Origin: Octopus vulgaris
Lineage: Eukaryota
DNA length: 64,000 nt
NCBI GenBank assembly: GCA_951406725.2
Contig: OX597815.1
Span: 36,952,001-37,016,000 of the forward strand
Direction: 5' to 3'
The notes below the pieces were generated by a model. That model did no database searches. It saw only the letters and a list, made by a program, of their open reading frames with translations, and had not been told where the DNA came from. Shown piece after piece: positions 1-64,000 of the stretch (position 1 is its first letter; the number at the start of each line of letters is the position of its first letter). The translations under genes were made by a program, and so were the position numbers.

Positions 1-165
1 GGATCTTTCCTTTTTCTATGTTTCTGACGAAGAGCTCCGCTCGAAACGTTAAATCCTCCTTCTTTCTTTCCTTTCCTTTCCTGAGCGTCCAATAACATTA
101 TACTTGTTCCATGCGTCCTCGCGTTGTTGTGTTTTCTCTTTTTGTTCGTGTTTTGGATTAACTAA
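1..165 (+). mobile_element. PLE-type terminal repeat, family A (contains minimal hammerhead motif)
   Basis: Same ~200 bp sequence recurs at 16081-16295, 21970-22180 and partially 2090-2175, each ending at a (TA)n or (TG)n tract; contains CTGACGA-A-GAGC-TCC-GCTC-GAAACGTT. Confidence 0.75.
20..54 (+). ncRNA. Minimal type-I hammerhead ribozyme motif (family A)
   Basis: GTTT (stem I) CTGACGA(24-30) A GAGC/TCC/GCTC (stem II) GAAA(43-46) CG TT AAAT; palindromic ACGT stem III typical of dimer-forming PLE hammerheads; predicted cleavage near GUU 48-50. Confidence 0.7.
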
Positions 166-411
166 TGTATATATTTTTACATCGACAAAGAGAATTTACG
201 TTAAAGTTTGACTGTGTTAAACGAAAACGATTTTCTCACTACATGTATGTATATTGTGAATGAAGAAGAGAAAACGAAAGAAGAAGACTGAGAGGAAGAG
301 GCATAGGAGAGCATGGGAAAGAGTTAAAGCAGACGGAGAATAAAGAGAAAAAGACAGAGGCGAAAACGAAGAGGAGAAGCAAATGATAAATAACATTAGT
401 AAGTTGTTATT

Positions 412-478
412 GCTATTATTATTATTATTATCATTATTATTATTATTATTAGCAGCAGCAGCAGTAGTAGTAGTAGTG

Positions 479-540
<62 letters not shown>
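412..540. repeat. Compound microsatellite (ATT)n-(AGC)n-(AGT)n
   Basis: Direct reading. Confidence 0.95.
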
Positions 541-541
<1 letters not shown>

Positions 542-719
542 TAAGTTGTAGAAGAAAAAGGAAATACTATAGGTAATAATGAAAGAGGTTATTTCTACCA
601 GAAACTATATAGCAAGAACACAGATTTCTCATTATTCTCTTGAAATGTAATCTAATTCTCATTCTAATCATACAAAGAGTAGCCGTTTCCATGGAAATCT
701 GTTAGAAACAAATACATCT

Positions 720-759
<40 letters not shown>

Positions 760-796
760 AGATGCATGTGTTTCTAACAGATTTCCATGGAGTTTC

Positions 797-848
797 TGAG
801 CTGAAGATAGAAATGTTGTTTTGACTAATCTTGAAACGTACGTTCTCA
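797..848 (+). ncRNA. Type-I hammerhead ribozyme motif (family C, copy 1)
   Basis: TGAG CTGAAGA(801-807) T AGA...TCT T GAAA(833-836) CGTACG TT CTCA; stem I TGAG/CTCA; palindromic ACGTACGT stem III; predicted cleavage after GUU (844). Confidence 0.8.
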
Positions 849-1342
849 AATAACCTTAGCATTTGATTTTTTTAATGTCCTTACCCCCAAACTTTTGTGA
901 GTTGAATTAAGCAAACACTATATATGAGAGAGATTTTCTTTAAGTATTAGAAATAGCTTTAAAAAAGTTTTTTAGCTGCTATTTCTAATGAGTTCAGTAT
1001 GCGGCAAAGTAATTTATTTTACTAAGCCCTTTTATATAATGTAATAATTTGAATTCGCCTTAAATGGTCCCTTTGCATACTGAACACTTGGTGAAATTGA
1101 TTAATAATTAATTAATTTTACCCTCAATTGTTGAAATTATAATTAATCTCCCTCTAATTAATGCTTCGGATTTTACCGAAATAAGCATAGCGTTTGATGA
1201 TTTTAACCCACGCTGGTGGAAAGGGGAGAACAGAAATTCTTCACTTGCTTATTTGGGTTTGTTGGCACTGTTAGTTACGAGCGGATCTTCGAAAGGGTAT
1301 GTTCTTACTTTCAGTGTTTCCAAATCCAAACCAAGGAGTTTC

Positions 1343-1394
1343 TGAGCTGAAGATAGAAATGTTGTTTTGACTAATCTTGAAACGTACGTTCTCA
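1343..1394 (+). ncRNA. Type-I hammerhead ribozyme motif (family C, copy 2)
   Basis: Identical to 797-848; CTGAAGA 1347-1353, GAAA 1379-1382, predicted cleavage after 1390. Confidence 0.8.
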
Positions 1395-1748
1395 AATAAC
1401 CTTAGCATTTGATTTTTTTAATGTCCTTACCCCCAAACTTTTGTGAGTTGAATTAAGCAAACACTATATATGAGAGAGATTTTCTTTAAGTATTAGAAAT
1501 AGCTTTAAAAAAGTTTTTTAGCTGCTATTTCTAATGAGTTCAGTATGCGGCAAAGTAATTTATTTTACTAAGCCCTTTTATATAATATATATATATATAT
1601 ATATATCATCATCATCATTACAGATATAGGGTAAAGAATTATTAATTTAATAAATTAATAAATTTTACCAAGTAGTTTCAGTATGGAAAAGAACCATATT
1701 CAGTAAAAACTTATGCAAGATGTTTTTATATATATATAATTATAACAA

Positions 1749-1793
1749 AATTAAGGGTTTAGCAACAAGCTGCTTCACCTTGTTGCTAAACCC

Positions 1794-1799
<6 letters not shown>
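1749..1799. repeat. Short inverted repeat made of an element 3' terminus
   Basis: AATTAAGGGTTTAGCAACAAG...CTTGTTGCTAAACCCTTAATT; the same terminus occurs at ~48940-48957 and ~6060-6077, next to (TA)n. Confidence 0.8.
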
Positions 1800-1847
<48 letters not shown>

Positions 1848-1850
<3 letters not shown>

Positions 1851-2057
1851 ATCTATAAAATAATATGTTACATTTACTCGGTAGTCAAGATAAAACTCTG
1901 AGTTTCAGATGCCGAAGTGGAAATCTACAACACCATCTCTTCGGTTATCTGGCCAGATAACCGAAGAGATGGTGTTGTGGATTTCCACTTCGGCATCTGA
2001 AACTCAGAGTTTTATCTTGACTACCGAGTAAATGTAACATATTATTTTATAGATAAA
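1848..2057. repeat. 210 bp near-perfect palindrome with a hammerhead motif in each arm
   Basis: Centre GG|CC at 1952/1953, no spacer, one mismatch noticed (1926/1979); left end abuts (TA)n. Confidence 0.95.
1956..2016 (+). ncRNA. Type-I hammerhead ribozyme motif (family D, U4C variant); mirror copy on - strand at 1889-1949
   Basis: GATAA CCGAAGA(1961-1967) GATG..GTGG-ATTT-CCAC..CATC T GAAA(1999-2002) CTC-A-GAG TT TTATC; stem I GATAA/TTATC. Confidence 0.7.
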
Positions 2058-2171
2058 TTTCCTCTATTTACATAATATTGAGGTCTCTTTCTTTCTTATT
2101 TCCTGAGCGCCTATTAATAATAATACTGTAATTGTTCCATTGTTGTTGTTTTTTTGTTTCCCGTTTGGATT

Positions 2172-2199
<28 letters not shown>

Positions 2200-2209
<10 letters not shown>

Positions 2210-2278
2210 AAACAAGTCAAAATAGAAAATGCTAAAGTTATTTTAGCATTTTCTATTTTGACTTGTTTTTTCATATAT
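2200..2278. repeat. Inverted repeat (hairpin) adjoining (TA)n
   Basis: GAAAAAACAAGTCAAAATAGAAAATGCTAAA / TTTAGCATTTTCTATTTTGACTTGTTTTTTC with a ~5 nt loop. Confidence 0.9.
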
Positions 2279-2314
2279 ATCAACTCGTGTGTTCCTTTTC
2301 ACCCTTATACATAC

Positions 2315-2394
<80 letters not shown>

Positions 2395-2395
2395 C

Positions 2396-2590
2396 AGTCG
2401 CAATGATAGATCGGTAGCCACTATACACATTTTTTCGTCTCCTTGTTTCTCTCTTTGTTTCTTTCCGTAGAAGAGCATACGCTCGAACCGTAAAAGACTT
2501 TTTCAATTCCCGAGCGTGATACTAATACATCATTTTGTTTTCTACACCACCTGTCTTCGTCTTTTGTTTTTTTTCGTGAATTCTCCATAA
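2396..2590 (+). mobile_element. PLE-type terminal repeat, family B (hammerhead variant CCGTAGA...GAAC)
   Basis: Homologous to 13385-13610(+), 22240-22428(-) and 24725-25040(-). Confidence 0.75.
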
Positions 2591-2643
2591 AGTACTTGTA
2601 TACCACTACTGCATAAATCTCTCTGAGATATTTAGAAATGTAT

Positions 2644-2685
<42 letters not shown>

Positions 2686-2728
2686 CATACATACATACAT
2701 ACATACATACATACATACATACATACAT

Positions 2729-2797
<69 letters not shown>

Positions 2798-2806
<9 letters not shown>

Positions 2807-3702
2807 AAACTGTAGTTGTGTGAGTGTCTGTCCCCTTCGATTTAGATTCCTAACTACTCCCACATTTTGTGGTGCAGTTTAACCAAATTCGGGTATCTTA
2901 TAGTCGTGATTCATATCGAGCCCGTCTGGCTATTAGCGCGCGTCTACGATGAGTCTACGATTTTAAAAATAATTTAACATCATTTTTTTTCATTTTAACG
3001 CATATTTTTTAAATAAAGGGAAGTTGTTGCTTCTCCCCCTTCTTCCCTCCCTCGTGAAGCTGTGGGGAAGGGAGTGTAAGGAAATCAACGTCGTAAAGCG
3101 TTGTCAAGGAGACCAGCGTTCTTTTAGAACAACGACTTCATGGCTTGAAGACACCAAAACAGAAATGGCTAAGAAAGCCCGAAAGCAAATTCTACAAAAT
3201 CGGGAAACACGCCACACAGGGAAGGTTTCCCGTGCAAAGAATTTGCACAACCGAATGTTTTAGTTGTTGCACAACTTTTACTTAAAAAATATTATCCAAA
3301 CACAAACTTTTGAAGGCAATATTGTATGGCGATGGTACTTATGAAATATGGTAATGGATTTAGTAGCCAAAAGGAGAGAGCAGAGGCATATTATGGTGGT
3401 GGTGGAGGCGGTGTTAGTGGCAGCGGTGGTGGCGGTGGTGCTGGTAGTGGTGATGGTGGTCGTGGTCGTGGTGGTCGTCGTGTTTGTGGTGGTGGTGTTG
3501 TTTTAATGCATTTTTCGCTATTATATAAGGGAAGTAACTCTCTAAAAATGTCTACGATGAGTCAACGATTAAAAAAAAAATTACCATCATTTTTTATTCC
3601 ATTTTTAATGCATTTTTTGCTATTTTTTTGCTATAACTCACTACAAATGCTTATATAGTTATTTCCCTTACAAACCCGAGCAACGCCGGGCGATACTGCT
3701 AG
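2798..3702 (+). mobile_element. Non-autonomous Helitron
   Basis: 3' hairpin CCCGAGCAACGCCGGG (3675-3690) followed by CTAG|T (3699-3702); same type of terminus as the Rep-bearing Helitron at 27835; 5' end merges into (TA)n so the start is approximate. Confidence 0.75.
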
Positions 3703-3819
3703 TATATATATATAAGAGAAGGATATGGATATAATAACAATGGGGGACTCGTGGATTACGCTGGCGTGTTTTTAATTAAATAAGTAACAAAAAAGTAAGA
3801 GGCAGAGATGAGGGTGGCA

Positions 3820-3854
<35 letters not shown>

Positions 3855-3882
3855 GTATGTGTGCATAACTATATATGTGTAT

Positions 3883-4700
3883 CTGTACTCCATACTATCT
3901 CCAATAATGTAAATATCTCCAACGACCTCTCCAGTATACTCAATGACCTTGATCTCCCACATTAAAACATTTTAGTCCAGACGTAATTTTCCTCTACGTT
4001 TTTGTATCTACCTTTCTGGTTATCAACCTGGTGACCGATCACACCATTTATTGCAATCTTCACTGCTTCTGCCTCACAGAAGCTCACCAATCGGTGACTA
4101 TTATTACGAGGAACGCCTACTTCGATTCCGATGACTACATATGTAAACAAATATCGTGACGACAAATGGGACCATCTGTCAAGTTTATTTGCCATTACAT
4201 GTATGGATCAGTTAGAATGGTCCATATATGCGGTTTCTGTCTATCTGCTTACCTATCCCCAATTTTCGATTAAATATCCCAGGGGGTAGCTGCATTAATA
4301 CCAACTTTTTCAGGAAGACAGTCTGTAGGGTTAATTTGTGCACCAAATAGACAACTTTGATATGCTTCGTTCAGCATTAACCCCAACCATGCTAAACGTA
4401 ATAGCACCGCTTACAAAAGTTAGTTTTGGGACACAAGTTATATTTTTGGACCCATTTGATTAGGGGGATTTGGTATTTCCTGGAGATACCTGGTATTTCT
4501 TAAAGGTACCTGGACAACTTTTTTCTAATCTGGTGGTATATATTCTTTTATGATTTGTCTTAGGATTACCTTAAATAACATAAGACGGGTTGAAGTACAA
4601 AATTTGAGTTGCAATATGGATGTGCACTGTGTGTATGGGGTTCCGATACGAGAAGGCTGTTACGGTCGAAGTAACCAAAAACGAGATGTGGTCCGGTGGC
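3883..4700 (-). mobile_element. Decayed Penelope-like element coding fragment (RT-EN linker and GIY-YIG C-terminus) plus 3' flank
   Basis: Minus-strand translation gives GPK..., VLLRLAWLG (cf. PLE VYLRLPWIG) and ..HRLVSFCEAEAVKI..QK; many stops and frameshifts; 3883-3968 is duplicated at 8330-8415 next to an HHR-like motif. Confidence 0.45.
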
Positions 4701-4721
4701 TACATATTTATTATACGTCTT

Positions 4722-5358
4722 CTTATTCTTTTACTTGTTTCGGTAATTGAACTGCTGCCATGCTAGGCCACCACATTAAAGAGTTTAGTCGAACAAATCG
4801 ATCCCAGTATATGGTTTTAGTCTGATACTTATTCTATCATGCTCTTTTTGCCGAGTCGCAAAGTTGCCAGTACGTATACAAACCAACACCGGTTGTCAAG
4901 CGGCTGGAGTGGTGATGTAAATATAGACACACACATATATATATACGACAGGTTTCTCCATTGTTACTGCCAACCAAATTCACTCACAAATCATTCGTTG
5001 GGGTATAGGTATATATATATATATATTTCTTTATTGCCTACAAGGGGCTAAACATAGAGGGGACAAACAAGGACAGACAAAGGGATTAAGTCGATTACAT
5101 TAATCCCAGTACGTAACTGGGGCCTAATTTATTGACCCCGAAAGGATGAAAGGCAAAGTCGACCTCGGCAGAATTTGAACTCACAACGTAACAGCAGACG
5201 AAATACGGCTACGCATTTCGCCCGACATGCTAACGTTTCTGCCAGCTCACCGCCTTTCGTTGGAGTATGGGTATAGTAACAGACTGTTCAAGGGGCTTCA
5301 TTGTGGGATAGAAACCGAAACCACGTGATGCGAAGCGAACTTCTTAGCCACATAGCTA
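4722..5358 (-). mobile_element. Diverged tRNA-derived SINE family S1, interrupted by an S2 SINE
   Basis: Similar to 44683-45099. Confidence 0.75.
5025..5255 (-). mobile_element. SINE family S2
   Basis: Matches 56851-57266; flanked by a ~20 bp imperfect TSD (4994-5013 / 5256-5275). Confidence 0.9.
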
Positions 5359-6124
5359 TCTTTTGTTTCTCACGAATTTTAAATGCATTTCTCTGTCTAA
5401 CGTCGTTGACCCACCACTTCATTATCATATAACTTGTTTGTTCTTCAAAGCCCCGTAGTTTTAACATTTACGAATGCTTTGAATGTAATTGGCTTCAGTG
5501 GCTAATAAGAAGACTTTTGTCACATGGTATAAAGATATTTTTGCGTTTTGAATGTTTTAGTATTGTTCTTAAACGTTTGTCGAAAATTTAAACTTACTTC
5601 GTAAATAGCTTGGTTAGTCGGGGTGAGGTTTGTTTAGCTTGAAGTTCGTTTTTATTTCAAAAGTTGGTCACAATTTTCTTTCTCAAAGAACAACACTTTC
5701 CACATTTACTCACGAAGTTTTCATTTCTTTGGACGAAATTTATTGTGTGTTTTTGATTAAAAAAACAACAAAACTGAGTGTTGCGTTCTGTGTTTGGAAT
5801 AAGTATGTTTTGATTTTAAAAAACCTGTTATTATCGTTAGGAGTATTTTCATTTCACTTTAAATTTTAAGCAGAATTTCAGTGATCGATTGTAAAATGTA
5901 CTTATATCTTCCTTTTACTTGATTGAGTCATTTGAATGCGGCCATGCTGGGGCATTACCTTGACGGGTTTAGTCGAATAAATCAACTGCAGTACTTAACA
6001 TAGTGAAATAGTTAGTTTTAACTGCTATTTTTAAATTTCGGTATGTGGTGAAGCAAATTTTTGCTGAACCTTAATTATAATTATACTCATAATTATAAAA
6101 TTTTTGTTATATATATATATATAA

Positions 6125-6358
6125 AATATGGCATATTTCGGTCATATTTTGCGGAAAAAATCCCTGGAGAAAGACATCATGCTCGGAATGGTCAGTGGCA
6201 AGAGAGGAAGAGGCCGACCAAGAACCCGCTGGCTTGACACCATCAAGAGTGATACAGGAATGGACATACTCAATCTGAAAGAAGCGGCCCAGGATAGAAC
6301 TGACTGGAGGACACTGATCCAACGAGTGACCGAGAGTCGACTTCGACTGAGCAGTTAG
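6125..6358 (+). mobile_element. 5'-truncated RTE-clade (BovB-like) LINE, ORF C-terminus
   Basis: YFGHILRK.SLEKDIMLG.V.GKRGRGRPR.RWLD.I..D...L.EAAQDR..WR is the canonical RTE C-terminal motif; frame open; (TA)n on both sides. Confidence 0.9.
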
Positions 6359-7003
6359 ATATATATATATATATATATAGTTTCTGTCTCTCAAATTCAC
6401 TCACAAGGCATTAATCAGCCTGGGGCTATAGTAAAATACACTTGCACTAGATGCCGAACAGTGAGATAGACCCTGAAAGCACGTGGTTTGCAAAGCAACC
6501 TTCTTAACCCCCATCCTTAACAATTATTTTGTATTTGTTTCTTTCAGTTGTTTTGTAGTTTTCATTTTGCAATTTTGCAGTTTTGCATCTCTGCGACTTC
6601 GTAATCCAATATTTTTGCAAGACTGTATTTCTTTATTTCTGAAAATTCGTAGTTTTGCACTTCACTTATCTTGTGTTTTGCAATTTTTCATTGATTTTGC
6701 ATAAATTTTGCATATTTTTTCGCATATTTTGCACTTTTCCAATTATATTTTTTGCATATTTGCATATTAATAATGGTTGAATCTAGCGTTCCCATCTCAA
6801 CGTACATCTTTGCACATCTACGCATGGCGAGAGAATACCTGCAAATGTATGTGTTGCTAGTCGTACATGTATATGCGCATCTGTATGCATAGTAATGTGT
6901 ATGTGGTTATGTGAATATGCTGATATATTCACGAATATGTGTGCGCCCATGCGCACATTTGTGTAAGAATGTATGGCTGCAGGCTCATGTGCACACACAC
7001 ACA

Positions 7004-7052
<49 letters not shown>

Positions 7053-7186
7053 CACACACATATATAAATAAGGATAAGATCGTTAATCTAAAATAAAATA
7101 AGGATTTTATCAAGTGGTCAAAATACATGGAAAAAAATAACCTTCAAAGGTAATAATTATTAAAATTATAGATACCCTAATTTATA

Positions 7187-7228
<42 letters not shown>

Positions 7229-7807
7229 TCGCGTTACGGTTATATCAGTTACAGGATTTCGCAGTTACGGAAATTGTAAAGTATGATCACTAATTTCGGG
7301 ATACGGTCTGTAATTTCCACGCTTATGGAAACTCGGAGGAATTTTAAAATTTCTAGAAACTACACGTTCTTCTCTACTAAAAGACTGCATATATACATAT
7401 GGCTGTTACTCCATCTTCACAGAAGATTAACGTCTCGTTTTTCTTCCTTGTGGTCAATGACTTTTCCAAGAAGTTTTAATGGAGAAACAAAAAAAGAACC
7501 ATTATTTACAGGACGTACTCAGTAGCAGTCAAGAGAATTGGAGTCATGTCGACGGGGCAAGTTGAAAAGGCACTTAGACCAATCTGGCAAGGGATTTCCT
7601 ACCTTGCCAGAGGAAAAAAATTTGGAACGGTAGAGGTGCAGTTCCGGGAGGTAGATACCACCAGGCTGCACTCAGCTGCATGACCTCTCAGATGATTGCT
7701 TAGTCCCGCTGCAAATCTGCATGGTTTGTGGCATCGCTTCCAACTGGTTAGGTCTTCACGCGTCACCGCTCTTCCCATGCCATAGGACTTTCAATGCAGT
7801 AATTGAC

Positions 7808-8149
7808 ATCTTTTTCTCTTGGCTTTATTGAGAAAATTCTATAGTTTGAAAGATATTTGTTGTTTTTTTTCCTTCAATTTCTGCAATTTCAACCAATCAA
7901 TGACGTCTATTGAGGTGAAAACATTCTGTGCCGTATGAATATGCCCCTCGTTTAAGAAACAGATTGGGTTTATTTACATTTCTGAAGAAAAAAAGATACC
8001 CTCCCCCACCCCTAACCCTAACCCTAACCCTAACTAACCCTAACCCTAAAACAGATTGAAATGCAATAGATCGATATGAGGGTCATAATTATGGGTGACA
8101 ATTTCATATGACACCGCTAGAAAAAACTGCCGTTCAAACCGAAAAGATC
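7808..8149. mobile_element. Truncated non-autonomous DNA element (MITE-like) with internal (CCTAAC)n
   Basis: Ends in AAAAACTGCCGTTCAAACCGAAAAGATC, which I recall as a TIR of an abundant octopus repeat (unverified); an internal piece recurs at ~8818-8867. Confidence 0.55.
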
Positions 8150-8194
8150 TCACTTTTTTCTTTGTTCGATTCTCGTTTCGCTGAATTTGTTATT

Positions 8195-8272
8195 TATGCG
8201 GCAGGTTTCAATCCATATGTTGGTAACTTTGGCTCTGATTGGTAGAGCGCACAGATGGACTCTTCAGACAGG
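8195..8272 (-). ncRNA. Incomplete hammerhead motif (cleavage-site strand lost)
   Basis: Minus strand CCTGT CTGAAGA(8267-8261) GTCCAT..GCTCT-ACCAATC-AGAGC..ATGGAT T GAAA(8209-8206) CCTGC; no UH or stem I 3' strand follows. Confidence 0.5.
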
Positions 8273-9135
8273 TTTCCCGTGTAAGTTGGTATTTAAAATA
8301 TCCAGGCGCCTGTTTAAAAATGATCAACTCTGTACTCCATACTATCTCCAATAATGTAAATATCTCCAACAACGTCTCCAGTATATTCAATGACCTTGAT
8401 CTCCCACATTAAAACCAACCTGGCAAGGGATTTCCTACCTTGCCAGAGGAAAAAAAGTTTGGAACGGTGGAAGTGTAGTTCTGGGAGGTAGATACCGCCA
8501 GGCTACATGACCTCTCAGATGATTGCTTAGTCCCGCTGCAAATCTGCATGGTTTGAGGCATCGCTTCCAACTGGTTAGGTCTTCACACGTCACCGCTCTT
8601 CCAATGCCATAGGACTTTCAGTACAGTAATTGACAAATGAGGTCACCGAAAGGAGACATCGGTATGTGATAGGATTATAGTGATAAACGCTTGTACAACA
8701 CGTGTGTCATTCTCTGAGTCTCCTTGTGGTGTGACAGTGTTGGAGTGTAGTGGCGTGGGATATTGGGTGTGTGGGGGGCTGGTGTGAGAAGAAAGCGCGG
8801 AAGCGAGCAAGTGGAAGCATTCTGTGCTGTATGAATATGTTCCTCGTTTAAGAAACAGATTGGGTTAAACAAAGTGTGAGGTGAAAATTGAAGCAAGAAG
8901 ATTGTGGAGGGTATTCACTGATGAAAAAAAAATATAAGAAATAAATATTAGCGAAAAGTCTCTGAAAGTTACATAACTGAAGTAGAAGCTGGTAAGAAAG
9001 CAAGTACAGGTTTAAGTATAGAAAGAAATAAGAGATAACGGAAAGAGCGATGGAGAAAACACTGGTGAAAAAAGTATAAAAGACATTGAAGAGTTTGTGA
9101 GCGTTACACAATTAATGCAAAGCATGGGAAAGTAG

Positions 9136-9435
9136 GCGGAAGCACATGGCCTAGTGGTTAGAGTAGCGGACTCGCGGTCGAGGGATTGCAGGTTCGAATC
9201 TCAGACCGGGCGGTGTGTATGTTTATGAGCGAAACACCTAAGCTCCACGCGTCTCCAGCAGAAGGTAATGGCGAACCTCTGCTGACTCGTTCGCTACAAC
9301 TTTCTCTCACTCTTTCCTCCTGCATCTTGCAGCTCACCTGCGACGGGCCGGCGTCCCGTCCAGGTGGGGAACCTATACACCAAGAAACCGGGAAACCGGC
9401 CCTTATGAGCCATGCATCGCTCGAGAAGGAACAAA
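9136..9435 (+). mobile_element. tRNA-derived SINE family S3 (tail type 1)
   Basis: A box TGGCCTAGTGG, B box GGTTCGAATC; 13 bp TSD CATGGGAAAGTAG (9123-9135 / 9436-9448). Confidence 0.92.
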
Positions 9436-11072
9436 CATGGGAAAGTAGATGATAAAGAAAAGCAAGCAAAGATGTAAGTACATATAGAGGGTTGGAACAA
9501 AGGGGAGAAAATGGATGAAAAAAATGTTTTTCTTTTTAAAGTAAACATTTTTACACAGTAGAAGTGAATCCTAAGATAGTAATTGGTAAAATCCAAGGGG
9601 AGAAATGGCCGGAGAAATTGGAGTCTGAACAGTGTGACGCGATGCATAGCATGGATGGTTGCAACTAGATTTCGAGCAATGTCACCACTCGACTGTTCTC
9701 TTAAGCGTAAGCATCAGAGATGTTGCTTTTCGCTTTGCTAGGGACCTAAACTCTTTTGCACAGATGTAGCGATGAAGGTGCATCTTGCAGTACGTGTTAA
9801 AAAAACTCATCACCCACGCTGACACAACTTTATTCTATTGCGGAATTTTTCATTGAGTGTTTTGCCTGTTTTCGGTGTCAGCTATCTATAGTATGCAATA
9901 TATAATAGAGATGTTAAAAATCAAACTTTACATGCGCCTGAAGGTTTCTTAAGTAAGGAAAAACCTTGCTTAGAGCCAAGGCTCCTCTCCAAACAACATG
10001 CATTTGCTCAAGAAGGACTAGTCTACATAATTGTATCCGAACGAAGTCTCAGGTGTTACGTCAGATATTTCTTTTTAGAAAGATATTTAAACAAAGATTA
10101 GGGATCTCCCATTCCCAGCTGCTAGATAGCGTTGACTCTTAGTTACCCACATTTCAACAGCTTTTGTTTTTGTCCTGCAGGATGTCTAACGGAAACCGCC
10201 CTACTAACCAACAAGCTTAGTAGTGTTGCCGGTTTATCCGCTGACAGTCTGACAATGCGACAGGCTGTGCCAGGTTACATGCAATAGGTAGCACTAAGAG
10301 TGACCATCCACACACAAGTTATAATCGTTAGTCCTACAAATATATTTTGTTTCGCCTATAACTTTTCGGGAATTGACTACAATGGATGTAATATTTTATT
10401 CATTCTCAGACTTATCTTTAAGCACTCTATTCAAAGTAGCCAGACATAGCTTATTTTGAACATGCCACTCACTGCATGTATCTGTCTGTCTGTCTGTCTC
10501 TTTCTCTCTGTCTCTCTCTCACTCTCTCTCTATATAAATGCATATATATTATGAGCGTGTGTGTTGGAAAATGTTTAGCCGATGAGACCTACATTCCAAA
10601 CAAGTTCGAAGCTCTTATCAGTGACCCTTAGAGAGAAGATTCAATGCTAATTACGTTTTCTCTATTTTCTGAAAATTTGAGCTACCTGATATCAATGAAG
10701 TTATCTCATTGCTTGGTGCTTGTACATTTTAAATAATCTTTGTCGGAGGTTTTGTCTTCAATTCTCAAAGATAACAGTTAATTGAAATTTTTTAACTCAC
10801 CGAATTACATAAGACACTACTGTGTGTAGCTGTGCGCACGCGCGTGTGTTTATGTTTTCTATGCACATTGAGTATTCATAAACGCACATTTTGCATACAT
10901 GCACATTTACTCATGTCTGAAAAGAAAATATGTTGTGCATATGTACGTTTATGTACATGAGTGTACATACATACATACATCATATATATACATACATACA
11001 TACATACATACATACATACATACATACATACATACACACATACATACATACATACATACATACATACATACA

Positions 11073-11104
<32 letters not shown>

Positions 11105-11144
11105 CATATACACACATATATATATGTATATATAAGCAACTTTT

Positions 11145-12246
11145 TCCCAAATAAAGGGTTAAATAAAGCAGTAGACTCCTACTGTGAATATATTATGGAC
11201 TTCCCCTTTGAAAAAATTGAACATAGAAACATAAAACCAAACTTTACATAGAATGAATGGAAGAATCTACGTGAACAAAGACTAGAGGAACTGAAGGAGA
11301 CACTCATTCAAAGAGCCTTCCCTCCTGGCATAATCACCAAGGAAATAAACATGGCGAAGCAAATGGATATTAATGAACTTAGGAAAACAAAAAAAAAAAA
11401 CGAAGGAAGGAAATATGTCTTACCATTCCTGTCAACCTTCAATTCCAGAAATATCGAAATATTTGATGACATCCACAAAAACCTCCCCATCTTATTTGCA
11501 GATGAAAAATGAGAAAAATCTTAGAAAAACAACAAATCATCAAAAGCAAAAAGCAGCCCAAAACACTAAAATTTATTCTCACTGGAGCAAAAATGCACAA
11601 AGAAATCCCCAGCCCAACTGTCCCAAAATGCGGAAGAACAAACTGCGGCACTTGCCGTTAGCTAATTGAGAGACCAGAATATATATTCAAAGGTAACCAA
11701 ACCTCCAAATATAAGTCCAATCTCGCCTGCAACACGGAAAACCTGGTCTACGTAATCACATGCAATGATTGCCAACATAATTACATAAGTCAGACGGGCA
11801 GATCATTATGCAACAGTTTGATGACCCATCGCCAACACATCCAAGACAAAAACATACGGAAAATTCCTTTAAACAGTCACATTGCAACCTGTTCAGGAAT
11901 GGACTTACCAAATTTCAAGATATTTCCCCTCTACAAGTGCTTAGATTCTTTCAACCAACAACAACAAAGACTAAAGAAAGGCAATTTATTAACAAGTATA
12001 AACCACAATTAAATATACACCCAACCACTACCAACCAATAAATAAGAACAGACATTTAAAAACAATTTTATACATATTATCATTTTGAAAAATACTTCCT
12101 ATCAATTCTTAAATCTTATTCCTACTGAGGAGAGAAAACTCCGAATAACCCGTCCTTGTTTTCTTTGTATTGTCTATCTGAATGTTTTGTTGTCCCTTTT
12201 TTGTATGTCCCATTTTGTATTTTATATATATTCCCATTTTGTATTA

Positions 12247-12250
<4 letters not shown>
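11145..12250 (+). mobile_element. Internally deleted Penelope-like element (Neptune-like): Zn-finger linker, GIY-YIG endonuclease and decayed HHR
   Basis: CPKCGRTNCGTC...C.TENLVYVITCNDCQHNYISQTGRSL...HRQHI....SHIATCS...FKIFPLYK...ERQFINKYKPQLN (frameshifted); CTGAGGA-GAG-AAAA-CTC-C-GAAT at 12125-12146; ends in (TA)n. Confidence 0.88.
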
Positions 12251-12287
<37 letters not shown>

Positions 12288-12289
12288 TT

Positions 12290-13610
12290 ATACACACAAA
12301 AGAAAACATTGCAAATACACACACACACACACATACACACACATACACGCAAAAGAAAACATCATAAAAAAGCACACCCACAAACACAAAAACACTTACA
12401 CATATACACTCAAAAAACAACACACACACACACACACACGTCTGCACACACGTCTGCACACACACTCACACATACATAAACATACACACAAAAGAAAACA
12501 TCGCAAAATCACATATACACATAAACACAAACACCTATACACTAACACACACGTACAAAAGAAAACATCACAAGCACACGCACACACACAAACACACACA
12601 TACACACAAAAGAACATCGCGAGAAACACACTCACACACACTCACACACACATTCAAACACACCCACGTATACATTCACACACACACATACCTAGAGCTA
12701 GTGACCACACACATACACACAGGTGGAGACACTCAAAAGAATACATCTAATCTAAAGGAGAATCCTAATTCTTTCTTCAACAAGATATTCATCACAACAT
12801 ACTCACCCATCAAGACACAGCCGGTAACATTCCAAACATATTGAAAAGACACTCAACACAATGCACGCATATACACACTCTCTCACACAGGTGGACATAA
12901 AACCCGTTCAATGAATGCTTTTAAGCCACTCCCTTAGCCGGAACCCACAAAGATTTCTTTTAGACAATAGACAACAACACCCTCTCTCTTACTCTCTAAC
13001 ACTTTGAATTCTATACCGAACTATACCCATCCCCTAGACCCCACCCTTCCTTCTCCTACTCTCGCCTCCCCACACCCCAACAGCATCACACCACGCCACA
13101 CCACACCGTACTACACCACACCACATACCACCACCCACACACCACCATACCACACCACATCACACCACTCCGCACACACTAGCACTGACCACTTCCCACC
13201 ACCCACACCAGCGCACACACTAGCACTGATCACTTTCCAACACCTACACCATCATCCACACACTTACACATGCACACACGCTCACGTCAATATCGCCAGC
13301 CCCCTTCCACAGGCACATACACACGCACGCGCACCTTCGTTTTGGGATCACCATTACTTTATTATCTCCCCTTCTTCCTAGCTCTCCTGTGTGACCCCTC
13401 TGTCCGGCATTCGCCATGATAGATCGTTAGCCACTAAACCCTTTTCTATTTTCTCTCCGTTAATTTTGTGTTCCTTTCTGTCGAAACGTAAACGCTCGAA
13501 ACGTAAAAGACTTTCTCACTTCCCGAGCGTTAAACTAATACATCTGTCTTGTTGTTTACATACCCGTCTTCATCTTTTGCCGTTTTTTTTTTTTTACAAA
13601 TTCTCACTAT
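12290..13610 (+). mobile_element. CA-rich degenerate spacer plus family B PLE terminal repeat
   Basis: ~1.1 kb C/A-rich low-complexity tract followed by the family B terminus (CTGTCGA 13478-13484, GAAACGTA 13498-13505). Confidence 0.65.
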
Positions 13611-14041
13611 ATTTAAAGAAGACTTCAACGAAAAATCTCCAGACATGTTTTTGACCTCCCACCCCAGACAGAAGATGTACATTTTTACAAAAATTGATAA
13701 GATGAGATTCATCATTGAAGCTGATAATATTTTCTTCATATAATTTTTTAAAAATCAATTCTTATTAACTTCTTTCTTATATTGAAATGTCTTAGATTTA
13801 CTTCTGTGCTATATCCACCTCCATCTTTTATGTATAAAAATTTGATTTGTATAGATAGCTAATCTTTTTTCACCTATATATGACTCGTATTACTACCTCA
13901 GTCAATCTAAATGTATATATTTGTCGTTACCTGTCATAAATAGCCTTTTTTTTTATTTGCAATGTGCATTTTCGTTGATTTTTCATATTTTACCCTTACA
14001 TTTCCACGTGTATTTTATATTTTCTTTTTGTAACATATTTC

Positions 14042-14099
<58 letters not shown>

Positions 14100-14337
14100 G
14101 TGTGTATGTATGTATGTATGTATGTATGTATGTATAATGATACTATAACATGAGGATATAGAATAACAGGCTTTAATAGTAGCTCACAACATTTGTTTCG
14201 GCAATGCACACCAGCTTTAAGCTACGTACTGAGTTTATATTCAAAAATCTTTATATTTGGTTGTCAAATAAAGAGCTCTAATACGCACGTTACGTAGTTT
14301 TCAACCAAATTACACACACACTCTCTCTCTCTCTCTC

Positions 14338-14403
<66 letters not shown>

Positions 14404-15107
14404 GTGTGTGTGTGTGTATGTGTGTGTGTGTGTCTATATATATATCGGTGTGTGTTGGCACATATAGTTGCGTGTGTCACGAACATAGTAAAAGAACGAA
14501 GACCGACTTCAGTCTGACAAACATTACGTCCATCTTGTAGCAGTTAAGCAAAACAAGATGCATTATTATGTTCAACCACAGTTAAAACAACAACGCGCAC
14601 ACATTTCAAAATACCATTATCCACACCCTAATGGACAATATTGAATTTACATTTACAAGACTAGTCTGTCCTTAGAATAACACCAAAATTTCATCACCGC
14701 CATTTTCTTTTCACTAACTTCTTCAACAATCCTTTCCTTTTCTTTACATTCTCTTGTCTATATGTTCTGTCCTACTCTTACCTCTTCTTTGTCGTCGTCG
14801 TCATCTTCTTTCACTATTGTTTCTTTTCTTACCTTTTGTTTTTACATTTTCACCATTCCCTTATTACTATTTTCTATTTTCATGGTCTTGTTTTCTCCTG
14901 TTCAGTTCATGTTATTTTTTTTTCTTACCTGTGCATAAAAATAAGCTTCCAAGCTCACAGTTGTAGTAGCCTGAGGACGGTGAACGAGAAACTCTGTGGG
15001 GCGACTCGTAGACTGAGGTTTGAATAAATAATGTTCTCCTTCTCTTCACTCTTTCTTTCTCTCTTTCATTCTCTCTTTTTGTCTCTCTCTCTCTCACTCT
15101 ATATATT

Positions 15108-15330
15108 TGTATGTATGTATGTATGTATGTATGTATGTATGTATGTATGTATGTATGTATGTATGTATGTATGTGTGTATGTATGTACGTATGTATGTAT
15201 GTATGTACGTACGTACGTACGTATGTATGTAAGTATGTATGTATGTATGTACGTACGTACGTATGTATGTATGTATGTATGTATGTATGTATGTATGTAT
15301 GTATGTATGTATGTATGCATGCATGTATGT
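15108..15330. repeat. (TATG)n microsatellite
   Basis: Direct reading; similar tracts at 10965-11100, 32188-32276 and 48637-48782. Confidence 0.95.
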
Positions 15331-15436
15331 ATCTATCCATCTATCTGTCTATCTATATGTAAGTGTATATATGTAAACGTATACACACACACACATAGAT
15401 AAACCGTTTTGCTATATGCGGCACTGCCCACAGCAT

Positions 15437-15541
15437 CTTCTTCTTCTTCTTCTTCTTCTTCTTCTTCTTCTTCTTCTTCTTCTCCTCCTCCTCCTTCTTC
15501 TTCTTCTTCTTCTTCTTCTTCTTCTTCTTCTTCTTCTTCTC
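15437..15541. repeat. (TTC)n microsatellite
   Basis: Direct reading. Confidence 0.95.
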
Positions 15542-15967
15542 CTGATTTTTCTTCTTTCCCTCACCTTCCCCCCTTCTTCACTTTCGTCTTCTGTTCGTTT
15601 CCACCTTCCTTCCCTCTTTCTCTCCTAAATTATAGGTATCCACCCTCTTGTTTCCCCTTCAATCCACATAATATCTTCTTTACATACTCATCCCGCATAC
15701 ACACTTTTAATTTTTTCTTTTTTATTTCCCCCCGATATTTTCCTAAAAACAAGGTCTGACGGATGCACGATGTAACTGCACGCCTTTAATGTAAGTCTGA
15801 GGAAGTGCCTCTCGAATGCCTAAACCGCAAATATTACGTGATTTTTCTTTTAGAATTTTCGCGTAAACTGGCTTTGGAAATGGAGATGGTACGGAAACAT
15901 TTGTAACTCATAATTAATGATGTGTTTAGGAATTTTCTTCGTCTTCTTTTTATTGAATATATATATG

Positions 15968-15999
<32 letters not shown>

Positions 16000-16080
16000 T
16001 GTATATATATGTATATATGTGTGTGTGTGTGTGTGTGTATGTGTGTGTGTGTGTGTGAGTGTGTATGTATGCATGTATTC

Positions 16081-16291
16081 GGTCATTCAAAATGTTACCG
16101 CGTGTGTACCGTTGGCGATTTTTCTTTTCCTCCGTCTTCCCTTCTTTGGATCTTTCCTTTTCCCTTGTTTCCGACGAAGAGCTCCGCTCGAAACATTAAA
16201 TCCTCCTTCTTTCCTGAGCGTCCAATAGCACTATATTGTTCCACGTCCTCACGTTGTTATATTTTCTCTTAGTGTTTTCATGTTTGGATTA

Positions 16292-16295
<4 letters not shown>
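16081..16295 (+). mobile_element. PLE-type terminal repeat, family A
   Basis: Matches 1-165; CCGACGA-A-GAGC-TCC-GCTC-GAAA at 16171-16193; ends in (TA)n. Confidence 0.8.
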
Positions 16296-16361
<66 letters not shown>

Positions 16362-16364
16362 TCT

Positions 16365-18340
16365 CTTGGCTTGGCTTCGCTGACGAAGAATTGGAAGGCC
16401 ATTGTTCACGTCTGCACGCTCTTTCGTGGCTGATAAGGCCGATGTGGGATCGACATATCCGATTGCAATGATGACAGAGGTATGATTGTCCAGGGTCTGA
16501 TGAGGCTGCATTATCTTTTCGCCTCTGGCGTTTGCCTTCAAGAGAAGCACTGCGAGAGAACTCAAAGGAGGGAACAGTATCGCCGATGGTATGGCGCCAA
16601 GCAGCACAGTCAGGTATTAGAGTGGACCACTCACGATAATCAATGTCACAAACGCAAAGGGACTGCTTCAGACAGTTCTTGTAACATATCTTTGGTACCC
16701 CCCACTGTTGCGGTGGCCAGTAGTGAGTTCACCGTACATGATGATCTTGGGTAGGCAGTGGTCTTTCATTCTGTCAGCGTGTGCTTCCCAACGCAATCGT
16801 GTTTCAAGTAAAATGGCTTCCAGGCTGGTGGACTTTGCTCGCTTGAGGACCTCAGTGTTGGTGATGTAGTCACTCCAATAGATGTTGAGGATGGTACGAA
16901 GACAGCTTTGGTGAAAACGTTCAAGGGGCCTGTGATAACAGCGGTAGGAGCGTCGTGAGGACAATGGCCTTGTAGACTGAAATTGTGCTGATCTTAAGAT
17001 GCTTATTATTCCACACACGCCTGGGCAGTCTGCCAAATGCTTTCTCTGCCTTTGCAAGTCTGTTATCAATTTATTTGTCGTTACTCGCATGAAATGGTAC
17101 ATCCAAGATAAGTGAACTGCTGCACCGACTTCAGTTCTGTTTCGGCAATAGTGACGTGGGGCATCCTGTACTCTACTTATTGGTGTAGGACTTCAGTTTT
17201 TTTCAAACTTACTTCCAGCCCGAAGAGTTGGGTGACCTCTTTTTTTTTCCTTTTCTACTCTAGGCATAAAGCTTATATTTTTGGGGAGGGGGGGCAGTCG
17301 ATTAGATCGACCCCAGTACGGAACTGGTACTTACTTTATCGACCCTGAAAGGATAAAAGGCAAAGTCGACCTCGGCGGAATTTGAACTCAGAACATAAAG
17401 ACAGACGAAATACCACTAAGCATTTCGCCCGGCGTGCTAACATTTCTTATTTCTTTATTGCCCACAAGGGGCTACACACAGAGGGTTACAAGCAAAGACA
17501 GACAAACGGATTAAGTCGATTATATCGACCTTAGTGCGTAACTGGTACTTATTTATCGACCCCGAAAGGATGAAAGGTAAAGTCGACCTCGGCGGAATTT
17601 GAACTCAGAACATAAAGACAGACGAAATACCGCTAAGCATTTCGCCTGGCGTGCTAACATTTCTGCCAGCTCGCCGCCTTGTGCTGGGCGGCCTCTGCTG
17701 AGCTGGATGTGATTTGCTGTAGGGCTCTTTCTGTGTGTGTGACAAGTATGGCATCATCTTCAAAGAGGAGGTCCTGGATCACTTGCGTTTATGTCTTGAT
17801 GTGGGTTAGTTGGCGCCGGAGGTCGAAAAGATTGCTGCCCGGATGGTAGCTGATGTAGACGCCATCTCCAGCGTTGAGGTCTGCAGTACCTTGCTTGAGC
17901 ATCATGCGGAAAAAGATGCTGAAGGGAGTTGGTGCTAGGACACAGGCCTGCGTCACGCCGTTGTTGATGGGGAATGACTCTGGTATATGTCGCTATTCAG
18001 GCGGACTTGTACTTGCTGGTCTTCGTGAAGCTGGATGATCACGGTTAGGATTTTTAGGGAAAGCCAAGTTGGTTTAGAATCTGCCACAGACCTTCCATGC
18101 TTACAGTGTCGAACGCTTTCGTCAGGTCGACAAATGTTACATAAAGTTTCTTTTGCTCCCAGTACTTTTCTTGGAGTCACCTGAGAAGGAACACCATATC
18201 TGTTGTGTTCTGAAACCACATTGACTTTCTAGATTATTTTCGGCAATGGACAGAACAAGTCTGTTGAGGAGTAGTCTTGCTAAAACTTTTCTTGCAGTGG
18301 AAAGCAGGGTGATCCCCAGGGAGTTTAAGCAGTCTGACTT
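16365..18340 (-). mobile_element. Degenerate RTE-clade LINE (RT and C-terminus), interrupted by a SINE
   Basis: GITLLSTARKVLARLLLNRL, GVTQACVLAPTPFSIFF, DLLFEDD, LERFHQSCLRTILNIYWSDYITNTEVLKRA...RLRW..H..RM.D..LPK.IMYGEL; 3' end with short (GCCAA) repeats. Confidence 0.92.
17250..17679 (-). mobile_element. SINE family S2 with internal tandem duplication
   Basis: Two consecutive copies of the GGTCGACTTTGCCTTTCATCCTTTCGGGGTCGAT core. Confidence 0.9.
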
Positions 18341-18362
18341 TTTTTGTATATATATATATATT

Positions 18363-18673
18363 GTGGAGGCGCAATGGCCCAGTGGTTAGGGCAGCGGACT
18401 TGCGGTCGTAGGATCGTGGTTTCGATTCTCAGACCGGGCGTCGTGAGTGTTTATTGAGCAAAAACACCTAAAGCTCCACGAAACTCCGGCAGGGGGTGGT
18501 GGCAAACCCTTCTGTACTCTTCCACCACCATTTCCTCTCACTCTTTTTTCTGTTGGCCTGCTCGCTTAGCCAGCGGGGTAGCGTCATTTGAAGGCTAAAA
18601 CAATGCGAAGCGCATTGTGACCAGCGATGTGTAGCAACATCTGATAGCCTGGTCGGTCACGGTGATCACGGTG
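18363..18673 (+). mobile_element. tRNA-derived SINE family S3 (tail type 2)
   Basis: Head GTGGAGGCGCAATGGCCCAGTGGTTAGGGCAGCGGAC..GGTTTCGATTC; distinct 3' tail. Confidence 0.88.
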
Positions 18674-18688
18674 ATATATATATAGTTA

Positions 18689-20551
18689 TTGCGTCTTGCA
18701 ACCTTTTCAATAGTCTGTCCGTTATTTACACTGCGTTCCTTTTTGTTTGTTTGTGCGCATGTGTGTGGGTTAGTGTGTGTGTATGTACCTATGCATGCAT
18801 GTACGTATGTATGTATGTGTGCATGTATGTATGTATGTATGTATACACGTGTGTATGTATATGTGTGTGTGTGTGTATGCCTATGTGTATATGTATGGAT
18901 GTGCATCTCTATATGTGTGGACCCGTGTCTCCATATGCGTCCTTGTGTGGAGTAAAAATGTGTGTGTATATATGGTCATGTGTTTCAGTCTCCATTTGCG
19001 TATGTGTGCTTGTCTGTTCTTATAACTTATGTACCTATCCGTCTGTATGTTGATCTGTTTATTTTCATATCCATATGCTTACATATAGATATGAATATAA
19101 CAAGATCAACATACAGACAGATAGGTACATAGGTTATAAGAACATATAGAGATGCACATCCATACATACAAACATGGTACATAGTTGTAAAACACACACA
19201 CGCATACATGCACACACAAGGAAACAGAGGTGCATACATATACAAACACACGCTGACACACACATACATAGAAAATACACAGACACAGACATGCAAGTAC
19301 ATGAATATGCAGAATACATACATACAGATGCACACATACATACATATATACATATGCATACACACACATACATACACACACACATACATACATACGTACA
19401 TGCATGCATGCATAGGCACACGCACACACACACACTGACCAAAACACATCCGCAGAGACAAACAAAAAGGAACGCAGTGTAAATAACGGGCAGAGTCAAG
19501 AATATCGAAAAGGTTGCAAGACGCAACGACAATTTTAGGAAAATAAAAATAAGAAATAAGTGGAAATTTTACTGGTGAGTGTGTTAAATTATAAGACACA
19601 AAAAGAAAATGACTCTCCCCAGACACAACAGAATATGCTTCAACACACGAACTAATATATAGAATCTTGCAAACCAAATCCCAAAAGCGAAATATAATAA
19701 GCTTTAGCCAAACTAGTAAGACATTGAGAAACACCATGTTCTGCTATCTAAAAATCAAGATAGCTACCCGACGGCTCCACTTCATTAAAACATGCATCTC
19801 CTCCAAGCAATACACAAAGTTTGTCAATTCAGCTGCCGAGCGGTTAGGACTCACAGAACATCAAGAAAGAAAACTATCATCAATAACAACAACAACAACA
19901 ACAACAACAAATACACCTCTGGTATATATGGTGCAGTACAGCTAGATGCAGATGAAATGCATGCCTTAGAGTTACCACCAAGATTCGCTACGTATAAAAA
20001 GGTCAGAAAAATCGATTGTCTGTCTGAAATTGGAAAAAACGTTCTTAAAATTAAGATGGAGGTTAGGACAATACAACAACAACACAAACATACGAAACCA
20101 AAACAACAATAACAATAACAATAGCGGTGTTGATGACAACAACAATAGTGGCAATAACAACAACAACAACAACAACAATAACGACAACCACATCATTCCT
20201 CACTCAGACAACTATAACATCAACAACAACACATGCGTAGGAAACAGAAACAACTGTTATAATAACAACAAAATCCCACACATAACGACAACAACCACAT
20301 CATTCACACCACTACCAACATCACCCACAACAATAACAATAGGCACAAAACAAGTACTACATACACACTTACATACATACATACGTACGTACATGCATAA
20401 ATGCATAGGCACAGACACACACACACACACATACACACACACACACATACACACATTGACCCACACACATGCGCACGAACAAACAAAAAAGGAACGCAGT
20501 GTAAATAACGGACACACACACACGCACATACAAGCCAAATCCCAAAACGAA

Positions 20552-20592
<41 letters not shown>

Positions 20593-22180
20593 TACAAGTG
20601 CACACACACACACACGCGCACAGAATAACGTACAGTTACTCCACAGACGCAACCTCACGTGTACACACATACTCACACGTACACGCACATACATACACAC
20701 ACTGCAAACACTGAAAAGGTTGCAAGACGCAACAAAATTTTAGGAAAATAAAAATAAGAAATAAGTGGAAATTTTACCTGTTAAATTATAAGACACAAAA
20801 AGAAAATGACTCCCCAGACACAACAGAATATGCTTCAACACACGAACTCATATAAAGAATCTTGCAAATCAAATCCCAAAACGAAATACACACACACACA
20901 CACACGCACACACATATATATATAACTCGACACACATCTCCACGTTCACACACATATACACACGCACTCACATACACACATGCACACACACACACGCACA
21001 CACATATATATATATAACTCGACACACATCTCCACGTTCACACACATATACACACGCACTCACATACACACATGCACACACACACACACGCAGATATACT
21101 TCCAACACACGCAATACACACTCATACAGACACGTACAAAATTACACACAAATGGGCACAAGCACACACGCACATACACGCACACACACGTACGTAAGCA
21201 CATACACACATGAACGCGCATATACGCCTACACAAACCCCCACACAACCCAGGCACATACGCATTCACACGCATACATATACATACACCCACAATATATA
21301 CATACACTCACACACATACACGTACGCATACACATATAGACGCACATACACATATACGCACACATGCGCACACATACGCACGCACACGAATGCACCCATA
21401 CCTAACACTCACAACCCCACGCATACACGTATACACATCCGCATACGCACATACGCATACACATACACACGCACACTTACACGCACACAATTATACATAC
21501 ATGTACACACACACACGCACAGAGTAACGTACAGTTACTCCACAGACACAACCTCACGTGTACACACATACCCACACGTACACACACATACATACACACA
21601 CTGCAAACAAAACGCACACACACTACATATACATACACGCACACACACATACTTCAAACTACCGATATCTTTCTACTAACCATTCTTCTACGCACATGTG
21701 TAGGTAGACACACAACAGACAGCGACTCCTACCAACATTCTTACTATAAATTCTTCCTATGACCTTAAACGATACTAAGTCCAACCACAAACATACTGAA
21801 ACAGCCACAAACGCACACACATACACACACACACACGCACGTACACGTTCTATCATTACACACACTCACACAGACCTGCGCGTACGCCCATACCCACACA
21901 TACACACACATGCCTTCTTCTCTTGCACTCCTGACTTTGAAAGAATGTTTTCTTCACCCATTCCCTTCTGGTCATTTCAATATGTAACCGCATGTGTATC
22001 GTTGGCGATTTTCTTTCTCCGTTTTCCCTTCTTTGGACTTTTCTATATTTTTGATGAAGATCTCTGCTCGAAACGTGAAATCCTCTTTCTTTCTTTCATT
22101 TCCTGATCCTCCAAATAACATTGTACTTATTCCACGTCCTCGCGTTGTTGTTTTTCTTGCTAGTTCATGTTTAGATTGTT

Positions 22181-22185
<5 letters not shown>
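18689..22185 (+). mobile_element. Rearranged Penelope-like element: 5' inverted segment, ORF N-terminal remnant, CA-rich spacer, family A terminus
   Basis: Degenerate palindrome 18689-19527 (centre ~19080); GIYGAVQLDADEMHALELPPRFATY..IDCLSEI.KTFLKLRW resembles the PLE N-terminal region; 19510-19690 repeated at 20715-20885; TTGATGA-A-GATC..GCTC-GAAACGT at 22051-22076. Confidence 0.6.
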
Positions 22186-22239
<54 letters not shown>

Positions 22240-22243
<4 letters not shown>

Positions 22244-22428
22244 AGAATTCACAAAAATACAACCACAAAAGACGAAGACAGGTGGTGCAGACAACAAACA
22301 GATGTATTAGTATAACACTCGGGAAGTGAAAAAGTCTTTAACATTTCGAGCTTACGCTCTTCCATAGGAAGGAACACAGAAAGAAGCAAGGAGAGAAAAC
22401 AAAGATGTATAGTGGCTAGCGATCTATT
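22240..22428 (-). mobile_element. PLE-type terminal repeat, family B
   Basis: Reverse complement matches 2396-2590; core CTATGGA-A-GAGC-GTAA-GCTC-GAAA. Confidence 0.8.
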
Positions 22429-22481
22429 AATATGTATATATTAAAGGAACACTCCGTCGGTTACGACGACGAGGGTCCCAG

Positions 22482-23118
22482 CTTAGGGTAGCAAGAATAT
22501 TTATCGAAAAAATTCTCAGCTACCAGTGGTCTAGCGAGAAGGAAAAAATTTAGTCAATAGACTAGTCAGAGAAAAAATACAGTATTTTTTTCGATAAATA
22601 TTCTTGCTCCCCTAAGATTTTAATTAATGATAAAATGTATTTGGCTAATTTTGGAAGAAAATCGGCGATTTATTTATTTACTGCCGGTGAGTTTCCGCAT
22701 TTGCTCGGTGAATTTGAAAAATTAGAGCATTTAGACACGTGGCTGTTTATCGCTCCGTATCTATGTGTTCGGTCCTGGCAACCTACTGAAGAAGCAGCGC
22801 CAGATATAGATTGAAATTATTTTATTTCAATCTGTATTTAAGCCTGCAGAAACCTTGCAGGGTCTAGGATAATAAGGTAAAAGTTTATATTTTTCAATCA
22901 CTTTCGGAATTACAACAATTAGGGGCTTGGAGTTTAACTGCTCTTTCTAGTGAGTCACATATCCTATTCTTTGGGTATCTCTTTTGTGTTTGAATGTACA
23001 CTGTATTCTTCTCTGAATAATGTATAGTCTATTGACTAATTTTCTTTCCTTCTCGCTAGACCACTGGTAGCTAAGAATTTTTTCGATAAATATTCTTGCT
23101 ACCCTAAGACTTTAATTA
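22482..23118 (+). mobile_element. Hammerhead-bearing non-coding element: 5' inverted arm plus 492 nt unit with terminal redundancy
   Basis: 22482-22583 is the reverse complement of ~23000-23108; 22586-22626 is repeated at 23078-23118 (offset 492); followed by (TA)n interleaved with further terminus fragments up to 23337. Confidence 0.85.
22782..22868 (+). ncRNA. Type-I hammerhead ribozyme motif with extended stem II (family E)
   Basis: CCTA CTGAAGA(22786-92) A GCAG..[AGATATAGATTGAAAT / ATTTCAATCTGTATTT hairpin]..CTGC A GAAA(22849-52) CCT-TGCA-GGG TC TAGG; GUC cleavage predicted after 22864; palindromic TGCA loop 3. Confidence 0.85.
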
Positions 23119-23136
23119 TATATATATATATAAGAC

Positions 23137-23175
<39 letters not shown>

Positions 23176-23275
23176 AAAAGTCTTATATATATATATATAA
23201 TTAAAGTCTTATATATATATATAATTATATATATATATATATATATATAATTAAAGTCTTATATATATATATAAT

Positions 23276-23308
<33 letters not shown>

Positions 23309-23335
23309 AGTCTTAGGGTAGCAAGAATATTTATC

Positions 23336-23377
<42 letters not shown>

Positions 23378-23437
23378 ATCTATTAATATATTTGTACATA
23401 TATATGTTTGTATATATATATATATGTATAAAGAATA

Positions 23438-23613
23438 AAAAGTTTTGAATGGCACAACAATGCACTATAATACAAACAATGGACGATATACCTGTTGTAA
23501 CTGAAGTAGGAATTTTATTCCTAAATGTCATCAGACTATGGATAAGTCAATTACAACAGGTATATAGTCCATTGTCTGTATTATAGTGCATTGTTGTACC
23601 ATTCAAAACTTTT
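23438..23613. repeat. Inverted repeat (~65 bp arms) between (TA)-rich tracts
   Basis: AAAAGTTTTGAATGG..CCTGTTGTAA / TTACAACAGG..CCATTCAAAACTTTT. Confidence 0.9.
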
Positions 23614-23784
23614 CAGTCTTTACAAACAATACGCAATGTTTTAAGCGAACTACAATACTCTCTTATATATGTATATGCATATAAGTATAAATGCATACAC
23701 ACACACACATCTTATCTGTGTGTGTATATCTGTAGATATATTTGTTCATAATATATGTTTGTATTTACATATGTATATTCATAT

Positions 23785-23841
<57 letters not shown>

Positions 23842-23848
23842 TGTACAT

Positions 23849-23914
<66 letters not shown>

Positions 23915-23937
23915 GTACGTATATATATGTATACTTA

Positions 23938-24422
<485 letters not shown>

Positions 24423-24655
24423 GTATTTATATATCTATATGAATATAGATATATAAATACATACATATATATGTCCAAATATATCTATAGATATACACAT
24501 AGATATATGCATATCTATCTATGTATATACACATGTATACATAGATATATATGCATATATATCTATATATACACACAAATATATATATATATATATACAT
24601 ACATATACATACATACAAATATATATATATATATATATACACATATGTATTCATG

Positions 24656-24722
<67 letters not shown>

Positions 24723-24724
24723 AC

Positions 24725-27531
24725 GGGAAGCTTTATGAAAATAGACAAAAGACGAAGGCAGGTTTACGGAAATAAACAAAAGACGAAGGCAGGTGGAATA
24801 CAAACAAACAATTGTATTAGTATGGCAATCAGGAAATATAAATAAAACAAGTCTTTAACGTTTCGAGCCTACGCTCTTCAACAGAAAGATACACAGAGAA
24901 AAAATACACAGAAAGAAGGAGAGAAAAAAAAATATGCGTGCAGAGGCTAGCGAATCAACATGGCGATCTGATTTCGGCCAGAGGTCAAAGATCAAACGTG
25001 TGACGCAAGAGCGAAATTAGGGGAGATAATAAGGTTGAATGACCTCGCTCCAACATAAGAGTGTGTGTGTGTGTATGAGAAGAGTGTGTGTGTGTGTGTA
25101 TGAGAGAGTATTAGTGCGTATGAGAGGTCTGGACGTGTGCATGTATATATGATGTGATGTGTAAAGTTGTATGGTGTAGTGTAGAGAGAGGAGATGAGGG
25201 AAGAGGGGGGGAGAGGGGAGGGGAGGGTGAGGGGGGAGAAAGAAAGGGGAGAAGGAAAAAGGAGAAGAGGAGGGGAAGGGGGAGAAGGAAGGAGAGGAGA
25301 AGAGGAGGGGAGAGAAGGAAGGAGGATAGAGGGAGAGGGGAAGAGAGTGAGAGAGAAGGGGAGTGAAAGAAGGTTTGAAAATGCAATTTTAAAGATGTTT
25401 AATCACTTGACCGGTTTCACTTTTTTAGAAAAAGATTGTCAAAAGTAAAATATAAAGCTTTGTATAAGCTTTGTTTTGTTAAGTACTGGTTGTCACAAAA
25501 GTATTAAAATACATATATATACAGTCTTTGATAATAATAAGAAAATGTTAAAAACAGTTTACAAGGAAATATCTGAGAAAATATTAAACAAAAAATATTT
25601 GGAATTCAATAAAAATCCTGTTTGTTCGGAAGTATCTATATACATACACAGGAGTTCAATAAAAATCACGTTTGTTTGGTAGTATATATATATACACACA
25701 CAGAAGGAGATATATTTAGGAGTTTTCAAAGAATTTGAAATGAACCAACCTGTTTTAGCATTTTTAAATTTTGTGTGAAGCTAAGGGTTGTTTGCTATTT
25801 TAAGGGACAGTGTGGGAGGTTGATTGGGGTGGGGGGAAAGAAGAGAAATGTGGAATTGAAAGGATTATTTTGTTTCTGGGCTAGTCTGTCATGGTTCAGT
25901 GGTTTATAGGACTGGTCTTAGAGGTCAGAATGGTGTGTGTCTCTGTGTACGTCTCTGTGTGTGTGTATACATCTGTTTGTGTTTGTGGGCCGTTTTTGAT
26001 TGGTCCCAGATTCATTGTGGAGTGTGTAAATGTGTCTGTGTGTGTTTTATATTTGGTAGGATGGTGTGTGTATATGTGTGCACGTTTGTGTGTGTGTCTA
26101 TGTGTGTGATTAATATTTGTTAGGGTGTTGTGTGTGCGTATGTGTGTGTGTATGTGTTTGTTCGCGCGTGTGTACGTGTGCGTCTGTGGGTGCGTGTGTA
26201 TGCTTGTGCGGTTTTTGTGTCGGTGGGGATGTAATGTGTGTGTACGTGAGTGTGTGTACATGAGTGTGTGTGTGTCTCTGTCTGAGTATGTTTATGTTGT
26301 TATGATTGTCCTGGTGTTGTGTGTGTTTGTATGTGTGTGATTAGTATTTGTCTGGGTGTAGTGTGTGCGCATGTGTGTACATGTTTTTGTTCGCGTATGT
26401 GTATGTGTGCGTCTGTGCGCGCGTGCGTGTATGTTTGTATGTTTTGTGTTTGTAGGGATGTTATCTGTGTGTACGTGAGTGTGTGTGTTGTGTCTGTCTA
26501 AGTATGTTTGTGTTTTAATCGTCCTTATGGTGTGTGTGTGTGGGCAACCGTATGTGAGTGTGAGGGTGCATATGTATGCATGTATGTGTGTGGGTATGTA
26601 TGGATGTGTATGTGTGTATAAGTGTGTTGTATTTATAAGGGTTTCAGTGTGTGTCCGTGTGTGTTGCGTTTATCTGGCTGGTGTGTATGTGTGTGCATGT
26701 GCATTTTGTGTATGTTGGTACTGAGTATGCGTTTGTGTGTGTGTGCATATATGTGGGTATGGTTTATGTAGTTTCCGGGTATGTGTGTGCACATGTGTGT
26801 GTGTGTGTGTGTGTGTGTGATGCATTTGCGAGTGATTTGTTTTGTTTGTATTGTTAGTGCAGTGCGTGTATATACGTGTGGGTGTGTTTGTGTGAGTGTG
26901 TCTATGTGTCTTGTATTTGTCGGGAAGGTGTGTGTCATTGTGTGTGTGTGAATGCTTGCGTGTATATGTGTTTGTGAGTGTTTGTTGTGGTTGTTGGGGT
27001 TGTATTGTGAGTATATGTGTGTGTGTGTGTGATTTTATTACTAGGGTACGGGCGTATTGTGTGTGTGTGTGTACATGTGTGCATATATGCGTGTGTGTTT
27101 GTGTGGGTTGTGTTGTAGTTACGTGTTTGTGTGTGTATCTGTGTATGTGTGGGTGTGTTTGTGTGAATGTGATTTGTAATTGTCGGGGTGGTGTGTGTAG
27201 GTGTGTGCATGTACGTGTTTACATATGTGTATATGTATGTGTGAGTGTTGGTTATGGTTGCTGGAATCATATTGCAAGTGTATATATATATGTGTTTTTT
27301 CTTGGAATGTGTGTGGGTTTGTGCTCTAGTCTGGGGATAGTGTCTTTGTGCGTGTGTGTATAGTATGTGTGTGTGCGTTTGCGTCGGAAGTTTGCATTGT
27401 TTTTGTGTGTGTGTGATTTTGTATATCTGTATGTGTTTCTGCGTGTGTTTGTTTTGGATGTGTACTTGGTGGGGGGTGTATTACAGTATGTTGAGTTGTG
27501 GTCTGTATTTTTGAATAAGATTATTTTCTCT
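24725..27531 (-). mobile_element. 3' part of a Penelope-like element: EN C-terminus, ~2.4 kb low-complexity spacer, family B HHR terminus
   Basis: 27531-27481 encodes RENNLIQKYRPQLNIL* (cf. ERQFINKYKPQLN at ~12000); CA/CT-rich spacer on the sense strand; terminus ends in (TA)n. Confidence 0.65.
24852..24889 (-). ncRNA. Minimal hammerhead variant (family B, CUGUUGA core)
   Basis: TCTTT CTGTTGA A GAGC-GTAG-GCTC GAAA CG TT AAAGA; 5 bp stem I TCTTT/AAAGA. Confidence 0.65.
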
Positions 27532-27834
27532 ATTTATTCATGTTTGGTCAGTGGTGTTGTCCGGGCATGTGTCTTGCTCATTGCGACGTCCTTGTAAGCT
27601 GTTTGAAGCATGTTGTCGCTGATTCGGCCGCCGTTTTCCCCAGCAGAATACAGGATTTATATACACATATATTCACACTCGTTATGTGTATGTCTTATAA
27701 ACATACACATAACGAGCGTGTGTATATATGTATATAAGGTACCAATGTACCAACACAGACACGCACATACACATACATAATGTTTATGTATATATACATA
27801 TATTTACACACACACACACACATATACATATATA

Positions 27835-30093
27835 CTAGCAGAGATACCCGGCATTGCTCGGGATTAAAATGGCATAGTTTGTATATAATATATTACAGTT
27901 ATGTTGAAACAGGTGATATGGGAAAGTGCAGCATTGACAACCAAACATTTGTGGTGTAAATGCTGGGTTAATTCGACTAAGCAACACACTATGTGTCCGT
28001 TTGGAGTATTTCAGGCCCTAACCTGTCATGGAAAATTTGGGGTGGGGGGTTATGTGATTTTTGAACGCACCGAAAAGCTGTCAGTGGATATACTTTCCTC
28101 TGCAACAGTCGGCACTGTGTCTAACACAACCCATCATCTGAAATTTTGACATTTCCGTCGGGTTTGTTGTCCTACATCACTCATAAGGTAAATTTGGAGG
28201 AACTGTGGTTGTTCATTTTGGGTAACAGGGAACCAATGAGGTGATAGACTTGGCCTTGAACTCTGACGTCGGCGTAAATTCATGTTTATCTTCTTAGATG
28301 CACCAAACGATGTCATTTGAAATGCAGAGTTGTATTGTCTGATATTGTTCAGAAAATCCTTTGAGTGGATGGAAATGCCTTCTAGAAGATTCATAAAAGG
28401 TTGAGAAGGAGCGGATAGTGCTGGCAATGTTACCTGACCGTCTGAGCAGCACATACCATTTGTTTCATTTGAAAATTTTAAAGCCCTACATAAACGACAA
28501 TTTGTGTTTAGCACACCAATTTGGACAGAGTTATCCTTTTTATAAGAATGGGATGGATCATATCTCAAAACAGCTTCAGGAGTTGTGAAGAATGAATTTG
28601 TGCGTAGTCTGTTTCTGAGAGATATTCTACTGGGCCTCTGTCTAATCATTAAAACATTAATTTAATGATCCAGCATTAAGTGCTGCAAAATGCATTTGCT
28701 GATCTTGAAAAACTCTCATCTCTCTTCAGACTCTTGCCTTCGGTTTTCTACAATCTTCCTTGCTTTATACTTGTTTCTGGAGAGATTACGTCTTTTCTGT
28801 ATTTCTCCTGCTCATTCCGTAAAAAATTATTTCAAGAGAGCAGAAACTGAAAGAAGAGAAAGCGAAAAGAACAGAGAAAGAAAGTGAAAGATGTATGTAC
28901 GTCTATATGAAATGGACGTGTGTGTGCGTGCGCGAATGTGTGTGAGAGAGAAAGAGAGTGAAAAAGAGAGATAGAGTGAGTGAGTGAAGGTGTGTGTCGT
29001 GATGACTGATGTCTTTTAAGGTACATACACATAGAAAATGTGACATCATTGTATAACATCTTTACGGTAGTTAAATGCAAATATGTGAATGGAAATTAAG
29101 TTTAATTTGTAGCAGAAATAGTACTGAATCTTTTGATACTCCATGCGTCAAAATCTGTAACTCGGTTTTGGAATGAATAAGGAATATATGTATATAGGAC
29201 AGGCTTCTTTGAAACTGAAAGTATTATCTCACATTACAATAGAGACGAAATAATACTAAAATAGTGTAAGATATAAGAGATTGTTCTGAGTTCGCATTAG
29301 GTAAGAAGTTGGAAATATTTTAGGCCCATGACACTGCATGGACCTTGGCTTTTGTATTTGACGACTGTTACTTTCAGTATTTTATTTCGATTTTATGTAT
29401 ATATGTATGTATGAGCCAATGAAGGAGACCTCTACATGGTAGCTTGACCTGTTAGAAATAACAGCCAAATCTCCCTCAAAACACCCTACTGTCTTAATCC
29501 GACAAGTCTGCCTATTATGCAGTTTGAATGAGAAATTGTAACTAAAGATTAAGATTATTAACCCCAAAATGTTACGCGTTTTAATAGCAATCAATTTTTT
29601 CTCTTTTTTTTGCGTAGCTTTTCATGTCAGCTGTAAAGGTGAAGAGGGTTAACTTAGACGGTGTTAAGTAGTGGGGATGTTTGGTGATTCTATGTGGTTG
29701 TTACTTTTGACTGTTTCTTCTCAATAAGGATAATTGATTGATAACAAATCTTAACACAATATATATATACAACTTCAAGTGGGATTGGACGTCATAAGAG
29801 AAACAGCATAGCGACGGTTTTGGTTGACTGTCATCCTCTACTCCCCTTGTTGCTAGCGAAATGGTATGTGCCGGCTGTCTGAACAACTGGTTGATTTTAA
29901 TGGCGGAACAAACAGGACAAGAAATTACAAAAATAGCGATTCTCACCTTGAAACTAACTATTTTGAAAATCTTTTTAAATTACAGAACACCCCGCTCTCT
30001 CATATATCTGTGTTTAAAATTTCAGCGCGATCGGATGAACAATACTCGAATTATAGGCGCACAAACAGACAGAACGGATTTTATATATTACGA
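27835..30093 (-). mobile_element. Internally deleted Helitron with both termini and a Rep N-terminal remnant
   Basis: Minus strand A|TCGTAATATATAAAA... (30093) to hairpin CCCGAGCAATGCCGGG + CTAG|T (27835); ORF 28649-28134 YDP..Y.....IG.L...CRLCRALKF.NET.GMCC..G.V.LP...FLNNIRQYNSAFQMTSFGA...PQFLQIY is the RepHel N-terminal Zn-finger region. Confidence 0.88.
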
Positions 30094-30113
30094 TACATGT
30101 ATATATCTGTATC

Positions 30114-30176
<63 letters not shown>

Positions 30177-30242
30177 ATATATATATATATATGTACACAC
30201 ACATAAACATATATTTATATACATATACATATCTGTTTTTTT

Positions 30243-30468
30243 TATTATTACCCACAAGGGGCTAAACATAGAGGGGACAGACAAGGACAGACAAACGGAT
30301 TAAGTCGATTACATCGACCCCAGTGCGTAACTGGTACTTAATTTATGGACCCCGAAAGGATGAAAGGCAAAGTCGACCTCGGCGGAATTTGAACTCAGAA
30401 CGTAACAGCAGACGAAATACGGCTACGCATTTCGCCCGGCGTGCTAACGTTTCTGCCAGTTCGCCGCC
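30243..30468 (-). mobile_element. SINE family S2
   Basis: Matches 56851-57075. Confidence 0.92.
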
Positions 30469-30493
30469 TACATATATACATATACATATCATG

Positions 30494-30841
30494 GCACTCC
30501 GTCGGTTGCGACGACGTGGGTTCCAGTTGATTCGATCAACGGAACAGCCTGCTCATGAAATTAACGTGCAAGTGGCTGAGCACTCCACAGTCACGTGTAC
30601 AATTAACGTAGATTCAGCGTAACACAGAGTATGACAAGGCTGGCCTTTTGAAATACAGCTACAACAGAAACAGAAAGAAGGGGTGAGAGAAAGTTGTGGT
30701 GAAAGAGTACAGCAGGGTTCGCCACCCCCACTCCTGCCGGAGCCTCGTGGAGCTTTAGGTGTTTTCGCTCAGTCTAGGAATCGAAATCGCGATCCTACGA
30801 CCGCGATCAGCTGTCCTAACCACTGGACCATTGCGCCTCAC
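30494..30841 (-). mobile_element. tRNA-derived SINE family S3 (tail type 3)
   Basis: Matches 53756-54140 with small deletions. Confidence 0.9.
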
Positions 30842-30845
30842 ATGT

Positions 30846-30991
<146 letters not shown>

Positions 30992-31175
30992 GTTTCAAAG
31001 TTTGAACAGAAGCACGGCAAAAGAACAAACAAAATTCACACTCACACACACTCACACACACACACACACACACACTCACATACATGCGCGCGCGTGCGAG
31101 TGCATGTGTATGAATGTGTGAAGTTATTATGGCTTGTATAAATACATATAGCTACATGTAGCAATCAGTTTTACT

Positions 31176-31554
31176 TTTCAAACTCTTGATAAACACTGAA
31201 AATGATGTCTACATACTGGCTTTATTTATTTTCTTAGGAGAAAATCACAAGAGAAGACATTCATTCCGTCCGCACTGATGTGCAATTTAACACGTTCTCT
31301 TGCCAAGGCAACGTGTATGTTCATATATACGCGTATACTTAGATACGTTAATATGAATGTTTGTATATGTATATAAACGTATCATCATATGCATATATAT
31401 CAATACTCACGTAGCCTTGGCAAGAGAACGTGTTAAATTACATATTGGTACGGACAGAATGAAATGTCTTCCCCTGTCGTGATTTTGTTTTAAGAAAATA
31501 AGGAAAGCAAAAACGTAGTAGACATCATTTTCAGTCTTTGTCAAGAGTTTGAAA
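31176..31554. mobile_element. Fold-back element / MITE with ~140 bp diverged inverted arms
   Basis: TTTCAAACTCTTGA..AACACGTTCTCTTGCCAAGGC / GCCTTGGCAAGAGAACGTGTT..TCAAGAGTTTGAAA. Confidence 0.8.
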
Positions 31555-32185
31555 TCCAAACCTGATTTATTGACTGCTTGTCGATATCAAATACAAGAAA
31601 CTGCTTCACATACAGCGAGATATGGTACTTCAAAACAGTATAGCTTCTTCAGAATAACAGTGGTAAATTACTGCAGACACTGAGTCAGAAAGAAAAGTAT
31701 TAGAAAAAAGGTAGATAGATGGATAGTTGGATAAAGATAAAGAGAGCTTCCAGTGAAATATAGGCGCAAAAGTAACATTAGATTTTGTGTCAGTCTTCCT
31801 ATATATGTATTCAACGTTTTATGTTGTCTGGTTTCAGTGTTTGCTTAATATGTTTGCGAGGATTATGTCTTGCCTTTGTTTTTGCTTACATATTATTTAG
31901 TAGTTTGTTCATTGTTGCATTCTTTTCTTATCTTTTGCTTGTTATTGTTGTTGCTATTTTGAACTTTTTGCTTTTACTATTTCGTTCATATTTCTCTAGT
32001 CAGTATATCTGCTTAATATTTTTCTCTTTCTCTCTTCTCGCTTTCCTTCTCTTATACTTAACTTTTCCTTCTTTTCTATCATATCTAGGATATATATGTA
32101 ACATATATACATGCGCAAAGAAGTATGTGTGTTCTAGTTGTGTGCGCGCACGTGTGTTTGTACACACATACACACACATACATAC

Positions 32186-32216
<31 letters not shown>

Positions 32217-32439
32217 TGTATGTATGTATGTATGTATGTATGTATGTATGTATGTATGTATGTATGTATGTATGTATATTTGTGTGTGTTTGCGTCTTTT
32301 AGTACTTTATATAGATGTAGGTAAATAAATGGATATGGCAGGCAGTTGGAACATTATGCTTAAATTGATCAGGCGTTCGAGTCGGTTACACAACATTAAC
32401 GGCAACAGGAAGAAAACAAAAGACCCCTCGTCCTCCGAG

Positions 32440-33510
32440 GGTCAAATCAGTGTCATAGACTCAGTAACTATTTTGATACGGTGGACATCACCTGTATATC
32501 TCACTCATTGAAGAACAAATGGCGCCTCTGGGGTTTCTAACCTGGAATGACCCCGGCTCCATCAAGCAAGAGTATGAAGCCAAGGAGCCATATATAAATT
32601 TATTTCAGTAAAGACGAATAAACTGGAGCGAGCGACGCTGGCTCAGATAGAAAAGTTCCTGAAACTGGTCTGGGGTTTAAATACTCTTTGGCACAGTTGA
32701 GGTAAGATTCGCAACTGAAGGATTAGCCAAAGAAAGTGCGACGACAAGCCTAAAAAGTGAAGAATTATGGCTAATTTCGATATACCTTGGTCGAAGAGTG
32801 GTCAAAATAAAAGTAGAGGAAGTGTCACCAGAAGTAGACATCTATTTGCTGGTGGCAGCCGTTATTATACAGCGCAGGGAATAAAATAAAAATCATGCAA
32901 GTCCACAAAACGGGAAGGACGAGTTGGTCAGGCACGGGTACGGAATTTTGTATGCACGCTGACCTACGTAGTATCGAAGCAATCCCTGATCTGATCAACC
33001 TCCCTAATAGAACACATTTATTTATAGACAGAAAGCCGGAAGGAACCAAGAAATTAAGGGATTTTCCTATTTAAACGGAAAAGATAACAAGTCGAGACGC
33101 CACATTTGCGACGAAACAAATCATTTAAAGGTTTTCTGTGCTATGTAAAGAAAGGGGGAAACCCCTGCTACTGCAGACATCTAGCACTACAACAACAGCA
33201 GCGTCAAAAGTAACAGCAGCTGCACCACCAACAACATCAACAGCATCAGTAACAAGAGCAACAACATCCAAAACACCAACAGCGTCAACAGAACGCGCAG
33301 TAGTACCGCACCTGAGAAAAGCAGAAAGACATCACCTGCACCATCGGAACCGAGAGAAGTTTCACTCATACCAGTCGACTGGACTACCGGCTTACAGATG
33401 CGTGACTGTGCAGGCATTCCTCTCCCACTCGACACAGATCTTTCCGACTGTGAAAACTCGTGTAGCGAGGAAAACCGCTTTGGAAATCCACCAGAATGGT
33501 TCCTGGTGAA
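32440..33510 (+). mobile_element. Degenerate LINE ORF1/gag-like remnant with zinc knuckle
   Basis: YLGRRVVKIKVEEVSPEVDIYLLVAAV...IPDLINLPN; (R)HICDETNHLKVFC at 33098-33139 is CX2CX4HX4C with the first Cys mutated; followed by a Thr/Ala-rich tail. Confidence 0.55.
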
Positions 33511-33559
33511 AGGAAAAGGAAAAGTTATCTGTAATCTTAGTTGTCCACATGATTTCAAT

Positions 33560-34330
33560 AAGCCTCCAAGTGATCAACACTGACTTTCCTTTTCTAAGCG
33601 ACAAACCATCTTTAGAAACTCTACAGAACAATCTATTTCTATATCCTTTATTAATTTATTTCACTACTCACGGTCCCTAATGCACCAATTATCTGATGCT
33701 CAGTCTTTACAGATTTAGTGTTCCAAATCCTTGCAATCTCAAATTTTAAGAGGTTGTAGCTTAACTTTTCACCTGCATTTTTAACCCTAATATCGGTCGG
33801 ACATGATGGATCAGTTTGTATGCAAATTCTATTTTCTTTGTCTGTTACTAGCTTATTATCTTTTAACTTATTCGTTTAAATGAGAAAATCCCATAAAATC
33901 TTGCAAGTTTCCGACTCAAGTACTCGTTCTACCCGATGATAGTACTATATAGTTCTTGCTTCAAAACCCCATGTATGACAAAGCTTCCAGTGTAAACCTC
34001 CCAACTTGATCTTGTCTCCATTTCTTATATTTTTCTTGGGTCATCTCGGGGCATTTTGCAACAATGTGTGCCATTTCTTCATCCCAAATTCCACATCCTC
34101 ACATTTTGATGACATCTTCCCCTACACGTATTCCAAGACTGACCATACAAGGTTTCTCTTCATTCTGTTCGGCATGTTCTCTTTGAATTTCATTTTTGTC
34201 CTTTCCACTTTCTCAAGTTTTCATCACTTGTTCTTTACTCACTACCTTTATTAACTTTCCTGTGCTGTTCCGTAAATAATGAAGAAAGCTGCTTTGTTCC
34301 AGCCGCTTACACACTTCAACACCAATTAAG
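33560..34330 (-). mobile_element. Degenerate R4/Dong-like (RLE) LINE fragment
   Basis: EFGMKK..; CP.DIRVK..EK..Y.LLKFEIARIWN..V....IIGALGTVS. Confidence 0.65.
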
Positions 34331-34669
34331 CTTTTTCTATCATGCTCTCTCTTCAAGTACAACTGGTATTATCATTTATATTCTTTGCTTTTGCTTTGAT
34401 ATGTACAATTCTCAACCAGAGACGTCATGGGACAAGTTTCGCTTCTAAAGATTCAAACAGGTGGGTTACTGTGCAGTCAAAAACTAATGTATGTGTGTTA
34501 GAAAAAATCCTTCTTAAAAATTTATAATCTGACTTAATGAATAAGATTGTATTTAGATGCAGAGGATTTTATGTAAGATATGTGAAGTACCTTTTATTAT
34601 TATTATGTGAGGAAAACTCACAGCTTATTTTGCTGGGTATAATGGAAAGTGTCAGCTGTCCATATATCC

Positions 34670-35042
34670 GACAGACTAAGGTGACACTTGTTTACTGGTC
34701 GTGCTTCAAGAAGCCTGCGAAGAATTCTTGCAGTTCCAAGCAATGCTGATTTTTGTCGGTGTTATACCTTCACACTTTTATCTATCTTTTTGAGTCATGC
34801 TGGTAGTTGAGTGCTGATACTTCCAAGGGCGACAATGATTATTGGTATCACGTGCACTCTCTTCATTGACTACAACTTTCGTATTTCCCACTTCAAATCG
34901 TCATAGTTGTTTATTTTCCTTCTTTCTCTTTGATCCTGTTGTCATCGGGATATGCTATGTCGATTACCATGCATGTTCTTTCTTTTTTACTCACCACAAC
35001 AATGTCCGGCTTCCGATGTCTGGTCATGTGATCGCACTGAAT
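34670..35042 (-). mobile_element. R4/Dong-like LINE 3' end (restriction-like endonuclease)
   Basis: QCDHMTRHRKPDIVVV.K...CMVIDIAYPDDNRIKEKE...YDDLKWEIRKL...VIPIIIVALG...KSALLGTARILRR. Confidence 0.88.
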
Positions 35043-35147
35043 CCTCCTCCTCCCCTCCCCTCCTCCTCCTCCCTTCTTCTTCTTCTTCTTCTTCTTCTTC
35101 TTCTTCTTCTTCTTCTTCTTCTTCTTCTTCTTCTTCTTCTTCTAATG

Positions 35148-35542
35148 TGGCGTGCTGGCAGAAACGTTAGTGCGCCGGACGAAATGCTTTGCGGTATTTC
35201 GTCTGCCGCTACGTTCTGAGTTCAAATTCCGCCGAGGTCGACTTTGCCTTTTATCCTTTCGGGGTCGATTAAATAAGTACCAGTTAGGCACTGGGATTCG
35301 ATGTAATCGACTTAATCCGTTTGTCTGTCCTTGTTTGTCCCCTCTGTGTGTAGCCCCTTATGGGCAGTAAACAAATAGGTATTTAGTCTGCCGCTACGTT
35401 CTGAGTTCAAATTCCGCCGAGGCCGACTTTGCCTTTCATCCTTTCGGGGTCGATTAAATAAGTAGCAGTTACGCACTGGGGTCGATGTAATCGACTAGTC
35501 CCCTCCCCACAAATTTGAGGCCTTGTGCCTCTAGTAGAAAGG
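35148..35542 (+). mobile_element. SINE family S2 with duplicated core and (ATT)n tail
   Basis: Matches other S2 copies; followed by (ATT)n to ~35659. Confidence 0.9.
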
Positions 35543-35577
35543 ATTATTATTATTGTTGTTGTTGTTCTTCTTTTTAC

Positions 35578-35647
<70 letters not shown>

Positions 35648-36072
35648 GTTATTATTATTACATGAATCGGTTTTGCTGAAGTCATTGCCACTGATTGTAA
35701 ATGTTTCTGACAAATTGCCTGTCATGTTTCATTAATGAAACCAGAATAAATTAACAACGTAGAAGAATTTTAGATGGGCAGCAACAGTACGAAAACATCT
35801 AAATGTACCAAATGATTGCATTGCTAAATGTTTAAGATAGGCGATTCAGTTAATACTTAATGATGGTGATTTTAATGTGTTAAATAATATATTAATAGAC
35901 CTGTGCCGTCCATATTGATGGCAACAATTTTTACCTTAAATGTGTAAGGAAATGATAATAAAATAACTTAAAAGACAGACAAATATGTTCGTTTCTTTAA
36001 TTACAGATTATTTATAATAATGCAATAATAAATCTTAGAGCGAGTTATAAACAGTAGCTGCAACACATCGTG

Positions 36073-36320
36073 ACGTATATTTGCCATTTAAATATGGCTA
36101 CCCCTAAGGGTGGATGCTACTGTAGTTTGTAGCCCCAGGAAGACACCTCCTCCAGCTGGCTTTAGACACACTTTCTGTGCCCTAGTATTTCCCTTTGCAA
36201 ATACTGATAGGGCACAGAAAGTGTGTCTAAAGCCAGCTGGAGGAGGTGTCCTCCTGGGGCTACAAACTACAGTAGCATTCACACTTAGGGGTTAGCCATA
36301 TTTAAATGGCAAATATACGT
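36073..36320. mobile_element. 248 bp near-perfect palindromic MITE
   Basis: ACGTATATTTGCCATTTAAATATGGCTA... / ...TAGCCATATTTAAATGGCAAATATACGT; a diverged relative of the right arm lies at ~49740-49870. Confidence 0.88.
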
Positions 36321-36883
36321 ATTTATAATATCTTTTTCTTTAAGTGTAACTGATCAGTCAAGAGATTTAAAGTGGGTACCATGTCCTACTAAGTGTGCTC
36401 TTTTGCTAAACCAAATCTCTTTTTATCTGATTTGTTCAGATACACAGGAACATTCGGTTTTAGTAGCACTGGGGTTATGGTCTGAGGTACCCAGGCGAGT
36501 TAAAATTTTGGCACATACAGGAAGGTATCTCAGAACAACATAAGCATTGTCTCCTGTTGCTGGTTCATTTATTATGTACTGTTAATGAAGTTTGTTAGTA
36601 AGTTATGTGTGATGATCAGCAACGGTCGTTGTTCAGTTTTGGGGATTAAAGTTTTCTGGATGTATAGCAAACTGTACACAGAATGTGTTTGATTCAAGAC
36701 GATGCATTGTATCCATGTCAGCTCTGAGTTGTTTGTGGGCAGCACTGACTAGAAGTTTCTGGAGCATTAGATTTTTTTGCTCTTTTACTTGGACTTTTCT
36801 AGGTTGTACTGAGCAGTGCCATTACTTGATATCATCACAAGATCTTCTCTGAAGCACAATTACTTATAGTATCATGGAACTGC

Positions 36884-37189
36884 GTGGAGGCACACGGCCT
36901 AGTTGTTAGAGCAGCGGACTCGCGGTCGAGGGATCACGGGTTCGAATCGAATCTCAGACTGTGCGTTGCGTGTGTTTATGAGCGAAACATCTAAGTTCCA
37001 CGCGGCTCCGGCAGAAGGTAATGGCGAACTTCTGCTGACTCTTTCGCCACAACTTTCTCTCACTCTTTCCTCTTGCATCTTGCAGCTCACCTGCGACGGA
37101 CCGGCGTCCCGTCCAAGTGGGGAACCCATATACCAAGGAAACCGGGAAACCGGCCCTATGAGTAGGCGTGGCTCGAGAAGGAACAAACA
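36884..37189 (+). mobile_element. tRNA-derived SINE family S3 (tail type 1)
   Basis: Matches 9136-9435; 13 bp TSD ATCATGGAACTGC (36871-36883 / 37190-37202). Confidence 0.93.
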
Positions 37190-38015
37190 ATCATGGAACT
37201 GCAATGAAGTCAGCTCTATTAAGGATTGTTGGATCCAGGAGAGTTTCTATGGTAATTTTATAGAAAACCTCTCTGTAGAGCATAAATTGGTGGTTTCGTC
37301 TTTGCTGGATATAAGACCACGTATGATTATTTCTAAGATATTCAGATGATTGCCGTGTATGCAGCAGGTGTTATAGTCCTTGTTATGTAATCATTATTTG
37401 TTGGTTTAGTAATTGTTTTGTAGGGTAGTATTTGAGTGATTGTTGAGTTTGTATTTCAAGTGTTAAGCGGATATTAATAGACATTTTGGATTTGAAGGTC
37501 CCGACTTGATTTCATGTATTCCAGGTATGTTAGTAAAACAGAGTTATCTCTGGTTATGCTTTCGTGAAAGTGTTTCATTTCTACCTGTCCATTATATTTG
37601 GAGAGTAGACGTTGTTAAAGCTGTTCTTTCTGTTTGATGGAGTTTTCCGAGGATCAGTATTATGAGGAATGTTGTTTTAAATTGTTTTGCTCTACTTCTA
37701 AATTGCTAACTGTTACTTACTTTTCGATCTGTACCTTTTAAATAGTGAAAGTGCATTCCTTGTTCAACAGGCTCTCACTGACAGAATATCTACTGGAAAA
37801 AGTATATTTATTTCCTTTTGTGCATTCTTATTTGGTAACAGGTCTATAAATTTTTATTTGGGACAGTATTTGGGTTTGATAGTCTTTTACGGTTTTACTT
37901 GTGTGGACAAGTACCATTCACAAATCTTCAACATACGGGTGTGGAGTGGGTAGTTATGGCTGTTCTCTTTGCTGTTGATGACTTTGTCGATTCAAATTTG
38001 CAGATACATTTTATA

Positions 38016-38425
38016 TACTCTTTTACTTGTTTTAGTCATTTGACTGCGGCCATACTGGAGTATCACCTTAAGTCGAGCAAATTGACCCCAGGACTTATTC
38101 TTTGTAAGCCTAGTACTTATTCTATCGGCCTCTTTTGCCGAACCGCTAAGTTACGGGGACGTAAACACACCAGCATCAGTTGTCAAGCGATGTTGGGGGG
38201 GGGGGGGGGCAAACACAGACACACAAACAGACACACAAATATACATACATATACATATATACGACGGGCTTCTTTCAGTTTCCGTCCACCAAATCCACTC
38301 ATATGGCTTTGGTCGGCCCGAGGCTATAGTAGAAGACACTTGCCCAAGCTGCCACGCAGTGGGACTGAACCCGGAACCATGTGGTTGGTAAGCAAGCTAC
38401 TTACCACACAGCCACTCCTGCGCCT
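38016..38425 (-). mobile_element. tRNA-derived SINE family S1
   Basis: Full-length match to 44683-45099. Confidence 0.93.
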
Positions 38426-39379
38426 ATGATAATGTCTTCTATATAAAACTCTCTGACTAGTGACCATTTCTATGACTATCCGTCATGCTCTCTCTCCTTT
38501 ACCCGCTAACATGTAGCTACTATTTGCCCTATGCTATAACTATCCCTTTTGTTAGAAACTTTAATACTTTTCATCACTCCTTTCGCACCATTTTTACTAT
38601 TTTTCCATCTCTCTTCCATCACTCCAATCAATCTCTTTCGTCCATCTTATTCTTTCTTTTGCATCCTCTTACTCCAGTTCATCTTCTACAATTGCCCTCA
38701 CTCTACCAACTCATGGAATGGAGACAACATAGAGCAGTGAGGGTCACGGTTACAAGTCATCCTCACTATTGCAAGTGCTGCGATAATGATGTGCCCAGTA
38801 CACTTTGAAAATATCTGACGAACGGGCCGAGACATCATAGGATCGAGAAAACCTTTCGTCATGTTTTGTGGACGATATGACAAACTATCTTATGCTGGTG
38901 CCACAATACAATGCACCCAGTACACAATGTCAAATGATTGGTACTAGAAAGGGCAACCAACTGTATCAAACGTTCCAAAATGGAGACGTACGAGAGAGAC
39001 ATGGTTCCTCGATCACGCCTAGGAGAACAGTAACACAGAGTAAAAAATTACTTAAACTTAAACTCGTCCTATTCTTGTCAGCGCGGAAAGTGGATTTCAT
39101 ATCACGATGATGAAGATGATAACATTCTTGTGTTTTATAGTATGAGCTGGCCAGACTTACTTTCTACCACCAAATTCAGGAATACTTAGAGATTGTTGCC
39201 GCTATAGCTAGGTATTAGTTCGTTGTTGATGCAATCCCAGACTGAAAGGTGGGGTCAGATGAAATGTGATTAAGTGGCGCACTGCTCTCCAGAAAAATTT
39301 CTATTTATCCCATGAGTTTCCGCATTAGATGATGCTAGATGGATATGTTTTTAAAGTCTATGTTCAGTTCGTTATGTAG

Positions 39380-39772
39380 AAGACGCTCGACCTTTATTCT
39401 CTCGAAAAACGCCGCCGCCGTGGTGATCTCATTCTCGCTCACAACATCATAAGCGGAAAGTGTAACCTCTCGAAAGAGCTGTTCTTCACTCCTACTCCGG
39501 AGCGTGGGCTGCGGGGTCACTCCGAAAAGCTTTATCTACGACGATTTCATCTCAATCGAAGGAGAGGGGCTTTCTCCGTCCGGGTTGCGGATCCGTGGAA
39601 TAAGCTGCCGGATGAGATAGTGAAGATGCCGACGACCGCTCGGTTCAAAGTCTCTCGTGACCAGAAATGGCCTGAACTCTTTGTATGAACACCCTCCCTG
39701 TACATAACTCCCTGTCTCCCTACATGGCCTTGCTTTTCCTTTTTGAGCCAATAAAGATTGAATTGAATTGAA
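39380..39772 (+). mobile_element. 5'-truncated CR1-group LINE 3' end
   Basis: Open frame 39383-39688 LDLYSLEKRRRRGDLI....I.G......FF......LRGH..KL......N.R...FS.RV..PWN.LP..IV......FK; (ATTGA)n tail. Confidence 0.9.
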
Positions 39773-40849
39773 TAGTTCTGTTATAATCAAGTGAAGCAAG
39801 ATAAGGAGGGATTTTATAGCAGATACTCTATGTTAAACTGTCTTTATGAGGATTAAGATAAACATTTATCTAGGAGTTTATCATTTTCTCTCGAGCTATG
39901 GTTGTTACAACACTTGAAATGTTTCTAACTATATTGAGGAGATGTACACATTGGACGTGTGTAATTAATTAGCCAGTTAACTGATTAATTAATAAATTAT
40001 CAAGTTGTTTTTCTTTCTCTTTCTTTTCTTTTCTTTCTCACGGTTTTACTATTATTGCTGATATTGTTTCTCATTTTGGACAATAGATTTTATGACTGAA
40101 AATGATGTCTAGTTAATTATATACTAAGCAATTAAGAAATGAATCCATAATTTATTCTCCCTCTCACACACACACACGCAAATATGTGTATGTATGTATG
40201 TATGTATGTATGTATGTATGTATGTATGTATGTATATATATATGTATATATTCGGATAATGTTTGTTAAATCACATGGATATTATGCGTAGTGACAGAAA
40301 AAAAAAGAACCTGAATAATTAATTATATGCGCATATGTAAGATTATGAAGGAAGAGAAAAATGTACATACATACTTACGTATGTGTGTATGTGTGCATGC
40401 GTGTGTGTATGTGCATGTGTGTATGTATGGTGGTGGTGGTGGTGTAATGAAGCTTACCTTAGTCACAGGCAACACGATAGCAATAACGATCTCTGCATAT
40501 GCAACACAACACAACCATGACCGACAGTTGCAAAATAACCATTTGCTTAAAACCCACTTGTAGTCTGAATTGATTACAAACATCAGTGACTGCATTATTA
40601 AAGCTGTTGGGTTTAGTGGGCATTTTTGCCAATATCATGTTGACTGTCTTGATATTCTGAGAGTTTCTGATTATGGTACGCGGACAAAGTGGGATCAAGT
40701 CCCTTGGTGCTCTGTAATTTCATGAAATCATTTAGCTACGCAAGGCATTTAGATTTCACCCGAATATTAATTCTTACCGTAGCGAAGAATACTCCACACA
40801 GTACAGGCATCAGAAAAAGAGCTGGACACACTCTGAGACAGAAGGCAAT

Positions 40850-41300
40850 TTGAAGAAAGAAGATATAGAAGGTAAAAGATTCTCCAGTCACGCTTAGGTT
40901 CAAAGAAGTACTAAGTGACTTAGTCTGCTGTAAACCACTCTTTAGATTTGTGGGTGGAGCAAGATTCTAGGAAAGTGGCATGATGGTGGAACGGCACGAT
41001 AGACAATCACTAAAGCTAAGAAACAAGCTTGGAAAGAATGGAAGGCTGAGCAAAGAACAACTGAAGAGAAATTAGATAGGTATATTTAGTAAGGTGAGAT
41101 GCAGAAACCGAGAGGTTTACTATTGTTTTGCAAGGTGAATTACAGAAGCACGAGGTGTTATGGACTGCAATGCAGCATAAATATTCACTTTGTTAAAAAG
41201 TGAATATTTAGTGATAGCTATGCATTCGCCGTCACTGAAATGGAGATAGAGGCATGGAAATTCTAAGGGAGGTTGCTGAATAAGAAATATACATGGAGAA

Positions 41301-41386
<86 letters not shown>

Positions 41387-42920
41387 CTCAAGCAAACTCG
41401 ACGAGAGAGACCTACTATTAAAATTGACTGCTATTTGGTCGAAATGTTCATTAAGGATATAAAAGCAAGGAAAGCACCCGCACCATCCGAGATAGTTACT
41501 GAAAGGTTAAAAACATCCGGTAAAGTAGAAAATTGTTTAGGTCACTCGCATAGGCAGTCAGTCATATGGTATAGAAAGGGATAATTTCGATGACTGATGC
41601 TGCAGTGCAATCAACTATAGAAGTAACAAACCGATGGAGCAACTTATGAGAGCTATAGAAATGGTAATGACACCTGATTAGGTAGAGGATTAGCTTAAAT
41701 AAGACGCAGTTCGAGTTTCTGCCAGGAAAGAGTTCGTCTTTCTCGTGAGACAATCACAAAAGTTCTATGCAAAATGCAAGCTACTAGCACACTGATGTAG
41801 TCTAGTTGATGCTGATAAAACTAGCTGTAAGTATAAATGATTATAAGAGAGCCGTGTAAGTTATGTACAAAGATACAAGCAGAAAAGCATGATTTAGTAA
41901 CGAATTCAACGAAGAATTTACCGCAAGAGTAGTGTCCGTAAGGACCAGCCTCTCTCTTGCTTATTATAGTCTGATAATGACAGACGAGTTTAAGACCGGT
42001 TGTCAGTGAGAATTCTCCATGCAAATGTTTTAGTTGTCACTGCTAAATCCATCAAAGAATAAGAATTTTCGAATGTGGAAGAAATCTTAAAGACAGGTAT
42101 GTTAGGTAGCAGGAAATATACCTACGTACATACACGTACACACATACACGTATACACACATATACATTCATTTGAAAGTGGTCATGTTTGATTTGGAGAA
42201 AAGGTGTCAGTAAAAATTCCATAAAGTGATTCCAACAGTAGTTATACAAGAGGCGCAATGTGATCATAGACAGAGAAGAAGGCCCTGGTATATAGCCGTT
42301 TTACAGGAGAAATAAGCTCTCAGGGCACCTACGAAATTCTCTTCAACCACCCAATGGGTTCACAAGAAGTAGTCGATCACTTCTGCTATTTACGCGACCA
42401 AATTATTAGTGGAGGTGGATATTGTGAAAGTAGAGTATCTAGAATAAGAACGGGGTGGGAAAAGTTCAGTGGTCATTACCTCTGTTGGCACAAGCAATTT
42501 CTTTTCGAGGAAAGGTCTGATTGTATGAAGCATGTATACAATGATACATTGTAGCGAAATATGGGCTTTGAATGCAGATAATGTGTAAAATTTGGAAATG
42601 GATAGGACGAATGCCTCGAATGTGTAATGCTAGTATGCATGAACGACGGAAGATAACTGAACAGAGAAAAAACCCTGTGCATATGAGAAATTAGATTTAG
42701 CATGTTAAAAAGAAAACTGAACTGGCATGGAAATGTGAAATATAGAAGATAACATATAAGAGGTAAAGAAATAGAAAATGATCCAAGTGGAAGAAATCTG
42801 CAAAAGTGGAAGGCCAAAAAAACATCAGAAAAACTGGTGAAAATTGATCTCAGGAGGAGATACAAAAGAATTGCAACAAGCGGTTAGATGCCATGCTAGA
42901 GAACACCTTCTAGCCCATGC
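40850..42920 (+). mobile_element. Heavily decayed RTE-type LINE
   Basis: KARKAPAPSEIVTERLK.SG (cf. GKAPGPS.I.AEMLK) and EVVDHFCYLRDQI..GGG....V.SRIRTGWEKF; boundaries approximate. Confidence 0.7.
41304..41382. repeat. (GA)n microsatellite
   Basis: Direct reading. Confidence 0.97.
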
Positions 42921-43254
42921 AAACATAAAAAGGAAACCAAAAAGATATTAATAAGTGTGGGTATGTGTGAAGCGAGAATTTGATATCTATTTACAGTACC
43001 TGGCGAAGAAAATTATTTTACACTGATTCATACGATTGCAGAGCTGAAGAGAAAATACGTCCGTCTTGTTAGTCGAGTGGTTGTTTACACAATAGTCACT
43101 CTGAGTTTGTTATTCTTAGCCCCTTTTAGAATCTGATGTTCTCAATAATAGTTTTTTAAAAATGAAAAGCAATGCAAGAAACAGGAAACGTCTGAGTCGT
43201 GACGGAGTGAAGATTTATCTTTGAATGAAATATATAGCCATCTATGTATCATAC

Positions 43255-44050
43255 TCAACGTATATACAAGTTGAAAGGCAAGGTGTTGTGTTTTTGTTTG
43301 GGAGAAAATATCTTATTATGTGTTAACAATTCAATATCTATCGGAGTGAGACGAACATTGTCCCAGTAGCGACCCACAAGAACCCAGGTGCATTTCGGCC
43401 TCCTTGAGCTTTGTTAGTGATATGTACTTGCTAGTTACATGCCTAGACGAAATCACCCATTTCTCACGATATATAGAAAATGCTGAGCAATACATCCACT
43501 GATATTACGGAAAGTGCAGAGTGTACACAACTGAAACAACGTTAAATTAAAACAGCCAGTCACATGCCTAGACGAAATCTGTCCTCAAGTATACATCATT
43601 GACAAGACCAAAGGAAGCCGAAACACATCTGGCGTTCTTGTGGGTCACTGTTGGGATGATGTTCTCGCTCCGATTTAAGTCGTGTTATTGTTACAGCATG
43701 TCAATTAGAGATTTTCTCTCAAACTCCACCGCATCATGACTTTCAACGGTGTATATTCGTTAAGTTCGATACATTGATGGATATTCAAATTTAATGCTGT
43801 TTCAGTTGCCTATACAAGACTTTTATTGAGCCCAGAAAGCATTCCACAATATCAGCTAATGTATGTTTCATGTTTTTCTTATATATCGCGGTGGAATATT
43901 TTGTATAGGTATGTGATTGGCAAGTACACTTCATCAACAGGGCCCAAGGAGGTAGAAAAGCGTATGGTATCTTGTGAGTCACTTCTAGGAAGATGTTCAC
44001 CTTACTCTGATTTGTTAATTTAATGCTGTTTCGATTACGTACACTGTCAA
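43255..44050. repeat. Old inverted-plus-tandem triplication ending at (TA)n
   Basis: 43255-43550 is inverted relative to 43585-43762 and 43790-44025; the two same-sense copies are offset by ~335. Confidence 0.7.
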
Positions 44051-44068
44051 TATATATATATATATATA

Positions 44069-44167
<99 letters not shown>

Positions 44168-44169
44168 TT

Positions 44170-44591
44170 TTTTAATTTTTATTTTTTATTTAAAGTTTCA
44201 GCTCAGAGCTGCGGCCATACTGATGCACCACCGTTTTGCGCTACACTGTTATTACTAGGAGCCTCCTCTAATATGTGGCACTTGATGAAGAATGGAGTTT
44301 GATATAGCTACCCTCATTTGCACCTCTTCCCGCGAGGTAGGCTCATCTGGGACTCTCGACAGGAAGAGGTCCAGCTTTGATTTAAAACCCCCTACATCTA
44401 CTCTGTGCAAGTTCCTCAGACTCTTTGGGAGAATATTAAAAAGCTGTGGGCCCTTGAAAACCAGGCTGTTGCAGTAACTGGTCCTGAAGCTTGATGGCAT
44501 TGCTGGGATCTTTGGCACCATGCAGTGTCGTCCCGTTTTGGCATTGGTGTAGCTTTCAATGCCAAAATTTGGCACAATTCCTTCCAGGATC
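44170..44591 (-). mobile_element. 5'-truncated CR1-group LINE 3' end
   Basis: ILEGIVPNFGI......GR.C.VP.......T...NSL...GPQLFNILPK.LR.L..V....FK.KLD.FL..VPDEP........A.SNSI.HQ; 3' UTR hairpin and A-rich tail. Confidence 0.88.
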
Positions 44592-44682
44592 TATATATCT
44601 ATATATATATATATATATATACAAACATACTGTAAAGAGTTATTTTAGTTATTGAATGAGTTGCAAACACTTTATCAAATTT

Positions 44683-45099
44683 AGGCGCAGGAGTGGCTGT
44701 GTGGTAAGTAGCTTGTCTACCAACCGCATGGTTCCGGGTTCAGTCCCACTGCGTGGCACCTTGGGTAAGTGTCTTCTACTATAGCCTCGGGCCGACCAAA
44801 GCCTTGTGAGTGGATTTGGTAGACGGAAACTGAAAGAATCCCGTCGTATATATGTATATATATATGTATATGCGTGTGTGTGTTTGTGTGTCTGTGTTTG
44901 TCCCCTAGCATTGCTTGACAACCGATGCTGGTGTGTTTATGTCCCCGTTACTTAGCGGTTCGGCAAAAGAGACCGATAGAATAAGTACTGGGCTTACAAA
45001 AGAATAAGTCCCGGGGTCGAGTTGCTCGATTAAAGGCGGTGCTCCAGCATGGCCGCAGTCAAATAACTGAAACAAGTAAAAGAGTAAAAGAGTAAAGAG
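44683..45099 (+). mobile_element. tRNA-derived SINE family S1 (CORE-like), reference copy
   Basis: A box TGGCTGTGTGG, B box GGTTCAGTCC, CORE-like ACCTTGGG(C/T)AAGT, internal (TA)(TG) tract, tail (AAAAGAGT)n; about 10 copies in the window. Confidence 0.93.
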
Positions 45100-45267
45100 T
45101 TACAGTAGAGTCAATGGTGAAGTATCAAACAATGTCATAAATGGCACAATTTTACCACATCTGTTGAAAATCAGTCAACGCCAAGCATTAATAAGCCTCG
45201 AGGGTTTAAAAAAATTGATCTTTCACGCTTCTTTATGTTATTTCAAATATCTATTTCTTTACACTGG

Positions 45268-45503
45268 TCTTCAGTGTTTGGAAACGTCTTTCGCTATGTA
45301 AATAAATGTACTTTTAGTACAAGACTATTAAAATTCGATTCTTTCTTGATGTATTTAACCGTTAGGCAAAAAATCTAGAGTAAAAAAAAAGAAAAGAATT
45401 AAATATACACACACACACACGTACACACACACACACACACATTTGTATGCAGGTACACATGCAGCCACACTCAAGTACACATCTATCTATCTATCTATCT
45501 ATC

Positions 45504-45571
<68 letters not shown>

Positions 45572-45878
45572 GTACATACATAGATACCTACATGCATACA
45601 TGTATAGAAACGTACCCACATGTGTGCATACAATGCAAGTGTACACATGCACACATGTATATATAAATATATGTATGCATATATGTGCGCGTGTATATAT
45701 GAAATATATGTATGCATATGTGTGCGTGTATATATGTATGTATATATGTATAAGGTGTATATATGTGTGTGTATATATAAGTATAAAGATGTGTATGATA
45801 GTGTGTATATTTATGTCTTTATATGTGTATATGTATGTATGTATGTATCTATCCATCCATCCATCCATCCATCCATCC

Positions 45879-45968
<90 letters not shown>

Positions 45969-46185
45969 ATCTTTCTCTCCCTTTCTCTCTCTCTCTACGT
46001 GTGTCTGGAATTTATTACATTTTATTTTAAATTTTGTATCCTTTTCTTTTTTCTTTTTACCGAACGGGTAGATACACCACTAGTAAGAGTCTAATTTTAA
46101 CAGACATGTACTTTTAGCAAGTATTTCAGACATACTTTGAGACAGTTTACATATACATAGCGATTGACGTTTCCAAACATTGAAG
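45268..46185. repeat. Diverged inverted pair (45268-45397 / 46040-46185) flanking a (CA)/(TATC)/(TCCA) microsatellite block
   Basis: CTTCAGTGTTTGGAAACGTC..CGCTATGTA versus TACATAGCG..GACGTTTCCAAACATTGAAG. Confidence 0.75.
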
Positions 46186-46387
46186 TCGAGCTTCCGTACG
46201 AGGGGAATATACTAAATTCAATCTAAGTGGAGAAAAAAAGGAATAATTGTAATGAGTGAAATAAATATACAATATATACGGTGAGAATAAACAGAGAATT
46301 GAATTTGAAAATTACTTAAAGTGGATATATAAAAAGAATATTCAGACAGCAACAATACAGGTGGAAAGTTTTAAAGATAGAATAACA

Positions 46388-46445
<58 letters not shown>

Positions 46446-46457
46446 TAATAATAATAA

Positions 46458-46979
46458 ATGCCCTGATGCAATACCAGGCAATGACTCTCATGGCTTCTGA
46501 TCTTAACTGATTAGGAGTGTTATCATGTACATTGTTTTGTCATGGTATAAAAGATGGGCTACATCAAATATTCTGCTCAATACCACAGATTTGCTTGCCA
46601 GTTGTTTGGCCTTAACCAATTGAGCATGTTCCTTAGTGGCTGACGATATGTGCATCTCTGATCACGAGCAGAAGTAGTTGGGGAGCATCATAGCCATGTG
46701 TTGAAAGGAATTCTCAGAGGTTTGTATAATTCACCTTTGGAAATATGGGTGTTTCGTTCAACATCCTTAAACAATCCTTATTCAGGGACCTTTTGAGCGG
46801 GATGGGCTACTCGACCAGAAGAAAATTCTAACTGAGCCCCACCCGCAAGGTTTATCGTGATATGAGATCACCATGTCACGAATATATGGTTAATGCATGT
46901 GTCTGGTGTACCCTTATCAGACGGGTAGTCATGATAGGTATACTGGGCTTCGTATATTTCACCCCAGTGTCACTTTGAT
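46458..46979. mobile_element. ~520 bp non-coding element embedded in (TAA)n
   Basis: Complex sequence flanked immediately by (TAA)n on both sides (46389-46457, 46979-47042); no ORF; single copy in the window. Confidence 0.55.
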
Positions 46980-46990
46980 AATAATAATAA

Positions 46991-47043
<53 letters not shown>

Positions 47044-47446
47044 GGTCAATATGTAAAATAATATATGGTAAAGCAACATGTTTGAAGTTTTTGAAAATTA
47101 ATTAGCAGGAGAAAAAAAATGGTAGAAAAAAAATGAACGTTGTAAAAAGAAAATAAGAAAAAAAAAATCGACCATGAGCCTTGTAAATCTTGTTAGCAAC
47201 AGATTTCCCGGAAATACTGTGGAATTATGTCAGTGATCAGATTGCAAAGTACCAAAAGATTGTTATTAGGACGAACGAAAACCGAATATAAAAGTTCTCG
47301 GGTGAACTTAAATACCTACCCCACCCGCCAAAAACTAAACAATTTCCGAACGTCGTACATTAGTCTTCGCAGAATCAATTTCAACTCTCTTCTTGTAGAT
47401 GTTGTCCCAGCATGGCCGCAGTCCACAGTGCATTGATAGAAATATG

Positions 47447-47496
<50 letters not shown>

Positions 47497-47643
47497 CTTA
47501 CAAACAAGGGCAAAAGAAAAAAATTCCAATGCCAAATATGCCGAGAATAGACTTTAAATCGTCAACAACTCAAGTCTACTCATGACTTTGTGTCTACTTC
47601 TTCCATGGGTGCAAGTAAGTATTTCATTTATTTCTTAACGTAT

Positions 47644-47704
47644 TTACCACTGATGACGAGAAAATTCTTTATGAACTAACTCAGAAATCAGACCGATCCG
47701 GTAA
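47644..47704 (+). ncRNA. Type-I hammerhead ribozyme motif (family F, copy 1)
   Basis: TTACCA CTGATGA(47650-56) C GAG..CTC A GAAA(47684-87) TCAGACCGA TC CGGTAA; two substitutions relative to copy 2. Confidence 0.75.
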
Positions 47705-48091
47705 TTCTTAAGAAATTTCTGTTGGCTTGATTCGGGACGCGTGCTTATAATGATGAATTATATGTGGTTATTGACGATTCTCGGCATATTTGGCACTGCA
47801 ATTTTTTTTCTTTTGCCCTTGTTTATAAATTTCACCTTAAAAGGTATTTTTTAATATGCTGGCCACTGATAAAATGTTTTTGAAAATTTTATCCTATGTT
47901 AGATGTAAATTTGATACCATTCACTTCCGGACTCTCTCAGTCAATGAAAATTTTCAGTCTGATCGCACGTGTCTCGAGGTGTGCTGAAGAATTTCTATTT
48001 GGATATATTTGGGGTACTCAAGTGTACACATGACTTTGTGTCTACTTTTTCTATGGGTGCAAATAAGTATTTAATTTATTTCTTAACGTAT

Positions 48092-48152
48092 TTACCGCTG
48101 ATGACGAGAAAATTCTTTATGAACTAACTCAGAAATCGGACCGATCCGGTAA
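48092..48152 (+). ncRNA. Type-I hammerhead ribozyme motif (family F, copy 2)
   Basis: TTACCG CTGATGA(48098-104) C GAG-AAAA-TTC-TTTAT-GAA-CTAA-CTC A GAAA(48132-35) TCG-GAC-CGA TC CGGTAA; 6 bp stem I; AUC cleavage predicted after 48146. Confidence 0.88.
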
Positions 48153-48399
48153 TAACGGAATTTTTTAGAAATTTCTGTCAGCTTGCTTCCGGACACGTGC
48201 TTATAGTGATGAATTATATGTGGTTATTGACGATTTAAAGTCTATTCTCGGCATATTTGGCATTGGAATTTTTCTTTTGCCCTTGTTTATAAGTTGTTTG
48301 TAAATTTCACCTTAAAAGGTATTTTTTAATAAGCTGGCCACTGATAAAATTTTTTGAAAATTTTATTCTATATTATATATATATATATATATCTTTTAT

Positions 48400-48630
48400 C
48401 TTTTAATCTTTTATCGTTTACTTGTTATTCTAGACTGCGGCCATGCTGGGGCACCGCCTTAAGGAATTTCTACTCGAATGAATCGACTCCAGAACTTCTC
48501 TTTTTTTTAAAAGCCTGGTACTTATTCTATCGGGCTCTTTTGCCGAAACACTAAGTTACTGGGACTTAGCCACACCAACACCAGTAGTCAAGCGGTGGTG
48601 GGGGACAAACACAGATAGAAATACACACAC
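48400..48630 (-). mobile_element. Partial SINE family S1
   Basis: Similar to the S1 3' half. Confidence 0.75.
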
Positions 48631-48777
48631 ATATATATGTATGTACGTATGTATGTATGTATGTATGTATGTATGTATGTATGTATGTATGTATGTATGT
48701 ATGTATGTATGTATGTATGTATGTATGTGTGTGTGTGTATGTATGTATGTATGTATGTATGTATGTATGTATGTATG

Positions 48778-48820
<43 letters not shown>

Positions 48821-50689
48821 CACCTGTCTGTGTTTGCCTTTCAAGTGCTGTGTTTTTACTGAGATCTCCCTTTTAGTAGAAAGAATAGCTATAACTCTTT
48901 GACTGCTATTTCTAAATTCGGTGTGTGGTGAGGCAATTCGTTGCTAAACCCTTAATTGCTTAGTATATATATATATATATACACTCACGGTGAGCTTCTT
49001 TCAGTTTCCACCTGTCATACTCGCTTGCGAGTAACGGTTATGGCCAATCTTCTGATCGAACCAGGGTATCAATGCCTCCATTGGTTTTTGAGACTGCTGA
49101 TATTATTTGTCGGTCGCAACTCTTGGCAGATATATCACCATATTTCGGTCATGGGTTAAGATTTGAATCCAGAATACGCAGAACCAGATCTGATACCGTT
49201 AGGTATCTTGTTCGACACTCATAATTCTGCCAATCTACCGTCCTGTTAATACTACATTGAGCACTTCATGGTATTTGTTTCCGTTTCTCCGTTGCTGGTC
49301 GATTTATATACCAGCCACTTCTTGATGTTAGCTGCAATATTTTGAGTGGTTGCACAGGTAGTTGTCTTTAAATTAACAGTGAGTGGACAAGGTGAATATT
49401 CACCAGAAAATAAAAAAATAATTTCGTGTTTGATGAACGAAGACGAGAAGTGTACATATAACATAATTCTTGACCAAACCAAAATTCCATATTGTCTGCA
49501 AAAGTTACTCAACCATTACATACCACTTTGAATATTTGAAACTGCTCCATATATGTCGTTAATTAGTTTTACTGTTTCTAAATCAGTGACTGTGGTTGCT
49601 GTGAAAAACGTTAAATATTATTATTTGCAAAGGTCTCCTCCATCGAAAACTGGTGTTTACCATGCGTTGACGAGAGGCAATTACCTTGAAACTATAGTCC
49701 GTATGTATCACTTAGGTTTTCGAGGGAGGATGACCTCCCTTTGCAAATAACACAAGGGCACTGAAATTGTGTCTAAGGCCAGCTGGTGACGTTGATCTCC
49801 TGGGGCTAAAAGCGTCAGTAACACCCCACCCCCAGTGGCTAGCCACATTCAGATGGCTAGTACACATTACGTTATCTTTAATTAGTTTTACAGTTAAATT
49901 ATCTACAAACAAGTCATTAAATTTTCCTAATCTCGACCATATCAAAATTCTTTGCTACAGAATTACCTTATCATTACAACAGTATTTACAAATACCATAC
50001 ATGCCAAAACAAACTCAATAAAAGTAATGTACCATACTCGATAAGAAACGGAAAACAATCAGCCCTAATTAGGTTAAGAGATAAATTCAGAACATAAGCA
50101 AATCAAAAACACTTCCCCTTCATCAACAAATACAAGAACATTAAACATCATGCACCCACCCAAAAACTCCCCAAAAACACATACACAAAAAAACAACAAA
50201 ACAAACACTAATGAGTTAGAAAAATAAAAGCCAATCAGAAAACGCAAAAAGAACATGCTAATGAGTAGATGCAAGCAAGAAATTGCATCCACGCCAACGA
50301 ATATATACATCACTGAACCGAGTTATGTTAATTCTCAACAAAAGATAATAGTGACGTAAGGAAAAATGATTTATTACGAAATATTTTTCAAATCATCAAT
50401 GGATACGACAAATACAAAGATTGGCCCAGTGTTACAAGAAACCTATCATGGGAGGGATAGAACTGCAGCTGTTCTGTGCAATACATGCTCCTGCAAAAAC
50501 AAATATCCTGTTCTAGGACTTTTTGATAAGAGTGGTCAACAAGCAGATCCTCGCCCATTATCCAAGAACAGTGGAGATCAAAACTAAAAAGAAAGTAAAT
50601 AGAACAGTAATACAGCAAGTAAATGACTGAGTAATACACCAATTTTCTGTCCCTGGCAGATATTGTAACCACACATACATGCACATACA

Positions 50690-50858
50690 TACGACGTATT
50701 TCTTTCGGTTTCTGGCCACCAAATCCACTCGCAAGCTTTTGGTCGACCTTGGCCTATAGTAGAAGACATTTTCTCAAGGTTTTCCATGTTGTGAGGCTGA
50801 ACCCGAATTAATGTCATTGAGAAGAAAACTTCTTAACCACAAAGGCATGTTTGCGCCT
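50690..50858 (-). mobile_element. Partial diverged SINE family S1
   Basis: Similar to the S1 5' half. Confidence 0.7.
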
Positions 50859-52474
50859 AACCCTCTCATACATACATAAATACATCACACACACACGCAA
50901 ACACATACGCACACACAGGTTCACATATGTATATATATATTTGCATACATGTTCACACAAACACTGATGTAAAAGGCATTAATCAATTTATGCTCTGGCA
51001 TATAGTTGTTGGAATGCCTCCAAGACAAAATTAACAAAATTAAGAACACCATTCGCAGGCAAATATAAAATAAATATTAGCCAGACAAAGTATCAATGTA
51101 ATTGAATACATTTAGATACATCCTCTTCAATCTCACCAATCATTTTCCATTGTTTGCTGTCTTCATCTACTATTCTTTACTATTTTCTTTTGAGTTTCCC
51201 TTCCCCTACACCCAATCTATTTATCCGAGACCATAAGAAAATATTCTTTGACAAGAGGTGCTGTCCGGAACCTTAAAATTTTCTTCCTCACAGATAATCA
51301 GTATAATGCACGTTTTAGCTGTTTACACAATTCGTAGCTTTATCTCTGAGTGAAATTATAATTTATAAAGAAAACATCAGAGTGGCTAAAATAAGCCTAT
51401 TAGAATGTGCTGTCTTCGAGTGTAAGCTTCTGTTGTTGATTGATAAGTTAGAAATCTCTGTCAAATCTTTCCCAAATCAACCCTTAACTGTTTTAAACAA
51501 GGAAGAACTTATTGTATAATGAGGTCATAGACATACCCAAACAACGCGACGGTCACAGCTAGAATGTTTTCGCTCAAGGTTGATCTTGGGCTATTCAACA
51601 ATAACATCCACTCTTCTCTTCATCCACCTCCTCCAACAACAATGACGCTTTAATCACGACAACCATGACGACGAATAGTCAATGTGATTGTCTTTTCATC
51701 TCTTAAGACGGATATAATTAATGCTAGACATTTATGCTAAAGGATTTAACTAACAGTCCAGGTTGCTTACCGTTTTGTAGCACTGTCTCTATGCAAGAAA
51801 TTTTTTAAAGAGAGCGTTCTATGTTGGTAAGTAGTGGCAAGTATGTTGTGAGTCGAGTACTTGATCGAAGTTCGATTCTCAATGGTTCCTTTTATTTCTG
51901 TGAGTAATTAACTTAGAAAGCTTCAACATCATAAATGATTATTTTGCGTGCAGAAAATCTCAGACCACGATTTTACATAAGAAATTAAAGTTTCATTCTT
52001 TTGGATAAATGACATAAAGTACTGATGATCTGACATTATGACGCTTTCAATTCCTGTTTGAATTGCATCCATTCACTAGCGTTCCATTCAATCGATAAGC
52101 ATGACTATGAAACTAACACATTTTCTCAGCTATACTTTGAGGTATCACTGGCAGTGATTTGACAGATGCAATAGGTTACCTCACATTTGCCTTACAGAAT
52201 GGTAGTTTTTTTTCAGACTACTGGTTCAAATCTTAGCGGTATTTTGTCTGAGTGCTTTGTCATTCTGGGATGAATAAAAGATGATTTCAAGTAACACACT
52301 GTAAATCGAACTTAATCTTTGTATTGGAAAAAGTTTAGTTGTCTACTTAAGAGGTTCATTTCTCAACTTCAGAGGGTATTGAAACGTAAAGAAATTCAGA
52401 GGTTTGAACCTTCTTCCGATAAATTTTCATTTAAAGAAAATAAATAACAGTTCTCTGTAGTTTTGGTACTAGGC

Positions 52475-52670
52475 CAGCAGTTTTGAGGGGTTGTGTTAAG
52501 TCGATTACATTGATTTCAGTACTTGACTGGCTTCTTTATTTTATCAAACCCCGAAAGGAGGAAAGGGAAAGCTGACCTCGGTGAAATTTGAACTCAGAAC
52601 ATAAAGAACCGGAACAAATACTACTAAGCACATTATCTGAAGCGCTAACCATTTAGCTAGCTCACTGCCT
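52475..52670 (-). mobile_element. Diverged SINE family S2
   Basis: CCCCGAAAGGAGGAAAGGGAAAGCTGACCTCGG..TTTGAACTCAGAAC core. Confidence 0.75.
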
Positions 52671-53755
52671 TGCAGTAAGTAATAATTAAAAAAAGAAAGA
52701 AAAAAATGCTGTACAGGCTCCTATAATTAATGTGAAATTGTAGCGGAAATCCTAAACGTTGTTTATCCAATTAAATATATTCTTCATCCAGAAAATTATA
52801 ATCTCAAACGTGTGCTACATACAACACATCCACAATTAAAGATCATGACAAAAGTATTAAAATGATAAATGCTTGAACGAGCTAAGTAGAATTAAGCGGA
52901 AGAAGAAGAGGAACAACTTTCATGCTGAATAGTACGTTTGTGTATCATAATCATATTCAGCGATCTTACGCCGATTTCTTTCAGTTGGTTGAACAGAGGC
53001 TGATAGAATGGACATGTCAAAAAGTAATAACAAAATAGTTATAATTATTATTTTCTCTATGCAGACCACGGAAACGATATATTAGTAAATAAGCGCAATA
53101 TTCGATTTTAAAATGACAAAGACAGCAAAATTGTTGTGAGTTTTCTTGAAGTTTGACAGAAAACAGCCACCAAATGCAAAACCGACATACTGAATACGGT
53201 TCTGTGACGCATTGTGGAAGCCGTCTCACCATATATTTTCTTTTAAACCACTCCAGTCAAATAAATGACATCAACGAATCTCATAAGAACATAACAATAT
53301 GTTGTTAGGCCACTGAAAACTTTAAGAAGAAATTGGATCGAATATTATTCCTTAAAGCTTTTAGCTTTAAATAAAACTATCAAAGTGGAATCTAATGGAT
53401 ATAGAATGGAAGAGAAAGTAGTTTCTGATAAAATCAACGTAGGATTAAATAATAAACCGCGATAGGTGAACTGCGATTGCTGCATATCCTATGGAACTCC
53501 CGTCTTGGCCTTGTATTCATAAAAAAACAGAATCAACAAAATGAACACACACATACACAAATGAATACGTCTCACTGCCATTAGAGCAACTGAACAAATG
53601 CCTGTTTTTTCAAGGTATAAGTCAGTAATAAGACAGTGCTTAGTTCAAGCCTTCAGTTTGTCAAATGCAGGTGAACTAATTTAACTGCTTTAATTTAGCG
53701 AAAGAAAAAGTCTTTTAGAGGCGAGATATAATCCGTTAAATGAGCCTGTATGTAT

Positions 53756-54140
53756 GGAAGCACTCCGTCGGTTACGACGATGAGGGTTCCGGTTGATCCG
53801 AATCAACGGAACAGCCTGCTCGTGAAATTAACGTGTAAGTGGCTGAGCACTCCACAGACACGTGTACCCTTAACGTAGTTCTCGGGGATATTCAGCGTGA
53901 CACAGAGAGTGACAAGGCCGGCCCTTTGAAATACAGGTACAACAGAAACAGGAAATAAGAGTGAGAGAAAGTTGTGGTGAATGAGTACAGCAGGGATCAC
54001 CACCATCCCCTGCCGGAGCCTCGTTGAGCTTTTAGGTGTTTTCGCTCAATAAACAATCACAACGCCCGGTCTGGGAATCGAAACCGCGATCCTATGACCG
54101 CGAGTCCGCTGCCCTAACCACTGGGCCATTGCGCCTCCAC
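53756..54140 (-). mobile_element. tRNA-derived SINE family S3 (tail type 3)
   Basis: 14 bp perfect TSD GAGCCTGTATGTAT (53742-53755 / 54141-54154). Confidence 0.95.
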
Positions 54141-54264
54141 GAGCCTGTATGTATTACTTATTTTACTCATATTGAAAGAACGAAGAGCTAAGTAAATCCT
54201 TGTAAGATCTGAACTCCGACATTACTAGTTGGCTACATTATTAATTATTTCCCTTGAAAAAGTT

Positions 54265-54634
54265 TATCTTTTATCTTTTACGTATTTCAGTCATTTGACT
54301 GCGGCCATGCTGGGGCACTGCCTTGAAGGGTTCTAGTCAAACAAATTGACCCCAGGACTTTCTTAAAGCCTGAGACTTATTCACTTGTTCTCTTTTGCAA
54401 AAGCACACCAACATCTGTTGTCAAGCGGTGGTGGGGACAAACACAGACACACACAGAAACACAGATATACGACAGGCTTCTTTCAGTTTCCGTCTACCAA
54501 ATCCACTCACAAGACTTTGGTCAACTCAAGGCTATCGTAGAAGACACTTGCCCAAGGTACCACACAATAGGGCTGAACCCGGAAATATGTGGCCAGGAAG
54601 CAAGCTTCCTTACTACACAGCCATGCCTATGCCT
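54265..54634 (-). mobile_element. Diverged SINE family S1
   Basis: Similar to 44683-45099. Confidence 0.85.
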
Positions 54635-55255
54635 GATATCAATGAATCTCATTTCTAGAAACAATATAAAAATATAGATGTATTCCGTCTACGCTTTAGG
54701 CTGAAAGTGTAAGAAATATACACGATGTGATTCTCTCTCTCTTTCTCTCTCTCTCACACACACACACACACATCAAATCAACTAGGCCAGATGTAGATAT
54801 AAACACACAGAAAGGTGTTAATTCAGAGTTTACACCGAGAAAACTCGATGAAAATAATAAGTTAACTCGAGAAATATAACAATAAGTGTAAAATTCAAAT
54901 AAATATTTATTATCAACATATACAGTATTTCCTGGTTCAAGTGATGAGATATAAGCAATAATTAGTATGGTCTATCTTGGGAAATATTTTGGCGATTTAT
55001 GAACATATCAAAGATATAGTTAAAAAATGTATATAATTTAGAACAAAATTGTTGTGTATCAACAAAATTTAGTAAGACGCTAGCAGAAATGCTCCGATGT
55101 CTGTAGGGCTTGTCTACTTTCTATCAAATGGGCATGCGTTTTAGAGGTACTGTCATATCCCGACTTCTTGTACTTCACACGCTTCTCAACTGTTGTTGAG
55201 TAATACACCCACGACTCCATTGTATTTCGAGGAAGAATGCGCGTAAGAGAGAACG

Positions 55256-55542
55256 TAAAGAAATAGGTATTTCGTCTGCCGTTACGTTCTGAGTTCAAAT
55301 TCCGCCGAGGTCGACTTTGCCTTTCATCCTTTCGGAGTCGATTGAATAAGTACCAGTTATGCACTGGGGTCGATAAAATCGACTTAATCCTTTTGTCTGT
55401 TCTTGTTTGTCCCCTCTGTGTTTAGCCCCTTGTGGGTTGTAAAGAAATAGGTATTTCGTCTGCCGTTACGTTCTCAGTTCAAATTCTGCCGCGGTCGACT
55501 TTGCCTTTCATTCTTTCGGGGTCGATTAAATAAGTACCAGTT
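55256..55542 (+). mobile_element. SINE family S2 (headless, tandem core)
   Basis: Matches the internal unit of 56851-57266. Confidence 0.88.
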
Positions 55543-55646
55543 AAAAAGATTAATTTCCCTATATTCTCTACCTTAAGATTAATAATTAATGTGAAATATG
55601 TTTCTCGAGAGTGTCACATATAGCTGCAGACTCTAGTGTCCAGTTT

Positions 55647-55971
55647 TTTTAATATATATTTTTTATTTATGCGCCCTTTTCAAGCCTAGCCAGGTTCATG
55701 GGCCCGGTTTCCCTGTTTATATAGCGTATGTGTTCCTCCCCCAGCTGGACGGGACGCCAGTCCATCGCAGCGTTACTCAAGAAACAGGAAGAAAGAGTGG
55801 GAGAAAGTTGGGGCGAAAGAGCACAACAAGAGTACACCACCCCCTGCCGGAGCTTCGTGGAGCTTTAGGTGTTTTCGCTCAATAAACACACACAATGCCC
55901 GGTCTGGGAATCGAAACCGCGATCCTCCGACCGCGAGTCCGCTGTCCTAACCACTGGGCCATTGCGCCTCC
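55647..55971 (-). mobile_element. tRNA-derived SINE family S3 (tail type 4)
   Basis: 12 bp TSD AGTGTCCAGTTT (55635-55646 / 55972-55983); S3 head. Confidence 0.92.
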
Positions 55972-56850
55972 AGTGTCCAGTTTAGTGTCTCTCTTTATAA
56001 TGCCTATTAGTATAATTATTATTGGTGTCATGTACATCACAGTTACAGCTATAAAATATTTTTAGATCATTGTTTCTTGAATAACTGGCGACTACTTTAG
56101 TTGTATCAGCCTGCATAAAATGGCATGTAAAGCGTCATTATCGTTATTCATTACAATCACCACTAATTAAGCAAAATAAATAATAGTCTGTTACTAGTGC
56201 TAGTAAAACCTTGACAACGATGCGCGCCAAAAATCAATGTATAGTAATCAGTACTAGGATATATTTATTACATATGAATTGTGACTGCAGGCTTATATTA
56301 CAAGGAGTTCCAGTAAAAATCATTATACTTTACATCCTGACATTTTAATATGATACAGGATGATTTGGTGGAAGACTTTTTTCAGGAAAAATATAAATCA
56401 GGAAATACGGTGATCCGTGATGTGTGCAATACGTGGGTGCGTGATGAAATTGAAATTAAGGAAATCGTTGAGGTAGGATCCTTAAGGTTATTAAATAAAT
56501 ACTTGAGCATACTTTCGACATGAAAACACATCTGACATAGTATAAAAGAATACCCATTCACCAAGATAAAATTTTCTTCACACGGGTTGAACATTTACTC
56601 GTTCAAATGATACGAAGAATGTTTGAGAGGTTCAAAGATCAAACATCAATAAAAGTTAGAAGTGAAGTATTGCGAATTTCTTCACTGTTTGAAAAGCTAT
56701 GGCGATAAATCATAAAAGTATGTAAAGAAATTGAAATCTTAAATAATCTTATGTGTTTGGCCGTTTTTGATTTAGAAACAAAGGCATTTATCTACGATGT
56801 TGCAAGACACTAAACCAATTCGGAGAAAGATAAATGGATTAAAATATAAC

Positions 56851-57266
56851 GGCGGCGAGCTGGCAGAAACGTTAGCACGCCGGGCGAAATGCTTAGCGGT
56901 ATTTCGTCTGCCGCTACGTTCTGAGTTCAAATTCCGCCGAGGTCGATTTTGCCTTTCATCCTTCCGGGGTCGATTAAATAAATACCAGTTACGCACTGGG
57001 GTCGATGTAATCGACTTAATCCGTTTGTGTGTCCTTGTTTGTCCCCTCTGTGTTTAGCCCCTTGTGGGTAGTAAAGAAATAGGTATTTCGTCTGCCGATA
57101 CGTTCTGAGTTCACATTCCGCCGAGGTCGACTTTGCCTTTCATCGTTTCGGGGTCGATTAAATAAGTACCAGTTACGCACTGGGGTCGATATAATCGACT
57201 TAATCCCTTTGTCTGTTCTTGTTTGTCCACTCTACGTTTAGCCCCTTGTGGGCAATAAAGAAATAA
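56851..57266 (+). mobile_element. SINE family S2 with tandem duplication of its body
   Basis: GGCGGCGAGCTGGCAGAAACGTTAGC head, B-box-like GAGTTCAAATTCC, body of ~185 bp repeated twice. Confidence 0.92.
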
Positions 57267-57579
57267 GAAATTAAAATAGAACGAAAAGGGATTAAAATAT
57301 AACGAATATTCTTCTCTTTAAACATGAAAATATTCCAGCTGTTACATAACATCACCCCCCACACACACATGACAATAGTACCGTAATCAAATTATGTTTA
57401 TATAGCACATAGAAGTTCCTTCATTAATAAATGCATGCAGTAAAATATTGCCAGTTAATTCTACCTATAGTGCGTTGGTAAATCAACTGAAAACCAGACA
57501 TAAACTAGAAGCACAATACCCGCAGAAAATTTCAATTCCAGATCATATAAAACTTTAATTTAGAATTTCTACTAAAGAC

Positions 57580-57995
57580 TCAGGCAGTTATGGTTCTGTG
57601 GTTTAAAAGCTCGCTCTTCGACCATGTGGTTTCGAGTTCAGCCCTACTGCACTGCATCTTGGGCAAGTCTTCTATAATAGCCCTGGGTTGACCAATGTTT
57701 TGTGAGTGAATTTGGTAGATAGAAACTGTGTGGAAACTGGTCGTATATATGTGTGTGTCTTTGTATCTGCGTTTCTTACCCCTTCACCGCCTGTAAACTG
57801 GTGTTGGTTTGTTTGCGGCCAAATTAACGTTAGGCCAAAAAAACTGATAAAATAAGTATCAGACATAAACTACAAAAACCTCAAAAACGTCAAAAAAAAA
57901 AAAAGGACAAAGCCTAAGCACTGGGGTCAATTTCTTTTACTAAAACCCTTCAAAACAGTACCATCTCGGCCGCAGTTTAATAGCTAAAACAAGTA
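57580..57995 (+). mobile_element. Old diverged SINE family S1
   Basis: CTTGGGCAAGT..GTGAGTGAATTTGGTAGA..GGCCGCAGT..AAACAAGTAAA. Confidence 0.75.
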
Positions 57996-58086
57996 AATAG
58001 AGATAAAAAAAATCTCTTACAGAGTGATAGAGAGAATCTCTACATACACATACAGAGAGAGAGAGAAAGAGAGAGGGAGCGCGAGC

Positions 58087-58192
<106 letters not shown>

Positions 58193-60555
58193 CTTTCGTC
58201 TCATTGGGTTGAGTGTTCTGTGTTTGTATACTGTTTTGCCTCGAATAAATCTTGAAGACTTTAAATGCATATGATGAAATTAATCGACCTGGAACCAAGC
58301 ATATTCTGTACGTGTTGTCAATGTTGTAGAAGCGTTGTCATTCCTAATATTTTTATATGTTGCATATCTATGTTATTGAGTATTACCCTCAATAACATTG
58401 ATATGGTTGAGTGTATTTGATGTCTTTTACTGCTACTATCAACTCCGAAAGGTGGAAAGTGAAGTCGACTTCGGAGTATTTAATTCTATGCATTCAGAGA
58501 TGTATTGAATTGAATACTCCAAAGTCTTTACTGTGTTGCTCTACTACTTCTGTCGTTCCACCACCTCATATGACTTCTACAAAACACACCAATGAGGAAG
58601 GCTTTACATGTTGCTCTATCTCTATCTGATAGAAATAACAGCTAAATTTTCCTTGGGTCAGAGCTTACTGTGCTAAAGATGGAAAGACAATGGATAATGT
58701 AGCCCAGGATACTCTATGCATTGTGACTAGAAAGTAAAGTGAAGATTCTCAGGGCTGAAATGCCTTTTATTATTGGTTTGCTCAGTCAGGATTGATGTAG
58801 AAATAAATAATATCTGATTGAACCAACGAAGAATCTTCTATGTGCAACTCTACTCGCTACAAGTAGCAATCAAATCTCCTCCAAACCTAACTCATATCAT
58901 CTTAAAACACGAAGAACACACGAGAAATTGAAATTGGATACACTGAATATCTTAATGACATTCTAACCAAATACACTAATCAAACATCTCATTTCTAGCG
59001 GTGTTGAAACAAGCATTGTGATAATTAATGATAACCAATCCTGCCTCTTACTTAGTTTCACTTTAAAAGATTGTTTATATTTCTTACATAGGAACATAAC
59101 GCTGCATTTAAGGAGGGAAAATGCTACTGTTTAACATGAATATTTCCTTTAATGTTTATACACAGGAAATCAAATCAGATCATAGATGTGGCTCGAGGGT
59201 TTTTTTAAACTCATTTTAGGAATAATATATTAGTTGTCTTAAATGTTAGATACAAAGTTAAATGTTAGATACAAACATTTTCGCTTTATTTGGTTATACA
59301 ACATAGGCGCAATAAACGGAAGAAACTACTATTTAGCCTGATGTTTAATTAATAAAAAGTTTGGTAAAATGTTTCGAAAAGAAGACCGTTTAAAATCCTT
59401 GAAGTGATTTGGCCATGCTATATGCCACCTAAACATTCACCAAATTGTGCCTATTTTTATTAAATAATCTGAGAAAACAACTGTTTCATAGACCTGCCAG
59501 TCTAAGGGGTAATGGACAAGATTCTAAGTAGAAAATCAAACAGCGTACTCTTTTAATAAAAACTTTAAGATAGAAATGAATAATTTGTCAATTTTGGTTG
59601 TGTTGAGTGGATGATACAGAGTGAAATATAAATCGTAATGATTTATGAATCAGCAGATATTGTTAACGAGATGTAAATATACACAATGATAAAATAGGGA
59701 TAATATATAACGTTATTTCCGTCTTGTAGAAGAGCTAGACATCGTATTAGGTAATCAGAAATGTAAAGAGACAGTAAGAATAACATTTTGGCATGAGATT
59801 TATGTAGTAACTTATGCAACGAGATATTCTTTGAATCTGCTGTGAACTAGAGTATTGTGCCACCCACACTCTTTTCTTTCCCCAATACCATTCCTATATA
59901 CAGATACGCTCAAAAACAGTTATATTTCTTATGTTAGTGAAATAACAAAATATACCAAGGGCATGACTTGGTTCATATCTATTTAGTGTATTTGAACAAT
60001 TTAGACACATATATAGTATATATAGTTATACATAGACGTACATAGACACATTAGTCTTTAGTTTTCTAACTACATTACTTTTTTAATGTTTGTAAGAGAC
60101 ATGACCATCAGTGGACTGAAGAACCAATAGGGCAACCGGATAAAATGCCATGCATCTTTTACTTGTATAACTTTTATGGTTTGAGTTCAAATCTTACTAA
60201 TTCCTTTTTTTCTATTTACTCGCTCTGTCTACGGGAAGGCAAATTGCCATAGCCTTCGCAAACTCTCCTATATTAGGAGTAGGAGTTTAATGTCCTTAGT
60301 GCTTCTCTTGAATCTTTACAAGTTAACAACGTTAGGGAGATAAGCAAAGGGAAAAGAAAGGACTGGGCGTAGTGCAAGGTCTGGGACGATTGCTCAAAAA
60401 AAAAAAAAAAAAGAATTAGTGGAGGAGAGACGAGTGGTCTGGAAATGTCTGAGTGAAGGTAGAATCTTTCTCGAGTTGATAAGATCATCTATATTTCTCC
60501 ACAAAATTCTTGGTTTTGTGCATATCTTAAAAAATAATATAGAACAGCCACGAGC

Positions 60556-60958
60556 TTACTCTTTTACTCTTTTACTTGTTTCAGTCATTTGACTGTGGCC
60601 ATGCTGGAGCACCGCCTTTAGTCGAGCAACTCGACCCTGGGACTTATTCTTTGTAAGCCTAGTACTTATTCTATCGGTCTCTTTTGCCGAACCGCTAAGT
60701 GACGGGGACATGAACACACCAGCATCGGTTGTCAAGCGATGTTGGGAGAACAAACACAGACACACAAACACACATATATATATATACATATACACGACAG
60801 GCTTCTTTCAGTTTCCGTCTACCAAATCCACTCACAAGGCTTTGGTCGGCCCGAAGCTATAGTAGAAGACACTTTCCCAAAGTGCCACGCAGTGGGACTG
60901 AACCCGGAACCATGTGGTTGGTAAGCAAGCTACTTACCACACAGCCATTCCTGCGCCT
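60556..60958 (-). mobile_element. tRNA-derived SINE family S1
   Basis: Full-length match. Confidence 0.93.
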
Positions 60959-62284
60959 GTAAAATAAATATTGCCTTGTAACACTCATTTAGATTTATTG
61001 TCTTTTTTTTATTCAGACAATAGGGCATCTGCAATTTCATTATTTACTCTAACTCTCCTCTAGAGGAAACTTGGTGGCTATTTCTAGCATACTGAAAGCC
61101 CCTCTCCATTGTAGTACAGCATAGTGTTGATGTTGCTACCAAGTCAGCCATAGTCGTCAAAGGCGTTCCGGTTGGTATTACCACAACTTTATATTTACAA
61201 CTGATTTGTGCCTACCAGTCAGAAACCGATAAAAAGCAAACTTTTTCGAACATTTGATTTGATCATAGAAAATTTTGATTGGTTTTGTTTAATTAAAACC
61301 ATAGATTTTGTTATCACTTGTATATTAACTTATGGCACATTCTAATGAAAAGTTATATCATTTATGTAAAGGTTTTTTTTTTTGCTTCGTTTCTCTAACA
61401 ACGATTTTATTCACAAAATTCTTCAATTCAATTCCTTGACTATAAATATATTTCTCTGTATAAGTCAACATAACATAATGTCAATTGAAATTAAGAAGTG
61501 AAATAAATATCCACGACTTGAAATTAAGAGAATAAAAGATAATGGAGTTAAAAAAACAAAAACAAAAAACAAAACGAAAGAATAAAATAAAAATGAAAAT
61601 AAAAACAGCAGCAACAGAATATAGAGACATAAACCAGCAACATATCCAGACAAAGTCAGAGAAAACCAATACAGAAAGCAATTTACGCCAGTTTGATCTG
61701 GTATCATTAATTTTAATAATTACTACATCCATTGCTACGTATTCTTTATCAATCTCTCTTACATCTTCGAAAAGCGTGTCGTCGGCGGCAAGACACGGAA
61801 AGATTGAGGGAAACGGGAAAGACAAAGACAGCAAGAGAGAAACAAGTTGGGAAAGATTGAAAGAGAGGTAGATATAGAGTGAAAGAACAGGGGAAAAGTG
61901 AGGTGATGGGAAGAGAAAAGTGGGTAGAGAAAGGGGAAGAGGGAGAACCAGAGAAGAGAAAAACCGAGAAGAGAAAAAATAAAGGAGAGACGATTATCAA
62001 ATAAATTCTTAATTACTTTTCATATAAGATGAATCTGATCGCCATAGCAACTATACAGCTTCTCGCGCTCATTCATTACTGTTAAGAGTATCGAATTGCT
62101 ATTGTTCACCGTTCAATCTTTCTTGCTGTCATCATTGTCGCTATTTCAATTTGCCTGTCAATCTATCTACCTTTCTATGGATTTATTTATTTATCACTGT
62201 TGAAAAGTATATTTGCTTGCATTACTTCTTCTCACCCTTCATATTATCTCCCCTCCTACAGATACGTGTGTATATATGTATATA

Positions 62285-62403
<119 letters not shown>

Positions 62404-62407
62404 TTAT

Positions 62408-62485
<78 letters not shown>

Positions 62486-62861
62486 GCATACATTCAGTCA
62501 CACGCCACACGTCACACACCACACGCTACACGCTACACGCCACACGCACCTGAACGTGTATACATGTTGGCATAGTCGTCAGATTGTCAGACGAAATGCT
62601 TAGTAGTGTCTATTCTGCCTCTTTGCGCTCTGATTTCAAATCTGATTCAGACTGCTTTTACTTTTCATTCTCTATGGGTCAATAAAATAAAGTGTCGGTC
62701 AAGAGCAGTGGCTTGGCGGAATTCTTAGAGTATGGGACACTAATTATTTCGGTTCTTTGCATTGTGAGTTCAAGTACCATCTGATGCATAAACGCCTTTA
62801 GCAAAGGAATCCAATTTGTCCTTCCCCTCTGAGTAAGCGATAAAAAATAGTACACATACAT

Positions 62862-63197
62862 GTACTTTTAATTCTTTCAGTCATTGTACTACAGGTATGC
62901 TGGGGCATGCATTGAGGCCATTAGTTGATAAATTTGATCCCATTAAAAAATTTAAATCTTGTACTTATCATGGCGAACCTTTTGCTCAAACTAACCAGCA
63001 CCATTTGGCAACCTGTTGGAGGCAAGCACTGACATGCATACGCACGCATATGACAGAATTCTTCATAGTTTCTGTCTATCAAACTCAGAAGATTTTACTA
63101 GCTCGGGTTGGTTACAGTAGAAAACACTTGCCCAAGGTGCCGAATAGTGGGACTGAACCCAAAATCACGTAGTTGCTGAGCGAACTTCTTAATCACA
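62862..63197 (-). mobile_element. Old diverged SINE family S1
   Basis: Patchy similarity (ACACTTGCCCAAGGTGCC..GTGGGACTGAACCC). Confidence 0.7.
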
Positions 63198-63614
63198 TAC
63201 TCTTTACTCTTTTACTCTTTTACTTGTTTCAGTCTTTGACTGCGGCCATGCTGGAGCACCGCCTTTAATCGAGCAACTCGACCCCGGGACTTATTCTTTT
63301 GTAAGCCCAGCACTTATTCTATCGGTCTCTTTTGCCGAACCGCTAAGTGACGGGGACGTAAACACACCAGCATCGGTTGTCAAGCAATGCTAGGGGGACA
63401 AACACACTCACACAAACACACACACGCATATATATATATATACATATATACGACGGGCTTCTTTCAGTTTCCTTCTACCAAATCCACTCACAAGGCTTTG
63501 GTCGGCCCGAGGCTATAGCAGAAGACATTTGCCCAAGGTGCCACGCAGTGGGACTGAACCCGGAACCATGTGGCTGGTAAACAAGCTACTTACCACACAG
63601 CCACTCCTGCGCCT
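63198..63614 (-). mobile_element. tRNA-derived SINE family S1
   Basis: Full-length match. Confidence 0.93.
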
Positions 63615-64000
63615 ATATTTTCATTACTTCCTATTAAAATATTTTTCTAATTCTACTGATCAATCAGTTCCTTCACTAGTCTACTGATACCAATCGACAA
63701 ATCTTCTCCAAATCCACTTCTACACAAAAATGCTTCAGTGAGGAAACTCCACAGACATTCCTCTCTCTGATGAATTTCCCAAGAATGAAACAGTACTCAT
63801 CCAGTAGGTGTCGCCCCTAAAAGAAATCAATACAGCCTTGACTTGATGCATTGAGTACCATTTCTTTCATTGTTGTTGCCTCTGTTTCTAACGGAACTGC
63901 CAACCATAACTACGTGTGTGTGTGTATGTGAGTGTGCGTGTGTGTGTGTGTATATGTGTGTGTAGCACTATAGTGCATTTGTTTGTCTATATATTTCTAA

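Follow-up and report, generated by a model that had tools for sequence, protein, structure and literature searches.

A hammerhead-bearing tandem insertion in a TA microsatellite with the probable integration footprint of a Penelope-like element

Non-LTR retrozymes are short tandem repeats carrying type I hammerhead ribozymes and have been proposed to be non-autonomous Penelope-like elements (PLEs) (PMC7229834, Cervera and de la Pena 2020), and an argument based on Xenopus derives retrozymes from the pLTRs of PLEs (Li, Clavereau and Pollet 2026, bioRxiv 10.64898/2026.07.22.740005). Insertions of PLEs are described as partial tandems that are truncated at the 5' end, adjoin an inverted copy and bear a tail of 30-40 bp at one end, and PLEs as carrying hammerheads in the pLTR and showing an insertion bias towards microsatellites (PMC8557442, Craig et al. 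2021), an anatomy given likewise in PMC8969392. For the Poseidon PLE of Anolis, in vitro work indicates that the protein acts on the two strands of AT-rich DNA, which it cuts and extends, that two internal reverse transcription (RT) starts downstream of the hammerhead delimit the tail, and that hammerhead cleavage is unnecessary, unprocessed RNA being the main substrate (PMC11167929, Frangieh et al. 2024). Recently active Penelope families are reported from Octopus vulgaris in passages that do not mention ribozymes (PMC13282606), and literature searches on hammerheads, Penelope and retrozymes in octopus and cephalopods brought up no description of such a family; Repbase, Dfam and supplements may contain one.

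So far, the identity of the enzyme that moves animal retrozymes and the use of circles as its template have been argued from co-occurrence and sequence similarity. This study concerns a 64-kb window, meaning the whole stretch of DNA analysed, which is AT-rich and dense in microsatellites. Within it, an insert of about 880 non-coding bases with a TA repeat on either side (the 47496 element) represents one copy of a many-copy hammerhead repeat, and the evidence supports reading it as a hammerhead-bearing tandem element inserted whole into (TA)n. Because the insertion has the shape of a Penelope-like retrotransposon insertion, the element is likely a retrozyme moved by Penelope enzymes; we hold with considerable confidence that it is a non-autonomous PLE (non-LTR retrozyme), probably inserted by a Penelope GIY-YIG/RT protein acting in trans. 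It is a new member within the known retrozyme class and not a new class of element. Its value lies in the legibility of a physical PLE integration footprint (inverted arm, two termini, tail and TA target) on a retrozyme, and this footprint is found on several families inside 64 kb. The family may also account for part of the unclassified repeats in a microsatellite-rich host genome, which is probably octopod to judge by its SINE and repeat features.

Anatomy of the insertion and its hammerheads

The insert consists of (TA)23, an inverted arm of about 72 nt, 1.7 head-to-tail units of a 474-nt monomer, a tail of 66-77 nt and (TA)9 (Table 1). The initial annotation had described an inverted arm and two hammerheads 448 nt apart between two (TA)n runs, and this layout was recovered, with (TA)23 at 47449-47494, hammerhead cores at 47650 and 48098 and AUC triplets ending at 47698 and 48146; its count of about 1.8 units is revised to 1.7 (330 and 474 nt). 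The monomer has a GC content of 33%, a longest stop-free frame of 54 codons and no RT/GIY-YIG ORF. As had been noted, the two units differ by substitutions and indels: of 326 aligned sites 20 are different, there are 5 gaps, and three 8-11-nt deletions in unit 1 each lie between short direct repeats.

Table 1. Features of the 47449-48391 insertion (positions in the window).
Feature	Position	Strand	Remark
(TA)23, presumed target microsatellite, left part	47449..47494	.	
Inverted arm: 5'-truncated copy of the unit 3' region, to the short terminus (= 48294-48305)	47496..47569	-	
Unit 1: upstream copy, 5'-truncated, pseudo-LTR equivalent	47568..47897	+	three 8-11-nt deletions relative to unit 2
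Type I hammerhead 1, predicted site after 47698	47644..47704	+	core at 47650
Predicted cut-to-cut RNA, 448 nt	47699..48146	+	requires cleavage at both sites
Unit 2: complete 474-nt non-coding monomer	47898..48371	+	
Type I hammerhead 2, predicted cut after 48146	48092..48152	+	core at 48098
Tail beyond the arm's end, 66-77 nt	48295..48371	+	carries terminal hairpin and motif common to other families
Terminal hairpin in tail	48343-48367	+	
TA microsatellite, right part, about 9 TA units	48372..48391	.	

The arm is indeed an antisense copy of downstream sequence, with 94.6% identity between 47496-47569 and the reverse complement of 48223-48294, and it overlaps unit 1 by 2 nt (47568-47569). The further proposal that the arm matches unit 2 stands in that TTAAAGTCTA occurs in the arm and in unit 2 and is missing from unit 1. 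Copying from unit 2 does not follow from this resemblance, because the 2 differences between arm and unit 2 over 70 sites are compatible with the unit-unit rate of 6.1% (P=0.19) and the deletion is probably private to unit 1. The TA runs are flanked on both sides by 3' parts of a dispersed SINE-like repeat, at 47407-47423(-) and 48433-48449(+). The inverted 17-mers at 47407 and 48433 were considered as target duplications and rejected, their motif occurring 8 times in the window. Non-LTR retrozymes have no LTR, PBS or PPT, and their target duplication, when there is one, exceeds 4 bp; such a duplication is unreadable inside (TA)n.

Hammerhead 2 is complete by sequence. Its 6-bp helix I is followed by CUGAUGA and then an extra C, helix II is GAG/CUC, and after an extra A come GAAA, ATCGGACCGAT and AUC; helix III is palindromic and comprises 4 bp and a triloop as a monomer. 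The stems initially assigned to both hammerheads (TTACCG/CGGTAA and ATCGG-A-CCGAT) are correct for hammerhead 2 and not for hammerhead 1, where helix I reads TTACCA, with an A47649·C47699 mismatch adjoining the cut site, and helix III reads ATCAG-A-CCGAT, with an A47690·C47694 mismatch. Both mismatches are CpG-to-CpA type changes, and hammerhead 1 is probably damaged in this copy, so that the 448-nt product is doubtful here. Li et al. call a copy 'active' when a complete hammerhead occurs in each of two consecutive units; the mismatched unit 1 makes it less likely that this copy is active and leaves its family membership untouched.

According to folding models, which leave out tertiary contacts and protein help, the active fold costs 4.4 kcal/mol over the predicted ensemble for hammerhead 2, 6.1 for hammerhead 1 and 16.6 for a double hammerhead, and the predicted 448-nt circle shows no exceptional self-pairing (z=-1.55, 2 of 40 shuffles). 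This copy would be a weaker candidate than first proposed for supplying a 448-nt monomer or circle, given the two mismatches in hammerhead 1 and modelled active folds 4-7 kcal/mol above the ensemble. The hammerhead motif itself is beyond chance: one descriptor counted 5 hammerheads here, whereas 100 block shuffles of the window gave 0.06 on average (maximum 1). An Rfam scan of the window returned no match at the gathering threshold, to a hammerhead model or otherwise, and 4 chance-level matches at E<=10, none of them a hammerhead; hammerhead pattern scans of viral, genome and metagenome contigs gave only 4 metagenome loci, chance matches of 22-30 nt.

Neighbouring elements and the wider repeat family

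Two further hammerhead families in the window, B and C, have the same layout as the 47496 element, are unrelated to it in sequence and both adjoin (TA)n; the architecture, whose recurrence at other loci the initial annotation had anticipated, is also found in contigs of the 47496 element's own family. Family B, at 757-1585(+), repeats with a period of 546, its hammerhead cores lying at 801 and 1347; its units are identical across a stretch of about 265 nt, its helix III is a perfect palindrome, ACGTACGT, and it ends in (TA)n at a position homologous to the end of the 47496-element arm. The circle predicted between its two cut sites is strongly self-paired (z=-6, 0 of 40 shuffles), and family B is a younger and better candidate for cleavage and circles than the 47496 element. 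Its 5' arm mirrors DNA across (TA)n at about 688-724. Family C, at 22482-23116, comprises an inverted arm, a hammerhead core at 22786, a duplicated 3' end and (TA)n; the region continuing to 23343 holds copies of the terminal bases interleaved with (TA)n, followed by another inverted end. The core, the helices and a palindromic helix III are kept in all three unrelated families. An unpaired base stands on each side of the helix II base in each of them (C/A, U/U and A/A), as seen at cores 47650, 48098, 801, 1347 and 22786.

The 47496-element tail aligns with family B and with 7065-7175(-), neither score being reached in 500 shuffles. The other related terminus that had been proposed, here taken as 1622-1730(-), gives an alignment that is not significant on its own (53 of 500 shuffles), and its link runs only through family B (72% over 89 nt). 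Neither locus is a copy of the 47496 element, and neither terminus occurs alone as had been stated, each having a small inverted arm; both of these arm-plus-tail stubs also adjoin (TA)n. TA-flanked hairpin or arm-plus-tail stubs were observed at 1622-1798, 1848-2176, 2206-2278 and 7069-7189. Such stubs are probable short-truncation products of the same insertion process. Among 5 termini, a small sample in which two come from the 47496 element, the terminal hairpin has 8 pairs, and one pair shows a two-sided change in 2 of the 5. In total, (TA)n adjoins the 47496 element, families B and C and the stubs, all within one 64-kb window. A CCC(T/A) motif of the short termini showed no enrichment beside TA runs (10 of 74, P=0.07, vs. 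11 of 94 for other microsatellites). Seven CCCTAA telomere-type repeats occupy an internal position at 8010-8049.

A remnant of an EN+ PLE (11261-11979) encodes an RT thumb, a CxxxxCxxC linker and a GIY-YIG end and is followed by (TA)n; tblastn matched it to an RT and GIY-YIG protein at E 1e-33, and a HMMER search with the GIY-YIG fragment found 692 relatives, whereas word-based protein searches and Pfam gave no match to that fragment. The truncated element extends over 11130-12285(+), being 5'-truncated with stops and frameshifts, and a degenerate hammerhead-like CTGAGGA-GAG-AAAA-CTC lies near 12127. Similarity between the end of this Neptune-like remnant and that of the 47496 element is within background (score 41), although one 14-mer, chosen post hoc, matched the remnant's end; an autonomous PLE with matching ends was not found, the 64-kb window providing only this one remnant for comparison. 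An ORF at 19616-19942 was considered as a PLE N-terminus and found unsupported. The ORF remnant at 28134-28661(-) presumably resembles a Helitron, Pfam giving no significant match.

The monomer was compared with contigs of four out of 24 public runs from 13 studies, X1 and X23 (organism A), X3 (organism B) and X5 (organism C); organism A, as sequenced in X1, may be the window's source, and the classing of X23 as RNA is a guess. Totals of 2834 (X1), 2770 (X3), 1261 (X5) and 260 (X23) contigs align at 80% identity or above, mostly at 80-95%, and the family is dispersed and highly repeated. The profile of X23 equals those of the DNA runs and is uninformative on expression. Upstream of 47899, loose ends correspond to the unit's own 3' end in 20, 19, 13 and 3 contigs (X1, X3, X5 and X23, respectively), with back-joints from 48349 to 47899 (X1 and X3) and from 48324 to 47899 (X5), and a diverged X1 contig with 56 differences spans 47920-48303. 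Since the head-to-tail joints recur and a diverged contig crosses the unit, the closed non-coding unit is a family trait. Among the 15 joints listed of 38, 6 change strand, all at different places, each seen in a single contig per run with the depth of one locus, and one is common to X1, X3 and X5; the 5'-5' geometry of these inversions at other loci is assumed, joint direction not being given, and the inversion joint of the 47496 locus itself is not among the 15. Behind 48288, a position near the arm's end, loose ends of 18 contigs in X1 and 10 in X5 enter TA-like sequence, at an agreement of only 0.61-0.63.

Summed depth in X1 and X3 reaches 300k-570k over 48258-48347, compared with 15k-26k over the hammerhead and about 52 for single-locus contigs, suggesting hundreds of hammerhead-bearing copies and thousands of 3' copies, with the caveat that summed contig depth is not copy number, that overlapping contigs inflate it and that subfamily divergence can mimic a 3' bias. 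The 3'-most bins were left out as repeats, so at other loci the long terminus falls outside the comparison. A family letter is listed for 8 of the 20 sites that differ between the units, and unit 1 carries it at all 8. Both units share a non-majority letter at at least 16 listed sites, and the arm shares two of these (48247 and 48265); on account of these shared letters, the arm and both units likely come from a single donor, each drifting separately afterwards. The family majority has AUA at the cleavage site and a longer helix II, and a variant in X3 carries ATCGGGTCCGAT, which is still self-complementary via G·U pairs. Among the 40 variant positions listed of 78, there is no hammerhead core position, nor position 48097, the partner of the variable 48147.

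Mobilisation of the element and competing explanations

The traits of a PLE insertion that are present include a partial tandem with a 5'-truncated upstream copy and an inverted, 5'-truncated copy at the 5' end. Following PLE biochemistry (PMC11167929), the endonuclease would nick each strand of a (TA)n run, and the two 3' ends so freed would prime reverse transcription on the RNA of one donor from two fixed internal starts. Synthesis from the distal site, which follows the terminal hairpin, would yield the long product of 1.7 units with the tail, and synthesis from the proximal site, 66-77 nt upstream, would yield the arm; the two cDNAs would then join head to head across the 2-nt overlap. 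The template would have passed both hammerhead sites uncut, as a linear multimer or as a circle, and the balance tips slightly towards a linear multimeric read-through RNA. Subsequent drift of about 3% per unit is likely, and would have damaged hammerhead 1. Where family members are intact, their palindromic helix III would make dimeric cleavage the favoured mode.

That this copy is instead an active source of a self-excised 448-nt RNA, whose circles are reverse-transcribed into insertions as proposed for retrozymes (PMC7229834), is unlikely. The two hammerheads are in register, the palindromes of helix III could give rise to a double hammerhead, core 2 cutting site 1 with a perfect helix I, family B has units identical for about 265 nt and a strongly self-paired predicted circle, and circles are made by mussel and coral retrozymes (PMC7229834); against this stand the two mismatches of hammerhead 1, the costly active folds and unremarkable fold of the 448-nt circle, the finding that the anole PLE has no need of hammerhead cleavage (PMC11167929), and the cleavage of only 1 of 9 Xenopus dimers (bioRxiv 10.64898/2026.07.22.740005). 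Mobilisation of the same non-coding family by a LINE (CR1/L2/RTE) would also fit the 3' excess of copies, as LINE-type priming does, but we regard it as improbable because partial tandems, the tail and the pLTR hammerhead are PLE traits (PMC8557442, PMC8969392). The insert also carries neither a poly(A) nor a repeat tail of its own, and a tRNA gene search of 46500-49500 found none. In L1 twin priming the inverted sequence comes from upstream and does not overlap the rest, but the arm here repeats a 3' region that the body also contains; the arm is therefore unlike a product of twin priming, which speaks against a LINE. The window does hold an ORF remnant at 16668-17192(-) that we take to resemble an RTE-type LINE, with no significant match in Pfam.

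PLE insertions being mostly 5'-truncated partial tandems (PMC8557442), the locus might be merely the truncated, locally duplicated end of an autonomous PLE, with no separate non-autonomous family behind it. This is very improbable and is largely refuted by the family contigs: elsewhere the unit's own 3' end precedes the monomer start, and diverged contigs cross the whole unit without an ORF, in keeping with its short stop-free frames. Hardly credible is a series of local accidents, in which tandem duplication with TA-cruciform fold-back repair, or mis-assembly, surrounds a chance hammerhead look-alike. In this repeat-rich DNA, 15 of 366 random probes do have an inverted copy within 1.5 kb, and Rfam gave no match, but the excess of motifs over the shuffles, the conservation of core, helices and palindromic helix III in three unrelated families, the separate substitutions of the arm and of each unit, and the recurrence of the junction types in independent runs all argue otherwise.

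Beyond the preferred reading of a retrozyme mobilised by Penelope enzymes, it is conceivable, if rather doubtful, that diverse retrozyme families share one RNA address for the Penelope protein and that hammerhead cutting limits most templates upstream. The address would consist of two fixed start sites bracketing the conserved terminal hairpin; because cutting would set the upstream template limit, most insertions would be hammerhead-less 3' stubs, and rare uncut or circular RNAs would found new source copies. In all four runs, summed depth climbs by a factor of 4 to 15 from 48143 to 48156, an interval containing the cut site. However, depth drops once more over 48186-48239, and alignments also break near the same place because of a subfamily whose helix III loop differs. 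If this were true, the PLE hammerhead would be a limiter of its own spread.

Comparison with described elements

Like metazoan non-LTR retrozymes, the 47496 element is built of short tandem units that are AT-rich, code for no protein and contain a type I hammerhead, and it is dispersed in many copies (PMC7229834); its hammerheads share with axolotl HHR_Amex2 a mismatch at the helix II base. This likeness is known from the sequence, cleavage and circles being predicted. The monomer, at 448-474 nt, is longer than the retrozyme RNAs of 170-400 nt (PMC7229834) and within the 51-972 bp of Li et al. (bioRxiv 10.64898/2026.07.22.740005). The element shows an inverted arm, while the word 'inverted' is absent from the main text of PMC7229834, and the available parts of Li et al. 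give neither an arm, a tail nor a TA target. Chlamys MRC1 is similarly a non-autonomous PLE derivative with pLTRs and head-to-tail insertions; the Chlamys elements belong to green algae, most have no canonical hammerheads, and their 3' ends are shared with known autonomous partners (PMC8557442), of which none was found for the 47496 element.

In insertion anatomy the 47496 element corresponds to EN+ PLEs (Neptune/Nematis/Hydra), which likewise show a partial tandem, an inverted 5' copy, a tail at one end, a bias towards (TA)n and a sense hammerhead near the 3' end (PMC8557442). Unlike these, the 47496 element has no RT/GIY-YIG ORF, and its tail of 66-77 nt is about twice the 30-40 bp of PLEs (PMC8557442). 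Its hammerheads resemble those of PLEs in the extra base between 9 and 10.1, the G10.1-C11.1 pair and the palindromic helix III, and depart from them in one more unpaired base, located between 11.1 and 12, and from minimal PLE hammerheads in a longer helix III (PMC4209133, Cervera and de la Pena 2014). Poseidon of Anolis, unlike the 47496 element, is autonomous, with starts in an AC-rich stem-loop inside the ORF (PMC11167929); the terminal hairpin of the 47496 element is AU-rich, and we infer its correspondence with that stem-loop. By analogy, the two RT starts of Poseidon would fit an arm and a body that end at two different termini (PMC11167929), as they do in the 47496 element.
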